Source: Dehalococcoidia bacterium | Lineage (GTDB): Bacteria > Chloroflexota > Dehalococcoidia > DSTF01 > JACRBR01 | NCBI GenBank assembly: GCA_035650575.1 | Contig: DASRHM010000123.1 | Coordinates: 1,234 to 65,233 of the forward strand | Direction: 5' to 3' | DNA length: 64,000 nucleotides | Part shown: in pieces, positions 1 to 64,000 of the stretch | Layout of the letters: every line of letters starts with the position of its first letter | How positions within the stretch are numbered: the first letter of the stretch is position 1 | The notes under the pieces: generated by a model | What the model was told of the DNA's origin: nothing | The model's database searches: none | The model's input: only the letters and a program-made list of their open reading frames with translations | Made by a program: the position numbers and the translations under genes

Positions 1-1
1 G

Positions 2-817
2 CTCGCGTCGTGGGTGCAAGCGAACCTGCTGCAGGAGGACGGCGACTTCGCCGGACCGCTTCGCACGAAACTGCACGACCGCGTCTACTCGTACCCGAAC
101 GCCTGGCTGATCGGCGGCGCGCAGAAGGCTGGGCGCTTCGACCTCGCGATGCGGGGCATGGACTTCCTGCTGCTGCTCCAGAACGGCGAGGACGGTGGCT
201 TCCGCACGCAACGCGACCGCGAGGATTCGGCGCAGGACCTGCTGTGCAGCGCGCAGTGCGGCAACGCCTGCCTGCTGACGGGGCACGTCAGCGAGGCGCG
301 CAACGTCGGACGCTTCCTGCGGACGGTCTGGCACGCGCAGCCCGACCCGGAGCGCGAGCTGTTCTTCGCGTACCGCCCCGGCGAAGGGCTGCGGACGGAC
401 TTCCCGGACGAACGGCAGCGCCTGTACTCGGTGCGCGCCGACCGGCCGCGGCAGATGTACTTCCAGCCGGGCATCGCCGCCGCGTTCCTGGCGCGGCTCG
501 CGATGGCGACCGGCGACCGCGAGTGGTCCGCGCTCGGGCGCCGGTACCTGGAGATCGCGTTCCACGTGCTCGACGAGATGTACGAGACGGCGCAGGTCGG
601 GAAGGTGGGCTGGGGCGCGGCGCTCCTGTATGCGGTGACGCGCGAGGAGGCGTGCCACGAACTGGCGGCGCGCGTCGGGCGAGCCATGCTGGACCAGCAG
701 ACGCCCGAGGGCGCGTGGGACAACACCGGCGGCTACGTCGACGACGTCGTGCGCGCCGAGTGCACGGCGGAGTTCGTCGTGCTGCTCGACGAGATGGCCG
801 GCGGGCTGGCCGCCTGA
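2..817 (+). CDS. Prenyltransferase / squalene-oxidase-repeat (alpha/alpha-toroid, terpene-cyclase-like) protein, 5' partial
   Basis: The frame of ORF 14..817 stays open to the window edge. Q-W type repeats (LQNGEDGGF, QQTPEGAWDNTGG) are typical of class II terpenoid cyclase / prenyltransferase alpha-toroid folds. Amino-acid composition is diverse and not low-complexity. Confidence 0.6.
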   Translation, partial: LASWVQANLLQEDGDFAGPLRTKLHDRVYSYPNAWLIGGAQKAGRFDLAMRGMDFLLLLQNGEDGGFRTQRDREDSAQDLLCSAQCGNACLLTGHVSEARNVGRFLRTVWHAQPDPERELFFAYRPGEGLRTDFPDERQRLYSVRADRPRQMYFQPGIAAAFLARLAMATGDREWSALGRRYLEIAFHVLDEMYETAQVGKVGWGAALLYAVTREEACHELAARVGRAMLDQQTPEGAWDNTGGYVDDVVRAECTAEFVVLLDEMAGGLAA

Positions 818-824
818 CGCCGTC

Positions 825-1412
825 CTGCTGATCGACCTCCACTGCCACACGCGCGTGCGTTCGGCGTGCAGCGCGCTGACGCCGGAAGCGCTCGTGCGCG
901 CGGCCCGGGCGCGCGGCCTCGACGGCGTCTGCATCACGGAGCACGACGCGCTCTGGGCGCGCGACGACGTCGAGGCGCTGGCGCGCGCGATGCGCTTCCT
1001 GGTGCTGCGAGGCATCGAGGTGACGACCGAGGTCGGGCACGTGCTCGTCTACGGCCTCGACGCGCACGACCCCGCGATGGCGACGCTCGCCGTGCTGCAC
1101 GAGGCGGTGCGGCGGGAGCACGCGCTGATGTACCTCGCGCACCCGTCTCGACGCTACGGCTCGCTGGCGCCGGAATCGCTCGCCGGGCTGTTCGACTCCG
1201 TCGAGGCGCAGAACGGCACCGAGGGGCTGCTGCAGAACGACAACGCGGCGGCGCTGGCGCGGGGCATGCGCCTTCCGGGCATCGGCGGCAGCGACGCGCA
1301 CTCGGCGCGCGAGGTGGGCGTCTGCGCCACGGAGTTCGGGGACGAGGTGACGGACGAGGACAGCTTCCTGGAGGCGCTGCGGGCCGGCCGCTACCGGGCG
1401 CGCCGCGTGTAG
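825..1412 (+). CDS. PHP-domain metal-dependent phosphoesterase (paralog 1); start codon non-canonical or uncertain
   Basis: ORF 855..1412 begins at a GTG. The conserved N-terminal PHP motif LIDLHCHT is encoded in-frame immediately upstream (about 828-851), with no ATG/GTG/TTG between the upstream stop and 855. The paralog at 28497..29177 begins TTG-CTG-ATC-GAC (MLIDLHTHT), and the equivalent codon here is CTG at about 825. Further matches to the paralog: EVTTEVGHVLVYGLD and SFLEALRAGRYRA. Confidence 0.7.
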   Translation: MLIDLHCHTRVRSACSALTPEALVRAARARGLDGVCITEHDALWARDDVEALARAMRFLVLRGIEVTTEVGHVLVYGLDAHDPAMATLAVLHEAVRREHALMYLAHPSRRYGSLAPESLAGLFDSVEAQNGTEGLLQNDNAAALARGMRLPGIGGSDAHSAREVGVCATEFGDEVTDEDSFLEALRAGRYRARRV

Positions 1413-2254
1413 GCGGTGGCCCTGCCGCCGGCGGGCGCGTCGGCCGGGCGCGGGGTGAGCGCCTCGCGCACCTCGGCCAGGGTCGGGACGCGGAGCGGCA
1501 ACGGCTCCGGCGAAAGCTCTTCGCCGCGCGCCATGGCCCAGACGCGCTCGACGAACAGCTGCGCGAAGCCTGCGAACAGCGCGGCGAAGCCCAGCAGTTG
1601 CACGGACTCCTCGAGGTTGGCCTCGATGCCGTACAGCGTGCCGGTCTCGGACGCGATGCCGAAGTGGATCATCGGGAAGGTGAGCGCTTCGAGCCCGAGC
1701 TTGCCGACGCCGCCGGCGACCGCGACGAGGAACCAGAGCTTCGTGCGCGCCGGCGCCTCCCAGATGCAGACGAGCAACGCGGCGGCGGTCGCGAGGATGA
1801 GTGGCGACCAGGCGACCTCCCAGGCGACGCGCTTCGACGAGTCGGGGAGGTTGAACCAGCCGACGAGATGCCGCCCCACCGTCTCGTGCAGGGAGATGTT
1901 CTTGTCGAGCGAGAAGAAGGCGATGCCGGCGGCGGCGACGAGCCAGAGCCAGCGCCTGCGCGGGTCGAAGAACGTCATCGCGACGCCGGCGGCGCAGATC
2001 GCCGCGCCGGCGAGCACGATGGTGTGGAACCAGGTCTCGGGGTTGTTGTGACCGTCGATGTCGAACATCGCGTGGCGGCGGGCGGCGATCCAGCGCTGCC
2101 AGACGTCCATGAGCACGAGCACGACGCCTGTGGCCGCGGCGATGAGCATGACCGCAAGGTCGGCGCGCGGCAGGCGTCCGGCGTCAGCCCTGGACGGGTT
2201 GAGGATCGATGCTGCCTGCTCGCGCGCGTGGCGCAGCGCATCGCGGGTCGTCAT
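1391..2254 (-). CDS. Polytopic integral membrane protein, unknown function
   Basis: 287-aa ORF with at least six hydrophobic helices (e.g. VMLIAAATGVVLVLMDV, WLWLVAAAGIAFFSL). Convergent with the PHP gene. Confidence 0.55.
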   Translation of the reverse strand: MTTRDALRHAREQAASILNPSRADAGRLPRADLAVMLIAAATGVVLVLMDVWQRWIAARRHAMFDIDGHNNPETWFHTIVLAGAAICAAGVAMTFFDPRRRWLWLVAAAGIAFFSLDKNISLHETVGRHLVGWFNLPDSSKRVAWEVAWSPLILATAAALLVCIWEAPARTKLWFLVAVAGGVGKLGLEALTFPMIHFGIASETGTLYGIEANLEESVQLLGFAALFAGFAQLFVERVWAMARGEELSPEPLPLRVPTLAEVREALTPRPADAPAGGRATAYTRRAR

Positions 2255-2564
2255 AAGACCGCCACCTTACCCGATCTAACGCCACGATCCGGCGCCTGGT
2301 GCACGCCCGCAATCGTTATCTTGGAAGACCCACAGATTCGGGCTGGCTGAGGTGGCGGCGGCGCTGGACGGCCGCCGGGCGTCCAGCGGCCTTTCCCGCC
2401 CCTGGGCGGCAAGGTCGGGGAAGCACGCCGGCGCGCGATGAGATTGGCCGCCCGCCCTCGGCCATTCTCCCGTGATCGCGCGCGGATGCCTGTAGGAAAT
2501 CGAGATGCGCTCTGCTAGGCTAGCGCCTCGGATGTACCCGACGGCAGGGAGGTAGGAGGGTTCG

Positions 2565-3674
2565 ATGGGGGCCGACGTCATCCTCAACCGCGCGCTCACC
2601 CGCAGGAAGTTTCTCGCCGCATCGGCGATAACGCTCGGCGGCGCCGCGCTGGCGACGATGGGCGCGCAGTGCGACCCGGCGCTGGTGCGCAGGCTCCAGC
2701 AGGCGAAGACGGCGTTGCCGCCGCAGCACGTCGCGTGGGTCTGGCAGTTCTCGTCGGACGGCGATCCGGCGCAGATCGTCTCGAACCTGCGGGCGAACAA
2801 GATGGCCGTGACAGTGAAGACGCACGACGGCACCGACTGGATGTCGCGCTACGACCGGCACGCGCAGGCGATCAGCGGGCCCGGCCAGGTCGCGGCGATG
2901 GCGAGCTACTTCGAGAGCCACGGCGTGCCGTTTCACGCCTGGTGCGTGGTCAAGGGCGACGACGTCGTGCGCGAAGCGCAGATGGCAGCGGACGTGCTGG
3001 CGGCGGGCGCGCGCTCGCTGATCCTCGACATCGAGGGGTCGGCGGGGTTCTGGCACGGCAGCGCGGCCGACGCCGCGCGCTATGGGGCCGAGCTGCGCGC
3101 TCGCAACGCCTTCGGGCGGGTGGACATCAGCATCGACCCGCGGCCGTGGCGGATGTACCTGGTGCCCATGCAGGAGTTCGTAGACTTCACCGACGGGATC
3201 TGGCCACAGCTCTACTGGGACACCTTCGACACGCCCGGCAACTTCGATGGCTACGTGAGCAGCGGCTTCCCGCCCGGCGGAAACGGCATCACCCCGGAGT
3301 TCCTGCTCGACACGACGTTCCATCTTCTCTCGCAATGGGACCGCTGGATCATCCCGGTGGGCCAGGGCGCGGCGAGCGACGCGGCGACCTGGCCGCGGTT
3401 CGTGCGACGGGCGTGGGAACTGGGGTGGGGCGCCGTCTCCGTCTGGCGGTACGGGGTGACGCGCTACGACACGCTCGTGTACCTGGGGCAGAACCCGGCG
3501 GGCGTGGCGCCGCAACCGCCGCGTCCGCCCACCGCCACGGCGACGCCGCGCACGCCGACGCGTACGCCGACGCGCACCCCCACCCGCACGCCGACACGGA
3601 CGCCAACGCTCACGCCGACGCCGACGCTGACGCCGGCGCCGTCGGCAACGGCCACCGCGACGCCCACGGCCTGA
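2565..3674 (+). CDS. Tat-secreted protein with C-terminal Pro/Thr-rich tandem repeat; possible TIM-barrel glycoside-hydrolase-like domain
   Basis: Twin-arginine signal (RRKFLAASAITLGGAALA). SD GGAGG about 6 nt upstream of ATG 2565. The catalytic-domain guess (GH25-like pattern) is weak. The C-terminus is a (TPTR)n linker. Confidence 0.7.
   Translation: MGADVILNRALTRRKFLAASAITLGGAALATMGAQCDPALVRRLQQAKTALPPQHVAWVWQFSSDGDPAQIVSNLRANKMAVTVKTHDGTDWMSRYDRHAQAISGPGQVAAMASYFESHGVPFHAWCVVKGDDVVREAQMAADVLAAGARSLILDIEGSAGFWHGSAADAARYGAELRARNAFGRVDISIDPRPWRMYLVPMQEFVDFTDGIWPQLYWDTFDTPGNFDGYVSSGFPPGGNGITPEFLLDTTFHLLSQWDRWIIPVGQGAASDAATWPRFVRRAWELGWGAVSVWRYGVTRYDTLVYLGQNPAGVAPQPPRPPTATATPRTPTRTPTRTPTRTPTRTPTLTPTPTLTPAPSATATATPTA
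3528..3671 (+). repeat. Tandem 12-nt ACGCCGACGCGY repeat encoding a Pro-Thr(-Arg) linker
   Basis: Seen directly: ...acgccgacgcgtacgccgacgcgcacccccacccgcacgccgacacggacgccaacgctcacgccgacgccgacg... translating to PRTPTRTPTRTPTRTPTRTPTLTPTPTLTP. Confidence 0.85.
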
Positions 3675-3740
3675 ACCCGCCCCGGCACGCCGTGCCAGAA
3701 GCGCGGGCTTCGGGTACATTCGCGCCTGCGGAGGACGACG

Positions 3741-4979
3741 ATGGCGGAGCGCAGCCTCGGCATCGGCTTCATCGGCGCGGGGTTCATGAACCGCTTCCAC
3801 GTCGCGAGCCTGAGCGGCGTGCGCGACTGTCATGTCGCCGGCGTCTTCAGCCCGACGCGCGCGCACGCCGAGCAGCTCGCGGCGGACGCGGCATCGCGCC
3901 GCCTCGGCTCGCCGCGCGTCCATGCTTCCGTGACGGACCTCGCGTGTGATCCGGGCGTGGACGCGGTGTGGATCGCTTCAACGAACGATGCGCGCGTCGC
4001 GATCGTCGAGGAGATCGTCGCGGCGGTGCGCTCGGGGCGGGCGTCGCTCGCGGGCGTCGCGTGCGAGAAGCCGCTCGCGCGCAACCTGCGCGAGGCACGG
4101 CGCATGCTCGAACTGGTCGAGTCCGCGGGCCTGCTCCACGGCTACCTGGAGAACCAGGTGTTCATGCCGTCGCTCGTGCGCGGGCGCGAGATCATCTGGC
4201 GGCGGGCGGCGCCGATCGCCGGGCGGCCGTACCTCGCGCGGGCGGCGGAGGAGCACAGCGGGCCGCACATGCCGTGGTTCTGGAGCGGCGAGCGGCAGGG
4301 TGGCGGGGTGCTGAACGACATGCTGTGTCACAGCTTCGAGGCGGCGCGGCACCTGCTGACGGGCCCCGGCGAGCCGCGCGACGCGCTGCGCGTCGAGCGT
4401 GTGGACGCGCAGATCGCGGCGCTCAAGTGGACGCGGCCCGCCTACGTCGAGCTGCTGCGCGAACGCACCGGCGGCCGCATCGACTATGCGCGCACGCCGG
4501 CCGAGGACTTCGCGCGGGCGACGATCAACCTGCGCGCGCCGGGGGGCGAGCCGCTGATCATCGAGGCGACGACGTCCTGGAGCTTCGTGGGGCCGGCGCT
4601 GCGGCTGCGCGCCGAGCTGCTGGGGCCGGAGTACGCGCTGCAGGTCGACAGCCTGCAGGCGGAGATGAGCGTCTTCCTCGGCCGCGGCGTCCAGGGCGAT
4701 GCCGGCGAGGACCTGGTCGAGAAACAGAACGCCGAGCAGGGGCTGATGCCGGTCATCGCCGACGAGCCCGCGGCGTACGGCTACACCGCCGAGAACCGGC
4801 ACATGGTGCAGGCGTTCCTCGACGGGCGCGCGCCGGACGAGACCTGGCGCGACGGCGTTGCGGTCGTCGAGGTGCTGATGGCGTGCTACCGCTCGGCCGA
4901 GGAGCGGCGGAGCATCGAGTTTCCGGCGCAGCTCGATGACTTCGTGCCGCAGGTGGCCTCCGGCACGTGGCGTCCGTAG
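3741..4979 (+). CDS. Gfo/Idh/MocA family NAD(P)-dependent oxidoreductase
   Basis: N-terminal Rossmann motif GIGFIGAGFMNRFH. EKP motif (ACEKPLA). Length and C-terminal alpha/beta domain are typical of the family. Confidence 0.85.
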   Translation: MAERSLGIGFIGAGFMNRFHVASLSGVRDCHVAGVFSPTRAHAEQLAADAASRRLGSPRVHASVTDLACDPGVDAVWIASTNDARVAIVEEIVAAVRSGRASLAGVACEKPLARNLREARRMLELVESAGLLHGYLENQVFMPSLVRGREIIWRRAAPIAGRPYLARAAEEHSGPHMPWFWSGERQGGGVLNDMLCHSFEAARHLLTGPGEPRDALRVERVDAQIAALKWTRPAYVELLRERTGGRIDYARTPAEDFARATINLRAPGGEPLIIEATTSWSFVGPALRLRAELLGPEYALQVDSLQAEMSVFLGRGVQGDAGEDLVEKQNAEQGLMPVIADEPAAYGYTAENRHMVQAFLDGRAPDETWRDGVAVVEVLMACYRSAEERRSIEFPAQLDDFVPQVASGTWRP

Positions 4980-5765
4980 TCAGGCGTCGCGCAGACGCTC
5001 GAGGAGCCGCTTGCAGGCGATGATGCCTTCGCGCTCCGACAGCCGCTCGCCCTCGAACTCGATGCCGATGTCGCCGTGGAAGCCGGCGTCCCGGACGATG
5101 CGGAGCATGCGGGCGAAGTCGATCGTCGTCTCTTCGCCGCGCTCGTCGAAGTCGTAGCACTTGGCGCTGACACCGCGCGCGTACGGGATGAGCGTGCGGA
5201 CGGCGCCATACGGGTCGTCGGGCGAGCCGCCGAAGTCAGGCAGCGCGCCAAAGCGTGGATGCGCGACGGCCTCGATCAAGCGCGCCAGCCACGCGGCGTC
5301 GGCCGAGGGGCCGAAGTGGTTTTCGACGAGCACGTCGACCCCGGCCAAGGCGGCGTACTCGAGCAGCGCCGAGAAGCTCTCGGCGTTGCGCTCCAGGGTG
5401 GCGCGGTCTGCGGCCTCGCCGCCGGGGTTCGCGCGGATCGACCGGCATCCCAACTCGGCGGCGATATCGACCCACTTGTGATGGTTCCGCGCGGCGTGCA
5501 GGCGGCGCGACCCGGCTTCGGCGCCCATGTTGCCCTCGGCGTCGCACATGATGAGGGTGAGGTCGACGCCCTGGTCGGCAGCCCGACGTCTTAGCTGCTT
5601 CAGATAGGTATAGACGGGCGATGGGAACAGCGTGTTGACCAGTTCGAGGCGGTCGATGCCAAGCTCCGCGCAAAGGTCGACCATCCCGAGCTGGCTAACT
5701 TCACCCGCAAAGAACATCCGGTGCATCGACCAGCAGGCGAGCGAGATGCGGAACGGTGGCTCCAT
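4980..5765 (-). CDS. Sugar phosphate isomerase/epimerase (xylose-isomerase-like TIM barrel)
   Basis: 261 aa. Motifs LELVN, VLVENH, GDIGIEFEG are typical of the AP-endonuclease-2 / xylose-isomerase-like TIM family. Stop-to-stop adjacent to the Gfo/Idh/MocA gene, a common pairing. Confidence 0.8.
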   Translation of the reverse strand: MEPPFRISLACWSMHRMFFAGEVSQLGMVDLCAELGIDRLELVNTLFPSPVYTYLKQLRRRAADQGVDLTLIMCDAEGNMGAEAGSRRLHAARNHHKWVDIAAELGCRSIRANPGGEAADRATLERNAESFSALLEYAALAGVDVLVENHFGPSADAAWLARLIEAVAHPRFGALPDFGGSPDDPYGAVRTLIPYARGVSAKCYDFDERGEETTIDFARMLRIVRDAGFHGDIGIEFEGERLSEREGIIACKRLLERLRDA

Positions 5766-5884
5766 GCGGGCATCCTACGGCCGGGACGGGGACGCGCGCA
5801 CCCCGGGCGGCGGACGCAACCGGAGGCTACGTTGGCCGATACTCATCATGGAAGGGGTACGGGTCGGGGCTGGCGGAGGTGGCG

Positions 5885-7192
5885 ATGCGGCGTGTGCTGC
5901 TCGTCGATGTCGTCCCCGGCATGGTCCTGCATGGCCCGGTCGCGGGGCCGGACGGTGAGCCGATCCTCGCCGCCGGCCGCGCGCTGGCGGAGGCGGACAT
6001 CGCGATGTTGCGCTCGGCGCCCACGCCGGAGATCGAGATCGAAGACGCGCTCGTCATGCCTGCGCGCGAGCTGTTCCCGCAGACGAACGAAGCTGCCGCG
6101 CTTCAGGCCCTGAACGCCATCGTGATGATGCAGCCGGGGTTGGACGAGCCGCTCGGGCACGAGCGGCTGGAGAAGCTGATCCACGCCCTCGACCAGCTCG
6201 CCGACGGCCTCTTCCCGGACCTCGCGGGCGAAGCGGACTTCGCCGGGCCCGACTCGCTCCAGGGTCACGACTACATCCACCCGGTGAAGGTGGCCGAACT
6301 GGCGATGGTCATCGGGCGCATGACCGGGATGCACAAGCCTGAACTGATGGTGCTCGCGCAGGCGGCGACGCTGATGAACATCGGCTACTCGGCGCTGCAC
6401 CGATCGCTGCTCGACGAGCCGCGCGCCCTCGAGGAGCATGAGTGGCAGCATCACGTCGAGCTGCACCCGGACTACAGCCAGCAGATCCTCGCGCGGTCGG
6501 GACTCCCGGCTGACGCGCTCACGGCGATCGCGCAGCACCATGAGCGCTGGGACGGCTCCGGCTACCCGCACAAGCTGCGCGGCGAGAAGATCTCCGTCTA
6601 CGCGCGGATCATCGCGATCGCCGACACGTACATCTCGCTGCGGTCGCGGCGCGCCTACCGCACCGCGTTGCCGCATCGCGAGGCGCTGGAGCTGATCGTG
6701 GACGGCGCCGACGACCTCTTCGACCCCGACCTCGTGCGAGTCTTCCAGGACGCGGCGGCGATGCTCGCCGGCGGCGGCGAGACTGCGCGCGCCGGCGCGG
6801 TGGCCACGGCGGGGGCTTCCGGCGTCGAAGAGGCGAGCGCGCGCGGCCACGGTGAGCGCTCCGGCGCCGCAGACGACGCGGCGCCAGCACCCCACCGAGA
6901 GCGGCTTCACGAAGCGGATCATGCGCGCCCGGAGCACGCGCCCGCGCGGGGCCCGGACCATGCTCGCCGGCCCGCCGCGGCCGCCGTGGCGGGTGGGACG
7001 CGGCCGATCGCGGTCGGGGCGCGGCCCGCGCCGGCCGCAGCGCCGCGCTCCATCGCGGGCCCGCCGCCCGCGCAGCGTCGCCAGACGGCGGCGGCGATGG
7101 CTCGCACGCGGCGCGCCCGCCGGTCGCTATGGTCGGCCGCCGGGTACCTGGCCTCCGCCGAGCGCGGCGACTGGTCCGCGCTCGTCGCCTGA
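5885..7192 (+). CDS. HD-GYP domain c-di-GMP phosphodiesterase-like protein with long low-complexity C-terminal tail
   Basis: HHERWDGSGYP motif plus HD region (HPVKVAELAMVIGRMTG...). Start chosen at the internal ATG (MRRVLLVDV). The last ~140 aa are Ala/Arg/Pro-rich, and the true stop may lie earlier if the sequence contains an indel. Confidence 0.7.
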   Translation: MRRVLLVDVVPGMVLHGPVAGPDGEPILAAGRALAEADIAMLRSAPTPEIEIEDALVMPARELFPQTNEAAALQALNAIVMMQPGLDEPLGHERLEKLIHALDQLADGLFPDLAGEADFAGPDSLQGHDYIHPVKVAELAMVIGRMTGMHKPELMVLAQAATLMNIGYSALHRSLLDEPRALEEHEWQHHVELHPDYSQQILARSGLPADALTAIAQHHERWDGSGYPHKLRGEKISVYARIIAIADTYISLRSRRAYRTALPHREALELIVDGADDLFDPDLVRVFQDAAAMLAGGGETARAGAVATAGASGVEEASARGHGERSGAADDAAPAPHRERLHEADHARPEHAPARGPDHARRPAAAAVAGGTRPIAVGARPAPAAAPRSIAGPPPAQRRQTAAAMARTRRARRSLWSAAGYLASAERGDWSALVA

Positions 7193-7199
7193 CGGGCGG

Positions 7200-8531
7200 C
7201 TACGCGCAGAGCCTCCGCACCGTCTCGAACAGGATCTGCGTCCCGAGCCGCAGGTTCTCGATGCGGATCCGCTCGTTGTGCCCGTGCACGGTGACGGCTT
7301 CGTCCTGCTCGAGCAGGATCGGGATGAAGCCATACGACGTGATGCCGTGCACGCGGAACACGCGCGAGTCGGTGAAACCGGCGGAGACGCTGGGGAGCAC
7401 GAGCGCCTCCTCCATGTGCTCGTGCACGACGTCTTCGATGATCGCGAAGAGCTCGGTCTGCGCAGACGAGGCCGGCGTGCTCGACGCGTAGATCGTCTCG
7501 ATGCGGACCTTCGGGTCAGCGACCACCTCGCGCACCTGCTCGATGAACGCATCGGTGTCCTGCCCGGGGAGGAGGCGGCAGTCGAGCGTGGCCTCGGCGA
7601 CGCCGGGGATGACGTTGTGCTTGATGCCCGCGTGCGCGGTCGTGGTGCTCACCGTGTTCGTCAGGATGGCGCGCGCGAAGAGGTTCTCGCCTGCCAGGCG
7701 CTCGAGCGCATCGGGCGTGGGTTCGCCGACGATCTGGTGGCGGTGCAGGCGCTCGAAGTAGCCCGTCAGCTCCGGGACCAGCGTGACCGGTCGCTGCCAG
7801 TCCTGGACCTTCTGCAGCGCACGCACGAGGCGATCGAGGGCGTTGTCGGGGTGCGGCACGGAGCCGTGCCCGGGGCGCCCTTCGGCGACCAGGCGCAGCC
7901 AGAGCGGGCCTTTCTCGCTGATCGAGCAGTTGAACGAGGGCCGGCGCGTGCCGAAGACTTCCGCGTTGCCCCAGCCGCCCTCGTTGATCACGTACTCGGC
8001 GTCGAGCAGCTCCGGGTGGTGCCGCTCGATCCATTCAATGCCCCACGTGCCGCCGGCCTCCTCGTCGGCGAGCGCCATGTAGACGATGTCGCGCGCGTGC
8101 GGCAGGCCGAGGCGCTTGACGAGGAGCATCGCCATCAGCTCCATGATCCCCATCGACTTCATGTCGATGGCGCCGCGGCCGTAGATGACGCCGTCGCGCA
8201 CGGCGCCGGAGAACGGCTCGAAGTCCCAGTATTGCCGCTCGACGGGGACGACATCGGTGTGGCTGAGGAGGATCAACGGCGGCCTGGAACCATCGCCCGG
8301 GAGCGTCGCCGTCATGTTCATCCGGTCTTCGCCGAACTCGCGGGCGTCCGACGCGTCGTAGAAGGCGACGGCGTCGATGCCCTCGCGGCGAAAGATGCCG
8401 GCGAGCCACTCGCAGGCGGCGCGCTCGCGGCCCGGCGGGTTGGAGGTGTCGATGCGGATGAACTCCGAGAGGAGCTGGGTCGCCTCTTCGGTGATCGCGT
8501 CCCAGTCGACCTTCGGCGCCGACCCGGCCAT
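7200..8531 (-). CDS. M20 family metallopeptidase (ArgE/DapE/ACY1/CPG2-like)
   Basis: Motifs LLSHTDVVP, YGRGAIDMK, ADEEAGG, NEGG and the C-terminal HGHNERI are characteristic of M20 peptidases. Confidence 0.88.
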   Translation of the reverse strand: MAGSAPKVDWDAITEEATQLLSEFIRIDTSNPPGRERAACEWLAGIFRREGIDAVAFYDASDAREFGEDRMNMTATLPGDGSRPPLILLSHTDVVPVERQYWDFEPFSGAVRDGVIYGRGAIDMKSMGIMELMAMLLVKRLGLPHARDIVYMALADEEAGGTWGIEWIERHHPELLDAEYVINEGGWGNAEVFGTRRPSFNCSISEKGPLWLRLVAEGRPGHGSVPHPDNALDRLVRALQKVQDWQRPVTLVPELTGYFERLHRHQIVGEPTPDALERLAGENLFARAILTNTVSTTTAHAGIKHNVIPGVAEATLDCRLLPGQDTDAFIEQVREVVADPKVRIETIYASSTPASSAQTELFAIIEDVVHEHMEEALVLPSVSAGFTDSRVFRVHGITSYGFIPILLEQDEAVTVHGHNERIRIENLRLGTQILFETVRRLCA

Positions 8532-8674
8532 GCGTCGCTCCTCTCGCTGCGTGCGTCCCTCGCGGGCGGAAGTGTAGGCGAGCGCCGTCCGTGGGCGAAG
8601 CGCCGGCGTCCCGAGGGGTGCGCGTCTGGAAGCGGCTGCGCGGACCGCCGACGATGGCGGCGAGGAGGCGTCTC

Positions 8675-9664
8675 ATGCGTACGCTCGCCGTCGTCCTGGG
8701 CCTGGTCCTGCTCGCGCTGGCCGCCGGCGCGTCGTTCGTGATCCGCGCGGCCGGCGCGCCGGGTGCCTCGCTCGAGTATCGCTGTGACCCGGCGCGGTTG
8801 CCGCCGGGCGTGCCGACGCTCGTCACGTGCAGCTTCACCGCCCGCAACGACGGCGACGCGCCGATCGCAGGCGCCAGCCTCTTCTTCTCGGCGACGGCCG
8901 AGCGTCTGCCGGATCAGTACTACTTCTTCCGCGCCCGCCGGGATGGCGCGGATCTGCCGTTGACGTCCGGCCAGCTCGACTACCCCTATGGCGACCTCGC
9001 ACCGGGCGCACGGAGCACCATCGAGGTGCAAGTGATCATCCAGAGTGCCGAGCCCTACGGGGCGGCGGCGTCGCTGATGGCCAACGGCGTGGAACTCGCG
9101 CGCGCGCCGCTGCACGGCGACGTCACGACGGACGCGCCGGCGCCGGACGTGAAGCTGCGGCTGCTCCGCGACCCGGCGGACGCGCCGTTCGAGGCGCCCG
9201 GCGGCGTCGCGCGCTACGTCGTCGAGGTCGATGCGCCAGCGCCCATCGCTGACGGGCTCCTCGAGGTCGCGTACGGTCCCAGCGCCGTCGCGCAGGCGGA
9301 TGGTTGGACGCCGGCTCCACTGAGGGACGCGGCGGTCAGGCCGCTGGCCCCGGAAGGCTTGCACCAAGATGTGCCGCTCGTCCTCGCCTCGGACGGCGAC
9401 TACTGCCCGTCGACGTGGCCCGCCGCGGTGCTGCGCAGGCACGACACGGAGGGCGAGGTGCTGGCTGCGGCGCTCGGGCCGGGCGCGGCGCTCGGGCGGT
9501 GCTCCGGGCAGGGCGGAGGCGGTGACTTCGTTGCGCCGGAGGCGCTGCCGGCGGCCGGGACGGGCGGGCGCGCCGGCGGAGGGCACCGCGTGGACGTGCT
9601 ATGGGCCGCAGCCGTCGGCGCGCTGCTGGTCGCGGCCGGCGTCAGCGTACGGCGCGTACGATAG
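8675..9664 (+). CDS. Membrane-anchored cell-surface protein (DUF11/CARDB-like features) with C-terminal LPxAG-plus-TM sorting-signal-like tail
   Basis: SD GAGGAGG 7 nt upstream of ATG 8675. N-terminal TM (LAVVLGLVLLALAAGA). C-terminus reads EALPAAGTGG...VLWAAAVGALLVAAGVSVRRVR (motif, hydrophobic helix, basic tail). Confidence 0.6.
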   Translation: MRTLAVVLGLVLLALAAGASFVIRAAGAPGASLEYRCDPARLPPGVPTLVTCSFTARNDGDAPIAGASLFFSATAERLPDQYYFFRARRDGADLPLTSGQLDYPYGDLAPGARSTIEVQVIIQSAEPYGAAASLMANGVELARAPLHGDVTTDAPAPDVKLRLLRDPADAPFEAPGGVARYVVEVDAPAPIADGLLEVAYGPSAVAQADGWTPAPLRDAAVRPLAPEGLHQDVPLVLASDGDYCPSTWPAAVLRRHDTEGEVLAAALGPGAALGRCSGQGGGGDFVAPEALPAAGTGGRAGGGHRVDVLWAAAVGALLVAAGVSVRRVR

Positions 9665-9874
9665 GGTGCATCGAACGACGCGATCGGGCTCGGGCCGAAG
9701 CCGGATGGCGGACGCCGGGCGACGGCGTCGTCGAGCCGCGCCGCATCGCAGTTCGTGGGCTCGTCCGGTCCGCCCGATGCTGGTCGTCCGCCGGTCAGCG
9801 GGGCGCTCGCGGGGCGTGCCGGCGCTCGCTAGGCTGAGTAGTCGAGCGAGGGCGATTCGGCGGGAGCCGGGACC

Positions 9875-10112
9875 GATGCGGGCGAGCGAAGAGCGGCGCA
9901 ACGCGTACCTCCAGGCCTGGGTGGACTGGCAGAAGCAGCTCGCCGACCTCCACGCCGTGTTCATCGACGGCACGAAGACGCTCGAGGGCGACCGCATGAA
10001 GGGCCTGCTGAACCGCGAGGCGCGCGCGAAGGAGCGGTACGACCGCGCGCGCCTCGAGCTGCTCGGTGTGCCGGCGCCCGGCGATTCGCCGTTCGACCAG
10101 GATCCGCCGTGA
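9875..10112 (+). CDS. Small hypothetical protein, translationally coupled to ccdA
   Basis: 79-aa ORF (MRASEERRNAYLQAWVDWQKQL...). Its stop overlaps the GTG start of the downstream gene (GTGA). Confidence 0.4.
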
Positions 10113-10966
10113 CGCAGGGGTGGGTGGACTACCTGACCGGGCCGTGGGGCTTCGCCTTCGCGTTCGCCGCGGGGCTGCTCTCGTTCCTCTCGCCGTGCGT
10201 GCTGCCGCTGGTGCCGGCGTACCTCGCGCACCTCACGGGCACGGCGGTGGGCTTCGCAGGCGACCGGCGCCGCACGGTGCTGCACGCGGCGATGTTCGTC
10301 GCCGGCTTCACGGCGGTGTTCGTCGTGCTGGGCGCGTCGGTCGGCGTGATCGGCGCGGTGAGCGCGGATCACAGCTACGTGATCCAGGACCACGAGACGT
10401 TGCTCCAGCGCATCGGCGGCGTGTTCCTCATCGTCCTCGGGCTCAACCTGCTGGGCGTGGTCCGCATCCCGATGCTGTATCGCACGTGGTCGCTGGAGAC
10501 AGCGACGGCGCGCGTCCCGGTGGCGGCGGGCGTCGGCGGGGGCGGCGGCTCGGCGACGATGGCGCTCGGCGGCCGCGGCGGCGGCGCGCCCGCCTGGGTC
10601 TCCGGCCTCGGCTACGCGAAGTCGTTCGGCGTGGGCTCGGCGTTCGCGATCGGCTGGACGCCGTGCATCGGACCCGTGCTCGGCGCGATCCTCACGCTCT
10701 CCGCGACGAGCGCGTCCGTCGCGAAGGGAAGCTGGCTGCTGCTGGCGTACTCGCTGGGGCTCGGGGTGCCGTTCGTCGCGACGGGGTTCGCGGTGGCGCC
10801 GATCACGCGCTTCATCAAGCGGAAGCAGTGGTTGATGCCGGCGGTGGAGATCGCGACGGGGGTAATCGTGATCTTCGTCGGGATCCTGCTGTTCAGCGAC
10901 AACCTGACGATCTTCAACGGCGACTTCTCGCGGATCCCGTTCCTCGACCGGTTGAACCAGATCTGA
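10109..10966 (+). CDS. ccdA: Cytochrome c-type biogenesis / thiol-disulfide transfer membrane protein CcdA (DsbD transmembrane domain)
   Basis: Two conserved Cys in TM helices (LSPCVLPLVPAYL ... GWTPCIGPVLGAIL), six TM segments, about 285 aa. Confidence 0.85.
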   Translation: MTQGWVDYLTGPWGFAFAFAAGLLSFLSPCVLPLVPAYLAHLTGTAVGFAGDRRRTVLHAAMFVAGFTAVFVVLGASVGVIGAVSADHSYVIQDHETLLQRIGGVFLIVLGLNLLGVVRIPMLYRTWSLETATARVPVAAGVGGGGGSATMALGGRGGGAPAWVSGLGYAKSFGVGSAFAIGWTPCIGPVLGAILTLSATSASVAKGSWLLLAYSLGLGVPFVATGFAVAPITRFIKRKQWLMPAVEIATGVIVIFVGILLFSDNLTIFNGDFSRIPFLDRLNQI

Positions 10967-11067
10967 CGAGCGGGCCGGGCGCGCCCGGACGATCGCCCAT
11001 CCCCATCGCTCATCTCCAACCGGCCACCGCGGCGCGGGTGGTCCGCCCGTACGCGTACACTGAGGGC

Positions 11068-12444
11068 ATGCCGCGACCGCGACGCACCCCCGCACGGCCC
11101 GCGCGATCGGCGCCGATGCTCGTCTCCGGCGCGCCGGATGAGGCGCCGCCCGGCGAGCTGGCGCCGCTCGCCGCGCGGGTGCGGCCCCGCGCGTTCGACG
11201 AGTACGTGGGGCAGGAGCACCTCGTCGGCGAGGGGCGCATCCTGCGCCGGCTCGTCGAGTCGGACAACCTGCCGTCGATGATCCTCTGGGGCCCACCGGG
11301 CACGGGGAAGACGACGCTCGCACGCCTCATCGCCACGCGCACGCACGCGACGTTCGTACCGGTCTCGGCGGTATCGGCGGGCGTCGCGGATCTGCGGCGC
11401 GTGGTCGCGGAGGCGCGCGACCGGCTGCGGGCGGGCGGCGGGCGCACCGTCCTGTTCATCGACGAGATCCACCGATTCAACAAGGCGCAGCAGGACGCGA
11501 TCCTGCCGTTCGTCGAGGACGGCACGATTACGCTCATCGGCGCGACGACCGAGAACCCATCGTTCGAAGTGATCGGCCCGCTGCTCTCGCGCTCGCGCGT
11601 CTTCGCGCTGAAGCAGCTCGAGCCGGAGCACATCGAGCGCATCCTGCGCCACGCGCTGGAGGACCCGGAGCGCGGCCTCGGCGCGCTCGGCGTGCAGGTC
11701 GATGACGACGCGCTGGCGGCGCTCGCGGCCTCCGTCGGCGGCGACGCGCGCATCGCGCTGAATGCGCTCGAGGCCGCCGTGCTGGCCGCCCGCGCGCGCG
11801 ACGGCGGCGGCCGGGTGCGTATCGAGGACATCGAGGAGGCGCTGCAGCATCGCACGTACCTGTACGACCGGCAGGGCGATGCGCACTATGACACGATCTC
11901 GGCCTTCATCAAGTCGCTGCGCGGGTCGGACCCGGATGCCGCGCTCTACTGGCTCGCGCGCATGATCGAGTCCGGCGAAGACCCGCTGTTCATCGTCCGC
12001 CGCATGGTGATCCTCGCGGCCGAGGACGTCGGGCTCGCGGATCCGCAGGCGCTGGTCGTCGCGACGGCGTGCCAGCAGGCGGTGCACTTCATCGGCCTGC
12101 CGGAGGGCTTCTTCCCGATGGCGGAGACGGCGCTGTACCTGGCGCTGGCGCCGAAGAGCGACAGCGTGGGATCCGCGTACAGCGCTGCCCTGCGCGACGT
12201 GGAAGCGACGCGTAACGACCCCGTGCCGTTGCACCTCCGCAACGCCGTGACCGGTCTCATGAGGCAGATGGGGTATGGGAAGGGGTACCGGTACGCGCAC
12301 GACTTCCGGGGGCACGTCGTCGAGCAGCGGCACCGGCCGGACCGCGCGGAAGGGCACGCGTACTACCGCGCGGGCGACCTCGGCTGGGAGGGGCGGCGCA
12401 AGCGCGAGCGGGAAGCGCGCGACGGAGGCGAGCCGCGGGGCTGA
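11068..12444 (+). CDS. rarA: Replication-associated recombination protein A (AAA+ ATPase RarA/MgsA)
   Basis: Walker A GPPGTGKTT, Walker B LFIDEIHRFNK, sensor region, and the conserved C-terminal YRYAHDF...YY..GDLGWE...RER. Start at ATG 11068 (MPRPRRT), chosen to remove an N-terminal low-complexity extension. Confidence 0.9.
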   Translation: MPRPRRTPARPARSAPMLVSGAPDEAPPGELAPLAARVRPRAFDEYVGQEHLVGEGRILRRLVESDNLPSMILWGPPGTGKTTLARLIATRTHATFVPVSAVSAGVADLRRVVAEARDRLRAGGGRTVLFIDEIHRFNKAQQDAILPFVEDGTITLIGATTENPSFEVIGPLLSRSRVFALKQLEPEHIERILRHALEDPERGLGALGVQVDDDALAALAASVGGDARIALNALEAAVLAARARDGGGRVRIEDIEEALQHRTYLYDRQGDAHYDTISAFIKSLRGSDPDAALYWLARMIESGEDPLFIVRRMVILAAEDVGLADPQALVVATACQQAVHFIGLPEGFFPMAETALYLALAPKSDSVGSAYSAALRDVEATRNDPVPLHLRNAVTGLMRQMGYGKGYRYAHDFRGHVVEQRHRPDRAEGHAYYRAGDLGWEGRRKREREARDGGEPRG

Positions 12445-12463
12445 GCTCGCGCGCCGTACCGGC

Positions 12464-13357
12464 ATCCTCGTCGGCACGGCGTCCTGGACCGACCGCAGCC
12501 TGCTCGAATCGAAGAAGTGGTATCCGCCCGACGTGAAGACGCCGGAGGAGCGCCTGCGCTATTACGCGAGCCGGTTCGCGTTCGTCGAAGCGGACAGCAC
12601 GTACTACTCGCTCGAGATGGAGCCGCAGGCGGAGGCGTGGGCGCGGCATACGCCGCCGGGATTCGTGTTCGACGTCAAGGCGTTCCGGCTGTTCACCGGC
12701 CATCCGACGCCGCCTTCGATGCTCCCGCGCGACGTCCGCGGGGCGCTCGGGGCGCTGCCCGAGAAGAAGCGCAACTGGTACTACGCCGACGTCCCGCCGG
12801 AGCTCCGCGACGAGCTGTGGGCGTACTTCGATCGGTCGATGCGGCCGCTGCGCGAGTCGGGAAAGCTGGGTGCCGTCGTGCTGCAGTTCCCGCCGTGGCT
12901 GATGCCGTCGGACGCGGCGCGCGCGCAGATCCTGGACGGCCTCGACCACCTCGATGGCTACCGCGTCGCGGTCGAGTTCCGCAACAAGTACTGGCTCAGC
13001 GAGCGGCGCCGGCGCGAGACGCTCGCGTTCCTGCGCGAGCATGGCATCGCGCTCGTGATCGTCGACGAGCCGCAGGGGTTCCGGTCGAGCGTGCCGCTGA
13101 TCTGGGAAGTGACGGCGCCCGACCTCGTCGTCGTGCGGCTGCACGGGCGCAACGCCGAGACGTGGGAGAAGAAGGGGCTGCGCACGGCGTCCGAGCGCTT
13201 CAACTACGCCTACAGCGAGCGCGAGCTCGCGGAGTTCGTCGCGCCGCTGCGCGAGCTGGCCGCGCGCGCGGAGTCCACGCACGTCACGTTCAATAACAAC
13301 TACGAGGACCTGGCGCAGCGCGCCGCCGAGCAGCTGATCGGGAAGCTGGCGGCGTAG
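12464..13357 (+). CDS. DUF72 (UPF0759) family protein; start codon unresolved
   Basis: Conserved DUF72 N-terminus ILVGTASWTD...WYPP...YYASRFAFVEADSTYY. The only canonical in-frame start is ATG 12275, which would overlap rarA by 170 nt in another frame. The conserved domain begins at about 12464. Confidence 0.65.
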   Translation: MLVGTASWTDRSLLESKKWYPPDVKTPEERLRYYASRFAFVEADSTYYSLEMEPQAEAWARHTPPGFVFDVKAFRLFTGHPTPPSMLPRDVRGALGALPEKKRNWYYADVPPELRDELWAYFDRSMRPLRESGKLGAVVLQFPPWLMPSDAARAQILDGLDHLDGYRVAVEFRNKYWLSERRRRETLAFLREHGIALVIVDEPQGFRSSVPLIWEVTAPDLVVVRLHGRNAETWEKKGLRTASERFNYAYSERELAEFVAPLRELAARAESTHVTFNNNYEDLAQRAAEQLIGKLAA

Positions 13358-13459
13358 GGCGGCGCGACTGCGAACTGCCCGAGACCCGGTGTCGTCCGGC
13401 GTATGCGCAAACGCAACCCACGCGGGCCTAGAGTGCATCGACCACGCCGCAAGGAGGGC

Positions 13460-13819
13460 ATGATGCACGAGCGGAGCCGCAAGGACGAAGCCGGCGAACG
13501 CGACGACGAGTACGCGGCGCTCGAAGCCGACCGCGCGCGCGAGCGCGAGGTGCGGCGGCAGGCGGATGAGCTCGCCGGGATCGACGCGAACGCGCCCTTC
13601 GACGAGCGCGTCGAGTCGGCGTCGCCGGACGAGGTCGAGGTGCCGACGCCATCGGGCGACGAGCTCGAGGAGATGGTGCGGACGCCGCCGGAGGACGAGC
13701 GCGAACCGCGGGCGAACGCGCGCGACGCGCTGACGCGCGCGCCGGACGAGTACCAGCCGGAGACGGCGGGGCGTTCGCCGGGCGACATCGACATCGAGGG
13801 TGACTGGCCGGAGGAGTGA
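13460..13819 (+). CDS. Small highly acidic hypothetical protein
   Basis: SD AAGGAGGG directly upstream of ATG-ATG at 13457/13460. Product of about 120 aa is very rich in Asp/Glu. Confidence 0.45.
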   Translation: MMHERSRKDEAGERDDEYAALEADRAREREVRRQADELAGIDANAPFDERVESASPDEVEVPTPSGDELEEMVRTPPEDEREPRANARDALTRAPDEYQPETAGRSPGDIDIEGDWPEE

Positions 13820-14021
13820 AGCCGGCGCAGCTTTTGCGCCTGGCGTGGCGTGCATGTCGACGCGGCGGTGTGCACCCCCGCCGAGGATGGAAGCTGGAAG
13901 ATGGAGGGTAGACGCTCGTCGCATCGTCGTGCGCAAGCGGGCATCGACGCAATCGAGACGAAACGAAGCGGCCGGGAAACCGCATCCCGGCCGCTTCGCG
14001 CTCGTCCTCGGGGGGCGTGCG

Positions 14022-14429
14022 CTAGACGGTGCCTTGAGGCGAGCGCGCCGGTTTGCCGGCGTTGCCGACGCGCTCGCCCTGCGTCGCGGAGACGGTGTTG
14101 AGCCGGAGCTTCGCCGGCTTCGTCGCGCTGGCCTTCGGCATGACGACGACGATCACGCCGTTGTTGTACGTCGCGTTCGCCATCGTGCCGTCGACCGGCT
14201 CCGGCAGTCGCACCTCGCGATGGTATGGCCCGGGATTCCACTCGTCTGTGAGTACGTCCTTGTCGCCCTTGAGCGTGCCGCGCAGCTCGCCGTGCAGCAT
14301 CATCCGACCGTCGGCGACCTCGACGACGATGTCCTCGGGCTCGAGTCCGGGCATCGGCGCGGCGACGGTGACGCGCTCGTCGCTGCGGTACACCTTGACC
14401 GGGATCTCCTGCGTCTTCGCCTGTTGCAT
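14022..14429 (-). CDS. Hsp20 / alpha-crystallin family small heat-shock protein
   Basis: 135 aa. The alpha-crystallin domain pattern (RVTVAAPMPGLEPEDIVVEV...GVIVVVMPK) is typical. GGAGG SD precedes the ATG. Confidence 0.85.
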   Translation of the reverse strand: MQQAKTQEIPVKVYRSDERVTVAAPMPGLEPEDIVVEVADGRMMLHGELRGTLKGDKDVLTDEWNPGPYHREVRLPEPVDGTMANATYNNGVIVVVMPKASATKPAKLRLNTVSATQGERVGNAGKPARSPQGTV

Positions 14430-14574
14430 CGATTTACCTCCCGCCTCGCGAACGTCGCGCGCGGCCCTGCCCGCAGCCTAGCGAGAGGCGAGTTGCACGC
14501 GGGTTACAGGGGCGTGCGTGGGGGTCAATTCGCGGGGGAATGCGCTTCGGGACGGGCGTCTTCCGCCGAAGCGA

Positions 14575-14600
14575 AGAGCCCCTTCGCGGGAAGGGGCTCT
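14575..14600 (-). terminator. GC-rich hairpin downstream of htpX (11-bp stem AGAGCCCCTTC/GAAGGGGCTCT, loop GCGG)
   Basis: Perfect inverted repeat read directly from the sequence, about 25 nt past the htpX stop. No U-tract, as is common in high-GC genomes. Confidence 0.5.
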
Positions 14601-14624
14601 CGTCGCTGTGACCGGCGATCCGCG

Positions 14625-15479
14625 CTAGACGCCCGTGCGGGCCATCTGGCGCAGGCGGGCGATCCGCTCCTCGATCGGCGGGTGCGTGCTGAACAGGTTG
14701 CTGAAGTTGGCGCCGCGCAGTCCTGCCAGCGGGTTGACGATGAACATGTGCGCCGCCGCCGGGTTCACCTGCATCGGCCGCAGCTGGGCGCCGCGCTGGA
14801 GCTTCGCCAGCGCATCGGCGAGCGCGTCCGGGTCGTGCGTGGTCTTCGCGCCGGTCTTGTCGGCCTGGTACTCGCGCGTGCGGGAGATCGAGAGCTGGAC
14901 GACGGTAGCCGCGATCGGCATGAGGATGATCGCGAGGATGGCGAGCAGGCCGTTCTCGTTGTTGCGGCGGCCGCCGAACATCATCCCCCACATCATGCTG
15001 TTGGTGACCCAGGCGATGGCGCCCGCGAGGACGGCGGCGATGGAGCCGATGAGGATGTCGCGGTTGCCGACGTGCCCCAGCTCGTGCGCGATGACGCCGC
15101 GCAGCTCGCGGTCGTCGAGCAGGTCCATGATGCCGGTCGTCGCGGCGACGACGGCGTGCTTCGGGTTGCGCCCCGTCGCGAAGGCGTTCGGCGACGGGTT
15201 GTCGACGATGTACACCTTCGGCTTCGGCAGGGTCGTGAGCGAGCGCACCTCATCGACGATGCGGTGGAGGCGCGGCTCCTGCTCCGGCGTCACCTCGCGC
15301 GCGCCGGCCATGCGCAGGGCGAGGGAATCGGACTTCCAGTAGGCGAAGAAATTGAGGGCCGCCGCGATGGCGACGAAGAAGATCAGCCCCGCCAGGCCGC
15401 CCAGGAACAGGTATCCCAGTGCCCCGAGGAGGCCGGTGAGGACCCCCATCAGCAGCAAGGTCTTGGCAGTCGCTCCCAT
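14625..15479 (-). CDS. htpX: Zinc metalloprotease HtpX (peptidase M48)
   Basis: HEXXH motif HELGHVGNRD, a second His/Glu site, and N-terminal TM helices. Start chosen at the internal ATG (MGATAKTLLLMGVL), which has a GGAAAGGAA SD-like stretch. Alternative upstream starts are GTG 15527 and ATG 15512. Confidence 0.85.
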   Translation of the reverse strand: MGATAKTLLLMGVLTGLLGALGYLFLGGLAGLIFFVAIAAALNFFAYWKSDSLALRMAGAREVTPEQEPRLHRIVDEVRSLTTLPKPKVYIVDNPSPNAFATGRNPKHAVVAATTGIMDLLDDRELRGVIAHELGHVGNRDILIGSIAAVLAGAIAWVTNSMMWGMMFGGRRNNENGLLAILAIILMPIAATVVQLSISRTREYQADKTGAKTTHDPDALADALAKLQRGAQLRPMQVNPAAAHMFIVNPLAGLRGANFSNLFSTHPPIEERIARLRQMARTGV

Positions 15480-15715
15480 CGTTCGGTTCGTTCCTTTCCG
15501 GCGGGCCGCCATGGCCCGCTTGCTCACAGTTTAGCAAGGGTGCGGCGCGCGGAGTGTAAGCGCCCTGTAACACAGGCCGCGGCCGTCCATCGGGTTTCGG
15601 ACGCGGCGCGGGGTTGGTCCAGCCGGCGGGCCGTGGCGCGCCCGCCGGTTGCCGTGATTCGCGAGCTCTCGCATGGGTTGCGCCCGGTTGGCGTGGCGCT
15701 GGCCACTGGCGGCGT

Positions 15716-17902
15716 TCAGCGGTCGCGGCGCTGGCGGGGCGGCAGGCCGGGAATGCCCGCCGTCGGGCCGCCGGTGCGCGTCGGCAGGCGCAGCACGCGG
15801 CGGCGCGCCTCCATGGGGGTCGGCTTCGGGTACTCGACGCGCGGGTGGTAGACCGCGCGCATCGTCCCCTTGAACGACTCGGCGATCGTGCGCAGGTCGC
15901 GGAGCGTGAGGTCGCAGTCGTCGAGCTGCCCCTCGGCGACGCGCTCGCCGATCACCTCGTCGACCATCTGGTCGATCTTCTGCGGCGAGCGGTCGCTGGC
16001 GCTGCGGATCATCGCCTCCGTCGAGTCGGCGAGCATGACGATCGCGGTCTCCTTCGACTGCGGCCGCGGGCCGGGGTACTGGAACTGCTCGGGGTCGACG
16101 CCAGGGTCGCGCTCGGCGGCGGTGCGATAGAAGTACGTGACGAGGCGGGTGCCGTGGTGCTCGGGGATGAACGCCTGCACGCGCTCGGGCAGCCCTTCTC
16201 GGCGCGCCAGCTCGAGGCCGTTGCGCACGTGCTCCTGGATCACCGCCGCGCTCTCTTCGGGCGAAAGCTGCTCGTGCGGGCTGCCGCCGCCGAGCTGGTT
16301 CTCGATGTACATGCCGGGCTGCAGCACCTTGCCGATGTCGTGATAGTAGCAGCCGACGCGCGTGAGCAGCGGGTCGGCGCCGACGAGATCCGCCGCGCGC
16401 TCCGCGAGGTTGCCGACGATGATGCTGTGGTGGAACGTGCCCGGCGCCTCATCCTGCAGGCGGCGCAGGAGCGGCGAGTTGAGTTGCGAGAGCTCCATGA
16501 GCTGCACGCGCGTCGTCACGCCGAAGAGCACGCCGACCGTGACGAACGCCCCCGCGGCGATGACGCCGCTGCTGATCCCGCCCACCGCCGCTGAGAGCGC
16601 CATCCACGCGAGGTCCGCGCTCGTGCGGTCGCCATCGACGAACCAGGTGGCGACGAGCACGACGTAGGTGACGGCGGCGACGGCGATCCCCGCGCCCATG
16701 TAGCGGCTCAGGCGGCCGGCGCGGTGCACCATGTAGATGCCGGCGATGGGCGCGAGGCCGTACACGAGCAGGAGCCGGATCGTGTCCGTCGAGCTGATCG
16801 CGGTGACGAGCGAGACGTCCGGGATGAACACGCTGATGAACGCCACGAGCGCGCCGATGAACGCCGACACGACGACCGCGACCTCGGTCTCGAGCAGCGC
16901 GGCGACGAGGATCGGCGCCGCCGCGACGGGCAGGATGAAGGCGAGGAAGTGGCGGTGCTCGTCGGGCATGACGACGGGCAGGTAGAACTTGGCGATGAGC
17001 AGCGGCGCGGCCATCACGAGCGCGAGGGCGATCATGTGGCGCTCGGAGGTGACGCCGCCGGGCTGCATGACGTAGACGAATCCCGCGACGGCGCCCGCGA
17101 CGACGACCGAAAGCAGCACGACGGCCGCGACGTTGCGCCACTCGACGGTGCGCGAGAGCAGCCCTGCGGCGCGCAGCTTCTCGATCGCCACGTCGTCGAC
17201 GCGCGAGCCGGCATCGAGGATCACGTCGTTCTTCTCGATGTTGATGCGCTCCGGCGGGACCGCCGCGCGCGCGGCCGCCTGTGCCTGCGCCGTGCGGTCC
17301 TGGTCGACGACGAGCGTCGGCACGATGAACGGCCGCACCATCTCCGCGGTCAGCAGCGCCTGGTCGGCGACGAAGTCGACCGTGATCTGGGCGTCGATGT
17401 TGTCGCGCGCCGCGCGCGCGCCGCCTTCGTCGAGGGAGACGCCGAGCTGTTGCTGCAGCACGCGCCGGCCTTCGGCCGCGACGGCGGTCCATTGCTCGGC
17501 GCTGAGCCCGAGCACGGTATCGATGCTGCGGGCGGAGAGGCCGAGCTGCGCGAGCGCATCGCGCTTGCGCGCGGGCTCTGTCGCCTGGTCGCGGACCTGC
17601 GTGATCTGCGCGGTCTCGCGGTCGTAGTCGTTCAGCTTCTGCGTGCGGACTGCCGGGTCGAAGACGAGCGACGGCGGCACGGCGTTCGCCGCCTCCTCGC
17701 GGCGCTGGTTCGTCAGGACGCTGCTCTCGAACGACACGCCGCGCGGCGCGCGGAGCGTGCGGGAGGCGATGTCACCCGGGTGGATCTCGAGCTGGCGGGG
17801 GAAGATGGGGAAGAGGGCGATGGCGAGGAGCGCCGCCAGCACGGTCGCGAACGCGACGGCCGTGAGGAGCGTGACCGGCCGTGGTTTACCGCGTTGAATC
17901 AT
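15716..17902 (-). CDS. 7TM-HD membrane phosphohydrolase (PgpH/YqfF-type, 7TM receptor with intracellular HD domain)
   Basis: N-terminal extracellular region, seven TM helices, and a C-terminal HD domain (HHSIIVGNLAERAADLVGAD...YYHDIGK). Confidence 0.82.
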   Translation of the reverse strand: MIQRGKPRPVTLLTAVAFATVLAALLAIALFPIFPRQLEIHPGDIASRTLRAPRGVSFESSVLTNQRREEAANAVPPSLVFDPAVRTQKLNDYDRETAQITQVRDQATEPARKRDALAQLGLSARSIDTVLGLSAEQWTAVAAEGRRVLQQQLGVSLDEGGARAARDNIDAQITVDFVADQALLTAEMVRPFIVPTLVVDQDRTAQAQAAARAAVPPERINIEKNDVILDAGSRVDDVAIEKLRAAGLLSRTVEWRNVAAVVLLSVVVAGAVAGFVYVMQPGGVTSERHMIALALVMAAPLLIAKFYLPVVMPDEHRHFLAFILPVAAAPILVAALLETEVAVVVSAFIGALVAFISVFIPDVSLVTAISSTDTIRLLLVYGLAPIAGIYMVHRAGRLSRYMGAGIAVAAVTYVVLVATWFVDGDRTSADLAWMALSAAVGGISSGVIAAGAFVTVGVLFGVTTRVQLMELSQLNSPLLRRLQDEAPGTFHHSIIVGNLAERAADLVGADPLLTRVGCYYHDIGKVLQPGMYIENQLGGGSPHEQLSPEESAAVIQEHVRNGLELARREGLPERVQAFIPEHHGTRLVTYFYRTAAERDPGVDPEQFQYPGPRPQSKETAIVMLADSTEAMIRSASDRSPQKIDQMVDEVIGERVAEGQLDDCDLTLRDLRTIAESFKGTMRAVYHPRVEYPKPTPMEARRRVLRLPTRTGGPTAGIPGLPPRQRRDR

Positions 17903-17942
17903 GCGCCACCGACGCGGCCATGATACCAGCGGCCGGGTAGCG

Positions 17943-18497
17943 TCAGCCGGACGCGGGAAGCGCGAGGGCGCGCGGGGCCGGCGAGCGGCGCCGCAGCTCG
18001 GCGATGAATGCGCCGGCGTCCGGCACGCCGAGCCAGAGGCGCCGGACCGCCAGCCGGCGCGGCCAGAGCTGTGCGGGCACGGGCGCCGCCAGGCGCAACT
18101 CCACGATCTGCCCGCCGTGGCTCGCGCAGACGCGCTCCCGGAAGTCGGACGACAGCCCGAGCCGATAGCGCCACCGCGGCCGCGGGTCGACCATCCGCAC
18201 CTCGGCGATGTCGGCGAGCGGCACGACGAGGCCGAAGAACCCCTCGAACCGCACCGCGAGCGCGCGGTCGTCGAGGTCGATGTAGCTTTCGTTGATCGCC
18301 GCGAGCAGCACGCTGCCCATGACGATGAAGGCGAGGGCGACGCCGATGCCGAACAGCGCCCGCTCGCGGTCGCTCGCGGTGCCCTCGGTGAACGCGGGGG
18401 CGAGCGAGACGAGCGCGAACGCGGCCATGGTGATGACGAGCAGCTTCAATGGCACGCGGAACCAGAAGGCATGGGCGAAATGGAATCGGCTGGTCAT
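17943..18497 (-). CDS. Membrane protein with bacterial PH-like domain (hypothetical)
   Basis: Start taken at the internal ATG (MTSRFHF). Two TM helices followed by a soluble domain. Sits downstream of pmbA in the same orientation. Confidence 0.45.
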   Translation of the reverse strand: MTSRFHFAHAFWFRVPLKLLVITMAAFALVSLAPAFTEGTASDRERALFGIGVALAFIVMGSVLLAAINESYIDLDDRALAVRFEGFFGLVVPLADIAEVRMVDPRPRWRYRLGLSSDFRERVCASHGGQIVELRLAAPVPAQLWPRRLAVRRLWLGVPDAGAFIAELRRRSPAPRALALPASG

Positions 18498-18617
18498 GGT
18501 CCTTCGTCCGTCCGACGAGGATAGCGGCGCGCCGGCGATATCAGTCTCGGCCGCGCGCGCGGCCGCCCGCAGGGCGATGGCACCTCGACCGCGCACCGCC
18601 GACGGCCGCAACCGCCG

Positions 18618-19982
18618 TCAGAGCCCGCTGACCATCATGCGCGAGACCTTCACGGTGGGGGCGGCGCCGCCGGCGAGCCAGAGCAGGTCGTCGCCTACCG
18701 CTTCGACGTCGCTCAGGATGTCCGCGAGGTTACCCGAGACGTTGATCTCGCTGACCGGGAACGCCAGCTTCCCGTTCTCGATCCAGATCCCGGCGGCGCC
18801 GAGGGACACGTCGCCGGTCGTCGTGTTGACGCCGAAGCCCATGAGGTCGGTGAGGTACAGGCCGTCGTTCACCGACGCGACCATGTCGTCCGGCGACGTC
18901 GTGCCCGGCTCCCAGACCAGGTTGCCGCCGCCGATCGTGATCGTGTCGCCCGCGCGCGCGGCGCTTCCCGTCGTGCGGCGGCCGGTGCGGCGCGCGTAGT
19001 AGCTGTCGAAGAGGAACTGGCGGAACACGCCCTGGTCGATGATCGGGTTGCGGCGCGTGGCAACGCCTTCGCCGTCGAAGGGCTTCGAACCGAGGCGGGC
19101 GGGCAGTGTCGCGTCGTCGACGATGTTCACGAGCGGCGACGCGATGCGCTTCCCCTCGCGGTCCACGAGGAACGTCGCGCGCTTGAAGAGCGCCTCGCCG
19201 CTCGCCGCGGAGGCCACCATGCGCGCGAGCCGCGCCGCCATCAGCGGGTCCCAGACGACCGGCGCCTCGCGCGTCGCGACCTTTTTCGCGCCGAGCTTCC
19301 GCACCGCGCGCGCCGCGGCGCGACGGCCGACATCCTCGGGCCGCTCGAGGCGGTGCAGCATGCGTTCCGCCGTGTACCAGTAGTCGTTGCGCTTCTTGCC
19401 GTCGGCGTCGTCCGCGATCACGGAGACGACATAGCTGGCGGCGGTGAAGGGGTAGCTGCCGGCAAAGCCGAGCGTGTTCGCCAGCACGAGCTGGCCGCGT
19501 TCGGCGCCGAACTCCGCGCCCTCGCTGTTCGTGATGCGCGCGTCGAAGTCGAACGCCGCCTGCTCGGCGCGCAGCACCAGGTCCTTCATCTCGTCGACGC
19601 CGAGCGACTCGACCGCCTCGTCGTAGAGCCCGAGCGAGCCGCCCGTGTCGAGCGCAAGGTCTTCCTTCGCCGGCAGCCCGGCGTACTCGTCCGGCTCGCT
19701 GATCGCCGCGAGCTCCACCGCCGTGCGCACCATCTCATCGAGCGCCGCGGGCGTGAAGTCCGTGGTGTTGCAGACGGCCGTGCGCTTGTCCTTGATCACC
19801 CGGATCGACGCGCCGTGCGACCCCGCCTCGATGAGCTTCTCGAGCTCGCCGCGGCGGACGCTCACGGTCGACTCGACGCCGCTGACGATGAGGACGTCCG
19901 CCTCGCCGGCGCCGAGGCGCCGCGCCTTCTCGACGATGTCGCCGGCGATGCCCCGCAGGTCCTCGGGCGGCGGCGCGCTCAC
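18618..19982 (-). CDS. pmbA: Metalloprotease PmbA/TldE (TldD/PmbA family, inactive partner subunit)
   Basis: Family signature in the C-terminal half (GDTITIGGGNLVWEPG, NDGLYLTDLMGFGVNTTTGDVS). GTG start at 19982 overlaps the stop of the upstream PAP2 gene. The N-terminal Arg-rich part of the 600-aa ORF was discarded as artefact. Confidence 0.85.
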   Translation of the reverse strand: MSAPPPEDLRGIAGDIVEKARRLGAGEADVLIVSGVESTVSVRRGELEKLIEAGSHGASIRVIKDKRTAVCNTTDFTPAALDEMVRTAVELAAISEPDEYAGLPAKEDLALDTGGSLGLYDEAVESLGVDEMKDLVLRAEQAAFDFDARITNSEGAEFGAERGQLVLANTLGFAGSYPFTAASYVVSVIADDADGKKRNDYWYTAERMLHRLERPEDVGRRAAARAVRKLGAKKVATREAPVVWDPLMAARLARMVASAASGEALFKRATFLVDREGKRIASPLVNIVDDATLPARLGSKPFDGEGVATRRNPIIDQGVFRQFLFDSYYARRTGRRTTGSAARAGDTITIGGGNLVWEPGTTSPDDMVASVNDGLYLTDLMGFGVNTTTGDVSLGAAGIWIENGKLAFPVSEINVSGNLADILSDVEAVGDDLLWLAGGAAPTVKVSRMMVSGL

Positions 19983-20554
19983 AGCAGGAAGGAGGGGACG
20001 ACGCGGCGCACGACGGTCCCGTCGATCCAGACGAGCAGGGGTCGCGCCGTCCACACGAGCAGCGCCGCGCCGATGCCGATCGCGGCGCCGCCGGCGACGT
20101 CGGACGGGTAGTGAATGCCGACGTACACGCGCGAGAACGCGGTCAGGATCGCGAGCGCGAGCATCAACAGCCCCAGGCGCTGGCGGTAAAGCCCGGCGCC
20201 GGCCGCCATGCCGAACGCCGCGGTGCTGTGCTCGGAGGGGAACGACGCATCCGGCGAGTGGTGCACGAGGAGGACGACATCGCCGCGGTCCACGAACGGG
20301 CGGTCGTGCACGTAGAAGTGCTGGATGACGATCGCGATGCCGATCGCGATCGCCGCCGAGAGCACGCCGGTGTACACGGCCGTGCGCCGCTGTTCGCCCC
20401 GGCCGACGCGCACGAACCACGAGACGGCGAGCAGGCCGAGGATGACGTAGATCGCGTACTGGGACGAGAACTTCATCAGGTGGTCGAGCAGCGCCGAGCG
20501 CCCGGCCAGGTCGTCGTTCAGGAAATCGAAAATCGCGCCGTTGATTCCGCCCAC
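19979..20554 (-). CDS. PAP2 (type 2 phosphatidic acid phosphatase) family membrane phosphatase
   Basis: PAP2 motifs SFPSEHS and VGIHYPSDV, multiple TM helices. GTG start (MGGINGAIFDFLND) lies 5 nt after the tldD stop. Confidence 0.75.
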   Translation of the reverse strand: MGGINGAIFDFLNDDLAGRSALLDHLMKFSSQYAIYVILGLLAVSWFVRVGRGEQRRTAVYTGVLSAAIAIGIAIVIQHFYVHDRPFVDRGDVVLLVHHSPDASFPSEHSTAAFGMAAGAGLYRQRLGLLMLALAILTAFSRVYVGIHYPSDVAGGAAIGIGAALLVWTARPLLVWIDGTVVRRVVPSFLL

Positions 20555-20559
20555 TCCCC

Positions 20560-22002
20560 CTATCCGGCCGCGGTGCCGCCGACGGTGATGCCGCTGATCA
20601 GCGTCGTCGGGATCCCCACGCCCACGGGCACGGACTGCCCGTCCTTGCCGCACGTCCAGCGGCCCTGGCTCAGCTTGAAGTCGTTGCCGACCGCCGTCAC
20701 CTTGCGCAGCACGTCCGGGCCGTTGCCGATCAGGTTCACGTTCCGGATCGGCGCGGTCACGCGCCCGCCTTCGATCAGATAGCCCTCGGTCACGCTGAAT
20801 ACGAAGTCGCCGTTGCTGATGTTGACCTGGCCGCCGTTGAAGGCGACGCAGTAGATGCCCTTGTCGACCGAGCGGATGATGTCCTCGGGCGACGACTCGC
20901 CCGCCAGCATGTACGTGTTCGTCATGCGGGGCATCGGGTAGTGCTTGAAGGACTGGCGTCGGCCGTTCCCCGTGGGTGCGGTGCGGAAGTGCTTCGTGCT
21001 CTGCACGTCCTGCAGGTACCCGCGCAGGACGCCGTGTTCGATGAGCACGTTGTAGCCGGGCGCGTTGCCCTCGTCGTCGATGTTGATCGAGCCGCGGCTC
21101 TCCGGGATCGTGCCGTCGTCCACGACCGTGCACAGCTCCGACGCGACGACGTTGCCCACCTGGTCCGTGTAGTTGCTCGTGCGCTTGCGGTTGAAATCGG
21201 CCTCGAGCCCGTGGCCGATGGCCTCGTGCAGCATGATGCCGCTGTCGCCGGCGGCGAGCACGACCGGGAAGGTGCCGGCCGGCGCATCGATCGCGGATTG
21301 CAGGACGACCGCCTGCCGCGCGGCCTCCTGCGCGAGCGCCTCGGGCGTGTTGGTCTCGAAGTACGCCATCCCCATCCGCCCGCCGCCGCCCCAGCGCGCG
21401 CTCTGGCGGTTGCCGTCGCGCTCGGACAGGCAGGTGACGTTGAAGCGCACGAGCGGCTGCACGTCGCCGGTGATGCGCGCGTCGCTGGTCACGATCATGA
21501 CGTGCTTCAGCTCATCGATGAAATTGACGTCGACGCGGGCGATCGCCGAGTCGAAGGCGCGGGCGGCGCGGTCGGCGCGCCGGATCAGGTCGACCTTCTC
21601 CGCCGGCGCCACGCCGACCGTGCTCGCGGACGGCGCGTAGTAGCTGGCGGATTCGAAGTGCATGACGTCGACGGGCGGGGCCGTATCGCCGCGGGAGGCG
21701 ATGCGGGCGGCCGTGTCCGCAGCGCGGCGCATCGCGTCGCGCGAGAGGTCTTCGGTATAGGCGTAGCCGATGGCGTCGCCCTGCAGCACGCGCACGCCGA
21801 GGCCCTGGGAGGCGCTGCGGCTGGCGGACTTGACGGCCTGCTGCTCAAACGTGATGTTCGAGCCTTCGCGGTGCTCGAAGAAGAGCTCGGCGTGCTCGCC
21901 GCCGCGGCTCAGCGCCACGCCCAGCACCCCGGCGGCGACCGACTGGTCGATGCCGTAGCGGTCGCGGAAGAACGCCTCCGCTTCGCGCGCCGAATCTGTC
22001 AT
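20560..22002 (-). CDS. tldD: Metalloprotease TldD
   Basis: Catalytic HEAIGHGLEADF motif (HExxxH). ATG start at 22002 (MTDSAREAEAFF) overlaps the upstream methyltransferase stop (ATGA). Confidence 0.88.
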   Translation of the reverse strand: MTDSAREAEAFFRDRYGIDQSVAAGVLGVALSRGGEHAELFFEHREGSNITFEQQAVKSASRSASQGLGVRVLQGDAIGYAYTEDLSRDAMRRAADTAARIASRGDTAPPVDVMHFESASYYAPSASTVGVAPAEKVDLIRRADRAARAFDSAIARVDVNFIDELKHVMIVTSDARITGDVQPLVRFNVTCLSERDGNRQSARWGGGGRMGMAYFETNTPEALAQEAARQAVVLQSAIDAPAGTFPVVLAAGDSGIMLHEAIGHGLEADFNRKRTSNYTDQVGNVVASELCTVVDDGTIPESRGSINIDDEGNAPGYNVLIEHGVLRGYLQDVQSTKHFRTAPTGNGRRQSFKHYPMPRMTNTYMLAGESSPEDIIRSVDKGIYCVAFNGGQVNISNGDFVFSVTEGYLIEGGRVTAPIRNVNLIGNGPDVLRKVTAVGNDFKLSQGRWTCGKDGQSVPVGVGIPTTLISGITVGGTAAG

Positions 22003-22829
22003 CGGGGAAGCTCCCTGTCTCCGTGCGGCGACGCAGCCATGATAGCAGCCGGATCGTCTGCCGGAGGTTGCGGTTCCGTAACCCGGGAGGGCGCCAAAGT
22101 GCGCCGGGCGACGAACGTCAGGCTCTTCGGCCAGACCCAGGCGCCGGCTCCGTCGAGCGCGGCGATGAAACGCGAGCGCCCCGCTGCCGCCCGCAGCCGC
22201 AGGCGCCATCCCGGCGTGCGGCGCCCGGCGGCCACGGCGAGCGCGACCGCCTGTTCGAAGTCGCTGCGCCGGCGCGCTCGCTGCACCGCATCGGTCAGGC
22301 AGTAGCGCAGCCAGAAGATCGAGTCGATGAAGTGCACGTACCGCATCGACTCAAGCTCGAAGCCCACCGCGCGCAGGCGCGCGAAGAGGCGTGGCGGGCG
22401 GTAGATGCGGACGTGCCCCCCCGGCGCCTCGCGGTAACCACGCGACAGCAGGAAGTACGGCACCTCGGTGAAATGCGAGGGGACGGCGCCGAGCAGCGGC
22501 GCGCCGGGCCGCGTGACGCGCGCCAGTTCGCGCATCGCCGCGCGGTCGTCCGGCAGGTGCTCCAGCGTCTCCGTGCAGACCGCTGCGTCGAACGCGCGAT
22601 CACGGAAGGGCAGACGGGCGGCATCGGCGACGACGAACGACGCGCCGCCGCCGGCGTCGCGCGCTTCGCGCAGCGTCGCCACGTCATAGTCGACGCCGAC
22701 GGCGGCGCACCCGCGTGCCAGCGCCGCGCGCACGTGCCGCCCGTCGCCGCAGCCGACGTCGATCACGCGCGCGCCGGCGGGCAGGCGCCGCGGGTCGATG
22801 CTGAGTTTCGCGCCGGTGATCTCGGCCAT
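21999..22829 (-). CDS. Class I SAM-dependent methyltransferase
   Basis: Motif I VIDVGCGDG, and an acidic residue after beta-2. 276 aa. First gene of the overlapping MTase-tldD-PAP2-pmbA set. Confidence 0.75.
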   Translation of the reverse strand: MAEITGAKLSIDPRRLPAGARVIDVGCGDGRHVRAALARGCAAVGVDYDVATLREARDAGGGASFVVADAARLPFRDRAFDAAVCTETLEHLPDDRAAMRELARVTRPGAPLLGAVPSHFTEVPYFLLSRGYREAPGGHVRIYRPPRLFARLRAVGFELESMRYVHFIDSIFWLRYCLTDAVQRARRRSDFEQAVALAVAAGRRTPGWRLRLRAAAGRSRFIAALDGAGAWVWPKSLTFVARRTLAPSRVTEPQPPADDPAAIMAASPHGDRELPR

Positions 22830-22867
22830 CGGGTCCAGATGCCCGGGCGCGGCGCGCGCCGCCGGCC

Positions 22868-23602
22868 CTAGGTCATCCGCATCCCCTCGAGGTGCGCCAG
22901 GTCGTTGAGGCGCCAGAGGACGCGCCGCCCGGCCGCGGCCCGGATCGAGGTGATCGAGGCGTTGAAGCAGTAAAACGGGAAGTCGCTGCGCAGCCCCAGG
23001 ATCTCGGCGACGTAGGACTGGATGACCCCGCCATGGCAGGTCACGGCGACCTTCCTTCCCGGGTTCTCCGCCACGATGTAATCGATCGCGCGCACGATGC
23101 GGTCGCGAAAATGGCGGCTGGGCTCGCTCCCCGGCAGGTTGTCCCAGGTCGGATCCTGCTCGAAGCGGCGCTTGATGTCAGCGTGCGTCACGCCCTCGGG
23201 CAGGGGGGCGGTCTCCGGGTCGGCGGTGCCTTCGGCCCGCAGCGGCTCGTTGATCTCCTGCAGGTCGTCGATTACTTCGATGCGATGCCCCGTGAGCTTC
23301 GCGATGGCCATGCCCGTGTCGTAGGAGCGCTTCAGCGGGCTGCTGTAGATCGCGTCGACGCCGTAGGCCGCCATCCGCTCGCCGAGGCGCCGGGCCTGCT
23401 CCTCGCCGACGGGCGTGAGCGGCGGGTCGTAGGTGACGAGCTTGCCTTCGCGGCGGGCGGCGTTGCCGCCGGACTCGCCGTGGCGGATCAGGTACAGGCG
23501 CACGGCGTCGGGCCGGCTCAGCAGGAGCACGTCCTGGAAGTAATACGCCATCGGGTCGATGGGCGCGGGCTGGGTGCGGGGATCGCGGTCGGGGTCCCTC
23601 AT
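22868..23602 (-). CDS. Histidine phosphatase family protein (phosphoglycerate-mutase-like)
   Basis: RHGES catalytic motif (LYLIRHGESGGN) and a downstream His. Start uncertain, with two in-frame ATGs at 23602 and 23551. Confidence 0.75.
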   Translation of the reverse strand: MRDPDRDPRTQPAPIDPMAYYFQDVLLLSRPDAVRLYLIRHGESGGNAARREGKLVTYDPPLTPVGEEQARRLGERMAAYGVDAIYSSPLKRSYDTGMAIAKLTGHRIEVIDDLQEINEPLRAEGTADPETAPLPEGVTHADIKRRFEQDPTWDNLPGSEPSRHFRDRIVRAIDYIVAENPGRKVAVTCHGGVIQSYVAEILGLRSDFPFYCFNASITSIRAAAGRRVLWRLNDLAHLEGMRMT

Positions 23603-23763
23603 GCGACGCAAGGTAATCGCGCCCCGGCCGCCGGACAAGCGCCATGCGGCGCCGGCCGGGCTTCGTTTTTCGCACCTCGGCGAGGGGGCTAGGAGCAAAA
23701 GCGCAACGGGGAGTAGAATGAATTGCAGCAACTTACGCACACCCGCGCAGCAGGAGGATTATC

Positions 23764-24915
23764 TTGGCCACTGATGTCGTCATCGTCGAGGCGGTACGCA
23801 CCGCCATGGGCCGCCGCAACGGCATGCTCTCGGGCACGCACCCGGTCACGCTCGGCGCGAAGGTCCTCCGCGAGGTGGTGGACCGCGCGGGCATCGAGCC
23901 GGGGATGGTCGAGGACGTCGTCTTCGGCAACGTCTCGCAGGTCGGCGAGCAGGCGGCGAACATCGGGCGCAACGTCGTGCTCGAGGCCGGCTTCCCGATC
24001 GAAGTGCCGGGCACGACCGTCGACCGCCAGTGCGGCTCCGGGCAGCAGGCGATCCACTTCGCCGCGAGCCTGATCTACGCCGGCGCGGTGGACATCGCGA
24101 TCGGCGGCGGCGTCGAGGTGATGTCGCGCGTGCCGATGGGCTCGAACTTCAAGGTCGCGGGCTTCCCGTTCACCGAATACATGCGCACGACGTACGACCT
24201 GACGTCGCAGGGCGTCGCGGCCGACAACATCGCGCGCAAGTGGGGCTTCAGCCGCCAGCAGCTCGATGAGTTCGCGCTGCAGAGCCAGGAGCGCGCGAAG
24301 GCCGCGCGCGACGCCGGCAAGTTCGAGAAGGAGATCGTGCCGGTCGAGGTCGAGCACGAGGGCGCGAAGGGCGTCTTCAAGGTCGACGAGGGCATCCGCG
24401 ACACCTCGCTCGAGAAGCTCGGCACGCTGGCACCGTCGTTCGGTGAGGACGGCCTGCACCACGCGGGCAACTCCAGCCAGATCACCGACGGCGCCGCGGC
24501 AGTGCTGCTGATGTCCGCGGAGAAGGCGAAGGAGCTGGGCCTGAAGCCGCGCGCGCGCATCGTCGCCCAGGCGGTCGTGGGCTCGGACCCGCACCTGATG
24601 CTCACGGGTCCGATCACGGCGACGCCGGCCGTGCTCAAGAAGGCCGGCCTGAAGCTGGAGGACATCGACCGCGTCGAGATCAACGAGGCGTTCGCTTCGG
24701 TCGTCCTCGCCTGGCAGAAGGAGATGGGTGCCGACATGTCGAAGGTGAACGTCAATGGCGGCGCCATCGCGCTGGGCCACCCGCTCGGCTGCACGGGCGC
24801 GCGGCTGATGACGACGCTGCTGCACGAGCTGGAGCGCACCGGCGGCCGCTACGGCCATGAGGTGATGTGCTGCGGCGGCGGCATCGGCACGGCGACGATC
24901 ATCGAGCGGCTGTAG
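23764..24915 (+). CDS. Acetyl-CoA C-acetyltransferase (thiolase II)
   Basis: Catalytic Cys region VDRQCGSGQQAI, and C-terminal NVNGGAIALGHPLGCTGARL ... MCCGGGIGTAT. TTG start with AGGAGG SD. Confidence 0.92.
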   Translation: MATDVVIVEAVRTAMGRRNGMLSGTHPVTLGAKVLREVVDRAGIEPGMVEDVVFGNVSQVGEQAANIGRNVVLEAGFPIEVPGTTVDRQCGSGQQAIHFAASLIYAGAVDIAIGGGVEVMSRVPMGSNFKVAGFPFTEYMRTTYDLTSQGVAADNIARKWGFSRQQLDEFALQSQERAKAARDAGKFEKEIVPVEVEHEGAKGVFKVDEGIRDTSLEKLGTLAPSFGEDGLHHAGNSSQITDGAAAVLLMSAEKAKELGLKPRARIVAQAVVGSDPHLMLTGPITATPAVLKKAGLKLEDIDRVEINEAFASVVLAWQKEMGADMSKVNVNGGAIALGHPLGCTGARLMTTLLHELERTGGRYGHEVMCCGGGIGTATIIERL

Positions 24916-24936
24916 GGCTAAGCGAGCACCGGGAGG

Positions 24937-24976
24937 GATCAGCAGGGGCGGCTCACGTGAGCCGCCCCTGCTGATC
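24937..24976. terminator. Perfect 40-nt palindrome (20-bp arms) between convergent genes; bidirectional terminator candidate
   Basis: GATCAGCAGGGGCGGCTCAC|GTGAGCCGCCCCTGCTGATC read directly. A second hairpin (CGAGGGC-CGT-GCCCTCG) lies about 40 nt further on. Confidence 0.6.
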
Positions 24977-25045
24977 ATCGCACCGCTACGCGCGGTGCCG
25001 CACGAGGGCCGTGCCCTCGGTACAACGCCCTCGCATCGGGCGCCG

Positions 25046-25639
25046 CTAGTGTGGTGACGTGGCACGCCGGCTCGCCCGCGCGCGCACGAGCGCCAGCGTC
25101 GCCGCGCCGGCCGCGAGCGCGGAGAGGAATCCGAGTGGCAGCGCCACCTTCGCGACGCCGAGCATCGAGCTGTCGCTCCGACCGGCCGCCGCGCTCCCGT
25201 GCCCGCCGGCATCCGGCAACGCGCCGCCCATCTCGGCCGGGAACGCCGCCGCGCTGCCATCGCCGACGACGACGGCGCCCACCATGCCCGCGTGCAGGAA
25301 GCAGAAGTACGGGTAGACGCCTTCGCGCGCGAAGACGTGCACGTACGTCTGGTCCTGCGCGAGCACATCGCTGCCCCAGCTCGCGGGCCCGGCGAGCTCG
25401 CCGGTGACGGTGTGTTGCGTCGCATCGCGGTTGCGCCAGGTGACGGGGGCGCCGGCCGCGACGCGCAGCACCTTCGGCACCATGCACGACTCCTTGAGGT
25501 CCACCGTCGTGCCGCGCGCATCGGTCGCCGGCTCGCGGCAACCGCCGCCGCCGCCCTGCGCGATGCTTGGCGCGAGCAGGGCGCCCGCCGCGACCGCGAG
25601 GACGAGGAGTGTGAGGCTGGTGAGCCGCGTCGCCGTCAT
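25046..25639 (-). CDS. Membrane-anchored type-1 copper (cupredoxin/plastocyanin-like) protein
   Basis: Signal peptide, copper-ligand pattern H...C..H....M (TQHTV ... YPYFCFLHAGM), and a C-terminal hydrophobic anchor with basic tail. Start taken at the internal ATG (MTATRL). Confidence 0.75.
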   Translation of the reverse strand: MTATRLTSLTLLVLAVAAGALLAPSIAQGGGGGCREPATDARGTTVDLKESCMVPKVLRVAAGAPVTWRNRDATQHTVTGELAGPASWGSDVLAQDQTYVHVFAREGVYPYFCFLHAGMVGAVVVGDGSAAAFPAEMGGALPDAGGHGSAAAGRSDSSMLGVAKVALPLGFLSALAAGAATLALVRARASRRATSPH

Positions 25640-25689
25640 GGTGCACCTCCGTTGGCGTCGATACACCATGCGACGGCCGGAGGTTCCCG

Positions 25690-26430
25690 CTAGGGCAGCG
25701 TTTCGGCGAGTGCGATCGACTCCGCTTCCGGCAGCTCCGTCTCGAGCCGGTAGAAGCCTGCCGGCGTGCTCCAGATCAGCGTGGCGCGGCCGACGGTCCG
25801 CACCGACGCCGCCACGGTCTCGCCGCCGGGGTCAACGAAGCGGACGATGTGCTCGCCGGCGCCGACCCACGTCGCGGCGCGGCCAGCAACGGTCACGTCG
25901 CGCACCTCGACACCGGGCGGCACGCCCTTCACGAAGAAGCCGTCGGTGTGCGATTCCCAGAGGTCGAACTGCGGGTACTGCAGCACGACGGCCGGCGGCC
26001 TGCCGTAGTCGACGAGGTACACGGCAACGGGCGCGCCCGCTTGCGGCGGCAGCGACGGCGCGAACCCGGAGGCGGTCCGCGCGCCATCCAGCGTCGTGGG
26101 CGTCGCGCTGAAGGTGATGCCCGCGGGCGTCGGGAGGGGGGTCGGGGTAACGCCGGGCGCGGGCGTCGGCAGGATCTCGACCTTCGAGCGGGAGACACCG
26201 AAGAACTGCGCGACGGCGGAGCGTGACGCCGGTACGGCGAGCGGCACCGCCATCGCGATCGCCAGGGCTGCTGCAGCCGCGAGCGCGAGCGCCGGACGGA
26301 GATGCCAGCGCCGGCGCCGTTCAGGCCGCGCGACCAATTCGAGCACGCGGCCGCGCACATCGGGGGTCGGCGGGTAGGCGAGCCGCGCGGCGACGCGTGC
26401 CACATCGCGCTCGAAGCTCAGGTCATCCAT
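25690..26430 (-). CDS. Anti-sigma factor-like single-pass membrane protein
   Basis: Overlaps the ECF sigma stop by 8 nt. Short cytoplasmic N-terminus, one TM, a PT-rich linker and an extracytoplasmic domain. No zinc-finger motif. Confidence 0.6.
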   Translation of the reverse strand: MDDLSFERDVARVAARLAYPPTPDVRGRVLELVARPERRRRWHLRPALALAAAAALAIAMAVPLAVPASRSAVAQFFGVSRSKVEILPTPAPGVTPTPLPTPAGITFSATPTTLDGARTASGFAPSLPPQAGAPVAVYLVDYGRPPAVVLQYPQFDLWESHTDGFFVKGVPPGVEVRDVTVAGRAATWVGAGEHIVRFVDPGGETVAASVRTVGRATLIWSTPAGFYRLETELPEAESIALAETLP

Positions 26431-27019
26431 CGTCCAACTCCATGAGCTGCGGATAGCGCGCCTCGACGACGGCGCGCAGGCGCCGCGTCGCGCGATGCAG
26501 TCGCGACTTCACGGTCCCGGCCGGCTTGCCGATCGCCGCGGCGATCTCGCGCTCCGGCAGGTCCAGGAAGTAGCGCAGGTGCAGGATCGTCCGGTCGTCC
26601 GCCGGCAGCTCGCCGATGGCGCGCAGCAGCGCCGCCGCATCGTCGCCGGCGACGGCGCGCACGTCCGGCGATGGCGCCGGATCGCGCGAGGTGAGTGCCG
26701 TCGCGCGGGCGAGCAGGCCGGCGCGACGCCCCCGCGCCCGCACCTCGTTCAGCGCCAGGTTCGTGACGATGCGCAGGAGCCACGGCCGGAACGGCTCGCC
26801 GGCGCGGAACGTGCCGATGCGGCGATACGCGCGGACGAACGCGTCCTGCGCCACGTCCTCGGCGAGGGCGGCGTCGCGGACGACGAGCCACGCCGCACGA
26901 AACGCGACCTCCTGGTGGCGTTCGACGAGCGCACCGAAGGCCGCCGCATCGCCGGCCGATGCGCGCGCGATCGCCTCCGCTTCCCCGAGCAGCGCGCTGT
27001 CCACCCGGCTGTTGTACAC
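26423..27019 (-). CDS. ECF (sigma-70 family group 4) RNA polymerase sigma factor
   Basis: Region 2 (AFGALVERHQEVAFRAAWLVV...DVAQDAFVRAY) and region 4 HTH (LPADDRTILHLRYFLDLPEREIAAAIGKPAGTVKSRL). Start GTG about 27019 (alternative 27004). The N-terminal ~150 aa of the 354-aa ORF were discarded. Confidence 0.85.
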   Translation of the reverse strand: MYNSRVDSALLGEAEAIARASAGDAAAFGALVERHQEVAFRAAWLVVRDAALAEDVAQDAFVRAYRRIGTFRAGEPFRPWLLRIVTNLALNEVRARGRRAGLLARATALTSRDPAPSPDVRAVAGDDAAALLRAIGELPADDRTILHLRYFLDLPEREIAAAIGKPAGTVKSRLHRATRRLRAVVEARYPQLMELDDG

Positions 27020-27133
27020 CGGCGGCCGCCCGGCGGTTCGCGTCGGGTCGATGACACAGGCGCCGGGCGGGCCGTAAGATGGAGGCGACCGCAGGGCTAA
27101 ACGCCCCGGCCCGGGGTGTGAAGGGAGATTCGC

Positions 27134-28372
27134 ATGCGCAGGGTAGCAGTGGTCGGCGCGGGCATGACGCGCTTCGGCAAGTGGCTCGACCGCAGCCTCA
27201 AGGACCTCGGCCGCGAGGCCGTCGAGGGCGCGATGACGCAGGCGGGCGTCGACAAGCCGCAGATCCAGGCGGCGGTCGTCGGCAACGCCACCGCCGGCCT
27301 GATCACCGGCCAGGAGATGATCCGCGGCCAGGTGGTCCTGCGCGAGATGGGCTTCGGCGATATCCCGATCATCAACACCGAGAACGCCTGCGCCAGCAGC
27401 TCGACGGCGTTCCACCTCGCGTGGATGTACGTCGCCTCGGGCATGTACGACTGTGTGCTCGCGCTCGGCGTCGAGAAGCTCTACCACGAGGACAAGCGCC
27501 GCTCCTTCCAGGCGATCGGCTCAGCGGTCGACGTGCAGGCGATCCAGGACCTGATGAAGCAGACGGCCGCGCGCGGGCGCGCCGAAGGCGAGGCGAAGAA
27601 GGCCTCGAGCGAGGGCGCCGGCGAGTCGCGCTCGATGTTCATGGACTTCTACGCCGCCGGCGCGCGCGAGCACATGAAGCGCTACGGCTCGACGCCGATG
27701 CAGTTCGCCAAGATCGCCGTCAAGAGCCACAAGAACGCCTCGCTCAACCCGTACGCGCAGTACCGGGAGCAGTACACGGTCGAGGACATCCTCAACTCGC
27801 CGATCGTCGCCGAGCCGCTGACGCGCCTGATGTGCTCGCCGATCGGCGACGGCGCCGCGGCGCTCGTGCTCTGCTCCGAGGAGAAGGCGAAGCAGCTCAC
27901 GACGAAGCCCGTCTGGGTGACGGCGTCGATCCTCGGCAGCGGCAAGGACCGCCAGCCCGGCGAGCCCGGCGTCACGACGCGCATGGCGCAGAAGGCCTAC
28001 GCGATGGCCGGCGTCGGGCCGGAGGACGTCGACGTCATCGAGTTGCACGACGCGTCGGCGCCGGCCGAGCTGATGGAGTACGAGGAGCTGGGCCTGTGCA
28101 AGGTCGGCGAGGGCGGAAAGCTCATCGAGGAGGGCGTCACGGAGCTGACGGGGAAGATCCCGGTGAACCCAAGCGGCGGCCTGCTCTCGAAGGGGCACCC
28201 GATCGGCGCGACGGGCTGCGCGCAGCTCACGGAGATCTTCTGGCAGCTGCGCGGCGAGGCGGGCGACCGCCAGGTGAAGGACGGCAACGCGAAGATCGGG
28301 ATGACGCAGAACGGCGGCGGGATGATGCGCGGCGAAGCCGCGGCGATGAGCATCCACGTCCTCGAGCGCTAG
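27134..28372 (+). CDS. Thiolase-like protein, SCP-x / lipid-transfer-protein type
   Basis: Thiolase fold with active-site Cys (NTENACASSSTAF), and C-terminal GGLLSKGHPIGATGCAQL. SD GAAGGGAG upstream of the ATG. Confidence 0.88.
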   Translation: MRRVAVVGAGMTRFGKWLDRSLKDLGREAVEGAMTQAGVDKPQIQAAVVGNATAGLITGQEMIRGQVVLREMGFGDIPIINTENACASSSTAFHLAWMYVASGMYDCVLALGVEKLYHEDKRRSFQAIGSAVDVQAIQDLMKQTAARGRAEGEAKKASSEGAGESRSMFMDFYAAGAREHMKRYGSTPMQFAKIAVKSHKNASLNPYAQYREQYTVEDILNSPIVAEPLTRLMCSPIGDGAAALVLCSEEKAKQLTTKPVWVTASILGSGKDRQPGEPGVTTRMAQKAYAMAGVGPEDVDVIELHDASAPAELMEYEELGLCKVGEGGKLIEEGVTELTGKIPVNPSGGLLSKGHPIGATGCAQLTEIFWQLRGEAGDRQVKDGNAKIGMTQNGGGMMRGEAAAMSIHVLER

Positions 28373-28395
28373 CCCCAACGCCGGTCACACATCGA

Positions 28396-28419
28396 GAGGC
28401 CCGCGTGCGCGCGGGCCTC
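28396..28419 (+). terminator. Hairpin GAGGCCCGCG-TGCG-CGCGGGCCTC after the thiolase-like gene
   Basis: Perfect 10-bp stem read directly, followed by a U/C-rich stretch. Confidence 0.55.
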
Positions 28420-28456
28420 GTCCTTCGTCTCGCGCGATCGAGCCCGCGGGCCTGCG

Positions 28457-28475
28457 GGGGCAGCATTATTGCCCC
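28457..28475 (-). terminator. Hairpin GGGGCA-GCATTAT-TGCCCC after the PHP-2 gene
   Basis: 6-bp stem read directly, about 20 nt past the stop of the minus-strand gene. Confidence 0.4.
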
Positions 28476-28496
28476 GAGAACAGCACGGGTGGACCG

Positions 28497-29177
28497 CTAC
28501 GACTGCGAGTGGAGTGCCGTCAGGTCGAGCGGGTGCGGCTTGCCGGTGAGGTCCACCGCCTCGAAGCGCCCCGCCTTCAGCTCCTCGATCAAGTCCTCGA
28601 GCGAGCAGATGTCGCGCTCGAAGTTCGTCGCCACGCGGCCGATGTCGGTGCGCGAGTGCGAGTCGGTGCCGGCCGTGCCCGGCATGCCCATGAACTCGCA
28701 GAGCGCCGCCGAGAAGGCGTTCTCCTTCTGGGTGCCGCGGCCGTTGAGGCGCTCGAGCGCGGCGCAGTGCTTGTACGCCGGGTTGCGCGCCGCGCGCTCC
28801 AGCGCCTCGCGCAGGTCGCGCTCGTCCTCCATGTACCAGGGCATGTGCCGGCGGTAGGGGTGCGCGCCCACCATGGCGCCGTCGGCCTTGCGCACGTGCT
28901 CCGCCAGCTCGTGCGAGCGGTGCATGCCGTACACGTACTTCTCGAGCCCGTACACCAGGATGTGCCCGTCGTCGGTGTTGATCTCGATCGCGGGCAGCAC
29001 GAGGTAGTCGTGCCGCTTCGCGAGCGCGGCGACGTCTTCCGGGTCCCAGAAGTAGTCGTGCTCGCTGAGGCAGATGCCGTCGAGCCCCGCCTGCTTCGAG
29101 CGCTCCACCAGGTCGTCCGGGGACAGGTAGGAGTCCCAGGAGAGCGGGCGCGTGTGCGTGTGGAGGTCGATCAGCAA
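28497..29177 (-). CDS. PHP-domain metal-dependent phosphoesterase (paralog 2)
   Basis: TTG start with MLIDLHTHT, and PHP His/Asp motifs (LSEHD, GHILVYGLE, GAHPYR, GTDSHS). Clear paralog of the gene at about 825..1412. Confidence 0.85.
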   Translation of the reverse strand: MLIDLHTHTRPLSWDSYLSPDDLVERSKQAGLDGICLSEHDYFWDPEDVAALAKRHDYLVLPAIEINTDDGHILVYGLEKYVYGMHRSHELAEHVRKADGAMVGAHPYRRHMPWYMEDERDLREALERAARNPAYKHCAALERLNGRGTQKENAFSAALCEFMGMPGTAGTDSHSRTDIGRVATNFERDICSLEDLIEELKAGRFEAVDLTGKPHPLDLTALHSQS

Positions 29178-29284
29178 CCGGCGGTCCTTACTGCTCGGGG
29201 GTCACGGCAGTATATCGGCCTCTCCGACGCGCGCTATAGTGCTTGCGGGCAGCGCGCCGCCGATCGTGCGCGCTGCCTTCGCGT

Positions 29285-30871
29285 ATGCGGGAGCCACGCG
29301 TGCTGTACGCCGAACACGTCGCGAAGTCCTTCGGCCCGCTCGACGTCCTGTCGGACGTCAGCTTCATCGCGTCCGCGGGCGAACGCGTGGGGCTCGTGGG
29401 CCCGAACGGCGCCGGCAAGTCGACGATCCTGCGCCTGCTCGCCGGCGACGACGCGCCCGACGAGGGCGCCTGCGGCGTCCGCGGCGGCGCGCTCGGCTAC
29501 CTGCGCCAGGAGGCGGGCCTCGACGGCGCCCGCACGCTCTTCGAAGAGCTGTGGGAGGCGTTCCCGGAGGCGCGCGCGGTCGAGCGCCGGCTCGAGGAGA
29601 TCGCGGCGCAGATCGAGCGCGGCGACGGCGACCTCGACGCGCTGATCGCCGAGCAGGGCGAGCTGTTCGAGCGCTTCGAGGCGCTCGGCGGCTACCGCAT
29701 CGAGAGCCGCATCGGCCGAGTGCTCGACGGGCTGGGCTTCGCGCCGGGCGACCGCGAGAAACGCTGCGACGCCTTCAGCGGCGGCTGGCAGATGCGCATC
29801 GCGCTGGCGAAGATCCTCGTGCGGCGGCCGGAGAACCTGCTGCTCGACGAGCCGACGAACCACCTCGACGCCGCAGCGCGCGCATGGCTCGCCGACGACC
29901 TGGCGAAGCACGCGGGCGCGGCGCTGATCGTGACGCACGACGCGGAGTTCCTCGACGCCGTCGCGACGCGCGTGCTCGAGCTGCGCGACGGCGTGGTCGA
30001 GAGCTACGCCGGCAACTACAGCGATTACCAGCGCCAGAAGGCGGCGCGGCTGCAGGAGCAGGACCGCGCGGCCGCGCGCCAGGAGCGCGAGCTGGCGCGC
30101 CAGCAGCGCTTCATCGACCGGTTCCGCGCGAAGCCGTCGAAGGCCTCCGCGGTGAAGAGCCGCGAGAAGGCGATCGCGAAGGTCGAGCGCATCGCCCGGC
30201 CGGCGCGCGAGTCCGAAGTGACGTTCCGGCTCGCGGCGGACGGCCGCAGCGAGCGCGAGGTGCTCGTCATGGAGCACGTGAGCCACGCCTACGGCGAGCA
30301 CGTCGTGCTGCTCGACGTCAACCTGCTCGTCGAGCGGAACCAGAAGGTCGTGCTCATCGGCCCGAACGGCAGCGGCAAGAGCACGCTGCTCCGTATCGCC
30401 GCCGGCATCATCGATCCGAGCGAGGGCGAGGTCCGCTGGGCGGAGCGCGCGCGGCCGCGCTACTACGACCAGCACCAGGACGAGGTGCTCGACCCGGCGT
30501 CGACCGTAATCGAGGAGGTGCGAGCCGTCGCGCCGCGCGAGCCGGATGAGCGCCTGCGCACCGTCCTCGGGCAGTTCCTCTTCCGCGGCGACGACGTCTT
30601 CCGGGGCATCGGCGTGCTGTCGGGCGGGGAGCGCAGCCGCGTGGCGCTGGCGAAGCTGCTGCTCCTCCCCGGCAACGTGCTGCTGCTCGACGAGCCGACG
30701 AACCACCTCGACCGCGGCACACGGCGCAGGCTGCTGGAAGCGCTGGAGCGCTACGACGGCACCCTGATCTGCGCGAGCCACGATCCGGGCATCCTCGACC
30801 GCATTGCCACGCGCGTGTACGAGGTCAGCGACACCGCCTGCCGCGAAGTGCTCGCGCGCCGCAAGGACTGA
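29285..30871 (+). CDS. ABC-F family ATPase (two tandem ABC domains, no TMD)
   Basis: Two Walker A motifs (GPNGAGKST, GPNGSGKST), two ABC signatures (FSGGWQMR, LSGGERSR), and an inter-domain linker. Alternative GTG start at 29300 has a GGGAG SD. Confidence 0.88.
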   Translation: MREPRVLYAEHVAKSFGPLDVLSDVSFIASAGERVGLVGPNGAGKSTILRLLAGDDAPDEGACGVRGGALGYLRQEAGLDGARTLFEELWEAFPEARAVERRLEEIAAQIERGDGDLDALIAEQGELFERFEALGGYRIESRIGRVLDGLGFAPGDREKRCDAFSGGWQMRIALAKILVRRPENLLLDEPTNHLDAAARAWLADDLAKHAGAALIVTHDAEFLDAVATRVLELRDGVVESYAGNYSDYQRQKAARLQEQDRAAARQERELARQQRFIDRFRAKPSKASAVKSREKAIAKVERIARPARESEVTFRLAADGRSEREVLVMEHVSHAYGEHVVLLDVNLLVERNQKVVLIGPNGSGKSTLLRIAAGIIDPSEGEVRWAERARPRYYDQHQDEVLDPASTVIEEVRAVAPREPDERLRTVLGQFLFRGDDVFRGIGVLSGGERSRVALAKLLLLPGNVLLLDEPTNHLDRGTRRRLLEALERYDGTLICASHDPGILDRIATRVYEVSDTACREVLARRKD

Positions 30872-30874
30872 GGG

Positions 30875-31771
30875 TCAGCCCCTCGATCCCGAAGGCGCTT
30901 CGAGCGGGAGCTGGTTCTCGAGCGGGTTGATGCCGCGCAGGACCGCCGCGGCGTGCCCGGCCGCCCGCGCGCATGCCTCCTCGACGGGCATCCCGCACGT
31001 CACGTACCAGGTGAGCGCGCCCGCGAACGTGTCGCCGGCGCCGTACATCGCGCCCGGCGCCTCGCTCGTCTCCGGCGCGTCGAACCGCGCGATGCCGTCC
31101 GCCGTCTCGATTCGCCCGCCGCGCGAGCCCTCCGTCATCACCAGCGCATCCGGCGGGTTGGCGTAGTCGGCGCGCGCGCTCGCTTCGCGCGGGTCGAGCG
31201 CGCTGCCGACGACGACGTCCGCGCGCACGCCCGCGGCGTTCAGCGCCTCCCGGCGCCGCGCGGTGACGACGAGCGTGCGCGCCTGGCGCGCCTGCCGCAG
31301 CGCCTCGGGATCCTGCGCCGTGAAGTAGGCGCCGTCGCAGGTCCTCAGCAGGTCCCAGCCGAGCCGGTCGTCCGCGCGCGGGTGCAGCGGCTCCCCGAGC
31401 ACGAAGATCGTGCGCTCGCCCCCCGGCGTGACGAGCACGAGGTCGCGCGTATGCGGATCGTCGCGCCGGGCGATGTGCAGTTGCGCGCTTGTCGCCACGA
31501 CCTGCTGGTGGACGACCGAGGCCGCATCGTCGCCGCCGAGCGCGGTGAAGAGGTGAATCTCGCCGGGCCCGCGGGTGAGCTGGAAGAAGGCGATGCCGCC
31601 GCCGCCGCCCGCGATGTGCGTGACGTCGTCGAGGTGCACGATTTCCCCGAGCGCCGGCAGCGCCGGTACGCGCGCGATGGTGACGAACTCGACATGGCCG
31701 ATGACGGCAATGCGCGGCGGCGCCTGGTACGTCGCCTGGCGGGCGGGCGCGGGGGCGGGTGCGACGGTCAC
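30875..31771 (-). CDS. PfkB family carbohydrate kinase (ribokinase-like)
   Basis: C-terminal anion-hole/ATP motif GAGDTFAGAL, an N-terminal GG motif, 298 aa. Confidence 0.8.
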   Translation of the reverse strand: MTVAPAPAPARQATYQAPPRIAVIGHVEFVTIARVPALPALGEIVHLDDVTHIAGGGGGIAFFQLTRGPGEIHLFTALGGDDAASVVHQQVVATSAQLHIARRDDPHTRDLVLVTPGGERTIFVLGEPLHPRADDRLGWDLLRTCDGAYFTAQDPEALRQARQARTLVVTARRREALNAAGVRADVVVGSALDPREASARADYANPPDALVMTEGSRGGRIETADGIARFDAPETSEAPGAMYGAGDTFAGALTWYVTCGMPVEEACARAAGHAAAVLRGINPLENQLPLEAPSGSRG

Positions 31772-31814
31772 CCCGCCAGTCTAGGGCGAATGCGTGGCGC
31801 TGAACACTCCCCGC

Positions 31815-32390
31815 CTATGCCGTCGCGCGATGCACGGACACGGCGTAGTCCGCGCGGGCGCGCCAGGCGCCGCGCTCCCATGTCGCGAAGCGCTCGTGCA
31901 GGCGCAGGCCCGCGGCTTCGCACAGCACGTCGTAGCGCTCGAGATCCATCCCGCGCCCGAGCTGAAACCCGGCGATCAGCAGCCCGCCGGGCTCCAGGTG
32001 CCACGCCACGTTCTCGAGCACGCGCGCCTCGCTGCCGGGCGTCAGGAAGATGACCACGTTGCCCGCCATTACGCACGCGTCGTAGCGGCGCGCCAGGCGC
32101 ACCGTCGCGAGGTCGGCGAGCAGCCACGGCAGGCCGGGCGCCTTCCGCCGCGCCGTCGCGAGCATCTCGCGGTCGAGGTCGATGCCGACGACGTCAAGCC
32201 CTCGGCGCGCCAGCTCGCGCCCGACCCGCCCGGTCCCGCACCCGGCATCGATCACCGAGCGCACGCCGTACGAGCCGACAAAGTTCGCTTCGCCGTGTAC
32301 GTCCTTGCCGGCCGCGGCCTCGCGCTCGTAGTGGGCGTCGTACTCGTCGCCGGACAGGCGGCGCGAGGCGAGCCAGGGGTTCTTGGGCAT
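31815..32390 (-). CDS. SAM-dependent methyltransferase
   Basis: Motif I VIDAGCGTGRVG. Start at the internal ATG (MPKNPW). The N-terminal Arg/Ser-rich extension of the ORF was discarded. Confidence 0.7.
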   Translation of the reverse strand: MPKNPWLASRRLSGDEYDAHYEREAAAGKDVHGEANFVGSYGVRSVIDAGCGTGRVGRELARRGLDVVGIDLDREMLATARRKAPGLPWLLADLATVRLARRYDACVMAGNVVIFLTPGSEARVLENVAWHLEPGGLLIAGFQLGRGMDLERYDVLCEAAGLRLHERFATWERGAWRARADYAVSVHRATA

Positions 32391-32430
32391 CGTCACGAGC
32401 CGCAGTGTAGCGGTCGCCGGCGAGCGTCGG

Positions 32431-35400
32431 TCACGCCGCGACGGGCTGCGCCATCGCCTCGAGCGTCCGCAGCAGGACGTCCTGCCAGGCATCGCCGGCA
32501 AGCGCCGGGTCAATGCGCACCTGCGTACGCCCGACGTGCACGCCCTCGATCGCCTCCAGGTCGCGGCGCACGCGCGCGTCGAGCATCGCCTGGAAATTGC
32601 GCCCCTCGATGGCGCGCAGGACGAGCATCGGGGGCGCGTCGGCGCGCTCCTCGCGTGCCACGGCCGCGACCTCGGCCCGCCGCGCGAGCGCGCGCACGCG
32701 GACGACGTACAGCAGGTTCCGCACGGGCGCCGGCGGCGCGCCGAAGCGGTCGCGCAGCTCGCGCTCGAGGTCGTCGGCGGCGTCGGGCGCGTCGGCGGCG
32801 GCCATCCGCTGGTACAGCGACAGCCGCAGGTTGAGGTCGGCGACGTAGCTCTCGGGGATGAACGCCGAGACCGGCAGGTCGACCTGCACCGGCGCGCTGA
32901 TCGCGGAGGCTGGCGGCGGTTCGCCCTTCGACAGCGCCTTCAGTCCCTCGACCGCGTCGGCAAGCAGCTTGACATAGAGATCGAACCCGACGGCGCCGAT
33001 CTGGCCGCTCTGTTCGGCGCCGAGCAGGTTGCCGGCGCCGCGGATCTCCAGGTCGCGCAGGGCGATCTGGAACCCCGCGCCCAGTTCCGTCGCTTCGAAG
33101 ATCGCCTCCAGCCGCTTCTGCGCGACCTCGCTCAGCGCGCGGTGCTTCTCGAACAGCAGGTACGCGTACGCGCGCACGGCGCCGCGGCCGACGCGGCCCC
33201 GCAGCTGGTAGAGCTGCGCCAGCCCGAAGCGGTCGGCGTTGTTGATGATGATCGTGTTCACGTTCGGGATGTCGAGCCCGGACTCGATGATCGTCGTGCA
33301 GACGAGCACATCCGCCTTGCCCTCCGTGAACTGCAGCATGACCTGCTCGAGCACGTCCTCGGGCATCTGGCCGTGGCCGATGAGCACCTCCGCCTCCGGC
33401 ACGAGCTCGCGCAGCTTCTTCGCGACGAGTTCGATGTTGTGCACGCGGTTGTGCACGAAGTACACCTGTCCGCCGCGCTCCAGCTCGCGCATGATCGCCT
33501 CGCGCACCAGGTGGTCGTCGAACTCGGTGACGTAGGTCTTGATCGGCAGGCGCTCCTCGGGCGGCGTCTCGATCGTCGACATGTCGCGGATGCCGGTCAT
33601 CGCCATGTTCAGCGTGCGCGGGATCGGCGTGGCCGTGAGCGTGAGCACGTCGACCTCCGCGCGCATCTGCTTCAGGCGCTCCTTGTGGCCGACGCCGAAG
33701 CGCTGCTCCTCATCGATGATCACGAGGCCCAGGTTCTTGAAGGCGACGTCCTTTTGCAGCAGGCGGTGCGTGCCGATGACGATGTCCAGGTTGCCGCTCG
33801 CCAGGTCGGCGACGATCCGCCGCTGGTCCTTCTCGTGGCGGAAGCGTGAGAGCATCTCGACGCGCACCGGGAAGCTCGCGAGCCGCTCGCGGAAGGTGTT
33901 GTAGTGCTGCTGCGCGAGCACCGTCGTCGGGACGAGCACGGCGACCTGCATGCCGTCCATCACCGCCTTGAAGGCGGCGCGGACGGCGATCTCGGTCTTG
34001 CCGTAGCCGACGTCACCGCAGACGAGCCGGTCCATCGGCCGCGGACTCTCCATGTCGGACTTCACTTCGCGGATCACGGAGGCCTGGTCCCGGGTCTCGA
34101 TATACGGAAACGACGCTTCGAGCTCCGCCTGCCATGCCGTGTCCGGCGCGAACGCGTGGCCTTCGGCGACCTGGCGTGCGGCGTAGAGGCGCAGCAGGTC
34201 GGCCGCCAGCTCCTGTACCGCGCGACGGACGCGCGCCTTCGCCCGCGGCCACTCCTGCGAGCCGAGGCGCGTCAGGGACGGGCGGTGCTCGCCGGGGCCG
34301 ACGTAGCGGCTCACGCGGTCGACCTGGTCCGTCGGCACGTACAGCCGGTCGCCGTCGGCGTACTGCAACTCGAGGTATTCGTGTACCTCGTCGCCGATCT
34401 CCTTGCGCACGAGCCCGGCGAAGCGCGCGATGCCGTGCTCGATGTGCACGACGAACTCGCCCGGCGCCAGCTCCGAGAGGAAGCCATCGCGCGAGACGCC
34501 GCGGCGTGGCGGCGCCCGCCGCTGCTTGCTGAAGCCGAACACCTCGGCGTCGGTGAGCAGCGTCAGGCCGCGGCCTTCCTCACCGACGGACCAGCCGTGC
34601 GGCAGCGAGCCGTGCACGATCGTCAGCGCGCCGGACCCGAGCTTCGGCGGCGCCAGGACGTCGGCGACGCGCGCGTACACGTCGTGCTCTTCGAGCAGCT
34701 CGGAGAGCCGGCGCGACTGCGTCGAGACGACGACAACCTGCTGCCCGCGCCGGAGCGCCTGCGTCAGCTCCTCGGCAAGCGCGCGCAGCCGCCCGCCGTA
34801 CGCCGCCGCCGGCCCGAACGGCAGGCGCATCGCCGCGCCGGCGTCCGGCGCCTCCGCCTCCCCCGTCGCCCAGCGCGAGAGCATCAGCCGCCGCGGCCGC
34901 GCCTCGATCGCCGCGCGCAGCGCATCCCAGCCGACGTGCGGCTCCGGCATGCCGTGCGGGAGCTCGTTGCGCAGCTCGAGCTCGCGGCGCGCCTCCCGCG
35001 CCTGCTCGTCGCGCTCGAGCTGCACCGCGTTCACGTCCGCCGGCTCGTCGAGCACGACGAGCGCGTCCTCCGGCAGGTGGTCGAGCAGCGTCGCGTGCAG
35101 CAGGAACGGCGCGTAGAACCAGTCGCCGTCGAACGGCTCGCCTTCGCGCAGCAGCTCGAGGTCGCGGTCGAAGCGCTCGCGCGCCGCGCCCCGCAGCGGC
35201 TGCACGCGCAGCCCGTCCGCGAGGCGGCGCCGCGCGGCGCCCTCGTGCGTCAGCTCGCGCGCGGGGCCGATGCGTACCGCCTCGCGCGTCCCCGACGAGC
35301 GCTGCGTGGCGGGGTCGAAGGCGCGAATGCTCTCGACCTCGTCCCCGACCAGCTCGATCCGCAGCGGTTCGTCCTCGGCTGGCGGCCAGGCGTCGACGAT

Positions 35401-35958
35401 GCCGCCGCGCCGCGACGCCTCGCCGGGCGCCGTCACCTCTGGCTCGAAGCGGAAGCCCGCGGCGTCGAGCGCGCGCAGCAGGTCATCGAGCCGCGTCCGC
35501 TCGCCGCGCACGACGGCGATGCTGCTGGCGCGCAGGTCGTCCGGCGCGATCGTGCGCTGCGCGATCGCCGCCGCGCAGGCGACGACGATCGGCCGCACGC
35601 CGCTCGCGGATGACGAGGCGAGCGCGTCGATGGCGTCGAGCCGTGCGCGGATGTCGTCCGGATCGGGCGCGAGGCGCTCGTACGGCAGCGCATCGCGCTC
35701 GGGGAAGACGAGCACGCGCGCGGCCGCGTGCGCGCCGAGCCACGCCCGCAGCTCGTCGGCGAGCGCGTCCGCGTGCTGCGGCCGCGCCACGAGGACGAGC
35801 ATCGGCGCCATCGCGTCGCGCGCGAGCGTCGCCAGCGCCGCCGCCTTCGCACCGTCCGTGATACCGAGCATCAGCGCCCGCGCGCGGCCGAGGCGCTCGC
35901 GCACGCGCGCCAGCCCGACGGTCTCATCGATGACGGGGAGGAGGGCGGAAAGGTCCAT
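32431..35958 (-). CDS. mfd: Transcription-repair coupling factor Mfd
   Basis: 1175 aa. UvrB-homology N-terminus, RNAP-interacting domain, superfamily-2 translocase motifs (GDVGYGKTEIA, DEEQRFGV, HGQM) and TRCF C-terminal domain. Confidence 0.93.
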   Translation of the reverse strand: MDLSALLPVIDETVGLARVRERLGRARALMLGITDGAKAAALATLARDAMAPMLVLVARPQHADALADELRAWLGAHAAARVLVFPERDALPYERLAPDPDDIRARLDAIDALASSSASGVRPIVVACAAAIAQRTIAPDDLRASSIAVVRGERTRLDDLLRALDAAGFRFEPEVTAPGEASRRGGIVDAWPPAEDEPLRIELVGDEVESIRAFDPATQRSSGTREAVRIGPARELTHEGAARRRLADGLRVQPLRGAARERFDRDLELLREGEPFDGDWFYAPFLLHATLLDHLPEDALVVLDEPADVNAVQLERDEQAREARRELELRNELPHGMPEPHVGWDALRAAIEARPRRLMLSRWATGEAEAPDAGAAMRLPFGPAAAYGGRLRALAEELTQALRRGQQVVVVSTQSRRLSELLEEHDVYARVADVLAPPKLGSGALTIVHGSLPHGWSVGEEGRGLTLLTDAEVFGFSKQRRAPPRRGVSRDGFLSELAPGEFVVHIEHGIARFAGLVRKEIGDEVHEYLELQYADGDRLYVPTDQVDRVSRYVGPGEHRPSLTRLGSQEWPRAKARVRRAVQELAADLLRLYAARQVAEGHAFAPDTAWQAELEASFPYIETRDQASVIREVKSDMESPRPMDRLVCGDVGYGKTEIAVRAAFKAVMDGMQVAVLVPTTVLAQQHYNTFRERLASFPVRVEMLSRFRHEKDQRRIVADLASGNLDIVIGTHRLLQKDVAFKNLGLVIIDEEQRFGVGHKERLKQMRAEVDVLTLTATPIPRTLNMAMTGIRDMSTIETPPEERLPIKTYVTEFDDHLVREAIMRELERGGQVYFVHNRVHNIELVAKKLRELVPEAEVLIGHGQMPEDVLEQVMLQFTEGKADVLVCTTIIESGLDIPNVNTIIINNADRFGLAQLYQLRGRVGRGAVRAYAYLLFEKHRALSEVAQKRLEAIFEATELGAGFQIALRDLEIRGAGNLLGAEQSGQIGAVGFDLYVKLLADAVEGLKALSKGEPPPASAISAPVQVDLPVSAFIPESYVADLNLRLSLYQRMAAADAPDAADDLERELRDRFGAPPAPVRNLLYVVRVRALARRAEVAAVAREERADAPPMLVLRAIEGRNFQAMLDARVRRDLEAIEGVHVGRTQVRIDPALAGDAWQDVLLRTLEAMAQPVAA

Positions 35959-35982
35959 CGTCCCTCGCGGACAACGCGAACG

Positions 35983-36006
35983 GGGGCTGATCGCGCGATC
36001 AGCCCC
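35983..36006. promoter_or_regulatory. Perfect 24-nt palindrome GGGGCTGATCGC|GCGATCAGCCCC about 25 nt upstream of the mfd start
   Basis: Read directly from the sequence. A second near-palindrome CGCGTGGGGGATCCCCCGCG lies at about 36101..36120 in the same 294-nt intergenic region. Confidence 0.5.
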
Positions 36007-36251
36007 TTCCGGCGCCCCATTGTACCCCGCGTGTCTCCGGTGCGCGCAGCTCGGTGCCGAAGATGATGGCGCGGCCGGGGAGCGGACGTTTCCTGCCTAT
36101 TCGCGTGGGGGATCCCCCGCGCCCTCGGGGGCGTGCCCGCCCGGGAGACGGAAGCCCTATCCGCCGGCCGGCGGGTCGGCGGGACACCGTAGATGAAGTG
36201 CTACGCTCCGGTGACGAGCGCCGTTCTCATCGCGCGGCGCCCGGGGCGCGC

Positions 36252-37049
36252 TCAGATCAGGGGCAGCGGCAGCTTGGGCAGCGCGCGGCAGTCGAGCGTG
36301 ACGAACGACCCGCTGAACTGCTGCACCCAGCGGCTGTCGGAGTACAGCGTGTTGACGCGGTAGTAGTGACGGCGCGCGCTAACGATCCCGGACCACGAGA
36401 AGATGTCGATGCCCCCGGGCGGGAACGGCCCGGCGCCGATGAACGTCCCCGGCAGGAAGCCGTTGTCGAGCAGCGGGTTCCGAGGGTTCGCGAATAGCGT
36501 CAGGTCGAGCCACTGCTGCTGCGGCACGGCTCCGGGTATCGGCGACGCCGGCGGCAGCGAGAAGTTCACGACCAGCAGACCAGAACCGTCGAGCATGCAG
36601 CCGAGGCTCGCGACGGCGCCGCAGTTCGGCGTCTCGAATTGACCCCGGCCCATCTCGACCCACTGCGACCCGAACAGCGCATTCAGCCGATAGTAGTGCA
36701 TGTTCGATGGAATCAGATGGAGCCAGTTGAACGGCCGCCCCGCATCGCCCTGGGCTGGCGTGAACGGCCCCGCGCCGATGAACGTACCGGGCGCGAAGCC
36801 GTTGTCGAACAGCGACAGGTCGATCCAGATCTGGTCCGGCATTCGCCCGAACCGGGCGTACACATCGACCGCGTTCGGGATGCTGAATCCGGCGATGACG
36901 TCCCCGCCTTCGGTCCCCGGCGCGCGCGTGCAGCTCAGTCCGCTCACGAAGTTCTGGGGAAAGGCGGCCGCGCGCGCGTCCGCCGCGTCGCGGGGCGCGA
37001 GGCCGGCGAGTGGGAGCAGCGCAAGGGCGGCGAGAGCGATCCAGCGCAT
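36252..37049 (-). CDS. Secreted protein built from two copies of an unclassified ~110-aa domain
   Basis: Signal peptide MRWIALAALALLPLAGLA. Internal duplication: QIWIDLSLFDNGFAPGTFIGAGPF...HYYRLNALFGSQWVEMGRGQFETPNC versus QQWLDLTLFANPRNPLLDNGFLPGTFIGAGPF...HYYRVNTLYSDSRWVQQFSGSFVTLDC. Each copy carries a Cys pair. Confidence 0.65.
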   Translation of the reverse strand: MRWIALAALALLPLAGLAPRDAADARAAAFPQNFVSGLSCTRAPGTEGGDVIAGFSIPNAVDVYARFGRMPDQIWIDLSLFDNGFAPGTFIGAGPFTPAQGDAGRPFNWLHLIPSNMHYYRLNALFGSQWVEMGRGQFETPNCGAVASLGCMLDGSGLLVVNFSLPPASPIPGAVPQQQWLDLTLFANPRNPLLDNGFLPGTFIGAGPFPPGGIDIFSWSGIVSARRHYYRVNTLYSDSRWVQQFSGSFVTLDCRALPKLPLPLI

Positions 37050-37079
37050 GCACGTAGAACGCGCGCGGGCGCCGGAAGG

Positions 37080-37555
37080 TTAACCCCGGGCGTCCTGCGG
37101 GAATGAGCCGCTCCAGCGCCTGCCGCAGCACCGGCCCCAGCCACTGCGCGACGCTGTCGGCAGCCGCGATGCGCCCCTGCGCCGCGCGCCTGGCGGCAAT
37201 GCGCAGGCCGTCGGCGAGCGCGTAGACGACGATGCGCCGCCGGGACTACGCGCCCGGCTCGCCGTAGCGTTCGATGAACCACGCGAGGCGGCGCCGGCAA
37301 GCCCGCCGCGCGCGCCCGCTCGATCGCCCATGCTTCGAGCACGAGCGCGCAGTCGCCGCCCGAATCGTGCTCGGCCCTCAGCACGACGCCGGAGCCGTCG
37401 TCGAACGTCGCCTCCCACACGAAGCGCGGCAGGAGCGTCTCGTGCTGCACGATCGTCGCAGGCGCCCGCCCGCATGCGCGCGCGATCACCTCGCGCACCA
37501 GTCGTCCGTCGATCACGCCCGCCCGTACGGCATGCACGTCCGGGGCATCAGTCAT
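37080..37555 (-). pseudogene. Degraded gene remnant (possible phosphotransferase/kinase-like); frameshifted with an internal stop
   Basis: The first ~95 aa are coherent (MTDAPDVHAVRAGVIDGRLVREV...FVWEATFDDGSGVVLRAEHD). The frame then decays to Arg-rich nonsense. A second coherent segment in another frame (IVVYALADGLRIAARRAAQGRIAAADSVAQWLGPVLRQALERLIPAG) is preceded by a TAG. Confidence 0.35.
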
Positions 37556-38210
37556 CGCGGTTGTAGCGGTTCATCGCCGCGTCGATGCCCTCGGCGATCG
37601 CGCACTCGATCGCCGCGATCGCGCGCTCGACGCCGGCGTCGAGCAGCTCGCGCTCCTCGGGCGTCGGGTCGGAGAGCACCCATCCGGCGACGTGCTCGGG
37701 GTCCCACGAGGGCTCGCCGCGCACGACCGGCCGGCCGATGCCGATGCGCACGCGCGGGAACTCATCGCTGTGCACCAGGTCGATGATGTTCTGCAGCCCC
37801 TTCTGGCCCCCGGCGCCGCCCTTGCGTCGCAGCCGCACCTTGCCCGCCGGCAGGTCGAGGTGGTCCGATACGACCAGCAGCTCCGCCGGGCCGTCGATCC
37901 CCAGCCGGTCGACGAGCGCGCGCACCGCCTTGCCCGCGTCGTTGTTGAACACGCGCGGCTTCGCGAGCGCGACGCGCCGGCCCGCGATCTCGCCCTGCGC
38001 GAGCTGGTACGTGCCGGTCTTCGTCGAGAACTCCATCCCGTGGCGCCGCGCGAGGCGGTTCATCGTCCAGAAGCCGACGTTGCGGCGATTCGCGGCGTAT
38101 TCGCGTCCGGGGTTCCCGAGCCCGAAGACCAGCCGGATGTGCTGTTCTTCCTCGCCGCGCCCACGCTCATGCGCCTCTCGGCCGGCGAGCGCGCGGCGGA
38201 GGAAGCTCAC
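37548..38210 (-). CDS. pth: Peptidyl-tRNA hydrolase
   Basis: Pth signature LVFGLGNPG...Y..NRHNVGF. GTG start with GGAGGG SD. About 25 aa of N-terminal extension before the conserved block. Confidence 0.85.
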   Translation of the reverse strand: MSFLRRALAGREAHERGRGEEEQHIRLVFGLGNPGREYAANRRNVGFWTMNRLARRHGMEFSTKTGTYQLAQGEIAGRRVALAKPRVFNNDAGKAVRALVDRLGIDGPAELLVVSDHLDLPAGKVRLRRKGGAGGQKGLQNIIDLVHSDEFPRVRIGIGRPVVRGEPSWDPEHVAGWVLSDPTPEERELLDAGVERAIAAIECAIAEGIDAAMNRYNRDD

Positions 38211-38608
38211 CGGCCCTCCGGCGGCTTGCGGAAGCGCACCACCTTCTTCTTCGCGCGCGGGCGGGCGGGCGCCGGCCGCTGCTCGGCACGGATGTCGTTG
38301 AGTACGCGCCCGAGCTCCTCGCGTGTCCAGCGCGCCGGCTCGAACACGCGCAGGAACGTCACGTCGGCCTCCAGCGATTCGAGCGACTGCTCGGGGGTCG
38401 CGCGCTCGCGCAGCGCGGCGAGCGTGCTTCGCAGGCGACGCACCGCCGGCGCGCGGGCGGGCGGGCGTTCGTGCGCGTCCGGCGGGTCGAGCCGCGCGGC
38501 GAGCTCGGCGACGGCGTCAGCATAGGGCGGGAGTTCGAGCGCGTGGCGGATCACTGCCGTGTACGCGGCGAGCGTCTCCGCGTCGCCGTCACCTGCGCGC
38601 GCGCTCAT
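38207..38608 (-). CDS. Hypothetical protein with basic C-terminal tail, overlapping the pth start
   Basis: 133-aa ORF, 4-nt overlap with pth. No recognisable motif. Confidence 0.4.
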   Translation of the reverse strand: MSARAGDGDAETLAAYTAVIRHALELPPYADAVAELAARLDPPDAHERPPARAPAVRRLRSTLAALRERATPEQSLESLEADVTFLRVFEPARWTREELGRVLNDIRAEQRPAPARPRAKKKVVRFRKPPEGR

Positions 38609-38641
38609 GGGCGGATGATACCAGCGCCGGGCTGAGGCGCG

Positions 38642-39847
38642 TCAGGCGGTGAGCGCCGCCGCCTGGCGCCGGGCCGCGCGCGACCGCTCGACCGCCGGCG
38701 CGAGGCACGCCACCGCGCGCGCGATCTCCTCCGGCGTCGTGTCGTGGCCCAGGCTGAAGCGCAGCGTCGAGATCGCGCGCTCGAGCGAGACCCCCGTCGC
38801 CAGCAGCACGTGCGAGGGCTCGATGTTCTGGCCGGCGCAGGCGGCCCCCGCGCTGCAGGCGATGCCCGCCTCGTCGAGGTCCTGCAGCAGGTCCTGCGCG
38901 TCCGCGCCTTCGAAGCTCATGCTGACGTTGTTCGCGAGCCGCGCGTCCGGATGGCCATTGAGCGCCGCCTCCGGGATCGCGGCCGCGATGCGGTCTCGCA
39001 GCTCATGCGCGAGCGCCCGCATGCGCGCCGCGTCCGTCTCTACTGACGCTTGCGTCAGCCGCAGCGCGACCGCCGTGCCCACGATGCCCGCGACGTTCTC
39101 GGTGCCCGCGCGGCGCTGGCGCTCCTGCCCGCCGCCGTTCTGCTGCGCAAGGAACGGCGCACCCTTGCGCACGTACAGGACTCCCATTCCCTTGGGGCCG
39201 CGGAACTTGTGCGCCGCCAGGCTCAGCAGGTCGACGTCGCGCGTGAGGGAGTCGAGCCGCAACGAGTTCGGCGCCTGTACGGCGTCAGTATGCAGGGGGA
39301 TGCGCTTGCGCAGCGCCCGCGCGCGCTCCGCGACCGCCTGCGCGATCTCGGCGATCGGCTCGATCGTGCCGATCTCGTTGTTCGCCGTCATGACGCTGAC
39401 CAGCACCGTGCGGTCGCCGATCGCGCGCGCGACGTCATCGGGATCGACAGCGCCGTAGCGGTCGACCGGCACGTAGGTCACGTCGAACCCGAACCGTTCG
39501 AGGTACTGACAGGCGTGAAGGACGGCGTGGTGCTCGACCACCGTCGTCACGACGTGGTTGCCCGCCCGTGCCTTCTTCTGCTGGAATGCGACGCCCTTGA
39601 TCGCGGTGTTGATCGACTCCGTGCCGCCGCTCGTGAAGACCACCTCGTTCGGCCGGCAGCCGAGCACGCCGGCGACCGTCGCGCGCGCCTCCTGCACCGC
39701 GTCCGCCGCCTCGCGTGCGAGGCGGTAGGTCGCCGAGGGGTTGCCGAAGGACGCGGTGAGGTAGGGCATCATCGCCTCGAGCGCAGCCGGATGCAGCGGG
39801 GTCGTCGCGGCATGGTCGAGGTAGATCGGGCGTTCGAGGCGTTCCAT
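38642..39847 (-). CDS. Cysteine desulfurase (IscS/NifS class V aminotransferase)
   Basis: PLP-Lys motif SLAAHKFRGPKG. Active-site Cys loop SAGAACAGQ. N-terminal YLDHAATTP. Confidence 0.9.
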   Translation of the reverse strand: MERLERPIYLDHAATTPLHPAALEAMMPYLTASFGNPSATYRLAREAADAVQEARATVAGVLGCRPNEVVFTSGGTESINTAIKGVAFQQKKARAGNHVVTTVVEHHAVLHACQYLERFGFDVTYVPVDRYGAVDPDDVARAIGDRTVLVSVMTANNEIGTIEPIAEIAQAVAERARALRKRIPLHTDAVQAPNSLRLDSLTRDVDLLSLAAHKFRGPKGMGVLYVRKGAPFLAQQNGGGQERQRRAGTENVAGIVGTAVALRLTQASVETDAARMRALAHELRDRIAAAIPEAALNGHPDARLANNVSMSFEGADAQDLLQDLDEAGIACSAGAACAGQNIEPSHVLLATGVSLERAISTLRFSLGHDTTPEEIARAVACLAPAVERSRAARRQAAALTA

Positions 39848-39894
39848 GGGTGCGTATGAGCGTAGCGCCGGGCGGTGGAAGAAGTAAAGCGCGG

Positions 39895-41535
39895 CTAGAC
39901 GGGCGGCTCCTGGGCGCCGAACCGCGCCGCGATCTCCGCGAGGTCGGGCAGGCGCCCCGCCGGCGGCCGTCGCGGGCCCTCGCGCACCGTGCGCACGGTG
40001 CGAGGCATCGCGTCGAGCAGGTCGCTCGCCAGCAGACCGCGGTCGCCCATCTCATGGCCGAGTTCGCCGCCCGCGGCCGCGTGCAGGAACACGGCCGACG
40101 CCGCCGCCTCAAACCCTGCCATCCCCTGCGCGAGCAAGCCGGCGATCGCGCCCGCCAGCACGTCGCCGGTGCCGGCGCTGGCGAGCAGCGGGTCCGCATG
40201 CGGGTCGATGGCGCCGCGTCCGTCTGGCGCGGCCGCGACCGTGTGCGCGCCCTTGAGCACGACGACCTGGCCCCACTCAGCGGCCGCGCGGAGGGCCGTC
40301 GCCAGCCGGTCGTGCTGCACGGCGCGCACATCCGATGCGAGCAGGCGCGCCATCTCGCCGGGATGCGGCGTCAGGACGCAGCTCGCTGGCACGTCTCGAT
40401 GCCATCCCGGCGCCTGCGCGAGCGCGTTCAGCGCGTCGGCGTCCACGACGCAGCCGCGGATTCCCGACGGCACGCCGTACAGGATCTCGAGCACCGCGCC
40501 GCGCGTCTCCGCCGCCTGCCCCAGCCCCGGGCCGATGAGCAGCACGTCGTAGGCGCCGAGGCGGTCGAGCACCAGGCGCGCGGTCTCGCGTGGGTCGTCG
40601 ATCAGCAGGTACGTGGCCTCCGCCAGCGCGGGCGCCACGCATGCCTGGACGTACGGCGAGCAGGCGATCGTCACCAGCCCCGCGCCGGCGCGATAGCACG
40701 CCGCGGCAGCCAACCGCGGCGCGCCGACGTACTCGCGCGAGCCAGCGACCACGAGCACGCGCCCGAACGTCCCCTTGTTCCCGTCCCTCGCGCGCGCGGG
40801 CAGGCGCTCGCGCACCCACGCCGCCGACGTCTGCTCCAGCGTCAGCGCCGCGCCCGCGTCCTTCGGCAGGCCGATGTCGACGACCTGCACGCGCCCCGCA
40901 AGCTCGGACCCGGGGAGGACCGCGAGGCCGACCTTCGGGTAGCCGAAGGTGACCGTCATGTCCGCCCGGACGGCCAGCGGATCGGCGCGCCCGGTATCGG
41001 CATCGACGCCGCTCGGCAGGTCGACGGCGATCACCTGCGGCGCCCCCGGACGGCCGCGCGCGTCGGCGAGCCGCCGCAGGATCTCCGCGAATACTCCGTC
41101 GATCGGGCGGCTCCGACCGGTGCCGAGCAGCGCGTCGATCACCATCTCCGCGTTCTCGATGGCGTCGTCGAGCGTGGCGTATTCGGCGTCTTCCGCCGCG
41201 ACGAACACGGGCACGCCGCGCTCGCGCACGGCGGCGAGGTTCGTGTCGTCCTCCGCGCGTGCGACGGGCTGGTAGACGGCGACATCGGCCTCCCAGTCCG
41301 CCAGGTGTCTCGCCGCGACGAGCCCGTCGCCCCCGTTGTTCCCCGGGCCGCAGAGCACCAGCACGCGGCGCCCAGCGACGACCCCGAGCGCGAGCCATGC
41401 CTCCTGCGCGACGGCGAGCCCCGCCTCCTCCATGAGCGCGCTCACCGGCGTGCCCGCATCGACGGCGCGCTGCTCGAGCGCGCGCATCTGCTCCGATGTC
41501 ACGAGCTTCATAGCCGCCCCCGTCCCCTGAGCCAC
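39895..41535 (-). CDS. nnr: Bifunctional NAD(P)H-hydrate repair enzyme Nnr (YjeF-N epimerase plus YjeF-C ADP-dependent dehydratase)
   Basis: N-terminal YjeF_N (LVLCGPGNNGGDGLVAARHL) and C-terminal carbohydrate-kinase-like domain (GAGDVLAG). GTG start per the ORF track. An internal ATG at 41511 (MKLVTSEQM) is an alternative. Confidence 0.85.
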   Translation of the reverse strand: MAQGTGAAMKLVTSEQMRALEQRAVDAGTPVSALMEEAGLAVAQEAWLALGVVAGRRVLVLCGPGNNGGDGLVAARHLADWEADVAVYQPVARAEDDTNLAAVRERGVPVFVAAEDAEYATLDDAIENAEMVIDALLGTGRSRPIDGVFAEILRRLADARGRPGAPQVIAVDLPSGVDADTGRADPLAVRADMTVTFGYPKVGLAVLPGSELAGRVQVVDIGLPKDAGAALTLEQTSAAWVRERLPARARDGNKGTFGRVLVVAGSREYVGAPRLAAAACYRAGAGLVTIACSPYVQACVAPALAEATYLLIDDPRETARLVLDRLGAYDVLLIGPGLGQAAETRGAVLEILYGVPSGIRGCVVDADALNALAQAPGWHRDVPASCVLTPHPGEMARLLASDVRAVQHDRLATALRAAAEWGQVVVLKGAHTVAAAPDGRGAIDPHADPLLASAGTGDVLAGAIAGLLAQGMAGFEAAASAVFLHAAAGGELGHEMGDRGLLASDLLDAMPRTVRTVREGPRRPPAGRLPDLAEIAARFGAQEPPV

Positions 41536-41957
41536 TCCACGAGGCGGCGGCGGCTCTCAGCGCGGTCGACCGGGTCCGCGTCCGCCGCACCGACGACGGC
41601 GGCGATAGCGAACTCGTGCGAGTGCGTGAGGCTAATGTCGACGGCGCGCAGGCCGATCGTTTCGCCGCGCTTCTTCGCGAGGCCGTGCAGGTACACCAGC
41701 GGCTTGCCGCGGCGGTTGGGCAGGATCTCGATCTCGCGCCAGGCGAGGCCGCGAGCGCCCGTCCCGAGCGCTTTCATCACGGCTTCCTTCGCCGCGAAGC
41801 GCGCTGCGAGCTCCGCGATGCGGCCGCGGCAGAACGCGACCTCCTCCGGCGTGTACACGCGGTCGAGGAAGCGCTGCGGGTGGCGTTCGAGGACCTTCCG
41901 CACGCGCGCGATCTCGATGATGTCGATGCCGACGGCGAACTCCACGGTCGCAGTCAA
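41508..41957 (-). CDS. acpS: Holo-[acyl-carrier-protein] synthase (4'-phosphopantetheinyl transferase)
   Basis: GIDIIEIARV motif and ...FAAKEAVMKALG. TTG start with GGGAGGG SD (alternative GTG at 41945). The C-terminal ~25 aa overlap the nnr start. Confidence 0.75.
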   Translation of the reverse strand: MTATVEFAVGIDIIEIARVRKVLERHPQRFLDRVYTPEEVAFCRGRIAELAARFAAKEAVMKALGTGARGLAWREIEILPNRRGKPLVYLHGLAKKRGETIGLRAVDISLTHSHEFAIAAVVGAADADPVDRAESRRRLVEWLRGRGRL

Positions 41958-42044
41958 CCGCAGTTCCCTCCCGCGCACAATCGGCGGGGGCGGGCTTCGA
42001 TACACTGGCCCGGGCTCCATCTTCGGCAGCCGGGGAGGCGAAGC

Positions 42045-42935
42045 TTGACGGCGCGCATCATCGACGGGACCGCGATCGCCCGGCAGGTGCTCGACGAGTT
42101 GCGGGCGGAGGTCGAGCGCCTGCGCGCGAGCGACGTCGAACCCGGGCTCGCGGTCGTGCTCGTCGGCGACAACCCGTCGTCGGTCTCGTACGTCCGGGGC
42201 AAGACGCGCGACGCGGCCGAGATCGGCATCCGGTCCGAGACCATCCGCCTCTCCGCGGAGGTCACGCAGGACGCGCTCCTCGCGACGGTCGCGGACCTCA
42301 ACGCCGACCCGCGCTGGCACGGCGTGCTGGTGCAACTGCCGCTGCCCGCGCACATCGACGAGACGGCAGTGATAACCTCGATCGCGCCGGAGAAGGACGT
42401 GGATGGCCTGACGCCGGTGAACGTCGGCCGGCTCTTCCGCGGCGAGCCCGCCCTGACCTCCTGCACGCCGACGGGCGTCCAGCAGATGCTGATGCGCTCC
42501 GGCTATGACCCGGCCGGGAAGCACGTCGTGATCTGCGGGCGCTCGAACCTCGTCGGCAAGCCGCTCGCCGGGCTGCTGATGCGCAAGGCGCCGGGCGGCA
42601 ACGCGACGGTGACCGTCTGCCATACGGCCACGCACGACATCGGTGAGCACACGCGCCGCGCCGATATCGTCATCGCCGCGATGGGCCGCCCGAACGCCAT
42701 CACCGCCGAAATGGTGCGCGAGGGCGCCGTGGTGATCGATGTCGGCGTCAACGCGGTCCCGGACGCGACGAAGAAGAGCGGCCGCCGCCTCGTCGGCGAC
42801 GTGGATTTCGATGCGGTCGCCGCGAAGGCCGAGGCGATCACGCCGGTGCCCGGTGGGGTGGGGCCGATGACGCGCGCGATGCTGCTCTACAACACCGTCG
42901 TCGCGGCGCGCGGCGGGCCGGCCCCAGTAGTCTGA
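42045..42935 (+). CDS. folD: Bifunctional methylenetetrahydrofolate dehydrogenase / methenyl-THF cyclohydrolase
   Basis: FolD signatures (IIDGTAIA, YVRGKTR, LPLPAHID, VVICGRSNLVGKPLA, GGVGPMT). TTG start with GGGGAGG SD. Upstream ORF sequence discarded. Confidence 0.9.
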   Translation: MTARIIDGTAIARQVLDELRAEVERLRASDVEPGLAVVLVGDNPSSVSYVRGKTRDAAEIGIRSETIRLSAEVTQDALLATVADLNADPRWHGVLVQLPLPAHIDETAVITSIAPEKDVDGLTPVNVGRLFRGEPALTSCTPTGVQQMLMRSGYDPAGKHVVICGRSNLVGKPLAGLLMRKAPGGNATVTVCHTATHDIGEHTRRADIVIAAMGRPNAITAEMVREGAVVIDVGVNAVPDATKKSGRRLVGDVDFDAVAAKAEAITPVPGGVGPMTRAMLLYNTVVAARGGPAPVV

Positions 42936-43123
42936 CGCGAAGCACCGCACCTGCTGGCGCGTAGCTCTACATAAGACCCGCGCAACGTGCCTCGAGGCGC
43001 CGGGACGACCCCGCGACGCTTGCCTCTCCCTGAAGCGTCTTGCATGATGCGCGATATCTGATCGCGAACACACGGCGCACGATTCCTGAATCTCGCCGAC
43101 ATCGGATCCCCCGTGGAGGTCGC

Positions 43124-43819
43124 GTGCCGAGGGCCTGGGGCTTTCTCACCAACCACGCGCTCGTCCTGATCTATGTCGTGCGCCATCACGATTGCATCGT
43201 CCGCGACATCGCCCGCGGCATCGGCGTCACCGAGCGGGCGACGCTCGCCATCCTCAGCGAGCTGGACGCGGAGGGCATCGTCATCCGCCGGCGCGACGGG
43301 CGCCGGAACCGCTACGCCGTCGACTTCGAGCGCCTGGCAGCGTATCGCCGCGCGGGCACCGTTGCGTTGACGCCGCGCGAGTTCGTCGACCGGCTGATCG
43401 CGGCGCTGCTCGAGATCGCGAACTACCACGGCGGCGCCGAGAGCGTCCGCGGCGTGCCGGCGGACTCCGGCGCGCTCGAGCCCGTCATCGGGCGCTGGGG
43501 GTTCCTCACCAACCATGCGCTCGTGCTGCTCGCGATCGCGCTCGACCGCACCAGCACGGTGCGTGAACTTGCGAACGCCGTCGGCCTCACCGAGCGCGCG
43601 GTCGTCGTGCTGCTGAACCAGCTCGAGGAGGAAGGACTCGTGGTGCGGAGCAAGCGCGGGCGCCGCAACGCCTACCGCATCGACTACGAGAAGCTGCGGA
43701 AGTTCCCGCGCTGGTCGCCGGGTGAGTGGAAGATCCCGGCGCAGCTCGTCGATATCGCCACGCGCGGACTGCGGGCGCTCGCCGCCGCGTCCGCCGGCCA
43801 GGCCGAAGCGGCAGGATAG
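43124..43819 (+). CDS. Transcriptional regulator composed of two tandem winged-helix (FLTNHA-type wHTH) modules
   Basis: Repeat 1 is AWGFLTNHALVLIYVVRHHDCIVRDIARGIGVTERATLAILSELDAEGIVIRRRDGRRNRYAVDFERL. Repeat 2 is RWGFLTNHALVLLAIALDRTSTVRELANAVGLTERAVVVLLNQLEEEGLVVRSKRGRRNAYRIDYEKL. GTG start with GGAGG SD. Confidence 0.7.
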   Translation: MPRAWGFLTNHALVLIYVVRHHDCIVRDIARGIGVTERATLAILSELDAEGIVIRRRDGRRNRYAVDFERLAAYRRAGTVALTPREFVDRLIAALLEIANYHGGAESVRGVPADSGALEPVIGRWGFLTNHALVLLAIALDRTSTVRELANAVGLTERAVVVLLNQLEEEGLVVRSKRGRRNAYRIDYEKLRKFPRWSPGEWKIPAQLVDIATRGLRALAAASAGQAEAAG

Positions 43820-43828
43820 CCGCGCGGC

Positions 43829-45169
43829 CTACCCGACGCCGGCCTGCTGCGCCTCGGCTTCAGTCGCCGGCGCGGGCTCCGGCTCGGCGATCTGGTTGCG
43901 CTCGTAGTACAGGCGGATCAGCGCGTCGGCCAGCTTCTTCGCGTCGTGGCGATAGCGCAGGTCCTCGTCGACGACGTCCGCGTTGACCACCCGCGCGCCG
44001 TTGAGCCGCGTCGCGTCGACGCGCACCGGCTCCGACTGCCAGGCCTCGGGCAGCACCGCGTTCGTGTTGCTGTTCGCGAGCACGAAGTCGAACAGGCTCG
44101 CGCCCTTCAGGTGGTCCTTCAGCGTCCGGTAGTGGTCGCTGACTCCGAACGCGTCCGTCTCGCCGTGCTGCGTCGCGACGTTGCACACGTAGATCTTCAG
44201 CGCCGGCGAGACCTCGATCGCGCGCCGGATGCCCTCGACGAGCAGGTTGGGCAGCACGCTCGTCATCAGGCTCCCGGGGCCGCAGACGATGAGGTCCGCC
44301 TGCAAAATCGCGCGGATCGCGTCCGGGTTCGCCTGGATCGTCGGCGGGTCGAGGAAGATCTCCTTCGCGTGGCCGCGCTCCGTGATGCTCGACTCGCCGC
44401 GCACGATCTCGCCGTCCTCCGTGCGCGCGCAGATCGTCAGCGCGGAGAGCGTCGCCGGCAGGATCTGGCCGCGCACCGCGAGGACGCGGCTCGTCTCGCG
44501 CACCGCCTCCTCGAAGTTTCCCGCGACTTCGGTCATCGCGACGATGAACAGGTTGCCGAAGCTGTGCCCCTCGAGCCCTTCGCCCTCGTTGAAGCGGTAC
44601 TCGAACAGGCGCGACATCAGCGGCTCGGCGTCCGCGAGCGCGGCGATGTTCTTACGGATGTCCCCCGGCGGCAGCACCCCCAGCTCGCGCTGCAGGCGGC
44701 CGCTGCTGCCGCCGTCGTCGGCGATCGAGACGATCGCCGTGATGTTGCCGGTGTATTCCTTCAGCCCGCGCAGCAGCGTCGAGAGCCCGGTGCCGCCGCC
44801 GATCGCGACGATCTTCGGGCCGCGCCGCAGGTAGCGGTGGTTGTAGATGATGTCGACGATGCTCTCGTTGCGTTCCGGCCGGATGAACGCCGAGAGCAGC
44901 GACTGGTTCAGCTTCCACACGGAGAAGCCGATGATGCCGAGCGCCGCCGACACGAACATGGCGCCGCGGATGATGCGCGGCAGGAACTGCAGCGTCAGGT
45001 AGTAGACGAATCCCGGGAACGTGTACGAGACGTAGACCTCGCGCAGGAAGTACCCGAAGCCCAGCCCCATGATCGCGACGCCGATCAGCAGCAGCAGCAG
45101 CCACCGCTTGATGTGCATCCCGAAGTAGAACCACTTGATGAAGGACTGGTCGCGGATCAGGCTGCGCAT
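43829..45169 (-). CDS. CofD/YvcK (UPF0052) family protein with N-terminal transmembrane extension
   Basis: Conserved IVAIGGGTGLSTLLRGL ... SIADDGGSSGRL ... CGPGSLMTSVLPNLL. The first ~90 aa carry two hydrophobic helices. The 5' end has lower GC. Confidence 0.85.
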   Translation of the reverse strand: MRSLIRDQSFIKWFYFGMHIKRWLLLLLIGVAIMGLGFGYFLREVYVSYTFPGFVYYLTLQFLPRIIRGAMFVSAALGIIGFSVWKLNQSLLSAFIRPERNESIVDIIYNHRYLRRGPKIVAIGGGTGLSTLLRGLKEYTGNITAIVSIADDGGSSGRLQRELGVLPPGDIRKNIAALADAEPLMSRLFEYRFNEGEGLEGHSFGNLFIVAMTEVAGNFEEAVRETSRVLAVRGQILPATLSALTICARTEDGEIVRGESSITERGHAKEIFLDPPTIQANPDAIRAILQADLIVCGPGSLMTSVLPNLLVEGIRRAIEVSPALKIYVCNVATQHGETDAFGVSDHYRTLKDHLKGASLFDFVLANSNTNAVLPEAWQSEPVRVDATRLNGARVVNADVVDEDLRYRHDAKKLADALIRLYYERNQIAEPEPAPATEAEAQQAGVG

Positions 45170-45228
45170 GCGGCCCGCCTGTCTGGCGCCTGCTGCGGGG
45201 CGGCGTCGCGTCTCGGTGTCGCCAACGG

Positions 45229-46725
45229 TCAGGCTCTCTCCTGCAGCCTGGCCCTCATGGTCTCGGTGAGCGTCTGCGGGTTCGCGCGTCCTCGCGTCTC
45301 CCGCATCGCCTGTCCCACCAGGAACTTGAGCGCCTCCTGCTTCCCTGCCAGGTACTCCGATACGGGCTTCGGGTTCGCATCGAGCACCCGCTCGACGATC
45401 GCGCCGATCTCGTCGCTGCCGGAGATCTGCTGGAGTCCCAGCTCCCCCACGAGGTCGGCGGGCCGCTTGCCCGTCCGGAACATCTCTGCGAAGACGGTCT
45501 TGGCGATCTTGCCGGAGATCGTCCCCTCCTCAACCAGCGCGATCATATCATAGAGGTCCCGCGGGGCGACCCGCGCATCGTCAATCTCCAACCCCGACGT
45601 GTTCAGCAGCCGCGCGAAGTCCTCCGTCATCCAGTTCGCCACCTTCGTCGCCCGGTCGAGGAACGCCGCCCGGTCGAGCGCCTTCGCCGGCGCGACGGCG
45701 CGCTCGAAGTAGTCCGCCTTCGCCCGCGACTCGATGAGCAGGTCCGCCTTGTAGCGCGTCAGCCCGTACTCCTCCTCGAAGCGGCGCAGCTTGGCGTCCG
45801 GCAGCTCCGGCAGGCGCGCGCCGATCTCCTCGACCTCGCCCGCGGTCAGCGTGACCGGCGGCAGGTCCGGCTCCGGGAAGTAGCGGTAGTCGTGCGCCTC
45901 CTCCTTCGAGCGCTGGCTCACCGTGCGCCCCTCCGCCTCCACCCAGCCCCGCGTCTCCTGCACGATCCGCTCGCCGGCGTCGAGCAGTTGCGTCTGGCGC
46001 TCGACCTCCGACCGCAGCGCCAGGTACACCGCGCGGAAGCTGTTCATGTTCTTCACTTCGACCTTCGCGCCGTACCCCTCGGAGCCGGCCGGGCGCAGCG
46101 AGACGTTGGCGTCGCAGCGGAAGTTGCCCTCCTCCATGTTCGCCTTGCTGACGCCGATGTAGCGCAGGATCTGGCGCAGCTTCACCAGGTACGCCCGCGC
46201 CTCCTCCGGCGAGCGCATGTCGGGCTCGCTCACGATCTCCATCAGCGGCACGCCCGCGCGGTTCATGTCGATCAGCGAGTACGACTCCCCGGTCGCGTCC
46301 GTGCGATGCGTCAGCCGCGCCGTGTCCTCCTCCAGGTGCGCGCGCGTGATGCCGATGCGCCGCGGTGGCGCGTCCTCCACCTCGATCTCGAGCCAGCCGC
46401 CGGCCGTGAGCGGCAGGTCGTACTGCGAGATCTGGTAGCCCTTCAGCAGGTCCGGGTAGGGGTAGTTCTTGCGGTCGAACTTCGCGAAGGAAGGGATGCG
46501 GCAGTTCAGCGCGAGCCCGGTCATCACCGTGTACTCGACGGCCTTGCGGTTGATGACGGGCAGCACGCCGGGGAGCGCCATGCAGACGGGGCAGACGTGC
46601 GTGTTCGGCGGCGCGTCGGCGTAGGCCGCGCTGCAGCCGCAGAACATCTTCCGCTCCGTCAGGAGCTGGACATGCACCTCGAGGCCGATGACCGTTTCGT
46701 AGGTCGTGGCAGGGATGGAAGTCAT
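45229..46725 (-). CDS. gatB: Asp-tRNA(Asn)/Glu-tRNA(Gln) amidotransferase subunit B
   Basis: GatB N-terminal motifs ([27 protein letters not shown]) and the C-terminal GatB/YqeY domain. Confidence 0.93.
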
Positions 46726-47020
46726 CTATCAGCCTTCGCGCCCGTCCAGATCATAACAGCGCGTGATCACCCTCACAATCAATTGCACGCGCCGCGAAAG
46801 CTCTTGCAGACGCCTCGATCCGCGTGCGCGGGGCCGGCGCCGGATGAGCGCAGACGGGCTCGCTGGTCGCCGGTTCTGGTCGCTGGTCGCTGCTCGCCGG
46901 CCGGCGCTGTCCGCCGCGCCGCGCCCGCACCGTCGATCGACCCAACCCGTCCCCGCGCCGGCGATGCGACGGGCAGCCTCCCCGCTGACCTCCTGCCTCC
47001 GGCCGCGTGAAGCGCGCCGC

Positions 47021-47386
47021 TCACTTCTCGCCGTCCATCGCCTCCGCGATGAGCCGTGGCAATTCCTCGACGAGCTGCGAGCGCGGCACGACGACCTGCG
47101 CCCCCGCCTCGCGGGCAGCGCGCAGCGTCGCCGGCTCCGTGTGGCGCCCGAACGCCAGCACCGGCACCGCCGCCGCGTGCGCGCGACGCACGGCATCGAG
47201 CGCGTCGAACCCCGCCGCGTGCAGGTCGATGACCGCCAGCGCCGGCCCCCCGCTCAGCGCCGCATCGAGCGACGGAGCCGACGCGACGACCTCCGCCCGC
47301 AGCCCGCGCGCCCGCAGCGCCGCCTCGATGCGCGGCTGGAACATCAGGTCCGGCACCACCAGCACCGCCACGCGCTCATCGCCCAT
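47021..47386 (-). CDS. Stand-alone receiver (CheY-like) domain protein, possibly degenerate
   Basis: 121 aa. Phospho-acceptor-like VIDLH and beta-alpha periodicity are present, but several canonical residues (N-terminal acidic pair, conserved Lys) are not obvious. Confidence 0.5.
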   Translation of the reverse strand: MGDERVAVLVVPDLMFQPRIEAALRARGLRAEVVASAPSLDAALSGGPALAVIDLHAAGFDALDAVRRAHAAAVPVLAFGRHTEPATLRAAREAGAQVVVPRSQLVEELPRLIAEAMDGEK

Positions 47387-47648
47387 GCGCCGATCCTAGC
47401 GGACGCGGGTCATCGGCAGATGGCGCCGGTTGCGCAGATGAGCTGGTTCGCGTTGTCGCCCGCTGCTGGTGGCTCGCGCCGCTGTCCGCCGGCCGTCCGG
47501 CGCCGATGGAGCCGCGCCGTCCTCCGCACGGGGGCGGGGCACTCCACCCTCCACCGCCCATCCTCCATCCCCCGCCGCATCGCGCGCCCACGCGCCGTGC
47601 GCCTACCAGCGCCGGGCGCGCCACCGGCGCTGCTAGACTGCGCCTGAT

Positions 47649-47735
47649 GCCGGGGTGGCGAAACTGGCAGACGCAGCGGACTTAAAATCCGCCGCCCGAA
47701 AGGGCGTGTGGGTTCGACCCCCACCCCCGGCACCA
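47649..47735 (+). tRNA. tRNA-Leu (anticodon UAA), type II with long variable arm
   Basis: Cloverleaf read directly: acceptor GCCGGGG/CCCCGGC, anticodon loop CUUAAAA, variable arm CCGCCCGAAAGGGCG, T-loop GGTTCGACCCC, encoded CCA. Confidence 0.9.
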
Positions 47736-47824
47736 ACGGTTAGCATCGCGCACTGGCTTCGTGCTGCAGGGGTCGTTTGCGCCAGTGATCCTACGCCCGC
47801 ACCCCGTTATCCTGATCCCGCACG

Positions 47825-48295
47825 ATGATCACCCTCACCATCAACAACGCCCCCCGCACCTGCGATGACCCGCAGCGCAACCTGCTGAGCTTCATCCGCT
47901 TCGATGCCGGCCTCACGGGCACGAAGTACGGCTGCGGCGAGGGGCTCTGCGGCGCCTGCACCGTGCTCGTCGATGGCCAGCCCCTGCGCTCCTGCACGAC
48001 CACCGTCGGCGCCGTCGCCGGCGGGCACATCACCACGATCGAGGGCCTGGCCGCGGACGGCGCGCTCCACCCCGTGCAGCAGGCGTTCATCGACGAGTCG
48101 GCGATGCAGTGCGGCTACTGCATCCCCGGCTTCATCATGACCTCCGTCGCGCTGCTCGCGCGCGACCCGCGCCCCGCGCCCGGCCTCGTGCGCGAGGCGC
48201 TGGCGCAGAACATGTGCCGCTGCGGCACCTACCAGCGCATCCTGCGCGCCGTCGAGCGCGCGGCGGACGCCATCGCGGGCGGGCGCGATGCCTGA
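47825..48295 (+). CDS. [2Fe-2S]-binding small subunit of a xanthine-dehydrogenase-family molybdoenzyme (CoxS/IorA-like)
   Basis: Both cluster motifs present: CGEGLCGACTV and QCGYCIPG...CRCGTY. Confidence 0.9.
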   Translation: MITLTINNAPRTCDDPQRNLLSFIRFDAGLTGTKYGCGEGLCGACTVLVDGQPLRSCTTTVGAVAGGHITTIEGLAADGALHPVQQAFIDESAMQCGYCIPGFIMTSVALLARDPRPAPGLVREALAQNMCRCGTYQRILRAVERAADAIAGGRDA

Positions 48296-50357
48296 CGGCG
48301 CCGCCGGCGAGCGCGGGCTCCACGTCTTCGGCGAGGTCGGGCAGGGCTTCCCCCCGCCGCCGCGCACCTACGCGCGCGTCGCCTACGCGAACACCGAGCC
48401 CGACGTCGAGAAGGCGCGCTGGCTCACGGTGCGCCCCGACGGACGCGTCGTCGCCTACGCCGGCAAGGTCGAGTACGGGCAGGGCATCCGCACGGGCCTC
48501 GCGATCGAGGTCGCCGACGAGCTGCGCGTGCCGCTGGAGGCGGTCGAGGTCGTGCTCGGCGACACCGCCACCGTGCCGTGGGACATGGGCACGTTCGGCA
48601 GCCAGAGCACCGCGCGCGTCGGCCTGCAGCTCCGCAAGGCCGCCGCGACCGCGCGCGAGGCGCTGCTCGAGCTGGCGGCGGACCGGCTGGACCTCGCCGT
48701 CGCCGACCTCAGCGCGGAGCGCGGCGGCGTCGCCTCGAAGGCCGACCCGTCGCGCGCCGTGACGTACGCAGAATTGCTCGAAGGCCGCAGCGTGCAGCGC
48801 GACCTCGTCGACGACGTGCCGCTGACGCCCGCGCCGGACTTCGGCGTGATGGGCGCGCCGCACGCGCGCATCGATGCGGTCGCGCGCGTCACCGGGCAGG
48901 CGCGCTACTCGCAGGACATCACGCTCGATGGCATGCTCTTCGCCGCGGTCCTCCGCCCGCCGTCGCGCGGCGCGAAGCTCGTGTCGGTCGATACCGCGGC
49001 GGCCGAGCGCATGCCGGGCGTCGTCGCCGTGCTGCAGGACGAGCACCTCGTCGCCGCGCTCGCCGACACCGACGAGCACGCGATGGCCGCCGCGCGCGTC
49101 ATCGCCGCGCAGTGGGACGAGCAGCACGCCGGCGTCTCGACGATCGACCTGCCGGAGCTGCTCGTGCGCACCGGCCACGACCCGTACGTCACGCAGGAGC
49201 AGGGCGCCCTCGACGAGGGCTTCCGCGCCGCCAGCGGCACGCTCGAGCGCACGTACTTCATCCCCTACGTCTCGAACGCGCCGATGGAGCCACGCGCGGC
49301 CGTCGCGCAGTGGGAGGGTGACCGGCTGACGGTCTGGGCCGGCACGCAGCGCCCGTTCGGCATCCGCACGGAGCTCGCGCAGCGCTTCGGCATCGACGAG
49401 TCGCAGGTGCGCGTCATCGCGCCGGAGATCGGCGGCGGCTTCGGCAGCAAGAGCCCGTATCCCGTCGCGCACGAAGCCGCGCGCCTGGCGCGGCTCGCCG
49501 GCCGGCCGGTGCGCGTCGCCTACACCCGCGCCGAGGACATGATGTACGCGACGGTCCGCCCGGCGGCGGTGATCGTCGTCAAGAGCGGCTTCACGCCCGA
49601 CGGCAAGATCGTCGCCTGGCAGTTCGATGCCTATCACGCCGGCGACCGCCCGTTCCTCGGCCGCCGCGGCTCCGACTCGCCGTACGAGACGCCGCACGTG
49701 CGCGTGACGACGTACACGTCGGACAGCCCGCTCTCGACCGGCTCCTACCGCTCGCTCGGCGGCGCCGTCAACCACTTCGCGCGCGAGGTGCACATCGACG
49801 AGATCGCCGAGGCCGTGGGGCTCGACCCCGTCGAGCTGCGGCTGCGCAACCTCACGCACCCGCGATTCCGTCGCGTGCTGGAGCGCGCGGCGGATGCCCA
49901 CGGCTGGCCGTCGCGCGCCGCGCATGCGGGCAACGGCGTCGCCATTGGCGTCGACGTCGGCAGCTACTGCGCGACCTGCGTGAAGCTCGACGTGCAGGGT
50001 CGCGAGGTGCGCGTCGACCGCGTGACGGCGGCGCTCGACTGCGGCCTCGTCGTCAACCCGGAGGGCGCGACGAACCAGGTCGAAGGGTCGATCGTCATGG
50101 GCATGGGCACTGCGCTCTGGGAGGCCGTCGACTTCCACGACGGGCGCGTGCTCAACGCCGGCTTCACGCGCTACCGCGTCCCGCGCACCAGCGACGCGCC
50201 TGCCATCCAGACGCTGCTCGTCGGCGACCCGGAGACGCCCTCGACCGGCGCCGGCGAGCCGGGCATCGTCCCCATCGCGGCGGCGATCTCGAACGCCGTC
50301 TTCGACCGCACGGGCCAGCGCCACCGCGAGCTGCCGATCACGCGCTACCGGCGCTGA
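48288..50357 (+). CDS. Molybdopterin-binding large subunit of a xanthine-dehydrogenase-family oxidoreductase (CoxL/IorB-like)
   Basis: Aldehyde-oxidase/xanthine-dehydrogenase a/b hammerhead and MoCo-binding regions (GKVEYGQGIRTGLA, GGGFGSK). Overlaps coxS by 8 nt. No FAD-binding medium subunit in between. Confidence 0.88.
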   Translation: MPDGAAGERGLHVFGEVGQGFPPPPRTYARVAYANTEPDVEKARWLTVRPDGRVVAYAGKVEYGQGIRTGLAIEVADELRVPLEAVEVVLGDTATVPWDMGTFGSQSTARVGLQLRKAAATAREALLELAADRLDLAVADLSAERGGVASKADPSRAVTYAELLEGRSVQRDLVDDVPLTPAPDFGVMGAPHARIDAVARVTGQARYSQDITLDGMLFAAVLRPPSRGAKLVSVDTAAAERMPGVVAVLQDEHLVAALADTDEHAMAAARVIAAQWDEQHAGVSTIDLPELLVRTGHDPYVTQEQGALDEGFRAASGTLERTYFIPYVSNAPMEPRAAVAQWEGDRLTVWAGTQRPFGIRTELAQRFGIDESQVRVIAPEIGGGFGSKSPYPVAHEAARLARLAGRPVRVAYTRAEDMMYATVRPAAVIVVKSGFTPDGKIVAWQFDAYHAGDRPFLGRRGSDSPYETPHVRVTTYTSDSPLSTGSYRSLGGAVNHFAREVHIDEIAEAVGLDPVELRLRNLTHPRFRRVLERAADAHGWPSRAAHAGNGVAIGVDVGSYCATCVKLDVQGREVRVDRVTAALDCGLVVNPEGATNQVEGSIVMGMGTALWEAVDFHDGRVLNAGFTRYRVPRTSDAPAIQTLLVGDPETPSTGAGEPGIVPIAAAISNAVFDRTGQRHRELPITRYRR

Positions 50358-50438
50358 TCCCGCCGCCCTCCTCCTCCGTGAGTGCCAGACCGGCCGACCT
50401 CGGCCGGCGCGTAACCAGAACACCGCGGGCGGTGGAGG

Positions 50439-51035
50439 CTACCCGTGCTGCGCCCCGGCGACGTCCTCCGGCGTGTTGAGGTCGAGCAGCACGGCGGCGT
50501 CCTCGAACGGCACTTCGTACACCTCGGCGGCGTGGCGGCGCAGCACCGCGCGGATGCCCTGCGTCGCTTCGTCGATCGCCCGGAGTTCCTCCCGGAGCGA
50601 TGCATCGAAGATCACCGGGTGCCCGCGATGCCCGAGGTGCGCCGGGACGGTTATCCGCGCGCCCGCCGCGCGGTGCGCTTCGACGAGCGCGCGCAGCAGC
50701 GCCGCCGGCCGCGGCTGGTCGACCGCGAGCAGCAGGACCGCCGTCGCGTCCGCCGGCGCCGCCTGCAGCCCCGCGAGGATCGAGCTGACTTTGCCCGTGC
50801 GGTACGCGTCGTTCCGCGCGATGCGCGTCTTCGGCGCGCCCGCGGCGACGCGCTCGATGCGCTCCGCCTCGTGCCCGCTGACCAGCACGATCGCCGAGAC
50901 GTCGTCGACGGCGGCGAGCTGCGCGAGCTGGTAGGCGAGCAGGGAGGGGCTGTCCTGCCACGGGAGGAGCGCCTTCGGCTCACCCATGCGCTTCGACTCG
51001 CCGGCGGCGAGCAGGATCGCCGCGACGCCGGGCAC
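50439..51035 (-). CDS. Molybdenum cofactor cytidylyl/guanylyl-transferase (MobA/MocA-like nucleotidyltransferase)
   Basis: N-terminal ILLAAGESKRMG..K..L motif typical of MobA-like NTP-transferases. Adjacent to xdhC and the molybdoenzyme genes. Confidence 0.8.
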   Translation of the reverse strand: MPGVAAILLAAGESKRMGEPKALLPWQDSPSLLAYQLAQLAAVDDVSAIVLVSGHEAERIERVAAGAPKTRIARNDAYRTGKVSSILAGLQAAPADATAVLLLAVDQPRPAALLRALVEAHRAAGARITVPAHLGHRGHPVIFDASLREELRAIDEATQGIRAVLRRHAAEVYEVPFEDAAVLLDLNTPEDVAGAQHG

Positions 51036-51036
51036 G

Positions 51037-52134
51037 TCAGCGCGCGGCGTCGATGCGCGCGACGCGCTCGACCAGCCGCTCGGCGCTCATCGGCCCGCCG
51101 TCGCCGCCGAGGCGGTCCATCGTGACCTCCGCCATGATGCTGACCGCGATCTCCTCCGGCGACACGGCGCCGATATCGAGCCCGATCGGCGCGTGGATGT
51201 CGCGCAGCCGCGACTCGGGGATGCCGTCGCGCAGCAACTGGCGGTAGATCAGCGCGACCTTGCGCCGGCTGCCCATCAGCCCGACATAACCCGCGTCCGA
51301 GCGCGCCGCCGCGGCCAGCGCCTCGTAGTCGTACTTGTGCCCGCGGGTGACGATCACGACCGCGGAGTTCCGCCGCATCGGATACTGCGCGATCGCCTCG
51401 CCGATATCGCCCGCGATCACCGCGTCCGCCTCCGGGAAGCGGTCGCTGCTCGCGAAGTCCTTCCGGTCGTCGATCACCGCGATGCGGTAGCCGAGGAACG
51501 ACGCGACCGTCGCGACCGCGCGGCCGACGTGCCCGCCGCCGACGATCACGACTTCCGGTGGTTCGGCGAAGACGTCAGCGAACGCCGTCGCGCCGTCCGG
51601 GAGGCGCACGACCGACGGCCTCGGCCGCGGCGCGTCGAGGAAGTTGCGCGCGACGCGCAACGCCGCGTCCTGCCGCGCGCCCAGATCGCCGAGGACGGCG
51701 CCGCCGGCGAACACGGCCAGCCGCCCGGCTTCGGCCGGCTCGATGACGCGGAGCACGACCGCGCGCCCCTCGCCCTCCGCCGCCCGCTGCAGCGCGCGCG
51801 CCAACGGCAGGTCATCGGCGCACCACGCCGGGTCGATGTCGATGCGCTCGGTGCCGCCGCACGCGAGCCCGTAGTCCACGGCGATATCCTCGGTGAGCTC
51901 GAAATCGAGCAGGCGCGGCCGGCCGGACGCCAGCGCGTCCGTCGCGGCCTCCCACGCCTCGGCTTCGATGCAGCCGCCGCCGAGCGTGCCCGCCATCGAC
52001 CCGTCGGCGCGCACGAGCAGCCGCGCGCCGACCTTCTGCGGCGTCGAGCCGTGCGCGTCGACGAGCGTCGCCAGGGCGCAGCGCTCCCCGGCTTCCAGCG
52101 TGCGGACGAGTTCGCGCGTGACTTCGAGTTGCAC
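51037..52134 (-). CDS. XdhC/CoxI family molybdoenzyme maturation factor
   Basis: XdhC_CoxI N-domain and a Rossmann-like C-domain (VVIVGGGHVGRAVA). Confidence 0.82.
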   Translation of the reverse strand: MQLEVTRELVRTLEAGERCALATLVDAHGSTPQKVGARLLVRADGSMAGTLGGGCIEAEAWEAATDALASGRPRLLDFELTEDIAVDYGLACGGTERIDIDPAWCADDLPLARALQRAAEGEGRAVVLRVIEPAEAGRLAVFAGGAVLGDLGARQDAALRVARNFLDAPRPRPSVVRLPDGATAFADVFAEPPEVVIVGGGHVGRAVATVASFLGYRIAVIDDRKDFASSDRFPEADAVIAGDIGEAIAQYPMRRNSAVVIVTRGHKYDYEALAAAARSDAGYVGLMGSRRKVALIYRQLLRDGIPESRLRDIHAPIGLDIGAVSPEEIAVSIMAEVTMDRLGGDGGPMSAERLVERVARIDAAR

Positions 52135-52219
52135 GGATGGCCTCCGGGATTCAGTCTAGTCCATCAGCGTTCTAATGATCGCCTGCGGCAGAGGCAGTAC
52201 AATCGCCGCCTCGGAGGTG

Positions 52220-52375
52220 CGTATGCGATTGTCCCGGCTGCTCTACAAGGGCGCGCGCATCGCCAACGACGTGGAGGCGCTCGAGAAGCCTGAGCGCCTG
52301 CCGCGGCGCGTGCGCAACAAGGTCAAGGGGCGGATCCTCGGGCGCGTCGGCTTCTGGCGCCGGCTCTGGAAGTAG
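52220..52375 (+). CDS. Small (51-aa) basic hypothetical protein
   Basis: GGAGGTG SD 5 nt upstream of ATG 52220. Product is MRLSRLLYKGARIANDVEALEKPERLPRRVRNKVKGRILGRVGFWRRLWK. Confidence 0.45.
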   Translation, partial: RMRLSRLLYKGARIANDVEALEKPERLPRRVRNKVKGRILGRVGFWRRLWK

Positions 52376-52420
52376 GAGCAAGAAACCGGCCGCGGGGGCC
52401 GGTTCCGTCGTGCGCTCGCG

Positions 52421-52496
52421 TGGTGCCGAGGGCCAGAGTCGAACTGGCGACACCACGATTTTCAGTCGTGTGCTCTACCACCTGAGCTACCTCGGC
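52421..52496 (-). tRNA. tRNA-Phe (anticodon GAA)
   Basis: Reverse complement reads GCCGAGGTAGCTCAGGTGGTAGAGCACACGACTGAAAATCGTGGTGTCGCCAGTTCGACTCTGGCCCTCGGCACCA. Loop is CUGAAAA and CCA is encoded. Confidence 0.9.
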
Positions 52497-52559
52497 ACGC
52501 GGCGCAGTGTATCGGCGCCCTTCGCGGGGCGGCAAGCGAACGAGGATCGGTGCGCGCGT

Positions 52560-53309
52560 CGTGCGGCGCACGCTCACCGCGCCGCATGCGAAGGCTCGAC
52601 GACGCGGTGCTCCGGCGTCGCGATCGTCGGGAACGAGATGACGAACGCCGCGCCGTCCGCCGGATGCGCCGAGATGCGCCCGTCCTGTGCTTCGACAGCC
52701 ATCGTGACACGGTCAGTCCGATGCCAAGGCCGGTCGCGACGCGCGCCGAGCGCGGCGAGCGGTAGAACGGCGCGAAGACCGCTCCGCCTGGTCCGGCCCG
52801 AAGCCCTGACCGTGGTCGCGCACCGTCACGAACGCGCGTCCGTCGCGCTCCTCGACGATCGCCTCGATCGGCTCGTCGCGCGGGCTGTGCTTCTCCGCGT
52901 TGCTCAGCACGTCGTCAACACCTCGCGCAGCGCCGACAGCGAGACGAACACCGGCGCGGGGTCGCCTTCGACGCGCGCGTCGATGCGCCGGTGCGGATGC
53001 GCGCGCCCGTGCTCGCGAACGGCGAGCCGCTCGACGTCCTGCAAGGCGCACGGCCTCGCGGTCGAGCGCCTGCCCTTCGTTCAGGCGGGCCAGCACCAGC
53101 AGATCGTCGATGATGCGCTCGAGCCGGCCCGCGCTCTGCGCGATGTCGACCAGCGACTGGGCCCCATCGCTCTCGGCCAGCATCGACCCTCGCCGCCCGA
53201 GCAGCTCGGCGTTGCCCTTGATCAGCGTCAGGGGCGTTTTCATCTCGTGCGAGACGAAGCCGAGGAAGTGGCCGTGCGCCGGCGATCTGCTGGCCGCAGG
53301 GCGCGGCAA
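52560..53309 (-). pseudogene. Sensor histidine kinase remnant (HisKA plus a HATPase_c broken into three frames)
   Basis: H-box FLGFVSHEMKTPLTLIKGNAELL and N-box-like VLSNAEKHSP in one frame. The G1/G2 region is split: DHGQGFGPDQAER, then VFAPFYRSPRSARVATGLGIGLTVSRWL in the +2 frame, then ISAHPADGAAFVISFPTIATPE in the +1 frame. At least two frameshifts. Confidence 0.55.
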
Positions 53310-53324
53310 CCTCGCCGAGGGCGG

Positions 53325-54062
53325 TCAGGCGCGGGCGTGCGGGCGCCAGCCCTCGGGCGGCGGCGCGTCGGCGGGCCACATGCGAATCGTGGCGCGCGTG
53401 GTCTCGCGGTAGCAGTAGGCGATGAACAGCACGCTCACCGGGAAGAACACGACGCGGCTGACGATGACGTACGCCGCCGTCGAGAGCACGGCGAGCATGC
53501 CGAGGCGGATCGCGGCCGTCACGGCGCTGATCGCGACGTTGAGCAGCGTGAGGCGCACGAACACCGGGTGGTCGACCGGCACCACCGGCGCGATGCCCGG
53601 CGCCACCTCGCGCGCGATGGCGCCGATCAGCGGCTTGCGCGCGAGGACGGTGCCGACGCCGACGCCCACGAAGATCACGTCGCTCACGATGTTCTGCGCG
53701 ACGAACGCCGTCTCGCTCTCGGAGAGCAGGCCGATGATCGTGGAGGCGGTGACCACCGCGAAGGCGAGCACCGCGAGTGCGCGGATCACGCCGCGCCCGG
53801 GATAGCGGGCGAAGACGGCCGCCGAAGCGACAAACGACGACACGATGGCGATCTGCGGGCTCGCGACCTGGCGCACGACGAGGAACACCAATGCCGGCAC
53901 CATGCCGGCGAACACGCGCGTGTCGATCCGCATGCGGCCGCTGCGGTACGCCGCCTCGAACTCCTCGTCGCTCATCGGCGTCGAGGCCGGGCTCGCGGCC
54001 GCGGAGGCGTCGGCAGGTTCCATCGCGATCGCCATCATCGCCGCCCGGAGCGGCGGCGTCAT
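53325..54062 (-). CDS. Polytopic membrane protein (possibly the former sensor/TM portion of the decayed histidine kinase, or an independent membrane protein)
   Basis: 245-aa ORF with about 6 TM helices. Its 3' end abuts the HK remnant. A linker-like segment (LTALGEVAAPCGQQIAG) occurs in a third frame across the junction. Confidence 0.45.
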   Translation of the reverse strand: MTPPLRAAMMAIAMEPADASAAASPASTPMSDEEFEAAYRSGRMRIDTRVFAGMVPALVFLVVRQVASPQIAIVSSFVASAAVFARYPGRGVIRALAVLAFAVVTASTIIGLLSESETAFVAQNIVSDVIFVGVGVGTVLARKPLIGAIAREVAPGIAPVVPVDHPVFVRLTLLNVAISAVTAAIRLGMLAVLSTAAYVIVSRVVFFPVSVLFIAYCYRETTRATIRMWPADAPPPEGWRPHARA

Positions 54063-54161
54063 CCCTCGCCGGGTGCGATTTCGTCAAACGGCGACTCGAT
54101 CCGGGCGCTGCCGCTAGCCAGAACGCGTGGCTATACTTCGCGCGATCTGCAGAGGTGCCCG

Positions 54162-55019
54162 ATGGCCGTCCTTCTCGTCGCATCCGCCGAGCCGGGCGTC
54201 GGCCGCAGCGTCTTCGCGGCGGCGCTCGCCTGGCGCCTTGCCCGTGATGGCAAGCGCGTCACGCTCGCGCGCCTGGCGGGCGACGAGGGCGCTGCGGCGG
54301 ACGCCGCCGCCTTCGCATCGATCGAGGAGCTGATGGCGCCGGCGCAGCCGGTGCAGGCCGGCGACCTGAAGGACGTCGCCGGAGACGTCGTGGCGGAAGC
54401 GCCGGCGGGCCCCGTGGACGCGCTTGCGAAGCAGCTCGATGCCCGTGTGGCGCTCGTCGCCACGCCATCGTCGCGCCCGCTCGACGTCCCGCCCGACCGG
54501 CTCGAGACGCGCATCCTCACCCGCGTCCCGGAGGCCCAGGTGGCGAGCCTGCGGGTGCCCGGCGTGGCGGTCGTCGGCGAGGACCGCATCCTTGCGGCGC
54601 CCTCGGTCGACGACATCGCGCGCGCGACCAAGGCCGAGTACCTGCACCGCGCCGACGAGCCGATCTCCATCGAGCGGGTGATGCTCGGCACGATCGCCTC
54701 GGACGCCGCGTCGCCGTACTTCGGGAACCGCGAGCGCACGTGCGTGGTCACCCGTCACGACAAGACGGATGTGCAGCTCGCCGCGCTCTTCACGGATATG
54801 GTCTGCCTGGTGCTCACCGGCGGGAAGCCGCCGAGCCCGTACCTGCTCGACCGGGTGAGCGGCCGTCGCGAGGAAGTCGCGGTCCTGCTCGCGCCCGGCG
54901 ACACCGTCGAAACGATGCGTGCGATCGAGGGTCTGTATGGCGCGAGCCGCTTCGACGGCCGCGGCCGCATGGAGCGCGCGGTCTCCCTGCTCGACGTGGC
55001 GCTCCCCGTCCCCGCCTGA
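54162..55019 (+). CDS. Phosphotransacetylase N-terminal-like protein (P-loop-like plus DRTGG domain, no PTA catalytic domain)
   Basis: MAVLLVASAEPGVGRSVFAAALAWRLARDGKRV resembles the N-terminus of E. coli Pta. DRTGG-like DVQLAALFTDMVCLVLTGGKPPSPYLL. AGAGGTG SD precedes ATG 54162. Confidence 0.65.
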   Translation: MAVLLVASAEPGVGRSVFAAALAWRLARDGKRVTLARLAGDEGAAADAAAFASIEELMAPAQPVQAGDLKDVAGDVVAEAPAGPVDALAKQLDARVALVATPSSRPLDVPPDRLETRILTRVPEAQVASLRVPGVAVVGEDRILAAPSVDDIARATKAEYLHRADEPISIERVMLGTIASDAASPYFGNRERTCVVTRHDKTDVQLAALFTDMVCLVLTGGKPPSPYLLDRVSGRREEVAVLLAPGDTVETMRAIEGLYGASRFDGRGRMERAVSLLDVALPVPA

Positions 55020-55137
55020 GTGCTGCCCGCGACGCGGCGCTCCCTCCCGCGTCCTCGGCCTGCAATGTATGATCCGATCCCACCCGCGAGGTCGTTTCCG
55101 GAACGCCGCGCTCGCTCTCGAGGAGTAGAAATCGGGC

Positions 55138-57198
55138 ATGAAAGAGTACAAGACCGAGCAGCTTCGCAATCTCGTCCTCCTCGGCCACGGCGGCACCGGC
55201 AAGACCTCGCTGGCGGAAGCGGCGGCGTTCGCGAGTGGCGCCATCAGCCGGCTCGGCCGCGTCGATGACGGGACGACGGTCTCGGACTTCGAGCCGGACG
55301 AGCAGAAGCGCAAGATCAGCCTCTCCCTCGCGCTCGTGCCGTGCGAGTGGGCAAACCACAAGATCAACCTCATCGACTGCCCCGGCTACGCGGACTTCGT
55401 CGCGGAGGTGCGCAGCGGCATTGCCGCCGCCGATCTCGGCGTGATCGTCGTGGACGCGGTATCCGGGCTGCAGGTGGGCACGGAGCAGGCATGGCAGAAC
55501 GCGGACCGGGCCCGGCTGCCCCGCGTCATCTTCATCAACCGGATGGACCGCGAGAACGCGAACTTCCAGCAGGCGCTCGACCAGCTCCAGGCGCGCTACG
55601 GGAAGAAGGTCGCCCCGCTGCAACTGCCGATCGGCGCCCAGGACAGCTTCTCCGGGGTGGTGGACCTGCTCCAGAACAAGGCGTACGCCGGCGAGAAGGG
55701 CGCGGCGGCCGAGGTGCCGGGCGACATGCAGGCTGCCGTCGCGGCGGCCCGCGAGCAGCTCATCGAGGCGGTCTGCGAGGCGGACGACGACGTCATGGCG
55801 CGCTACCTCGAGGGCGAGGAGCTCTCCGCCGACGAGCTGACCGGCGCCCTGCGGAAGGGCATCGCCGCCGGCGTCACCTACCCGGTGTTCGTCGGCTCGG
55901 CGGCGAAGAACATCGGCGTCACGGCGTTCCTCGACGCCATCGTCGCCGACGGGCCCTCGCCGGCCGATGTGGCGCCGCGCATCGCCCGCGCCGACGGCGG
56001 CGAAGAACCGCTGAAGGCCGACCCTGCCGGCCCGCTGGCCGCGCTCGTCTTCAAGACGTCGGCGGATCCTTTCGTGGGCAAGCTGACGTATTTGCGGGTT
56101 GTGTCCGGCACGCTCAAGGCCGACTCCCACGTCTGGAACGCCAACCACAACGTCGATGAGCGCATCGGACAGATCATCATCCTGCGCGGGAAGACGCAGG
56201 ACCACGTGACCGCCCTCGCGGCCGGGGACATCGGCGCCGTCGCGAAGCTCGCGCACACGGTCACGGGGGACACGCTGTGCCAGAAGGACCGTGCGGTGAC
56301 GCTCCCGGGGATCGAGTTCCCGCGCCCGCCGTACAACGTCGCCGTCACGCCGAAGGGGAAGGCCGATATCGACAAGCTCGGCCCGGCGCTCCAGCGCATC
56401 GCCGAGGAGGACCCGTCGCTCGTCGTGCGCCGCGATGAGACGACGGGCGAGACGATCATCTCGGGCATGGGCGATGCGCACGTCGAAGTGGCGGCGGAGC
56501 GGATGAAGCGCAAGTTCGGCGTGGACGTCGACTTGCACGCGCCGAAGGTGCCGTACCGCGAGACCGTGACATCGAGCGTGGACTCCGAGTACATCCACAA
56601 GAAGCAGACCGGCGGCCACGGCCAGTACGCGCGCGTCAACATCAAGGTCGAGCCGAACAAGGGTGGCGGGTTCGAATTCGTCGACAAGGTGGTCGGCGGC
56701 GCCGTGCCGCGCAACTACATCCCCGCCGTCGAGAAGGGTGTGCAGGAGGCGCTGCACGAGGGCGCGCTGGCGCACTTCCCGATGGTCGACATCCGCGTGA
56801 CGCTGTTCGACGGCAAGGACCATCCGGTGGACTCGTCGGAGATGGCGTTCAAGATCGCCGGCTCGCAGGCCCTCAAGCAGGGCGCGCTCAAGGCGAACCC
56901 GGTGCTCCTCGAGCCGATCGTATCGATGAAGATCCGCGTGCCGGAGTCGAACACCGGCGACGTCATGAGCGACCTCAACGGCAAGCGTGCGAAAGTGCAC
57001 GGCATGACGCCCGAGGACGGCGGCATGACCGTGATCGATGCCGAGGCGCCGCTCGCCGAGGTGTTGCGCTATGCCACCGACCTGCGCTCAATCACCCAGG
57101 GCCGCGGCAGCTTCGAGATGGAGTTCGACCACTACGAAGAGGTGCCACAGCACCTCGCGCAGAAGGTGATCGCCGAGGCGCAAAAGAACCATGAATAG
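55138..57198 (+). CDS. Elongation factor G paralog (EF-G2-like translational GTPase)
   Basis: G1 GHGGTGKTS (His-containing variant), G3 DCPGYADF, G4 NRMD, and domains II-V (GGHGQYARV..., LLEPIVSMKIRVPE). Confidence 0.88.
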   Translation: MKEYKTEQLRNLVLLGHGGTGKTSLAEAAAFASGAISRLGRVDDGTTVSDFEPDEQKRKISLSLALVPCEWANHKINLIDCPGYADFVAEVRSGIAAADLGVIVVDAVSGLQVGTEQAWQNADRARLPRVIFINRMDRENANFQQALDQLQARYGKKVAPLQLPIGAQDSFSGVVDLLQNKAYAGEKGAAAEVPGDMQAAVAAAREQLIEAVCEADDDVMARYLEGEELSADELTGALRKGIAAGVTYPVFVGSAAKNIGVTAFLDAIVADGPSPADVAPRIARADGGEEPLKADPAGPLAALVFKTSADPFVGKLTYLRVVSGTLKADSHVWNANHNVDERIGQIIILRGKTQDHVTALAAGDIGAVAKLAHTVTGDTLCQKDRAVTLPGIEFPRPPYNVAVTPKGKADIDKLGPALQRIAEEDPSLVVRRDETTGETIISGMGDAHVEVAAERMKRKFGVDVDLHAPKVPYRETVTSSVDSEYIHKKQTGGHGQYARVNIKVEPNKGGGFEFVDKVVGGAVPRNYIPAVEKGVQEALHEGALAHFPMVDIRVTLFDGKDHPVDSSEMAFKIAGSQALKQGALKANPVLLEPIVSMKIRVPESNTGDVMSDLNGKRAKVHGMTPEDGGMTVIDAEAPLAEVLRYATDLRSITQGRGSFEMEFDHYEEVPQHLAQKVIAEAQKNHE

Positions 57199-57594
57199 TC
57201 AGGCGGGCACGATCCGGAACACCGGGTAGCGCGCGGCGACCATCGCGAACTCGCCCACCGGCGCATCGGGCCGCACGGGAATGTGCGGCCGCCCGCCGAT
57301 CGCCCGGCGAACGAACCGCTTGATCACCGGCGCCCGCTCGTCCACGGGCAGCAACTCGAGCCGGACGCGTACGCGCGCGCCGTGGTGCAGGACTGCCGCG
57401 CCCCCCGCCGCGCGCACGTTGCGCACCCACTCCGAGCGGTCGCCGAGCATCGACACGAGATAGCGTTCGCCATCGAGCGTGACGGGGACGACGGCGGTCG
57501 CCGTGAACTTGCCGGTCCTGCGGCCGGGCACCTCGAGCGTCGTCTGCAGCGGCACGAACGGCAGACGGGAGACCGCGGCCATGCCGTGGTTCAC
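57199..57594 (-). CDS. Deazaflavin (F420)-dependent nitroreductase family protein (DUF385, PNPOx-like split barrel)
   Basis: VPLQTTLEVPGRRTGKF...DGERYLVSMLGDRSEWVRNVRAAGGA matches the Ddn-like family. The frame stays open about 240 nt upstream with homologous-looking N-terminal sequence (NRVFYRDRRP) but no canonical start. Confidence 0.75.
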   Translation of the reverse strand: MNHGMAAVSRLPFVPLQTTLEVPGRRTGKFTATAVVPVTLDGERYLVSMLGDRSEWVRNVRAAGGAAVLHHGARVRVRLELLPVDERAPVIKRFVRRAIGGRPHIPVRPDAPVGEFAMVAARYPVFRIVPA

Positions 57595-57840
57595 GAGACG
57601 GCCGAGGCGCGTCGGCCGCCGGTCGCGGTAGAAGACGCGGTTCGGGATGCGCGTCGAGCCGTAGGCGAGCGCGGCGAGCGCGGCCGCAGTGAAGGCGATA
57701 CGGCGCAGGGGCCCATGCGCGGATGCTCGCGCGCCGGGCCGCGCCGCGCGAGTGCCGTCCGGCAGGGCCGAAGGATGCCAGACGAGAGGAGGGAGCGGCC
57801 CAGTTGCCGCTCCCTCGCCGCTTCTTCTGAGTGCGGGTGG

Positions 57841-58140
57841 CTACTGCTCCATCGCGAGGCCGGCGATCTTCCACTGGCCGCCGACGTCCCGCCACGTCGC
57901 GACGGCGGTGAAGTCCTGGTCGCCGGAGAATTTGATCTTGAACACGTGGTCGTCGCCCTGGACCTCGTGGCTCTGGATGTCGAACGACTTGAGCTGGGGC
58001 ATCGCGCCCATGTTGCCACCGCCCGACATCACCTGCGCCATCGCTTCTGGCGTCAGGTCGTTCATCACGCGCATCAGGTCGCCAATGAGCAGCGCCTGGC
58101 AGTTCTGCTTTACCGCTTCTTCGACATCGATGTCCGGCAT
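57841..58140 (-). CDS. Small hypothetical protein (99 aa)
   Basis: Strong SD AAGGAG 5 nt upstream of the ATG. Lower GC and a distinct codon pattern. No recognised motif. Confidence 0.55.
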   Translation of the reverse strand: MPDIDVEEAVKQNCQALLIGDLMRVMNDLTPEAMAQVMSGGGNMGAMPQLKSFDIQSHEVQGDDHVFKIKFSGDQDFTAVATWRDVGGQWKIAGLAMEQ

Positions 58141-58318
58141 GGATGCTCCTTGCTGTTCGGCCGTAACCGTTGTTGCGGGCGGTGCGGCGCGAAGGGAGCG
58201 CGCGCTCAGCCGGCGCGATCATAGGAGCAGGTCCGAGGCTATGTCAACGAACTTCGGCCCGCGCCCGGGTTGCCGCTTCGCTTGACATGCGCGATCAGCC
58301 GCCGATACGCTCGGCGCA

Positions 58319-59737
58319 GTGTCAACCGGCGCCCCTCCCTCGAACGCACGTCCCTCCCACAGTTCGCGTGTCCTCATCGGCCTGGCGATCCTCGTCTTCG
58401 CCGCGGTATCCGCCTACCTCGCGCTCGTTATCGTCACCCACATCGACAGCATCTTCTTCCCCGGGAACGACATCACCCTTCCCGGGGGCACCACGGTGAC
58501 GAAGATCCTGCCGGGCGTGGATGCCTCCGGTGAGAGCGGCTCGAAGGACCGGATCAACATCCTGGTGATGGGGCTCGACCGGCGCCCGCGCGAGGGCCAG
58601 GCGCCGACGCGGACGGACACGCTGTTCGTCGTCACCGTCGACCCGAAGACGCACTCCTCGAGCATCCTCGGCATCCCGCGCGACCTCCTCGTGGACATTC
58701 CGCGGAAGGACTCCGGCACCTACACGGACCGCGTGAACACGGTCTACGTCGAGGGCGAGCTGGCGGACTATCCGCAGGGCGGCGTCGGGCTGCTCAAGGA
58801 CGTGCTCGGCGCGCCGCCGTTCGACATCAAGATCGACCACTACGTGATCATCGACTTCAGCGGCTTCGAAAGCTTGATCGACGCGCTCGGCGGCATCGAC
58901 GTGGACGTCCCGGACGAGGTGTACGACCCCTACTACTCGGAGACCGAGCTGCCGGGTGACTACGACCCGCAGCACTTCTACCCGGGACGCCAGCACATGG
59001 ACGGCCAGACCGCGCTCGCCTACTCGCGCATCCGCTTCAGCAGCGATGACCTCGACCGCATTCAGCGCCAGCAGCTCGTGATCTTCGCGGCGATCGACAA
59101 GGCGAAGTCGCTCAACGTGCTGAGCAACGCCACGAGTCTCTGGGACAAATACAAGGACGCGATCCACACGGACATCAGCGATGCGCAGATCGCCGGCTAC
59201 GCGTTGCTCGCGAACCAGGTGAAAGACAACCTGCAGGCCGTCTCGCTCGCCAGCGCCACCGTGCCCTGCACGACCGCCGGCGGCGCCGCCGTGCTCTGCG
59301 GCAGCGATGAGCGCATCTCCGAGATCGTGAAGGCGGTGTTCGAGGACAAGCCCGACCCCAGCGCCGCGCCGCTCGCGCCGACGCCGCAGCCGGTCTCGGT
59401 GCAGATCCAGAACGGGACGGGCACCGACAGCCTGGCGAGCCGCGTCGCCGCGTACGTCGCATCGCGCGGATACCCGGTGGACGACCTGAACGCGACGAAC
59501 GTGTTCGATGGCCAGATGCACGAGACGTCCGAGATCCTCGACGTCGGCGGCTCGCACCGGCAGGCGGCGTACCTGCTCGCGAACTGGCTCGGCATCCCGG
59601 TCACGCGCGTGCGCAACGCGACCGCGGCGGAAACGGCGGCGCTAACGGGCGACCCGGCCCTCGTCGTCATCCTCGGGCAGGACGTGGACTTCGTCAGCCT
59701 GATCCAGTCGCCGACGACGACGACGCCCGGCGGCTGA
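58319..59737 (+). CDS. LytR-CpsA-Psr (LCP) family cell-envelope phosphotransferase with C-terminal LytR_C domain
   Basis: N-terminal TM anchor, LCP catalytic-domain motifs (INILVMGLDRR...RTDTLFVV...GIPRDL...DHYVIIDFSGF), and a C-terminal LytR_C-like region. Confidence 0.88.
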   Translation: MSTGAPPSNARPSHSSRVLIGLAILVFAAVSAYLALVIVTHIDSIFFPGNDITLPGGTTVTKILPGVDASGESGSKDRINILVMGLDRRPREGQAPTRTDTLFVVTVDPKTHSSSILGIPRDLLVDIPRKDSGTYTDRVNTVYVEGELADYPQGGVGLLKDVLGAPPFDIKIDHYVIIDFSGFESLIDALGGIDVDVPDEVYDPYYSETELPGDYDPQHFYPGRQHMDGQTALAYSRIRFSSDDLDRIQRQQLVIFAAIDKAKSLNVLSNATSLWDKYKDAIHTDISDAQIAGYALLANQVKDNLQAVSLASATVPCTTAGGAAVLCGSDERISEIVKAVFEDKPDPSAAPLAPTPQPVSVQIQNGTGTDSLASRVAAYVASRGYPVDDLNATNVFDGQMHETSEILDVGGSHRQAAYLLANWLGIPVTRVRNATAAETAALTGDPALVVILGQDVDFVSLIQSPTTTTPGG

Positions 59738-60811
59738 TCAGCGCTGCTTCGCCATCCGCTCCTTGATGCGCGTCAGCGCCGGCGTCGCCGATGGGTGCAC
59801 GTCGTTCAGCAGCCCCAGGTAGTAGCTCACGTAGTCGCCGAAGTGCACCGCCCAGAGCACCTGTCCGAGCAGGTGCCGCCCCGGGACGTCGAGGACCTCC
59901 GCCGAGACTCCCTCGGAGGCGAGCTCGGCGGTCGTCGCTTCGATGCGCGCGCGGACGCGACGGTGGATCGCCTGATGGCGGAGGAACACGGCGTGCAGCA
60001 GCGGCACGACTCGTCGCGGCAGGCCGTAGCCCGCCTGCGCGTTGTGGTTCATTTCGGGCAGTTCGTCCCAGATCGCCCACGAGTTCGCGTTCTCGTTGAC
60101 CTGCGTGCGCCAGCGATAGGCGACCGGCGCCAGTGCGCCCGCGCCGACGAAGACCGGCAGGTGCCCGGCGAGCCGCCGCGCGAGGCGCTTCGCGGGGTTC
60201 GCCTGCTCATCAACGTGGCGCGCGATCTCGCCGCCGAGGGTGCGCAACTCGCCTGCCGCGTCGCTCAACGGCCCCGCGAGGTCCGGCAACAGCCCTGTCT
60301 TCGAACAGATCGCGAGCGGCGCGATGAAGCTCCAGCCGAGCGCGGCGCGGGGTTCGCCGCCCCATTCGAAGAGAAGCGACGGCACGCCGCGCTCGCGCGC
60401 GATCTGCGCCAGCCGTCCGCCGGTCGCGATGGCGATGCACCGGGCGCCGCGCTTGAGGGCGCGCTCGAAGGCGGCGACGGTCTCCTCCGTATTGCCGCTG
60501 TTGGACGATGCCAGGACGAGGGTGCGTTCGTCGACATAAGCAGGGAGGGTGTACGAGCGGACGGTGAAGACCGGGGCCGTCGCGCCGAGGTCGACACCGA
60601 GCGCCTGCAACAGCGACCCGCCGATCCCGGAGCCGCCCATGCCGAGCACGGCGATGTTCTCGACGCGGCGATATGAGGCGGGCAACTCGAGCCGCTGGCC
60701 GGCCTCCCATGCGTCCTCGACCTGCCCGGGGAGCGCCTCGATTCGGGAGACCAGGTCTTCCGGGTCGAGGCGCGCGTAGGTCGCGGGGTCGTCGAGGGGG
60801 GAACCGGACAT
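59738..60811 (-). CDS. Bifunctional phosphoglucose/phosphomannose isomerase (SIS-domain PGI/PMI)
   Basis: SIS motifs (IAVLGMGGSGIGGSL, LVLASSNSGNTEET), about 358 aa from the internal ATG (MSGSPLDDPATY). The first 62 codons of the ORF were discarded. Confidence 0.8.
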   Translation of the reverse strand: MSGSPLDDPATYARLDPEDLVSRIEALPGQVEDAWEAGQRLELPASYRRVENIAVLGMGGSGIGGSLLQALGVDLGATAPVFTVRSYTLPAYVDERTLVLASSNSGNTEETVAAFERALKRGARCIAIATGGRLAQIARERGVPSLLFEWGGEPRAALGWSFIAPLAICSKTGLLPDLAGPLSDAAGELRTLGGEIARHVDEQANPAKRLARRLAGHLPVFVGAGALAPVAYRWRTQVNENANSWAIWDELPEMNHNAQAGYGLPRRVVPLLHAVFLRHQAIHRRVRARIEATTAELASEGVSAEVLDVPGRHLLGQVLWAVHFGDYVSYYLGLLNDVHPSATPALTRIKERMAKQR

Positions 60812-60893
60812 GGCGTCGGTATAGGCGATGCGCGCGCCGAAGGCCAACCGCGCGTTTCTGGACACCCGCACGCCGAGCGCAGAGAATTCGCAC

Positions 60894-62105
60894 ATGCGCC
60901 GTCCGCTCGCCGGCATCCGCGTCCTCGACCTGAGCATCTGGCAGCAGGGCACGTACGCGACGGCGCTGCTCGCGGACCTCGGCGCCGACGTCATCAAGGT
61001 CGAGGAGCCGGTCTCCGGCGACCCCGGCCGCTATTTCGACGTCGTCCGCGGCCTCGGGCTGAGCGCGTATTTCGAGGCGCACAACCGCGGCAAACGCTCG
61101 CTCGCCGTCGACCTGAAGGACCAGCGCGGCCGTGACGTACTGCTCGCGGTCGCGAAGCATGCCGATGTGTTCCTGACGAACTTCCGCGCCGGCGCCGTCG
61201 CCCGCATGGGCCTGACCTACGAGGCGCTGTCCGCCGCGAACCCCGGCATCGTCTACGTGCAGGCGTCGGGGCACGGCAACTACGGCGACGAGGCGGACCT
61301 CGGGTCGTTCGACATCCTGGCGCAGGCACGAGGCGGCCTCATGAGCATGACCGGCGAGCCGGACGACCCGCCGCTGCCAGCCGGGATACCGATCGCGGAC
61401 CAGGTCGGCGCGCTGCACGCAACGATCGCCGTCCTCGCGGGGCTCGCCGGGCGGAATGCGGATGGCCGCGGCGTGCGCATCGATACGTCGCTACTCGGGA
61501 GCCAGCTCTCGCTGCAGGCGTTCAACATCACGAAGCACCTGTTCTCCGGGGAGCTCGCGTCCCGCCGGCCACGGGGCGGCACCACGCCGTTCTGGCGCGT
61601 GTACCGCGCGGGCGATAGCCGCTGGTTCGTCATCGGCATGCTGCTCGACCGCGCCTGGCCGCAGGTGGCGCATGCGATCGGCCGTCCGGACCTCGCGGCG
61701 GACGAGCGGTTCGCCACGTACCGCAAGCGGACGGTCGAGCACGGGGCCGAGCTGATCGCGGAGCTGGACGCCGTCTTCGCGACGGCGCCCGCGGCCGAGT
61801 GGATCGCGCGCCTGAACGAGGCCGGCATGTTCGCCGCGCCCGTGCAGGACTACGCGGACGTCGCGTCCGACCCGCAGGTCATCGCCAACGGCTACATCCA
61901 GGACGTGCCGCACCCCGGGGGCGCGCCGGTGCGCCTGGTGGGGAGCGGCCTCGCGCTCGATGGCGAGCCGCTGCGCATCGAGCGGCTGGCGCCGCAGCAC
62001 GGGGAGCACACGGAGGCGGTGCTGCTCGAAGCGGGCTTCACCTGGGATGAGATCGTGCGCCTGCGCGAGGACGGCGTCGTCGGCCCCCGCCGGGCGGGCG
62101 AGTGA
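60894..62105 (+). CDS. CoA-transferase family III (CaiB/BaiF/Frc-type) protein
   Basis: N-terminal LAGIRVLDLS...ATALLADLGADVIKVE and a catalytic Asp region. Start at the internal ATG (MRRPLAG). Confidence 0.85.
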   Translation: MRRPLAGIRVLDLSIWQQGTYATALLADLGADVIKVEEPVSGDPGRYFDVVRGLGLSAYFEAHNRGKRSLAVDLKDQRGRDVLLAVAKHADVFLTNFRAGAVARMGLTYEALSAANPGIVYVQASGHGNYGDEADLGSFDILAQARGGLMSMTGEPDDPPLPAGIPIADQVGALHATIAVLAGLAGRNADGRGVRIDTSLLGSQLSLQAFNITKHLFSGELASRRPRGGTTPFWRVYRAGDSRWFVIGMLLDRAWPQVAHAIGRPDLAADERFATYRKRTVEHGAELIAELDAVFATAPAAEWIARLNEAGMFAAPVQDYADVASDPQVIANGYIQDVPHPGGAPVRLVGSGLALDGEPLRIERLAPQHGEHTEAVLLEAGFTWDEIVRLREDGVVGPRRAGE

Positions 62106-62118
62106 GGGCGGAGGCGCC

Positions 62119-63039
62119 ATGCCGCTGACGATGCCGAAGGTCTTCGCCCCTGTCCGCGGCAGCGACGAGGGGATCATCGACTGGTCGCGGGAGGTCGAGG
62201 CCGCCGGCATCGACGGCGTCTTCGTCGGCGACCACGTGACGTTCTACGGCTCCGGCAGCGACGCGCTGATTAAGCTCGCGCCGATCGCCGCGGCGACCAC
62301 GCGGCTCGAGTTGCAGACCTGCGTGTACCTGCTTGCGCTGCGCCACCCGACGCCGGTCGCGTTGCAGGCGGCGATGGTGGACCAACTGGCGCACGGGCGG
62401 CTGGTCCTCGGCGTCGGGATCGGAGGCGAGGACGCGAACGAGTGGTGGGCGTGCGGCGTCGACCCGCGGACGCGTGCGCGCCGCACCGACGAAGGCTTGC
62501 AGGTGCTGCGCAGCCTGTGGACGCAGGAAGAGACGACGTTCCACGGCAGGTACTTCGCCCTCGAACGCGTCCGCATGCGGCCGAAGCCGTACCGCGCCGG
62601 CGGCGTCACGCTCCAGGTCGGCGGGCGCAGCGACGCGGCCCTGCGCCGCACCGCGCGCTACGCCGACGGCTGGACGGGGATCTGGGTGAGCGTGCGCCGC
62701 TTCATCGAGGCAGGAGAGAAGATCGCCGAATTCGCCGGCGAGGCGGGGCGCGGCAACGACGTCTTCCCCCGCGGGATGCAGTTCTGGATGGGCGTCGACG
62801 ACGACCGGGACGCGGCGCGCGCCAAGGTCGCGGCGAGCATGGAGGCGTTCTATCGCTTGCCGTTCGAGCGCTTCGAGAAGTACACGCCGTATGGCACGGC
62901 GGAGGAAGTCGCGCAGTTCATGGCGCCCTACATCGAAGCGGGTTGCGCGCACGTGAACCTGGTGATCGCGGATGCGCCCGAAGCGGTGCTCGAGCGCACG
63001 CTCGCCGTCAGGGACGCGCTGCGCCGCGTCTGCGCCTAG
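62119..63039 (+). CDS. LLM-class F420-dependent (luciferase-like) oxidoreductase
   Basis: Luciferase-like TIM barrel with the characteristic C-terminal RLELQTCVYLLALRHP...LGVGIGG. GGGCGGAGG SD before ATG 62119. Confidence 0.82.
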   Translation: MPLTMPKVFAPVRGSDEGIIDWSREVEAAGIDGVFVGDHVTFYGSGSDALIKLAPIAAATTRLELQTCVYLLALRHPTPVALQAAMVDQLAHGRLVLGVGIGGEDANEWWACGVDPRTRARRTDEGLQVLRSLWTQEETTFHGRYFALERVRMRPKPYRAGGVTLQVGGRSDAALRRTARYADGWTGIWVSVRRFIEAGEKIAEFAGEAGRGNDVFPRGMQFWMGVDDDRDAARAKVAASMEAFYRLPFERFEKYTPYGTAEEVAQFMAPYIEAGCAHVNLVIADAPEAVLERTLAVRDALRRVCA

Positions 63040-63368
63040 GCCTCCACCACCGGCTTCTCTTCGGTCACGAACGAGGCCACCCTGGTGTGGTCGATGAAGT
63101 TCTTTTCGTCTTCGAGCGCCGCCTTCACTTCGGCGGAGCCCATCGCCGAGCGCATCGTCTCGAGGTCGTCGAACCAGAGCTCCGCGGCCCCATCGAACGC
63201 CGGCGCCGTCTGCCCGCCGTACAGCGCGGGGACGGTGTGGCATTGCACGTAGCGGCGCAGGCCGGGGATGCGGCCGGCGATCGGCCCGTGGGTCTCCCGC
63301 CAGTAGGTCTGGAACTCCTCGACGCTCAGCTCCGGCTTCTTCGAGATGCAATAAATCAGCTTCACCAT
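63036..63368 (-). CDS. EthD-family (dimeric alpha+beta barrel) protein
   Basis: MVKLIYCISKKPELSVEEFQTYWRETHGP... is typical of EthD/DUF1330-like proteins. Start at the internal ATG. Confidence 0.7.
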   Translation of the reverse strand: MVKLIYCISKKPELSVEEFQTYWRETHGPIAGRIPGLRRYVQCHTVPALYGGQTAPAFDGAAELWFDDLETMRSAMGSAEVKAALEDEKNFIDHTRVASFVTEEKPVVEA

Positions 63369-63412
63369 CGCGCGCCTCCATCGAGCCGATCGTGCGCATC
63401 CCGGGCGGAGAG

Positions 63413-64000
63413 TCAAGCGCGGCGCCTTCGCAGACTGCCGATGAGGCCGCTCGCGAGGGAGCGCACGCCGGCGGCTGTACGGAACGGCAGCGGCGGCCGC
63501 CGCCTGGCGAGCAGCACGACCGCGTACGGCGGCAGCGATATCAGGCCGGCGTCGAAGCGCACATGGTCCTCGCTGCCCCCGAAGCGGCGCTCCTCGCTCG
63601 AAATGAGCTTGCGCCAGCCGCCACGACGCAGGGCGCGCGGCACGCCGGCCGCCTCGGGCGTCGCGTCGATCCCGACGCCGCAGTTTGCCGCGATCAGGCG
63701 CTCGTCGCCGCCATGCCAGAGCCGCACGAGGAGGAGTCGCTCGCCGGCGGCCGTCACCTCCATGCGGGCGCGATCCTGGCGGCGCAGCACCGGGTCCTCG
63801 CGCCGCGCGCGCAGCAGCTCGCGGTAGAGCGCCCAGGTCTGGGCGCCGATGCCCTCGTCGCGCTCGCGCAGGTCGAGCTTCGAATCGAGGAAGGTCTGCT
63901 CCGCCTGCGGGTCGGGGATCTCGCGCTGGCCCTTCGGGTCGGCGAACGCCGCGAACGACGCGAACTCCTTGCGCCGGCCCTCGGTGACCTGCCTCCCGAG
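63413..64000 (-). CDS. GH13-family enzyme, C-terminal fragment (malto-oligosyltrehalose trehalohydrolase TreZ-like); 5' end outside the window
   Basis: The frame is open to the window edge. ...WALYRELLRARREDPVLRRQDRARMEVTAAGERLLLVRLWHGGDERLIAANCGVGIDA... resembles the TreZ/GlgX C-terminal beta-sandwich. Confidence 0.6.
   Translation of the reverse strand, partial: LGRQVTEGRRKEFASFAAFADPKGQREIPDPQAEQTFLDSKLDLRERDEGIGAQTWALYRELLRARREDPVLRRQDRARMEVTAAGERLLLVRLWHGGDERLIAANCGVGIDATPEAAGVPRALRRGGWRKLISSEERRFGGSEDHVRFDAGLISLPPYAVVLLARRRPPLPFRTAAGVRSLASGLIGSLRRRRA

Follow-up and report, generated by a model that had tools for sequence, protein, structure and literature searches.

The window analysed here is a stretch of 64,000 nt of a Dehalococcoidia bacterium (assembly GCA_035650575.1, contig DASRHM010000123.1, positions 1,234–65,233, forward strand), and it opens inside a gene whose own start lies outside it. 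A short open reading frame (ORF) of the PHP family follows this gene on the same strand (Table 1). The upstream gene is complete in another assembly of the same lineage (L001, positions 8965–9963), where it starts with ATG behind a strong Shine-Dalgarno sequence (GGAGGG) and encodes 332 aa. The product is AprG-like (phmmer E=1.5e-35; AlphaFold2 pLDDT 94; Foldseek TM 0.88), and the label “alpha-toroid”, given to it in an earlier sequence-only reading of this DNA, is correct for such an (alpha/alpha)6 barrel. Between positions 811 and 860 the strand reads C, the last sense codon GCC and the stop TGA of this gene, the spacer cgccgtc, then CTG-CTG-ATC-GAC, CTC, the CAC-TGC-CAC of the HxH motif and ACG-CGC-GTG-CGT. 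The PHP frame, read here from GTC 822, is +1 relative to the upstream gene; its last stop before the gene is at 636–638, and it is open from there across the junction. No ATG, GTG or TTG occurs in it between that stop and GTG 855, and the residues of the HxH motif (His 840–842, Cys 843–845, His 846–848) all precede this first canonical start. Both the +1 relation and the lack of a canonical start in front of HxH had been pointed out in the sequence-only reading, and frame reading confirmed them.

Table 1. Features at the junction of the AprG-like and PHP genes and the PHP paralogue in the window.
Feature	Position	Strand	Basis or remark
Upstream gene, 3' part (271 codons + stop)	2..817	+	ORF; stop TGA 815–817
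Spacer cgccgtc, 7 nt, includes GTC 822–824	818..824	+	Between upstream stop and CTG 825; without Shine-Dalgarno
CTG homologous to the start codon of orthologues; likeliest candidate near-cognate initiation codon	825..827	+	Orthologue alignment
CTG 828 and ATC 831, alternative candidate near-cognate initiation codons	828..833	+	Sequence; NCBI protein start at ATC 831
CAC TGC CAC, HxH metal-binding motif (PHP motif I)	840..848	+	Aligns to DIHCHT (3e0f) and IDLHFHS (2yb1)
GTG, first in-frame canonical start	855..857	+	IMG gene call (185 aa); 37 nt past upstream stop; without Shine-Dalgarno
PHP / CehA-McbA family metallohydrolase, full homologous ORF, 195 codons + stop	825..1412	+	Profile matches, conserved columns
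Distant paralogue, 38% identity, TTG start, AAGGA Shine-Dalgarno-like motif	28497..29177	-	Comparator in the sequence-only reading

The PHP ORF matches the profiles PF02811 (36.3 bits, cut-off 26.4), PF13263 (68.5, cut-off 21.3) and NF038032 (102.9, cut-off 80), the Pfam PHP match beginning at Asp 834 (profile position 1) and the NCBIfam CehA/McbA match at Ile 831 (profile position 5). The motifs LHCHT, TEHD, GH, AHP and GGSDAH are present. Judged from these matches, the product is a small PHP-type metallohydrolase of the CehA/McbA family encoded by an intact ORF, and it scores far under the cut-offs of all equivalog models. An N-terminal HxH near the start is common to this product, CehA/McbA (NF038032), TrpH/YciV (RNase AM) and the 3',5'-nucleoside bisphosphate phosphatase Cv1693 (PDB 2yb1); the product differs from them in its length of 195 aa against 270–300 aa. 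Public databases list the gene as 172, 185 or 193 aa, and two of these three lengths exclude the catalytic HxH. Three annotation pipelines place the start at 855 (IMG) or 894 (Prodigal-type), and the identical NCBI protein HZP58606.1 (MDLHCHT..., 193 aa) is annotated from the non-canonical ATC 831. An exact look-up of the 185-aa product of GTG 855 returned no match, and the near-identical P0001 came from the homology search.

Orthologues were aligned, as the sequence-only reading had proposed, and nearly all of them have ATG, GTG or TTG at the position of 825. Among 149 non-redundant orthologous loci the homologous codon is GTG in 91, ATG in 37 and TTG in 17, so that 145 carry a canonical start there, and its absence in the window is thus a derived state and not a chance property of a GC-rich frame. 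A length of exactly 195 aa, which is the length measured from 825, with the N-terminus M/V/L-LIDLHCHT, was found in 99 of the 120 best homologues. By homology, the start position is fixed at 825, and the alignment indicates that an ancestral GTG, ATG or TTG was replaced by CTG in this Dehalococcoidia lineage. The closest other relatives, P0002 and P0044 (79% identity), both have the N-terminus V-T-L-L-D. The paralogue does start with TTG CTG ATC GAC (product MLIDLHTHT) as had been described, but the single T-to-C difference drawn from it is not meaningful, because at only 38% identity the paralogue tells little about the ancestral codon, and GTG or ATG is what the nearest syntenic orthologues carry. 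The second codon, also CTG, was considered as a specially conserved back-up start and rejected, since it is CTG in 52% of the loci against 44% for general Leu-codon usage.

The change to CTG is genuine and fixed in the lineage. The window belongs to a metagenome-assembled genome, a kind of assembly in which single-base errors occur, but four independent assemblies from different projects and samples, namely the window, L001 (JGI 3300055099), L163 (ENA ERZ27279688) and L164 (Logan SRR5581483), all read gcctgacgccgtcCTGCTGATC. They are 98.4–99.9% identical and differ at other sites while sharing CTG-CTG-ATC, and sequencing or assembly error at 825 is thus rejected, the chance of it being negligible.

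A canonical start has also been lost in a second lineage, unrelated to that of the window, which is represented by four assemblies of Tepidiformaceae (L070, L168, L169 and L170). Here the sequence reads ...CC ACG CTG ATA GAC..., the TGA of an upstream LysR gene overlaps the CTG (CTGA), and none of the four has a canonical start before HxH. On this sequence evidence the start loss arose twice independently. A possible third lineage is represented by P0285, which shares 73% identity with the L070 protein and is likewise called short, at 170 aa. Many orthologues follow an upstream LysR gene at a distance of -1 to +10 nt, an observation of qualitative use only, as automatic measurement gave false values of -7 where the TGA inside CTGATC was read in a spuriously open frame.

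The sequence context at the junction is in keeping with translational coupling. The energy of the anti-Shine-Dalgarno duplex at CTG 825 is -1.5 kcal/mol against a neighbouring-gene median of -8.9 and a background of -3.0, and no Shine-Dalgarno was found at any of the candidate starts (-1.5 to +1.9 kcal/mol). The same holds for the PHP family as a whole, whose median of -3.0 in 142 loci equals the background. The distance from the upstream stop to CTG 825 is 7 nt, whereas among the four syntenic relatives (L100, L101, L023 and L165) the distances range from 19 to 37 nt, with two of 19 nt and one each of 22 and 37 nt. Termination-reinitiation between co-directional genes reportedly works at roughly -8 to +10 nt and is lost beyond about 20 nt, with an efficiency at such distances that differs among gene pairs (PMC10666635); the PHP gene, at 7 nt, falls within this range, and it has no Shine-Dalgarno of its own. 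In Escherichia coli, initiation at CUG, AUC, AUA and AUU reaches about 1–2% of that at AUG, with a range of 0.02–3% (bioRxiv 10.1101/063800), and CUG is strongly discriminated against, as initiation complexes form on it with a lower stability than on AUG, GUG or UUG (PMC11497404). By these measurements a CTG start should cut expression about 50–100-fold or more, although efficiencies in E. coli may not be those of these uncultured Chloroflexota. Scans for Rfam families, tRNAs, promoters and terminators gave nothing relevant near the site.

Such a drop in expression raises the question of whether the gene is simply dead. A start mutation that cripples the gene was one of the explanations offered in the sequence-only reading, and on the E. 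coli values the strong drop that it implies is indeed expected; a dead gene, on the other hand, does not agree with the selection signal. According to this explanation, the CTG silenced the gene, which would be a pseudogene too young to have decayed, its function being covered by other PHP paralogues. It is consistent with the absence of both a canonical start and a Shine-Dalgarno, with the very poor performance of CUG in E. coli and with the presence in the window of a PHP paralogue that starts with TTG behind a Shine-Dalgarno-like motif. Spurious long open frames are also seen in this GC-rich genome, and since such frames stay open by chance, an intact ORF says little in favour of function. 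The loss predates the split of the four strains, and the later changes in the PHP ORF are 6 synonymous and 3 non-synonymous (dN/dS ~0.19; binomial P=0.015 against neutrality); the Tepidiformaceae lineage has 5:3 and both lineages together 11:6 (P=0.0013), figures of limited power that rest on 9 substitutions, or 17 with the second lineage, and assume equal mutability across codon positions. Flanking genes show 30:2, and the PHP gene at 11:6 is thus proportionally richer in non-synonymous changes (P=0.015), as expected of decay; however, close pairs of orthologues with canonical starts have 121:50, a ratio statistically no different (Fisher P=0.59), and the excess therefore belongs to the family and does not point to decay. 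Of the 94 columns conserved at 95% or more, 93 are retained here, where orthologues deviate on average at 1, and neither frameshifts nor stops occur in the ORF in the eight assemblies of the two lineages. With the limited power of such counts, neither disrupting lesions nor the neutral substitution pattern of a pseudogene was found, and the ORF is, as far as these small counts indicate, under purifying selection since the start was lost. We therefore regard a silenced gene as unlikely, though it is the most credible of the alternatives to a translated full-length enzyme.

Translation could otherwise begin further downstream, at GTG 855 or GTG 894, and give a truncated protein without HxH, with a predicted N-terminus of the type (M)RSACSALTPEALVR. 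GTG 855 is the first in-frame canonical start, and these two codons are the ones chosen by the three annotation pipelines. The product would lose the first strand and the two metal-binding histidines, which never vary in the family and correspond in alignment to the N-terminal HxH of PHP enzymes of solved structure. Neither codon has a Shine-Dalgarno (+1.9 and -3.5 kcal/mol, respectively), GTG 855 lies beyond the reported coupling range (PMC10666635), and the two strain differences located before it, at 848 and 851, each fall on a third codon position of the PHP frame and are synonymous. The same truncated call was made by a gene caller at L002 despite the TTG start present there, and such short calls are gene-caller artefacts. 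A downstream start is accordingly quite improbable. Even less credence, only a few chances in a hundred, is given to the fusion raised in the sequence-only reading, in which the AprG-like protein would be joined to the PHP domain at GCC-UGA-C, either by a programmed +1 frameshift or by a 1-nt indel that escaped detection; the product would have about 530 aa and the junction peptide ...GGLAADAVLLIDLH. In its favour, the PHP frame lies +1 of the upstream one and remains open through the junction, and the UGA at 815–817 precedes C; UGA-C is a weak termination context. The programmed +1 frameshift site of prfB (RF2) is CUU-UGA-C, where slippage occurs on CUU-U with a Shine-Dalgarno-like stimulator 3 nt upstream. 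The junction resembles it in an in-frame UGA followed by C and in a downstream ORF in the +1 frame, but it has GCC and not CUU in the P-site and no stimulator 3 nt upstream, the nearest candidate being GGCGGG (800–805), 6 nt upstream and a poor anti-Shine-Dalgarno match. GCC-UGA-C is not slippery: judged from the sequence, the tRNA-Ala reading GCC would meet CCU after a +1 slip, a first-position mismatch. Local RNA structure does not exceed that of shuffled sequences (z=+0.68). An assembly indel is ruled out, as the junction is the same in all four assemblies. The four syntenic relatives carry two distinct genes; there the PHP frame is interrupted by stops ahead of its start, and the C-terminus of the upstream protein falls at the homologous residue (...DEMIGGIASA*). 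No fused homologue was found either among the 120 best PHP homologues (longest at most 217 aa) or among 120 listed of 156 homologues of the upstream protein, none of which has a PHP domain or exceeds 365 aa.

The reading that we prefer is that the full-length PHP enzyme is made weakly by coupled termination-reinitiation at a near-cognate codon, CTG 825 being the likeliest, and we give it a probability of about 0.55. What is expected of a non-canonical start is found at 825, namely no earlier ATG, GTG or TTG, orthologues that start there, a genuine sequence and purifying selection. Ribosomes would translate the upstream AprG-like gene from its strong Shine-Dalgarno and ATG, terminate at UGA 815–817 and then start again, by means of initiator tRNA, on the closest near-cognate codon, which would be CUG 825 or possibly CUG 828 or AUC 831. 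The outcome would be an enzyme that includes HxH, at a small fraction of the level of the upstream protein. Initiation itself, the codon used and the dependence on coupling are what we infer here, and GTC 822, CTG 825, CTG 828 and ATC 831 are candidate starts that cannot be separated by sequence alone. Among the explanations of the sequence-only reading, CUG initiation is thus the one best supported, albeit indirectly, by the CTG fixed in four assemblies, the conserved positions retained, the 6:3 ratio and the second lineage.

Genes with near-cognate starts share with the PHP gene a conserved coding sequence that has such a codon at the homologous start and for which strongly reduced initiation is expected. 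The E. coli genes infC and pcnB start at AUU. Streptomyces sigR starts at GTC (PMC5472188). Across the genus, infC and sigR retain their unusual codon, which has been shown to act in regulation through IF3, whereas the CTG of the PHP gene is derived and confined to one shallow lineage and one independent other. The likeness to described coupled gene pairs (PMC6728339; PMC10666635) lies in the co-directional arrangement at 7 nt, the CTGA overlap in the second lineage and the lack of a Shine-Dalgarno in front of the downstream gene; those pairs use ATG, GTG or TTG (ATGA, TGATG), in contrast to CTG here, and no demonstration of reinitiation on CUG was found in the literature retrieved.

The start loss in the PHP gene is a real but modest curiosity, which brings no new mechanism and touches no long-standing question, and the locus illustrates the failure of annotation on genes with non-canonical starts. 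As a tentative suggestion, held at somewhat less than even odds, the PHP family of Chloroflexota, lacking a Shine-Dalgarno, may be translated mainly by reinitiation, a mode that would make a canonical start codon less necessary, and two lineages would then have replaced or deleted NTG independently and kept the gene functional. If this is true, reinitiation on CUG would genuinely occur in nature, and such genes would be systematically truncated by gene callers. Should coupling allow the gene to be translated from CUG (or AUC), it would provide a natural example from a non-model organism in which reinitiation tolerates the loss of a canonical start, and for the bacterium itself, as far as the sequence tells, the change probably means a strong down-tuning of the small phosphoesterase relative to its AprG-like partner.

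The PHP gene (CehA/McbA family, 195 codons from CTG 825) follows its upstream neighbour across the junction GGC GGG CTG GCC GCC TGA(815-817) cgccgtc CTG(825) CTG(828) ATC(831) GAC CTC CAC(840) TGC CAC(846) ACG CGC GTG(855). The nearest stop 5' in the PHP frame is at 636-638, and inspection of the translation between this stop and 855 found no Met, GTG-encoded Val or TTG-encoded Leu, and thus the automatic ORF listing starts at GTG 855. The catalytic HxH (840-848) lies 5' of this first canonical start, as the sequence-only reading had claimed, because the Pfam PHP match begins at Asp 834 (36.3 bits) and the NCBIfam CehA/McbA metallohydrolase match at Ile 831, profile position 5 (102.9 bits, cut-off 80); PHP_C is matched at 68.5 bits. 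The paralogue used as comparator in that reading, 28497..29177 (-), indeed begins TTG CTG ATC GAC, and the two products share only 38% identity. The 3' ends of the PHP gene (stop 1410-1412) and of a convergent 287-aa gene (1391..2254, -) share 22 nt (1391-1412); the convergent gene apparently encodes a membrane protein, for which there is no Pfam domain. In the product of an ORF at 2565-3674 (+), a twin-arginine-like signal (TRRKFLAASA) is combined with a Pro/Thr-rich repeat at the C-terminus (PTRTPTRTPTRTPTRTPTLTPTPTLTP); the counterpart of this ORF on L001, a JGI contig of the same lineage, carries no recorded Pfam domain.

Coordinates of the start region in the window and in related loci (L-numbers, DNA loci with PHP orthologues)
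Locus	Feature	Position	Strand	Remark
Window	Upstream AprG-like gene	2-817	+	'hypothetical'
L001	Upstream AprG-like gene	8965-9963		332 aa full length
Window	Upstream ORF stop TGA	815-817	+	frame 2
Window	PHP gene	825-1412	+	
L019	ATC at start position	3001-3003		upstream GTG gives 22-residue N-terminal extension
L047	GTA at start position	3001-3003		no canonical start before HxH; single assembly, error possible
L070	ACG at codon homologous to 825			
L168	Junction, JGI contig with P0245	~1432-1445		identical to L070
L169	Junction, JGI contig with P0245	~853-866		identical to L070
L170	Junction, JGI contig with P0245	~1432-1445		identical to L070

Searching with the protein translated from 825 returned 578 homologues. 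Of the 120 top-ranked ones, 99 match the 195-aa length counted from 825 exactly and have the N-terminus M/V/L-LIDLHCHT; the longest of the 120 reaches 217 aa. Eighty loci each were retrieved from species-representative genomes and from metagenomes, and all named records are Chloroflexota/Dehalococcoidia-type MAGs except one binned as Binataceae. At the codon homologous to 825, the 149 non-redundant loci carry GTG (91), ATG (37) or TTG (17), the four exceptions being the window lineage (CTG), L019, L047 and L070. Alignment of orthologous loci, proposed as a check in the earlier reading, thereby places the ancestral start at position 825, with CTG as the derived state. Across the PHP-family loci L002-L170 the start codon is GTG in ~61%. 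The ancestral codon of the window lineage may have been GTG, ATG or TTG; the nearest syntenic relatives are split between GTG (L100, L101) and ATG (L023, L165). In L002 the gene caller picked a downstream ATG despite the TTG start being present.

The CTG does not result from a sequencing or assembly error at 825, a possibility raised in the sequence-only reading. The best database match, protein P0001 (99% identity), is encoded on L001, which aligns with the window over 11.4 kb at 98.4% identity (159 mismatches) and carries the same CTG CTG ATC junction. Its 90% cluster holds four more entries, and the DNA read for two of them, L163 (ENA) and L164 (Logan), has the same junction and differs from the window elsewhere. 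One cluster member, NCBI HZP58606.1 (193 aa, MDLHCHT...), is identical to the window translation from 834 onward, so that the NCBI pipeline start is ATC 831 and a non-canonical start of this protein is already on record. Other pipelines start at GTG 855 (185 aa) or GTG 894 (172 aa); the public collections (P0001, P0121-P0124) thus hold three different wrong or non-homologous starts.

A +1 shift or indel fusing the upstream 'alpha-toroid' protein to the PHP domain had also been suggested. AprG is linked to apramycin octose formation, and PDB entry titles name it a transaldolase. By sequence and model, the upstream protein is a clear homologue of AprG, an (alpha/alpha)6-barrel enzyme: it matches AprG of Streptoalloteichus tenebrarius (phmmer E=1.5e-35), and its AlphaFold2 model (pLDDT 94) matches 9lfq/9c95 (Foldseek TM 0.88, 30% identity); there is no Pfam model for this family. 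About 156 homologues occur in Chloroflexota MAGs, and the 120 listed span 249-365 aa, mostly 331-336 aa, none with a PHP domain. Homologues with ~70% identity lie directly 5' of the PHP gene in L100, L101, L023/L105 and L165, ending in the homologous ...DEMIGGIASA or ...GGIAGA, followed by spacers of 19, 19, 37 and 22 nt and then GTG or ATG, and the PHP frame has stops 5' of the start. No +1 re-pairing is available at GCC-UGA-C, and RNA structure at the junction does not exceed that of shuffled controls. The fusion is therefore rejected. The AprG-like and PHP genes form a conserved pair in one sub-clade.

A second, unrelated lineage lacks the start as well. The gene upstream in L070 (a Tepidiformaceae MAG) encodes a LysR-type regulator, and at the junction (2147-2160) the LysR frame ...AAA CTC CCA CGC TGA is read in the PHP frame as CC ACG CTG ATA GAC. 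The LysR stop overlaps the PHP N-terminus, its TGA sharing bases with the CTG (CTGA), and no canonical start lies 5' of HxH. The L070 PHP protein, used as query, retrieved P0245 (99% identity, annotated as 170 aa), whose three contigs (L168-L170) carry the identical junction and differ at 6-16 other sites; the lineage shows 5 synonymous and 3 non-synonymous differences in PHP and 8:0 in LysR. Relatives of this clade typically have -1 to +10 nt between LysR stop and PHP start (TAGTG, TAG-ATG), a placement behind a LysR-type gene that is frequent in the PHP family.

The window gene keeps 93 of the 94 family-conserved columns (>=95% among orthologues; mean deviation of orthologues, 1.0 column). 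The four window-lineage strains, all with CTG, vary at 9 sites of the PHP ORF, 6 synonymous and 3 non-synonymous (P = 0.015 for three or fewer under neutrality with 73% non-synonymous sites; dN/dS ~0.19). Flanking genes are more tightly constrained in the same strains (14:1 and 8:1 synonymous to non-synonymous). This difference is a family property: in 17 independent close pairs of orthologues with canonical starts the ratio is 121:50 (29% non-synonymous), indistinguishable from the start-less lineages (Fisher P=0.59). Both start-less lineages pooled give 11:6 (P=0.0013 against neutrality). On these small counts, purifying selection on the gene is still normal. Synthesis of a truncated protein from GTG 855 is unlikely; two strain differences 5' of this codon, at 848 (CAC to CAT) and 851 (ACG to ACA), are both synonymous in the PHP frame. 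The gene may alternatively be a silent young pseudogene, for which the small substitution counts leave room.

Clear Shine-Dalgarno sequences of GGAGG type precede the neighbouring genes in this genome, most of which start with ATG (median anti-SD duplex energy -8.9 kcal/mol, background -3.0; AprG-like gene, -10.8). No Shine-Dalgarno is found at the PHP candidate starts (825 and 828, -1.5; 831, +0.7; 855, +1.9 kcal/mol), nor in the family: in the 20 nt 5' of the start of 142 orthologous loci (L002-L170) the median equals background (-3.0), and 3% reach <= -7.9 kcal/mol. The first NTG codon to follow the upstream stop is CTG 825, with a spacer of 7 nt in the window lineage versus 19-37 nt in syntenic relatives. 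Termination-reinitiation is reported to be efficient at spacings of roughly -8 to +10 nt and to be almost lost at ~20 nt (PMC10666635). Automatic spacer measurement gave false '-7 nt overlap' values from the TGA inside CTGATC; a spurious 273-aa third-frame ORF (10-831, +) also ends at this TGA (829-831), illustrating the openness of all reading frames in so GC-rich a genome.

The sequences show two independent, replicated and still-selected start losses in one Shine-Dalgarno-less family. For the window lineage, the best-supported reading is that the canonical start was lost specifically in this lineage and that the gene is probably translationally coupled; given its purifying selection, the gene is most likely still translated at a low level from a near-cognate codon immediately 3' of the upstream stop. 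Initiation, choice of codon and coupling are inferred. Initiation at CUG, AUA, AUC and AUU in E. coli reaches ~1-2% of that at AUG (0.02-3% by construct; bioRxiv 10.1101/063800), and initiation complexes on CUG have lower stability than those with AUG, GUG or UUG (PMC11497404). Streptomyces sigR uses a regulated GTC start (PMC5472188), and a GTC also precedes CTG 825, which may be coincidence. Non-canonical starts in bacteria are already known, as is coupling by termination-reinitiation, and what is new is modest: two independent start losses, each with a CTG at or adjoining the upstream stop.
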